A stretch of DNA of 6,332 bases. Origin: a virus (taxonomy: Duplodnaviria; Heunggongvirae; Uroviricota; Caudoviricetes). The position numbers and the translations under genes were made by a program. The notes beneath the pieces were generated by a model. The model worked only from the letters and a program-made list of their open reading frames with translations, had not been told where the DNA came from and did not search any database. Shown here one piece after another: positions 1-6,332 of the stretch; positions within the stretch are counted from its first letter, which is position 1, and every line of letters starts with the position of its first letter. The DNA is taken from IMG/VR virus record IMGVR_UViG_2681813186_000009; one strand, written 5' to 3'.

Positions 1-3000
1 GCACCCGCTGGTCAATCAGCTGCACAAGACTGCCTGCCGCCTCCGGCCCTATCTGGCCATTAGTCCCGTCATTCTGAATGGCGATATGGTAGACCGGGGA
101 ATACACCAGACCCGCACTGCCGTTCATACTACCCACCGCGCGCACACCCAGCGAGCCATCCGCCGCCCGCGTCAGAGGCATAATGGCTTCAGGTCCGGCC
201 TCCCCCATCAGCCCGGCCCCTTTTGCAAAGGCAAAGTACGTGGGCGTATCCACAATACTGTTGCTGTACGCACTCAGGTTTGCCGAGGTATACACGCCGC
301 CTTTTGCATTGGCCACCGCCCCGCCCAGCCAGTCACCAATGCTGCCGAGAAATCCTCCCGCACCGGACATACCGTTTGCCGCCGTCTTAATTCCGTTGAC
401 AATCGCGGCATTCATAAGAACTTTTGATATTTCCTGCAGCACTGATGAGGCCCAGCTGCGCCATTCCACTTTATTCCCGTTCAGCATCTCCGTGATGTTA
501 TTCACCATCCCTGAGATACCCTCCGTCGCAAGCTGTGCTGCCTGTGAGGCGTAATCGGACGCATTATCCACCCAGTTACTGAACCCCTCCTGCAGCCCTT
601 TCTGCCAGTCCGCACGCTGCACATCCGATTCGGCATAAAAGGCTGCCTGGTCCTTAAGGCGTTCGCTCAGATACTGCGCGTTCTGTGCCCGTGCCTGTCT
701 GTAAAAATCCTCACTGATATCCCCGGTCTGATACTGAGACTGAAGGTCCGCATCCTTCTGGCGGAAGCTGTCGCGGATCTGCTGCAACTCCCGCATGCGT
801 TCCCTGGCTCGTTCTCCCTGCCCGTATCCCAGCAGTTCGGCTTCATTTGATGCACGCGCAGCCACATTATCATTCTTCAGGGTCTCTTCCCGGGATCGCA
901 ACTGTTCCCGGATTTTTTGCTGGTCAATCAGGGCCGCGTTACGCAGCAGTTCCTGCTTCTGCATCTCCGTCAGGGTTTTCAGTTCGCCCTGCGCAGTCTG
1001 GTACTTCAGCTTCGCCAGCTCTGTATTCTGACCCGCCAGTGCCAGTTGCTCTTTCTGCTGCTTCAGTAGCCGGGAAAAACTGTCTTCCGCTTTTTCCGTC
1101 TCTGATTTTCCACCCCGGGATTTAGGTTTGTTCGCCTCGTTATTACGCCAGGCTTCCAGAGCATTACTGATATAACGCTGTCTCGCCTCCTGATACGAAT
1201 CCCCCACAAAACCAAGGTCATCCGCCGCATACCCCAGCCGGGCACGCTCTTTTTCTTCCCCTTTCAGTCTGGACAGGGCCAGCTCACGCTCTGTTTTTGT
1301 CAGGGCACTCTGCTGTTTATCATCCAGAGTGGCCTGTGGCAGCCGTAACGGCACATTCACCAGTCCCTGCCGCTGCTGAAGCAGTTCATTACCCAGCCCC
1401 AGCAGACGGTTGAATTCCGTATGCTGACCGTTCATAACCAGCATGGACTGGTACACCTTATTCTGCTCTGCCGCCTGCTGACGAATTAACGCCACACGAC
1501 GGTCTTCCAGCCCGGCAAGCACATCCTGAATGGACTGCGCTTTTTCCTGCATCTGTGCCAGACGGGACTGCTCAACGGCAAGCTGCTCTGTTGCCTGAGC
1601 AAGCCCTTCCGTTACGGTCTTCACCGAGGTCAGATGGTTTATCATGAATCCGTCACCGGTCGTCCAGCCCGGGTTCGCCAGAACATACTGATATCCTGCG
1701 ATTTTTTCCTGCAGGGATTTCACCCGACTGGCCTGTTCATCAATCAGCCGGTTCTGCTCTGTCAGCGCCGCCCGTGTTCGTCCTTCATTATCTGAGGCTT
1801 CAGGCAGAGACATTGACGGCGTTTTATGCGCGATTTCATCTATCGTCAGTGCATACTGGCGCGCAGACTCCCTGGCCTGCTCCTGATTCTGGTACAGCGT
1901 GTACCATGCTGCAGCCCCCAGCATCACCAGTCCGGGTACGCCACCAACCAGCCCCAGCGCACCGCTCATCAGACGTGAGCCCACCGCCGTTGTACTGTTC
2001 AGCGCATTCTGGGCGGCGCTTCTGGCAGCAATATTTCTGTTCAGGCGTTCCTGTGTGGCCGCCAGACGGGCCTCTGCTGCAATCTGCATCTCCGTCCCGC
2101 GGGCTGCCGCCACGGCCTGCTGAGCACGGTACACGGCTGCTCTTGCCCGCGCCGTGGCAATCTGCGTTCCCCTGAACTGTGCTTCCGCCAGTGCAACTTC
2201 ATTACGTGCAGCCGTCACAAGTCCTGCCGTGGCAGACATCGCTCCGGAGGCCATATTGCCAAAGTACCGGGCAACCCCGACGGCAACCAGTGCCCCCACG
2301 GCTGTTGCCACATTATCAATCTGTCCGGCAACACCGTTCAGCACGCCGGAGAGCGTTTTCGTCACCCCGCTGGCCTCATTCGCACCGCCCACCCAGGCCA
2401 TAAAGGCGTTTTCCACCTTCGTGATACTACTGGAAACCGTTTCCGGCATGGCCGCATATTCATCACGTAATATCCCCAGCTGGCTGATTAACGCGGGGAC
2501 CACTTTATCCGCTGTCAGTTTTCCGTCATCCGCCATTGCCTTCAGATCTTTACGGGCCACGCCCATACCCGCAGCCAGTGCACGTACGATCCGGTCACCA
2601 CTTTCATTGACCGAATTAAACTCCTCACCACGCAATACACCCTGCGCCAGCGCCTGACTGAACTGGGTGATCACCGAGCCCGCCTCTGCCGTACTGGCAC
2701 CGGAGATTTTCAGCCCTGTCGAAATGGCCTCCGTCACCTTCAGCACATCATCAGCACTGTAACCATATTCACGCATTGAGGCGGCTGAGCGGGCAAACAG
2801 GGCCGCATTATCCGAAAATGCGGTGCCTGTCCGCTGGCTGATATCCATCAGCACTTTCTGTGATGACGAAAATTCATCAGATGACTGCGACGCCTGTTTC
2901 AGACGGGCATTCACGGAACTCCACTCATCCGCCAGTGAAATCAGGTGTCCGGTGGCAAAGGCACCGGCAAACGCACCGGTCATTCCGACAGCCGAAGCGC

Positions 3001-3193
3001 GGATTTCCGTCAACTGGCTGTGCAGCTCAGCCAGAGCCCGGCGCTGCTCCCTGGCTGCCGCAGCAGCCTGACGTCCGCCATTCTGCAGGGTCCGGTAATA
3101 TTCACTGCCCATACGGGACGCCCGCTGGATCTCCGACTGGAATGACTGTGAATTTGCCGAAATTTTGATAATCAGTTCACGTAACGTCGCCAT
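1..3193 (-). CDS. Tail tape measure protein (lambda-family), N-terminus and ~1064 codons present; C-terminal end truncated by the window start
   Basis: ATG at 3193-3191 preceded in frame by TGA, with SD-like GGAGAAAGG (revcomp of 3197-3205). I hand-checked the frame at ~3190-3120, ~2300-2230, ~2000-1950, ~1020-975 and 110-2 and found no stops; the ORF track probably omits it because it lacks a stop inside the window. N-terminus MATLRELIIKISANSQSFQSEIQRASR. Long Ala/Gln/Arg/Glu-rich coiled-coil-like stretches, two Gly/Ala/Val-rich hydrophobic segments (~2215-2310 and ~1886-1960), and a C-terminal region ending ...HIAIQNDGTNGQIGPEAAGSLVQLIDQRV that resembles, from memory, the C-terminus of lambda gpH. 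Position directly downstream of the chaperone pair fits. Confidence 0.85.
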   Translation of the reverse strand, partial: MATLRELIIKISANSQSFQSEIQRASRMGSEYYRTLQNGGRQAAAAAREQRRALAELHSQLTEIRASAVGMTGAFAGAFATGHLISLADEWSSVNARLKQASQSSDEFSSSQKVLMDISQRTGTAFSDNAALFARSAASMREYGYSADDVLKVTEAISTGLKISGASTAEAGSVITQFSQALAQGVLRGEEFNSVNESGDRIVRALAAGMGVARKDLKAMADDGKLTADKVVPALISQLGILRDEYAAMPETVSSSITKVENAFMAWVGGANEASGVTKTLSGVLNGVAGQIDNVATAVGALVAVGVARYFGNMASGAMSATAGLVTAARNEVALAEAQFRGTQIATARARAAVYRAQQAVAAARGTEMQIAAEARLAATQERLNRNIAARSAAQNALNSTTAVGSRLMSGALGLVGGVPGLVMLGAAAWYTLYQNQEQARESARQYALTIDEIAHKTPSMSLPEASDNEGRTRAALTEQNRLIDEQASRVKSLQEKIAGYQYVLANPGWTTGDGFMINHLTSVKTVTEGLAQATEQLAVEQSRLAQMQEKAQSIQDVLAGLEDRRVALIRQQAAEQNKVYQSMLVMNGQHTEFNRLLGLGNELLQQRQGLVNVPLRLPQATLDDKQQSALTKTERELALSRLKGEEKERARLGYAADDLGFVGDSYQEARQRYISNALEAWRNNEANKPKSRGGKSETEKAEDSFSRLLKQQKEQLALAGQNTELAKLKYQTAQGELKTLTEMQKQELLRNAALIDQQKIREQLRSREETLKNDNVAARASNEAELLGYGQGERARERMRELQQIRDSFRQKDADLQSQYQTGDISEDFYRQARAQNAQYLSERLKDQAAFYAESDVQRADWQKGLQEGFSNWVDNASDYASQAAQLATEGISGMVNNITEMLNGNKVEWRSWASSVLQEISKVLMNAAIVNGIKTAANGMSGAGGFLGSIGDWLGGAVANAKGGVYTSANLSAYSNSIVDTPTYFAFAKGAGLMGEAGPEAIMPLTRAADGSLGVRAVGSMNGSAGLVYSPVYHIAIQNDGTNGQIGPEAAGSLVQLIDQRV

Positions 3194-3209
3194 TCACCTT
3201 TCTCCGGGC

Positions 3210-3235
3210 AAAAAAAACCTGCCACAGCAGGTTTT
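3210..3235 (-). terminator. Intrinsic-terminator-like hairpin between chaperone stop and tape measure start
   Basis: Minus-strand sequence AAAACCTGC-TGTG-GCAGGTTTT gives a 9-bp stem with 4-nt loop, followed by a run of 8 T (revcomp of the A run at 3210-3217). It lies in the 51-nt gap between the TAA at 3245-3247 and the tape measure SD. An A-tract upstream and T-tract downstream make it symmetric on both strands. Confidence 0.5.
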
Positions 3236-3244
3236 CATCATTAT

Positions 3245-3924
3245 TTATGACATTGCTGCAAGGCTCAGCGCGTCTTCCAGCGCCGCAAACGGATCCACCT
3301 CCGGCTTATCCTCATCCTCGCCCCAGCAGAGCATGGCGTCCTTCAGTGCAACATTCATCCCCTGTGCCCCGAAAACCGCTTTCACGATCTGTGCATTACG
3401 GATATCCCCGCGCTCATCACCCAGCGGGGATACCCTGTCGAACTCCATCCACATCATCGCCTCGCTCGCACTCAGGCTGTGCCGCAGTTCGGATAAGGTG
3501 CGCCCCAGACGGAGCGCAAGTCGCATCAGAAAGCGAATTTCCGGGCGGGCTACTTTTTTCTGGCCGACTCTGCATCAGCGATCAGTTCCAGTGCCTGACG
3601 CAGCAACCGGGCATGTACCGGACCATAGACGGCCAGCACCTGCTCACGGTCGTCCGGAGTGAACACCCGTTGCAGGTCAGTATCACACAGGACATCGCAG
3701 AACAGCGTCACATCCGCTTCCAGGTTACGGCGGGTTTTCGCCACCACCGACAGGGTATCGTCATCCTCTCCATCACCATTGAGCACTTCCTGCCACAGAT
3801 ACCAGGCCTCTGCCGAAGGCTCCCGCAGCACCACGCTGACATTTCTCCATTCCGGCACCTTCACCGTTTTATGACGGAACCCCGACAGTCTGGCCAGCGC
3901 CAGTGTTTTCAGATCTTTTGCCAT
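3245..3924 (-). CDS. Predicted -1 frameshift fusion product of the tail assembly chaperone (G-T analogue), about 226 aa
   Basis: The -1 frame is open from upstream of the slippery site (...KKVARPEIRFLMRLALRLGRTLSELRHSLSASEAMMWMEFDRVSPLGDERGD...) to TAA at 3247-3245. The ATG at 3526 has no recognisable SD upstream. The downstream segment resembles the lambdoid minor tail protein T family as I recall it. Chaperone followed by a -1 frame extension, then tape measure, is the conserved arrangement. Confidence 0.65.
3550..3924 (-). CDS. Tail assembly chaperone (functional analogue of lambda gpG), 124 aa
   Basis: ATG at 3924-3922, 5 nt after the major tail TAA; stop TAG at 3552-3550. Small acidic protein (MAKDLKTLALARLSGF...DGEDDDTL...ADAESARKK) located between the major tail and tape measure genes, the conserved chaperone position. 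Ends directly on a slippery heptamer. Confidence 0.7.
   Translation of the reverse strand: MAKDLKTLALARLSGFRHKTVKVPEWRNVSVVLREPSAEAWYLWQEVLNGDGEDDDTLSVVAKTRRNLEADVTLFCDVLCDTDLQRVFTPDDREQVLAVYGPVHARLLRQALELIADAESARKK
3553..3559 (-). promoter_or_regulatory. Slippery heptanucleotide A_AAA_AAG for -1 programmed ribosomal frameshifting
   Basis: Minus strand reads GCC AGA AAA AAG TAG in the chaperone frame. The heptamer A AAA AAG (3559-3553) is the X_XXY_YYZ type also used by E. coli dnaX and sits immediately before the 0-frame stop. The -1 frame continues AAA AAA GTA GCC CGC CCG... Confidence 0.65.
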
Positions 3925-3929
3925 AAGCC

Positions 3930-4646
3930 TTATCCGCCCGCACCATTAACCGTTACTGTACACGCATCAGAGGTAATGCTCTGCGGCTGTTCTGCAGAAT
4001 CCGTTACCTCGCAGGTATAAGCCCCCTTATCACCTGACTGCGTATTGGCTTTACTGAAAGTGTCAGTAGTCTGTCCCTCTACCGGCTGACCATCCTTCTT
4101 CCAGGCGTGTTTATAAGGCGGCGTTCCCCCGTTGACACTGACTGACATTGTCAGCAGCGCACCGGTATTCACGGTAAGTGTCTTCTCCAGATTTTTCACA
4201 AACGCCAGCGGTACCACATAGGACACCGGTTTACCCTTCAGGCGAAGTGAAAACGTTGCAGCCACCACGCCGTTGGTACCGGATGACCAGGTGTGCTGAC
4301 GCACTTCCGCCAGGAACTTAAAGCCCTTACCGGACGGAAACTGCACCTTAAACGCATACACCGTGTCATTGTCATAGGCATCACGCAGGGCGTTCTGGGC
4401 CTGATTCAGATAAAAATTACCCGACATGGAAATCTCGGACGACGCCCCCAGACCGTTGATGTTCTCCTGCTCTGTGGAGCAGAGCGTGGTCACATCAATA
4501 TCCTGTTTCTGACCGGCGGTGAACTGGACTTCCTTGATGGTGCAGTCCAGGCGCAGATATTCCGCCTTATCCATAGTTTCAGCAGTCGCCGGGGCAGATG
4601 AAATCATCACCTGCGTCAGCTGTGAGCGTTCATACAAAGCAGACAT
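3930..4646 (-). CDS. Major tail (tube) protein with C-terminal Ig-like domain, 238 aa
   Basis: ATG at 4646-4644 preceded by a perfect AGGAGG (revcomp of 4651-4656) with 4-nt spacer; stop TAA at 3932-3930. The track's longer GTG-initiated version (to 4715) is rejected. C-terminal ~90 aa (…SVSVNGGTPPYKHAWKKDGQPVEGQTTDTFSKANTQSGDKGAYTCEVTD…CTVTVNG) has an Ig (I-set-like) signature, as known for phage major tail proteins. Position upstream of the chaperone pair fits. Confidence 0.85.
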   Translation of the reverse strand: MSALYERSQLTQVMISSAPATAETMDKAEYLRLDCTIKEVQFTAGQKQDIDVTTLCSTEQENINGLGASSEISMSGNFYLNQAQNALRDAYDNDTVYAFKVQFPSGKGFKFLAEVRQHTWSSGTNGVVAATFSLRLKGKPVSYVVPLAFVKNLEKTLTVNTGALLTMSVSVNGGTPPYKHAWKKDGQPVEGQTTDTFSKANTQSGDKGAYTCEVTDSAEQPQSITSDACTVTVNGAGG

Positions 4647-4650
4647 TCTG

Positions 4651-4656
4651 CCTCCT
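4651..4656 (-). promoter_or_regulatory. Shine-Dalgarno AGGAGG for the major tail gene
   Basis: Plus strand CCTCCT at 4651-4656 equals AGGAGG on the minus strand, 4 nt upstream of ATG 4646. It is the strongest RBS in the window, consistent with the high copy number of tube protein. Confidence 0.7.
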
Positions 4657-4661
4657 GATAA

Positions 4662-4684
4662 TAAAAAACCCGCACGCGGCGGGG
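4662..4684 (-). terminator. Intrinsic-terminator-like GC-rich hairpin plus U-tract upstream of the major tail gene
   Basis: Minus-strand sequence CCCCGCCGCGTGCGGG-TTTTTT-A-TT: 5-bp GC stem (CCCGC/GCGGG, revcomp of plus 4669-4673 and 4679-4683), 5-nt loop, then T6. It lies in the 65-nt gap between the TGA at 4714-4712 and the major tail SD. A longer outer stem AAAACCC/GGGTTTT is an alternative fold. Confidence 0.45.
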
Positions 4685-4711
4685 TATGGGTTTTGTAGAA
4701 AAAAGAAAAAG

Positions 4712-5056
4712 TCACACCGTGACCTGAAACTCCAGGGTTGCACGGTAACAGCGGTTTTCCGGAATATAGTCCTGCATTTCACTGACGGATCCCGGGGCCA
4801 GCAGCATTATGGCTTCACGGGCGTCCTGACGTATCTGACGCGCCTGCGTCACAGTCCCGGCATAAACGTCTATCTGCACCGACACTGAGGACTCCGCCTG
4901 CCCGCCCATCACGTCCGCCGACACCGATGAAATCAGGCTGAAAACCACCCACGGAAGCGCCACCGACGGCCTGCCATCCAGCAGGGGGACCACATACGGG
5001 TACACCTGCCCGCCGGCAAGATGCGCCAGATGAGGATACAAATCCGCCTCCGTCAT
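4712..5056 (-). CDS. Tail completion / tail terminator-like protein (DUF3168-like, functional analogue of lambda gpU), 114 aa
   Basis: ATG at 5056-5054 overlaps the upstream stop as ATGA; SD-like GAGGT about 9 nt upstream; stop TGA 4714-4712. Sequence (…YPYVVPLLDGRPSVALPWVVFSLIS…VQIDVYAG…) fits my recollection of the DUF3168 tail-completion family. It is the last gene before the major tail gene. Confidence 0.6.
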   Translation of the reverse strand: MTEADLYPHLAHLAGGQVYPYVVPLLDGRPSVALPWVVFSLISSVSADVMGGQAESSVSVQIDVYAGTVTQARQIRQDAREAIMLLAPGSVSEMQDYIPENRCYRATLEFQVTV

Positions 5057-5499
5057 CGTCTCAGTACCTCATCAATGGCCCGGTTCATCCGCGCAATCGC
5101 CACCTGTGCCGCCTGTTCACTGCGCACATCAAATGCCGGGCGCACAAACGGGTGCGGTGGCATATTCACGGTCCCCATTTCCACAAACCGCCAGTAGAAA
5201 GCGTTGCGCGGGTTATCCGCCTTCATGGTGTTATCGCTGTTACCGGTGTCCGGATTAACACCCCGGATATGCACACCGGATTCCATCCCGCCATCGCGGG
5301 AGCGCCGGGAAAGGACCACCACATTGCGGCGCAGTTTTCCCCTGCGTACCGGTGCCCGTGACACCACTTCTTCTTTCAGCACATTCGCACCCGCACGGGT
5401 TGCCTCACGCAGCACCCGGTTATTTTCCGCACCACTCAGAAGCTGCAAATCGCGGCTGATGTCCTCCAGCCCCGAAAAATCCAGCAGGGTTTCGATCAT
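5053..5499 (-). CDS. HK97 gp10-family head-tail joining (neck) protein, 148 aa
   Basis: ATG at 5499-5497 overlaps the upstream stop as ATGA; SD GGGAGGT upstream; stop TGA 5055-5053. Motifs …VSRAPVRRGKLRRNVVV… and …FYWRFVEMGTVNMPPHPFVRPAFD… match the HK97 gp10-like family pattern as I recall it. Confidence 0.7.
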   Translation of the reverse strand: MIETLLDFSGLEDISRDLQLLSGAENNRVLREATRAGANVLKEEVVSRAPVRRGKLRRNVVVLSRRSRDGGMESGVHIRGVNPDTGNSDNTMKADNPRNAFYWRFVEMGTVNMPPHPFVRPAFDVRSEQAAQVAIARMNRAIDEVLRR

Positions 5500-5846
5500 T
5501 TTTCACCTCCCAGCCGACAGAGAATTTCCAGACGTCCGCCGGTCGCATCCGGCACGGGCAGCCCGACAACGTTCAGGATCCGGTCACGCCAGGGACCACT
5601 CAGCACATGAAGTCGTGACGCTGCCGTGATTTCCCGACCGGACTGACCGCGCACCCAGATGCGGATTTCCGCCTGCGCCATTTCCGCACCAGACTGCATC
5701 CGCTCCCGGCTGCTCCTGCCACGGATATCCGCATGAATTTTCCCGCATGACACCCATTCTTCCGTCATTTCTCCGGCAGCATTACGGGTTAACACCGGGT
5801 TCAGAACACTTATCATCTGTGTCAGACGACCTGCAGATATTGCCAT
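5496..5846 (-). CDS. Head-tail adaptor / head closure protein (phage head-tail joining family), 116 aa
   Basis: ATG at 5846-5844 with GAGGAGGGGG SD that overlaps the TGA stop of the upstream connector gene; stop TGA 5498-5496. Size, position and sequence (…GRLTQMISVLNPVLTRNAAGEMTEEWVSCGKIHADIRG…AQAEIRIWVR…) are consistent with the head closure/adaptor family. Confidence 0.65.
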   Translation of the reverse strand: MAISAGRLTQMISVLNPVLTRNAAGEMTEEWVSCGKIHADIRGRSSRERMQSGAEMAQAEIRIWVRGQSGREITAASRLHVLSGPWRDRILNVVGLPVPDATGGRLEILCRLGGEK

Positions 5847-5855
5847 TCCCCCTCC

Positions 5856-6182
5856 TCATAACACCGTCGGACAACGCAAATCGTAAATCAGCACGGAAAC
5901 AGAAAACGGCAGCTCCCCCTGAATCAGTTCTTCCCGCTCCGCAAGATCCGGATTCCGGTACAGCATCCCGGTCAGTCGCATGGCAGCCCCCTTCATCCGG
6001 GTTAATGCCTCGCCCGGGATCAGTTCACCGTCCTCACGAATCACTTTATCCCGGCTGCCCTGAATGTAGGCCAGCAGCACGGCGGTAGCCTGACGAACCT
6101 TGTCCATCAGCATGTCATCATCCGCGTCATGGTCGACACGCAGATGTGCCTTGATCTCTTCCAGTGTCAGTAATGCCGTCAT
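5856..6182 (-). CDS. Head-tail connector protein (phage gp6-like family), 108 aa
   Basis: ATG at 6182-6180 with AGGAGG (revcomp of 6189-6194) and 6-nt spacer; stop TGA 5858-5856. N-terminus MTALLTLEEIKAHLRVDHDADDDMLMDKVRQATAVLLAYIQG is the characteristic signature of gp6-like head-tail connector proteins; first gene of the head-tail joining cluster. Confidence 0.75.
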   Translation of the reverse strand: MTALLTLEEIKAHLRVDHDADDDMLMDKVRQATAVLLAYIQGSRDKVIREDGELIPGEALTRMKGAAMRLTGMLYRNPDLAEREELIQGELPFSVSVLIYDLRCPTVL

Positions 6183-6251
6183 TTTCCGCCTCCTGCATCC
6201 CGTCCCCGTTTGGCAGCCAGCGTCCAGCCAGATGCATGCGCATCCCCCGGT

Positions 6252-6332
6252 TTATCGGCGGTCATACTGTTGCAGTGCCACTGCGACCGCGTAAACCGTC
6301 AGTTCGTGGCAGAACGTCCAGACCAGTTGTGG
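6252..6332 (-). CDS. 3' end (last ~26 codons) of an upstream gene of unknown function, probably a head-module gene; 5' part lies beyond the window
   Basis: The minus frame ending in TAA at 6254-6252 translates to …PQLVWTFCHELTVYAVAVALQQYDRR* with codon third positions that look coding. The alternative frame ending TGA 6264-6262 has AT-rich third positions. Too short to assign a family. Confidence 0.3.
   Translation of the reverse strand, partial: PQLVWTFCHELTVYAVAVALQQYDRR

Follow-up and report, generated by a model that had tools for sequence, protein, structure and literature searches.

We have found that the hairpin and adjoining T-run between the tail assembly chaperone genes and the tape measure gene in a stretch of Caudoviricetes DNA (6,332 nt, hereafter the window) form a real and conserved element of the intrinsic-terminator type, as comparison with homologous sequences confirms. 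We describe the anatomy of the element, its position, its conservation in the face of stem turnover, purifying selection on it in a lineage whose slot is empty, and a polymorphism in which moron genes are present or absent at the same junction. We think it reasonably probable, if well short of assured, that the element is a genuine Rho-independent terminator that would stop polymerase lacking Q, insulate the tape measure and distal tail genes, and be read through by Q-modified polymerase.

Results

The window carries an HK97-type tail module of EHEC prophages

Judged by sequence identity, the window is an HK97-type tail module from EHEC lambdoid prophages (BP-4795 and Stx1a/Stx2c phages). It is 99.6-100% identical to BP-4795, to Stx phages and to E. 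coli chromosomes, the 100% match being one E. coli chromosomal locus, and the near-identical phages comprise BP-4795, Stx1a-, Stx2a- and Stx2c-converting phages and the 'PPompW' prophages. Among 5426 complete E. coli genomes, 1245 have the 1-kb region around the element, some of them in as many as seven places. All genes of the window lie on the minus strand, in the order head-tail connector, head closure, HK97-gp10-like, tail completion, major tail, chaperone G, T segment and tape measure (annotation from identical or near-identical loci). The genes that surround the element are as follows.

1-3193, minus strand: tape measure protein gene, ATG at 3193-3191, N-terminus MATLRELIIKI, running off the end of the window (from translation, and from the RefSeq name 'phage tail tape measure protein' in the 100% identical locus)
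3245-3526, minus strand: T segment of the tail assembly chaperone, read as a G-T fusion, stop codon TAA at 3247-3245 (Pfam Phage_tail_T PF06223, E = 4.6e-19)
3550-3924, minus strand: tail assembly chaperone G (from sequence and annotation)
3930-4646, minus strand: major tail subunit gene, ATG at 4646-4644 (from annotation)

A -1 slippery heptamer, A_AAA_AAG, is found at 3559-3553 (minus strand) at the end of G, and the T ORF (ATG 3526) is in the -1 frame, the same arrangement as in the G/GT genes of bacteriophage λ. The placement given in an earlier note on this DNA, within the late operon, after the G/GT chaperone pair and directly 5' of the Shine-Dalgarno sequence of the tape measure gene, proved correct. 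We note that databases list the T segment of the window as a separate 93-aa protein, and that antisense ORFs of 165 and 257 aa run along the plus strand (3165-4020) across the G/T genes and the hairpin; these look like by-products of coding-strand codon bias, and no annotation supports them as genes. We also note that the prophage of E. coli OkiPb01713 (our locus L001, 1188-3772), whose junction matches that of the window at 100%, has a portal gene annotated as frameshifted, a pseudogene, so this prophage may be defective.

A short G+C stem and a T8 run lie within a compact spacer

Positions 3194-3244 are the whole 51-nt intergenic spacer, from the T stop codon to the ATG of the tape measure gene. 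On the minus (coding) strand the spacer reads AUAAUGAU-G-AAAA-CCUGC-UGUG-GCAGG-UUUUUUUU-GCCC-GGAG-AAAGGUGA-AUG, and its parts, all taken from the sequence, are listed below.

3218-3236, minus strand: whole hairpin element (also from folding energies)
3231-3227, 3226-3223 and 3222-3218, minus strand: hairpin core of the putative terminator, made of 5' arm CCTGC, loop TGTG and 3' arm GCAGG
3236 and 3235-3232, minus strand: G and A4, an optional A:U/G:U extension of the stem
3217-3210, minus strand: T8 (the U-tract), abutting the 3' side of the stem
3205-3202, minus strand: tape measure Shine-Dalgarno sequence GGAG, 8 nt from the ATG

The hairpin begins 8 nt after the T stop codon, 16 nt lie between the end of the T8 run and the tape measure ATG, and GCCC separates the run from the Shine-Dalgarno sequence 4 nt downstream; the leader of the tape measure gene, CGCCCGGAGAAAGGTGA, is kept in relatives. 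The sequence features by which intrinsic terminators are recognised are present: the site is noncoding and 3' of a stop codon, the stem (CCUGC/GCAGG, with tetraloop UGUG) consists of four G:C pairs and one U:A pair, and T8 directly follows it on the coding strand, the opposite strand having T4 only. The stem is nevertheless short for an intrinsic terminator. Computed as the earlier note had proposed, the folding energy of the core is -6.3 kcal/mol and that of the extended hairpin of 9-10 bp is -12.1 kcal/mol (z = -3.7), with equally good folds in 1 of 200 shuffles; folding of the 76-nt context is unremarkable (z = -1.19). Because the core is only 5 bp long, at -6.3 kcal/mol, the efficiency of the element may be modest.

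The note had described a 9-bp stem with a tetraloop followed by T8. The tetraloop and the T8 run stand, and the 9 bp can be recovered as the 5-bp G+C core plus four A:U pairs (10 bp with the G-U pair), but the long stem and the full T8 cannot be had together. The A-tract pairs with the first four T's, so that the RNA could form either a 5-bp stem followed by eight U's or a 9-10-bp stem followed by three or four, and the description had counted four T's twice.

The coding strand of the window has no T8 run other than that of the element, and hairpins followed by at least six T's occur on that strand at just two sites, in the only two sizeable intergenic spacers. A lenient consensus terminator scan returned five sites in the window against 4.6 in shuffles and missed the minus-strand element, because its greedy stem consumes the T's. 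The built-in promoter and terminator scan is insensitive to terminators that can be extended by A:U pairs, and also misses the promoter of the HK97 gene 15 moron; the consensus scan of the coding strand of the window, which likewise fails on the HK97 gene 15 moron, gave no promoter-like site. There was no match to Rfam in the window.

The form of the element is conserved although its sequence has turned over

We collected loci with the tape measure start motif MATLRELIIK from IMG/VR, by protein search and DNA pattern, and from GenBank phages, and removed redundancy at the level of identical 400 nt upstream, which left 133 junctions; in 130 of them a T segment can be recognised upstream. Of the 133, 126 have a hairpin directly followed by a T-run that stops 11-19 nt short of the ATG, and 122 pass a strict criterion (at least six T's and a stem energy of -5.5 kcal/mol or lower), so the retention of a hairpin by homologous phages, which the note had suggested checking, is the rule. 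Random 75-nt windows of the same loci pass the strict criterion in 1.2% of cases and the lenient one in 5.9%; the excess at the junction is the decisive evidence that the element is more than a chance hairpin. The reading of it as a terminator-type element on the coding strand is supported. The window has each of the features that define the HK97-type junction terminator, its T-run ending 16 nt before an ATG that begins MATLRELIIK, with Phage_tail_T upstream.

The family contains approximately 48 distinct hairpin sequences, nearly all with fully complementary stems and with short and varied loops, and its T-run is strictly kept at T6-T9. Sequence comparison thus indicates that the form is conserved whereas the sequence has turned over. 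RNAalifold applied to a MAFFT alignment of 18 junctions found no structure, because arms of unequal length and sequence are misregistered in the alignment, and base pairing was therefore scored sequence by sequence (in Python) in place of alignment folding. A search of genome contigs with the T protein gave no confirmed relative.

Several related tail modules do without the element. The genes T and H of λ overlap by 8 nt (in line with the note, λ has no terminator at the equivalent position) and its U/V gap is 7 nt; HK022 has a gap of 19 nt; and the element is also absent from the λ-type tail module of Sakai Sp15, from the Burkholderia phages KS9 and phi1026b, and from two members of the family itself, with gaps of 12 and 22 nt. 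The terminator is therefore not indispensable for building a tail. It is present in Serratia phage OS31, and by its distribution is characteristic of enterobacterial HK97-type (Hendrixvirinae-like) tail modules. In Klebsiella phage Kp4882-3 (L004, 1485-1800) unrelated DNA breaks the T/tape-measure junction, with no tape measure start nearby, which may be an insertion or rearrangement at this site.

The junction is a moron slot that is empty in the window

The junctions that bear the terminator fall into two groups of equal size. In 62 of them, as in the window, the slot is empty and the T stop codon lies 33-51 nt from the tape measure ATG; another 62 (64 if those lacking the terminator are counted) have an insert between the T stop codon and the terminator, of approximately 290-1700 nt. 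Inserts are 30-46% G+C and carry a same-strand ORF of 62-200 aa. Clustering by BLAST divides this cargo into at least 20 families, including HK97 gp15 (Pfam YebO), a zinc-ribbon membrane protein and many lipoproteins with a lipobox. The terminator is the last element before the Shine-Dalgarno sequence in 62 of the 64 junctions with cargo. In three of the 62 the gap is only 118-125 nt: one of these (L054) was rejected as a short moron insert, its gap being an artefact of a frameshift in T, and the other two (L145 and L202, from IMG/VR) have a 125-nt insert without an ORF between the T stop codon and the terminator. This AT-rich insert lacks ORFs of 25 aa or more and has a promoter-like TTGTTT...TGCATAAT with the terminator approximately 50 nt downstream of it; the insert could represent a moron of the small-RNA type in the same slot.

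The closest moron-bearing relatives of the window (L055/L064 and L077/L081, from IMG/VR) have T proteins 92-99% identical to that of the window and the same CCTGC...GCAGG stem and leader, with other loops, and carry a gene for a 137-aa lipoprotein between T and the hairpin. The short sequence that trails the stop codon of this lipoprotein gene is also found in the window. The lipoprotein has the lipobox LTGC and a weak match to a PEGA domain, and its gene lies within the 540 nt upstream of the tape measure ATG. Evi, which is empty, and L187, which has cargo, form a second pair with a common terminator and leader. Neither cargo family nor leader class by itself accounts for the identity of the hairpin, and a few identical hairpins are common to different cargos or to cargo and empty slots.

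Morons, elements of lambdoid phages (Juhala et al. 2000), have been defined as a gene with its own promoter and terminator, inserted between two phage genes (PMC3594210). Of these parts the window has the 3' terminator; the 51-nt spacer contains no cargo ORF, and the 8 nt upstream of the hairpin contain no promoter-like site of their own in our insensitive scan. By comparison with its relatives, the junction is a classical moron site, and the slot of the window is empty, containing the terminator and the Shine-Dalgarno sequence only.

The stem is under purifying selection in one empty-slot lineage

The mEp390-type lineage (23 unique sequences) has no cargo at this site, and its T proteins are down to 66% identical. 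Nucleotide diversity in this lineage is 0.022 over the 12 stem positions, 0.18 in the loop and 0.27 at the third codon positions of T and of the tape measure gene on either side. Conservation as high as that of the stem was never reached in 100,000 random draws of 12 third positions (P < 1e-5). The stem is therefore approximately 12-fold less variable than synonymous sites, which argues for purifying selection on it in the absence of a moron rather than for a decaying relic. We note that such cargo-free selection could equally reflect a function during lytic growth. Terminators of empty slots are also as strong as those of cargo-bearing ones.

The same comparison is impossible in the EHEC lineage of the window because its flanks are almost invariant. 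Two alleles occur there, allele A, that of the window (AAAACCTGC-TGTG-GCAGGTTTT+T4), and allele B (AACCGC-TGAG-GCGGTT+T5). They differ at approximately 20% of positions, including a compensated indel of a T:A base pair, and pairing is perfect in both. The sole stem substitution seen, a C-to-T change within allele B, leaves a U-G pair.

The element is one of several along a late operon downstream of Q

Lambdoid Q proteins load onto polymerase at pR' and render it resistant to downstream terminators. The window itself stops short of Q, but in BP-4795, which is 99.6% identical to it at the site, Q (18.4 kb) and the junction (37.7 kb, approximately 19 kb downstream) share a strand, and stx1 and the lysis, terminase, head and tail genes as far as J/lom are all co-directional. 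Since only 16 nt lie between the U-tract and the ATG, an operon of this type has no room for a promoter there, and the phage depends on read-through for its tails. On the sense strand of BP-4795, intergenic hairpins followed by at least six T's mark the tR' region directly after Q, the gap between TerL and the head gene, the 5' side of the major tail gene, the T/tape-measure junction, the J/lom gap and the region beyond lom. The terminator-like sites at TerL/head, at J/lom and after lom lie at 12872, 30136 and 30813 (plus strand) of our BP-4795 locus (L211), and an antisense terminator is found at 26388 (minus strand) in its I/J gap.

The site upstream of the major tail gene is represented in the window by two features, both from sequence.

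4663-4683, minus strand: second terminator-like element, CCCGC-CGCGT-GCGGG followed by T6, in the spacer between the tail-completion and major tail genes
4699-4725, minus strand: further hairpin with a T-rich run, in tandem with the element at 4663-4683

The spacer between the tail-completion stop codon (4714-4712) and the major tail ATG is 65 nt long. This sister (U/V) site is found in nearly all relatives and never with cargo, and a sister element that is conserved and free of cargo supports a general role of such elements in the architecture of the operon.

Discussion

The T/tape-measure element is an ordinary feature of an essentially known kind, and it calls for no new mechanism. In the GenBank records of HK97 (NC_002167, 8398-8422) and HK75 (NC_016160, 8398-8422) a '(putative) terminator' is annotated at exactly this position, after moron gene 15, and a second one in the gap that separates the tail terminator gene from the major tail gene; the element of the window is therefore the counterpart, in an empty slot, of a feature already annotated. 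As in the window, the terminators of HK97 and HK75 are the last element before the Shine-Dalgarno sequence of a tape measure gene beginning MATLRELIIK, 3' of G/GT, and they are similarly built, with a G+C stem, a short loop and T7-8. They differ in the hairpin itself, which has no sequence homology to that of the window (ACCCGC-TATCAA-GCGGGT as opposed to CCTGC-TGTG-GCAGG), in leader class, the T-run lying 12 nt rather than 16 nt from the ATG, and in what separates T from the terminator, namely a promoter and the YebO-like gp15 gene, where the window has 8 nt only. Among the lambdoid relatives of the window each of the 20 or more cargo families at the slot ends in such a terminator, whereas the window has the terminator with neither cargo nor promoter. 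What goes slightly beyond the published work that we consulted is the near-universal presence of the element in this family of modules, the selection on it in an empty-slot lineage, and the breadth of the cargo.

We favour a role as an insulating terminator. Polymerase that lacks Q, whether coming from moron promoters, from spurious promoters in the silent prophage or by read-in from outside, would make the CCUGC/GCAGG hairpin and release at the U8 tract, and the tape measure and distal tail genes would then be transcribed solely by polymerase that had been antiterminated by Q at pR'. During lytic growth such Q-modified polymerase would pass this terminator and its sisters at TerL/head, U/V and J/lom. 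Because Q makes polymerase resistant to terminators, the element would mainly halt polymerase that has skipped pR'/qut; in relatives with cargo it would bound the transcripts of moron promoters, and in a lysogen it would block spurious or read-in transcription. Termination itself, its override by Q and insulation as the benefit under selection are the steps that we infer here. Against this model is the empty slot, in which our insensitive scan identified no upstream promoter to insulate from. Intrinsic terminators inside a long operon that depends on an antiterminator have precedents in λ (tR' and Q), in Tn916 and in conjugative elements. The λ terminator tR' stands at the entry to its operon, while the site in the window is approximately 19 kb from pR'. 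An insulator terminator of Tn916 is read through by processive antitermination, as PMC11658703 describes, and antitermination through terminators in conjugative elements is described in PMC8191782.

The element might instead tune the lytic message at the RNA level, much as the note had proposed in terms of tail-protein stoichiometry, through partial termination of Q-modified polymerase or through processing and a block to 3' exonucleases, so that message for the major tail protein and G/GT would exceed that for the tape measure and distal tail proteins; we regard this as possible but rather doubtful. It would account for purifying selection on hairpin and U-tract in moron-free lineages with no obvious lysogenic promoter, for retention in more than 90% of relatives, and for the way in which the element and its U/V sister bracket exactly the major tail-G-T block. 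Simple attenuation, however, is contradicted by the same sister, which lies directly 5' of the gene for the most abundant tail protein, and an insulating or moron-ending function is favoured by the half of the relatives in which a moron inserted after T has its 3' end at this site. Q-type antitermination is, moreover, established to suppress intrinsic terminators, the late genes of BP-4795 depend on read-through for want of promoter room before the ATG, and λ, HK022 and the λ-type Sp15 build the same kind of tail without the element. Intercistronic stem-loops such as the malE-malF REP sequence and the hairpins of the puf operon stabilise the mRNA upstream of them. Like the element of the window, they are stable hairpins that separate two cistrons of one operon, one highly expressed and the other weakly, but they need no U-tract; a pure 3' stabiliser would have no use for the strictly kept T6-T9 run, which points to termination.

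Alternatively, the element could be a functionless relic, the terminator left behind by a moron whose promoter and ORF were deleted too recently for it to have been lost. The close relatives with the same stem and leader that carry the lipoprotein moron, and the short post-stop sequence that the window has kept, are consistent with such a history, as is the classical definition, which counts the terminator as part of the moron; the near-identical flanks of the EHEC lineage allow no test of selection there. We nevertheless consider a relic unlikely, given that the empty-slot stem of the mEp390 lineage is approximately 12-fold less variable than synonymous sites while its T proteins are as little as 66% identical, that empty-slot terminators equal cargo-bearing ones in strength, that both EHEC alleles are perfectly paired despite approximately 20% local divergence, and that the U/V terminator is conserved without any moron. 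A different role in RNA, as the 3' module of an Hfq-binding sRNA from the end of the T gene or with the U-tract as a translation enhancer or insulator of the tape measure start, seems to us very improbable. EHEC prophages indeed encode many Hfq-bound sRNAs with an intrinsic terminator at their 3' end (PMC4104026), the slot of two relatives (L145 and L202) holds the promoter-like 125-nt insert without an ORF, and the U-run is close to the tape measure start (4 nt from the Shine-Dalgarno sequence in the window, 11-19 nt from the ATG across relatives), although the compact spacer explains the constancy of this distance. An sRNA at this site is made less plausible by the want of an Rfam match, by the spacer, with just 8 nt and no promoter-like site between the T stop codon and the hairpin, and by the orphan Hfq peaks for Sakai, 0 of 63 of which appear at the T/tape-measure junction (by position within the prophage rather than by direct mapping).

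The classical picture, in which the terminator belongs to the moron, does not predict the cargo-free maintenance seen in one lineage. As a less likely possibility, the terminators upstream of the major tail and tape measure genes may be built-in, selected parts of HK97-type late operons rather than moron baggage, either tuning the lytic tail message despite Q or serving as pre-installed 'safe harbours'. If the latter is true, cassettes of promoter and gene could be gained and swapped 5' of a resident terminator with tail expression undisturbed, and this would explain why at least 20 cargo families are found at one junction. The element marks a well-defined slot in the tail operon of EHEC and enterobacterial prophages that are very common; the slot is present in approximately a quarter of complete E. 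coli genomes, and it is here that genes affecting the host, such as those for superinfection exclusion proteins and envelope lipoproteins, turn over. Recognising the terminator aids operon annotation and predicts where morons are located, and the site offers a simple test case for how terminators within an operon under antitermination keep the structural genes of a prophage silent.

Lastly, two sets of small RNAs map to other parts of these prophages. HnrS (EcOnc10-12) was recently described as a 66-nt multicopy sRNA 'within the late genes' of EHEC prophages; we considered whether it might be the element described here and rejected this, as the Sakai coordinates of HnrS place it between the Rz and terminase genes on the opposite strand. 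The Hfq peaks EcOnc22-24 are located in the I/J gap, and the antisense EcOnc22 of Sakai Sp15 occupies the same gap as the antisense terminator of BP-4795.

Follow-up and report, generated by a model that had tools for sequence, protein, structure and literature searches.

A predicted programmed -1 ribosomal frameshift of the G/GT tail-chaperone type in a long-tailed Stx-converting lambdoid prophage

Tail genes and anatomy of the slip site

The window, which here means the whole stretch of 6,332 nucleotides that was analyzed (IMG/VR record IMGVR_UViG_2681813186_000009), carries on its minus strand a series of tail genes in the order major tail protein, tail assembly chaperone (G), a T segment in the -1 frame, and tape measure protein (Table 1). 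This gene order is the canonical one for a tail-chaperone frameshift pair. The G protein matches Pfam PF06222 (Phage_TAC_1) over residues 1-124 with an E-value of 8.4e-61 in a Pfam scan and is annotated as a tail assembly chaperone in Stx phages and RefSeq. A profile search of the -1 segment against the minor tail protein T family, as proposed in the initial annotation, gave a match to PF06223 (Phage_tail_T, "Minor tail protein T", the lambda T family) with E = 5.9e-19; it scored 68.7 bits against a gathering cut-off of 25.9 and covered profile positions 1-70 of 73. The major tail gene is annotated elsewhere as a 717-nt major tail subunit, and the records of BP-4795 and Sakai label the downstream gene as tape measure protein.

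Table 1. Features of the chaperone locus, with positions numbered from the first letter of the window.
Feature	Coordinates	Strand	Basis
Major tail protein gene, C-terminal Ig-like domain, upstream of G	3930..4646	-	Pfam tail tube families, Ig_2 and I-set
Tail assembly chaperone gene "G", 124 aa, 0-frame product, HK97 gp13-type	3550..3924	-	ORF list and translation
Slippery heptamer A_AAA_AAG (preceding A and final two sense codons of G)	3553..3559	-	Sequence
0-frame stop TAG, adjoining the 3' end of the heptamer	3550..3552	-	Sequence
-1 segment after the shift, putative T domain of the GT fusion, 102 codons, GTA GCC CGC... to TAA	3245..3553	-	Translation
Linker (ARPEIRFL) read in the -1 frame, from the codon after the post-shift GTA to the one before ATG 3526	3527..3550	-	Codon periodicity
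Weak local hairpin including the GC-rich stretch, 5 nt after the heptamer	3522..3547	-	-7.3 kcal/mol
ATG from which public annotations begin a gene of its own ("protein T" / DUF4035); Met134 of the predicted fusion	3524..3526	-	
Stronger hairpin GCGCUCC-GUCU-GGGGCGC, 35 nt after the heptamer	3500..3517	-	Fold
Tape measure protein gene, downstream, running off the window	1..3193	-	1064 stop-free codons from ATG 3193

The 3' end of G reads ...GCC AGA AAA AAG TAG on the minus strand, and the heptamer is in 0-frame phase (X_XXY_YYZ). The -1 frame of the same strand reads ...CRVGQKK VARPEIRFLMRLALR...AAMS, begins to be open at 3574, 22 nt ahead of the G stop, passes ATG 3526, and ends at TAA 3247..3245. 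The heptamer is the sole slip-prone motif in the short overlap of the two frames, and a shift on it would yield a G-T fusion of 226 aa with the junction ...ESARKK-VARPEIRFLM.... These observations agree with the initial annotation, which had placed A_AAA_AAG at the final chaperone codons (seen at 3559..3553, in phase, with TAG next); its open -1 frame through ATG 3526 to TAA 3245 and its junction peptide, given as far as VARPEIRF, were both reproduced by translation. AAAAAAG occurs twice on the two strands of the window together, against 0.55 expected, and at least two copies were present in 26 of 200 shuffles. The bare heptamer is not significant by itself; its phase, place, and conservation exceed chance.

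Conservation of the junction and the route to T

Around this site, its close relatives in Stx phages and E. coli prophages show 96-100% identity and therefore hold no comparative information, so diverged homologues were used instead. These were collected by tblastn against phages and by a pattern scan with one genome per species; a scan of viral contigs contributed little, most of its hits being near-identical copies. T lies in the -1 frame at 94 of 97 homologous loci, and an in-phase heptamer or A_AAG tetramer is present within the overlap in every one of the 84 distinct -1 junctions. A_AAA_AAG itself occupies the overlap in 46 of the 84 and in 17 of 26 clusters (homologues clustered at 65% identity). 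The G bodies of the homologues, used as a control of 9212 codons, contained no A_AAA_AAG and 21 canonical heptamers of any kind (0.23% per codon).

The initial annotation had contrasted A_AAA_AAG, flush against the stop, with the heptamer of lambda. This layout is no oddity: with 33 of 84 junctions, and 9 of the 26 clusters, it is the commonest one in the HK97-like family. A slip motif of any kind flush with the stop, be it TAG, TAA, or TGA, is seen in 53 of 84 junctions and 14 of 26 clusters. With 46 junctions having the heptamer and 33 of them flush, A_AAA_AAG followed by an adjoining stop is the family norm.

The codons between the heptamer and ATG 3526 give a second line of evidence, as this linker is reachable only by frameshifting. 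Across 32 homologues, the mean entropy at the first, second, and third positions of its -1-frame codons is 0.68, 0.88, and 1.53 bits, respectively; a Pro codon is near-invariant and the Phe codon TTT is invariant, both at positions 1-2. In a 10-sequence protein alignment, Pro128 of the predicted fusion is invariant and Phe132 is conserved in at least 90%. The periodicity indicates that this linker has evolved as coding sequence of the -1 frame.

T might also be made as a free protein of 93 aa starting at ATG 3526, through initiation of its own or through reinitiation by ribosomes that terminated at TAG, with the heptamer being incidental. GenBank and RefSeq records do place a separate CDS at this ATG. 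This start codon is kept as ATG in 81 of 84 homologues and its position is always near the G stop, with gaps of -4, -1, 8, 11, 23, or 26 nt (23 nt downstream of TAG in the window), and in 13 relatives of the Burkholderia type, start and stop overlap as ATGA or TGATG, which are classical forms of coupling. However, of the eight gene starts in the window, ATG 3526 has the weakest anti-Shine-Dalgarno (anti-SD) pairing in front of it, at -3.5 kcal/mol compared with -5.8 to -14.5 kcal/mol for the other seven. This bears out the remark in the initial annotation that the ORF lacks an SD, and the homologues show no conserved SD either. The position is CTG or TTG (Leu) in 3 of 84 homologues, and lambda T has Leu at the equivalent place in a visual alignment. 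The Met lies inside the most conserved protein motif, LMxLALRLG(R/K)TL, so its conservation is explained by constraint at the protein level. Initiation at this codon also fails to account for the -1-frame periodicity and the near-invariant Pro codon upstream of it, or for an in-phase slip motif kept in 84/84 junctions. A free T with an incidental heptamer is judged very improbable, and free T is unlikely as the sole route. Some independent or re-initiated synthesis of T is conceivable, because the Met is conserved in 81/84 and stands close to or overlaps the G stop, and such a minor extra route is given a rather small chance.

Another way to join the two frames is transcriptional slippage, in which RNA polymerase adds one A within the A-run and no ribosome slips. 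The site is indeed a homopolymeric A run, and in one decaying prophage (L018) a run of 9 A has G and T fused in frame, which shows that the run is prone to indels. The run in the window comprises only 6 A, and runs of about 8-9 A or longer are usually required for the polymerase to slip efficiently. In the family, the run length varies from 3 to 9, with only 3-4 A in 29 of 84 junctions (G_GGA_AAG, GGA_AAG, and GCA_AAG). The constant feature is the codon phase, X_XXZ with AAG or AAC at its end. Since the run is short and the conserved phase is relevant to the ribosome, not the polymerase, slippage during transcription is rejected as extremely unlikely.

The site is, with high confidence, a programmed -1 ribosomal frameshift of the G/GT tail-chaperone type, belonging to an HK97 gp13/gp14-like pair in a long-tailed Stx-converting lambdoid prophage. 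The initial annotation had named it as the conserved siphovirus chaperone frameshift, and the gene order, the PF06222/PF06223 pair, the 94 of 97 loci in the -1 relation, the slip motif in every junction, and the annotated HK97-type homologues uphold this; HK97, HK446, and Bcep176 homologues carry a -1 frameshift join in their annotation. Most ribosomes would decode AGA AAA AAG and stop at TAG; the resulting 124-aa chaperone G is evident from the sequence. A minority would slip back by one base on A_AAA_AAG, where the single E. coli tRNA-Lys could re-pair from AAG to AAA, and would continue with GTA GCC CGC CCG... for 102 codons to TAA 3245 to produce the 226-aa G-T fusion. We infer the slip and the fusion from the sequence, its conservation, and the family's published reporter results. 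By analogy with lambda, the G part would bind the tape measure protein, and the T part would recruit the major tail protein. In lambda, a fixed low shift rate sets the G:GT ratio.

Prior record and likeness to known recoding systems

As an example of recoding, the G/GT frameshift has had textbook status since 1993. The tail-chaperone -1 frameshift of this type was generalized by Xu, Hendrix & Duda (2004), as cited in PMC5009743 and PMC10885494. The region analyzed here is 100% identical over 691 nt to ECs1801-1802 of prophage Sp9 in E. coli O157:H7 Sakai; the DNA of ECs1801/ECs1802 has no sequence difference, whether in the heptamer, the stop, or the T segment, and G is identical to ECs_1801. 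Sharma et al. listed ECs1801 in cluster A_AAA_AAG_25 as "tail assembly chaperone; [true]" with the longer product arising from the frameshift (Sharma et al., 2014, PMC4066793 Tables S4, S7, and S8). This cluster corresponds to GeneTack programmed-frameshift cluster number 10, and reporter assays in E. coli measured frameshifting at 6% and 7% for two unnamed chaperones of the HK97-like cluster (Antonov et al., 2013, PMC3711429). The exact site is already known in the literature, as an ordinary catalogued G/GT frameshift site. A full-text literature search with the ECs1801, ECs1802, and EDL933 counterpart tags returned nothing relevant.

The Sakai Sp9 site is published in supplementary tables only, and the Sakai, RefSeq, and Stx-phage records still show two separate genes. 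All GenBank and RefSeq records inspected for the phage group give two genes, "tail assembly chaperone" and "protein T" or "DUF4035", and the start codons of T are inconsistent between them. The locus is present in at least 1245 complete E. coli genomes. If the two-gene annotation is general, the 226-aa GT fusion would be missing from the protein databases for a very common locus. For the E. coli O157 Stx-type prophage site, the databases fail to annotate the G-T join. The scientific weight of the site itself is small, as a published list already counts its sequence among the true cases (PMC4066793) and reporter tests of its family exist (PMC3711429).

The HK97 pair gp13/gp14 (NC_002167, "translated due to a -1 frameshift") has the same Pfam families, gene order, and -1 relation as the pair in the window. 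Its fusion of 224 aa is 61% identical to the 226-aa fusion, and tblastn covered 99% of the fusion in two pieces at ~60% identity in HK97-like phages. Full-length similarity in both parts and the same frame relation place the window pair in the HK97 gp13/gp14 type (PF06222 and PF06223). HK97 differs in its slip site, a non-canonical G_GAA_AAG lying 15 nt before the stop in which only the A_AAG part re-pairs, and in carrying a moron, gp15, that separates T from the tape measure gene.

Lambda G/GT shares the role and the logic of the pair: its -1 shift takes place on a heptamer with A_AAG as its last part, close to the end of a gene between the major tail and tape measure genes, and the T segments of lambda and the window both match PF06223. 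The features of the lambda type found in the window are the position of the ORF pair, the -1 relation with a slip site, conservation, and a T without start signals of its own. The lambda heptamer is G_GGA_AAG, seen in the lambda sequence as the initial annotation had given it, and it lies 15 nt before the G stop, whereas the window has A_AAA_AAG flush with the stop; the T segment has 144 aa in lambda and 102 aa in the window. BLASTP of the window G against lambda gpG gave E = 6.7 over 6 residues, and Pfam (E<=0.01) gave PF06222 only. The window G would work like lambda G, but by sequence it is not a member of the lambda G family and falls in the HK97 gp13-type family instead. BLASTP of the window T against lambda T found nothing meaningful, so with the PF06223 match the relation of the two T segments holds at the profile level only.

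Context of the heptamer and possible stimulators

The initial annotation had pointed to dnaX, in which an upstream SD-like element and a downstream hairpin help the shift, and to the GC-rich GCCCGCCCGG downstream of the heptamer as a stretch worth folding. The gamma/tau frameshift of dnaX does use an identical A_AAA_AAG with the same tRNA-Lys re-pairing; its heptamer is flanked by an SD-like element upstream and a strong hairpin downstream, and a shift of ~50% makes the shorter product (PMC3711429). The window differs in that neither stimulator was found, the product is longer, the family rate is 6-7%, and the stop adjoins the heptamer. IS911 and the orfAB genes of the IS3 family share A_AAA_AAG and the longer fusion product; their signals have documented stem-loop, pseudoknot, and SD stimulators (PMC4066793), none of which is detectable in the window.

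A composite signal of the dnaX or IS911 type would require the heptamer to be boosted both by an SD-like element and by a hairpin formed from GCCCGCCCGG. On the upstream side, the homologues have a mean anti-SD energy of -4.7 kcal/mol compared with -3.5 kcal/mol in G-body controls (p=1.6e-6), as such a signal would predict; this family-wide purine bias probably stems from the acidic C-terminal codons of G. In the window, the best anti-SD duplex at -20..-4 relative to the heptamer is -3.0 kcal/mol, equal to the median of the control windows, while an approximate rendering of a dnaX-type AGGGAG segment gave -7.4 kcal/mol in the same comparison. Sharma et al. found no conserved SD in the cluster (PMC4066793).

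On the downstream side, a small hairpin starts 5 nt past the heptamer, and Sharma et al. scored a hairpin in 85% of the cluster members; however, the ddG of the same cluster, 0.020+/-0.023, is no better than background (PMC4066793). The stretch GCCCGCCCGG contributes only to this hairpin of -7.3 kcal/mol, and the folding suggested in the initial annotation thus revealed no structure beyond that of shuffled sequence: downstream folds of 53, 83, and 171 nt were no better than shuffles, and the folding z-scores were -0.8, -1.0, +0.2, and -0.1, the first two for the region of this hairpin. Among 84 homologues folded individually, the mean z-score is 0.08, and RNAalifold yielded zero consensus pairs among 33 homologues with the same heptamer. 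Of the dnaX-type elements, the window has the in-phase A_AAA_AAG and lacks both the SD-like element and a stable hairpin 5-9 nt away, and a composite signal is considered highly improbable; the dnaX-like stimulators envisaged at the outset were not found on either side.

A stronger hairpin further downstream (Table 1) was also considered and rejected as a stimulator. It is too far away for the classical type, it is a by-product of the conserved ALRLGR codons, and its complementary segments are lost in several homologues that keep A_AAA_AAG and the stop, among them L035, L038, L045, L083, and L084.

In E. coli without a stimulator, A_AAA_AAG shifts at 0.29% and G_GGA_AAG at 0.28%; with the IS911 stimulators the values are 4.3% and 3.8%, respectively (PMC4066793 Table S3). 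The two heptamers are equally shift-prone in E. coli (PMC4066793). The bare rate of 0.29% is ~20-fold below the 6-7% of the family, and the search described above found no stimulator to account for the gap.

In the surroundings of the heptamer, the one conserved feature is the 0-frame stop that immediately follows it. Frameshift sites with a "shifty stop" were reportedly described by Weiss et al. in 1987, and the window has this layout, with TAG adjoining the heptamer and a flush stop kept in 53/84 junctions. The flush stop may slow the decoding of the next codon and so favor slippage of the P/E-site tRNAs, a tentative suggestion that we hold as possible but somewhat doubtful. A broader proposal for the HK97-like family appears less likely still: the flush 0-frame stop would be functional and the only -1 stimulator, its slow decoding by release factor in the A site permitting the Lys tRNAs of the P/E sites to slip on A_AAA_AAG, the availability of RF1/RF2 rather than RNA structure would tune G:GT, and a minor amount of re-initiated free T would come from the conserved Met. 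If this were true, tail assembly would be tuned by RF1/RF2 through the G:GT ratio. The usual flush stop without RNA structure makes the family a clean natural system for asking whether a stop alone can lift -1 shifting from ~0.3% to several percent.

Prophage module and gene annotation

The window comes from a Stx-converting lambdoid prophage with a long tail and makes up its head-tail joining and tail module; Pfam gives the order on the minus strand as head-tail connector, head completion, HK97-gp10-like, tail completion and major tail protein. Positions 3100-4100 match Stx2a phages 1447 and WGPS2 at 100% identity and BP-4795 at 99.9%, and positions 3200-3950 recur in 1245 or more of the 5426 complete E. 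coli genomes. The region of the chaperone gene (G) and the following T segment aligns over 691 bases, without a mismatch, with ECs_1801-ECs_1802 of the E. coli O157:H7 Sakai prophage Sp9.

Features of the chaperone region and the neighboring tail genes
Feature	Coordinates	Strand	Basis
Tail completion gene, window copy, intact 114-aa ORF	5056..4712	-	ORF list
Major tail protein, C-terminal Ig domain	4646..3930	-	Pfam
G, 124-aa ORF	3924..3550	-	ORF list
Slippery heptamer A_AAA_AAG	3559..3553	-	X_XXY_YYZ phase of 0 frame
0-frame stop TAG, directly 3' of heptamer	3552..3550	-	sequence
T, 93-codon ATG ORF	3526..3245	-	ORF list
Tape measure gene, incomplete at window edge	from 3193	-	translation, annotation

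G matches PF06222 (Phage_TAC_1) from end to end (8e-61), and the -1 segment, proposed to belong to the minor tail protein T family, indeed matches PF06223 'Minor tail protein T' (6e-19). The 226-aa conceptual fusion (GT) matched 248 of 50,697 phage records by tblastn, with G and T always recovered as two pieces in diverged relatives, including HK97-like coliphages and phages of Klebsiella, Cronobacter, Vibrio, Halomonas, and Burkholderia. Joins are annotated in HK97 (gp13/gp14, 'translated due to a -1 frameshift'), HK446, and Bcep176 (gp69/gp69', 'lambda G / T equivalent'). The closest records (Stx phages, BP-4795, RefSeq PGAP, and Sakai) describe G and T as two independent genes, and none of the inspected records of the window's phage group carries a slippage join. 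Their T CDS has two versions: one of 282 nt, starting at ATG 3526 (3524-3526), which Stx phages and PGAP name 'phage tail assembly protein T', and one of 210 nt, starting at a later ATG, which is the 'DUF4035 domain-containing protein' of Sakai ECs_1802 and some PGAP records, the shorter entries being located at 20472-20681 of compared locus L177 and 1967-2176 of L004.

Several observations concern the neighboring genes. The in-frame Ig-like domain of the major tail protein (Ig_2, Ig_3, and I-set) occupies residues 172-256 of a 261-aa ORF, whose mechanical start is a GTG that precedes the annotated ATG 4646 by 69 nt. Although intact in the window, gp17, the tail completion gene, is flagged 'frameshifted' (pseudogene) by PGAP in L003 397-740, a locus of E. 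coli PV15-279 with the same prophage type. An intrinsic-terminator-like hairpin at 3213-3236 (-) shortly precedes the tape measure gene on its coding strand, in the gap from the T stop (3245) to the tape measure start (3193). It consists of AAAACCUGCU-GUGG-CAGGUUUU followed by more U, with ten bases per arm, AAAACCUGCU being paired with GGCAGGUUUU (-12.5 kcal/mol); the consensus scan gave it for the opposite strand only, and the annotations of HK97-like phages place rho-independent terminators at the corresponding position. This hairpin could attenuate tape measure expression relative to the chaperones.

The slip site and its conservation

The initial annotation was accurate here: GCC AGA AAA AAG TAG closes the 124-aa ORF, and the -1 frame (stop-CRVGQKKVARPEIRFLMRLALR...AAMS-stop) is open from 3574 to TAA 3247..3245, opening just 22 nt before the G stop. 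A_AAA_AAG is the sole slip-prone motif within the 22-nt stretch where a slip could rescue the -1 frame; by conceptual translation, a -1 slip here gives the junction ...SARKK-VARPEIRFLM... and a 226-aa product. The heptamer string alone is not statistically remarkable (two copies against 0.55 expected, a count equaled in 26 of 200 shuffles); what stands out is its phase, position, and conservation.

The 97 loci compared came from 12 annotated phages, 80 genomes that each represent a different species, four viral contigs, and the window, and G, its stop, and the T frame were located in each. T is in the -1 frame in 94 of them, and all 84 distinct -1 junctions hold an in-phase slip-prone motif inside the short overlap, in agreement with the proposal of a conserved chaperone frameshift. 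The motif is A_AAA_AAG in 46 junctions, A_AAA_AAC or A_AAA_AAA in seven, G_GGA_AAG or G_GGA_AAC in another seven, and an A_AAG tetramer with a non-canonical first half (G_GAA_AAG as in HK97, or GCA_AAG) in 24. Within 9212 G-body codons, A_AAA_AAG is absent and canonical heptamers of any kind number just 21. Of the 84 junctions, 53 have the slip motif directly abutting the 0-frame stop, 33 of these being A_AAA_AAG followed by TAG or TAA, and greedy clustering at 65% protein identity leaves 26 clusters, 17 with A_AAA_AAG and 14 with the flush arrangement. The heptamer and flush stop, which the initial annotation contrasted with lambda, are the norm for the HK97-like chaperone family by this survey, within which the lambda arrangement, G_GGA_AAG 15 nt before the stop, is a minority form. 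Transcriptional slippage on the A run is an unlikely source of the fusion, as the run has only six A in the window and three or four in 29 of 84 relatives, and the codon phase is conserved.

G_GAA_AAG occurs at the homologous place in HK97 (L016 1330-1360), HK446, and Cronobacter ENT39118 (loci beyond L016: L006, L007, and L009). It is not a canonical X_XXY_YYZ motif because P-site GAA would need to re-pair with GGA, so that the A_AAG tetramer alone fits; HK97 is annotated as frameshifting despite this. In Candidatus Symbiopectobacterium endolongispinus (L018 1777-1785), a 9-A run, one A above close relatives, joins G and T in one frame, reading ...IAKKKVTQPGMQFLM..., exactly the predicted frameshift product; the G N-terminus is disrupted there, so the locus looks like a decaying prophage rather than a designed fusion. 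Serratia sp. L9 (L062 1855-1870) is the only locus with T in the +1 (or -2) frame of an apparently intact G; it has GCC GAA AAA AGT, a 6-A run one A shorter than in relatives, and a G extended by approximately 36 codons, which could reflect an indel, a sequencing error, or a different shift.

The linker and the T start codon

Eight codons separate the post-shift GTA from the ATG; across 32 homologues of equal spacing, they vary with -1-frame periodicity, with mean entropies of 0.68, 0.88, and 1.53 bits at codon positions 1, 2, and 3, a near-invariant Pro codon, and an invariant Phe codon TTT, both at positions 1-2; the aligned proteins have an invariant Pro128 and a Phe132 with a conservation of 90% or more. 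Since the 0 frame has already terminated there, this variation is evidence that the region upstream of ATG 3526 is translated in the -1 frame, which frameshifting alone can bring about.

ATG 3526 had been noted to lack an SD of its own, and its anti-SD duplex of -3.5 kcal/mol is the poorest of eight window starts (the others ranging from -5.8 to -14.5). The T Met codon is ATG in 81 of 84 homologues and a Leu codon (CTG or TTG) in the remaining three. Its conservation is explained by constraint on the protein, as it lies inside LMxLALRLG(R/K)TL, where the T segment is most conserved. Free T through a minor reinitiation route is possible, if not likely: the T Met is always near the G stop, and the T start and G stop overlap as ATGA or TGATG in the Burkholderia group. 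In these Burkholderia-type loci (L013, L015, and 11 others), the overlap is the classical translational-coupling arrangement and A_AAA_AAG lies 24-33 nt upstream; both routes to a T-containing protein look possible there.

Stimulators, mechanism and significance

The GC-rich GCCCGCCCGG, suggested as a possible stimulator, is part of just a -7.3 kcal/mol hairpin that starts 5 nt after the heptamer. Downstream folds of 53, 83, and 171 nt have z = -1.0, -0.8, and +0.2 against dinucleotide shuffles, the 50 nt downstream have z = -0.1 in the window (mean 0.08 over 84 homologues), and RNAalifold found zero consensus pairs among 33 A_AAA_AAG-plus-stop sequences. A stronger hairpin, GCGCUCC/GGGGCGC at 3517..3500, starts 35 nt downstream; it was rejected, being built from conserved ALRLGR codons and gone in several homologues that retain the heptamer. 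Upstream, the best window anti-SD duplex is -3.0 kcal/mol, the median of control windows, and AGGGAG, which we take to be the dnaX-type segment, scores -7.4. The heptamer is thus common to dnaX and the window, but the architecture is not: by fold and anti-SD scores, the dnaX-like stimulators fall away from the initial interpretation, and the -1 frameshift itself is supported by the conserved in-phase slip motifs. Family-wide, the stretch 20 to 4 nt upstream of the slip motif (84 loci) has a modest anti-SD excess that the window itself lacks (mean -4.7 vs -3.5 kcal/mol in G-body controls, p=1.6e-6), which may come from purine-rich acidic codons at the G C-terminus alone. For cluster A_AAA_AAG_25, which holds the Sakai copy, Sharma et al. 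likewise concluded against such stimulators: they list no SD as conserved, and their ddG for the hairpin, 0.020+/-0.023 per nt, is indistinguishable from background (PMC4066793 Table S8).

The 0 frame stops at TAG. At A_AAA_AAG, tRNA-Lys would re-pair from AAG to AAA, as is established for such motifs. A_AAA_AAG and G_GGA_AAG are equally shifty in E. coli: without a stimulator they shift at 0.29% and 0.28%, IS911 stimulators bring this to 4.3% and 3.8%, and the IS3 pseudoknot to 39% and 43% (PMC4066793 Table S3). Antonov et al. described an HK97-like 'phage tail assembly chaperone' cluster of 41 members, with 6% and 7% frameshifting in E. coli for two members, values not tied to the window's sequence (PMC3711429). 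This is approximately 20-fold over the unstimulated rate, although the folding and anti-SD comparisons detect no RNA stimulator. Conservation of the flush stop points to a contribution as a 'shifty stop' (Weiss et al., 1987, as cited in PMC5009743), which we put forward tentatively and hold to be somewhat doubtful; a TAG to TGG change would be silent in the -1 frame.

A tail-chaperone frameshift at this site is an ordinary finding that has been published before. Cluster A_AAA_AAG_25, whose type gene is ECs1801, comprises 53 genes and is listed as 'tail assembly chaperone; [true]', its frameshift product being the longer one (PMC4066793 Table S4). The tag '[true]' denotes expected, known cases (PMC4066793), and the cluster is GeneTack programmed-frameshift cluster #10 (PMC4066793 Table S7). 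The tape measure protein is bound by G and GT, and the T part recruits the major tail protein; the lambda G:GT ratio is about 30:1, and neither protein is found in the virion (PMC5009743). The main residual value is an annotation correction, the GT fusion being absent from every inspected public record of this very common prophage, and the locus is a possible clean system for stop-codon-stimulated -1 frameshifting.
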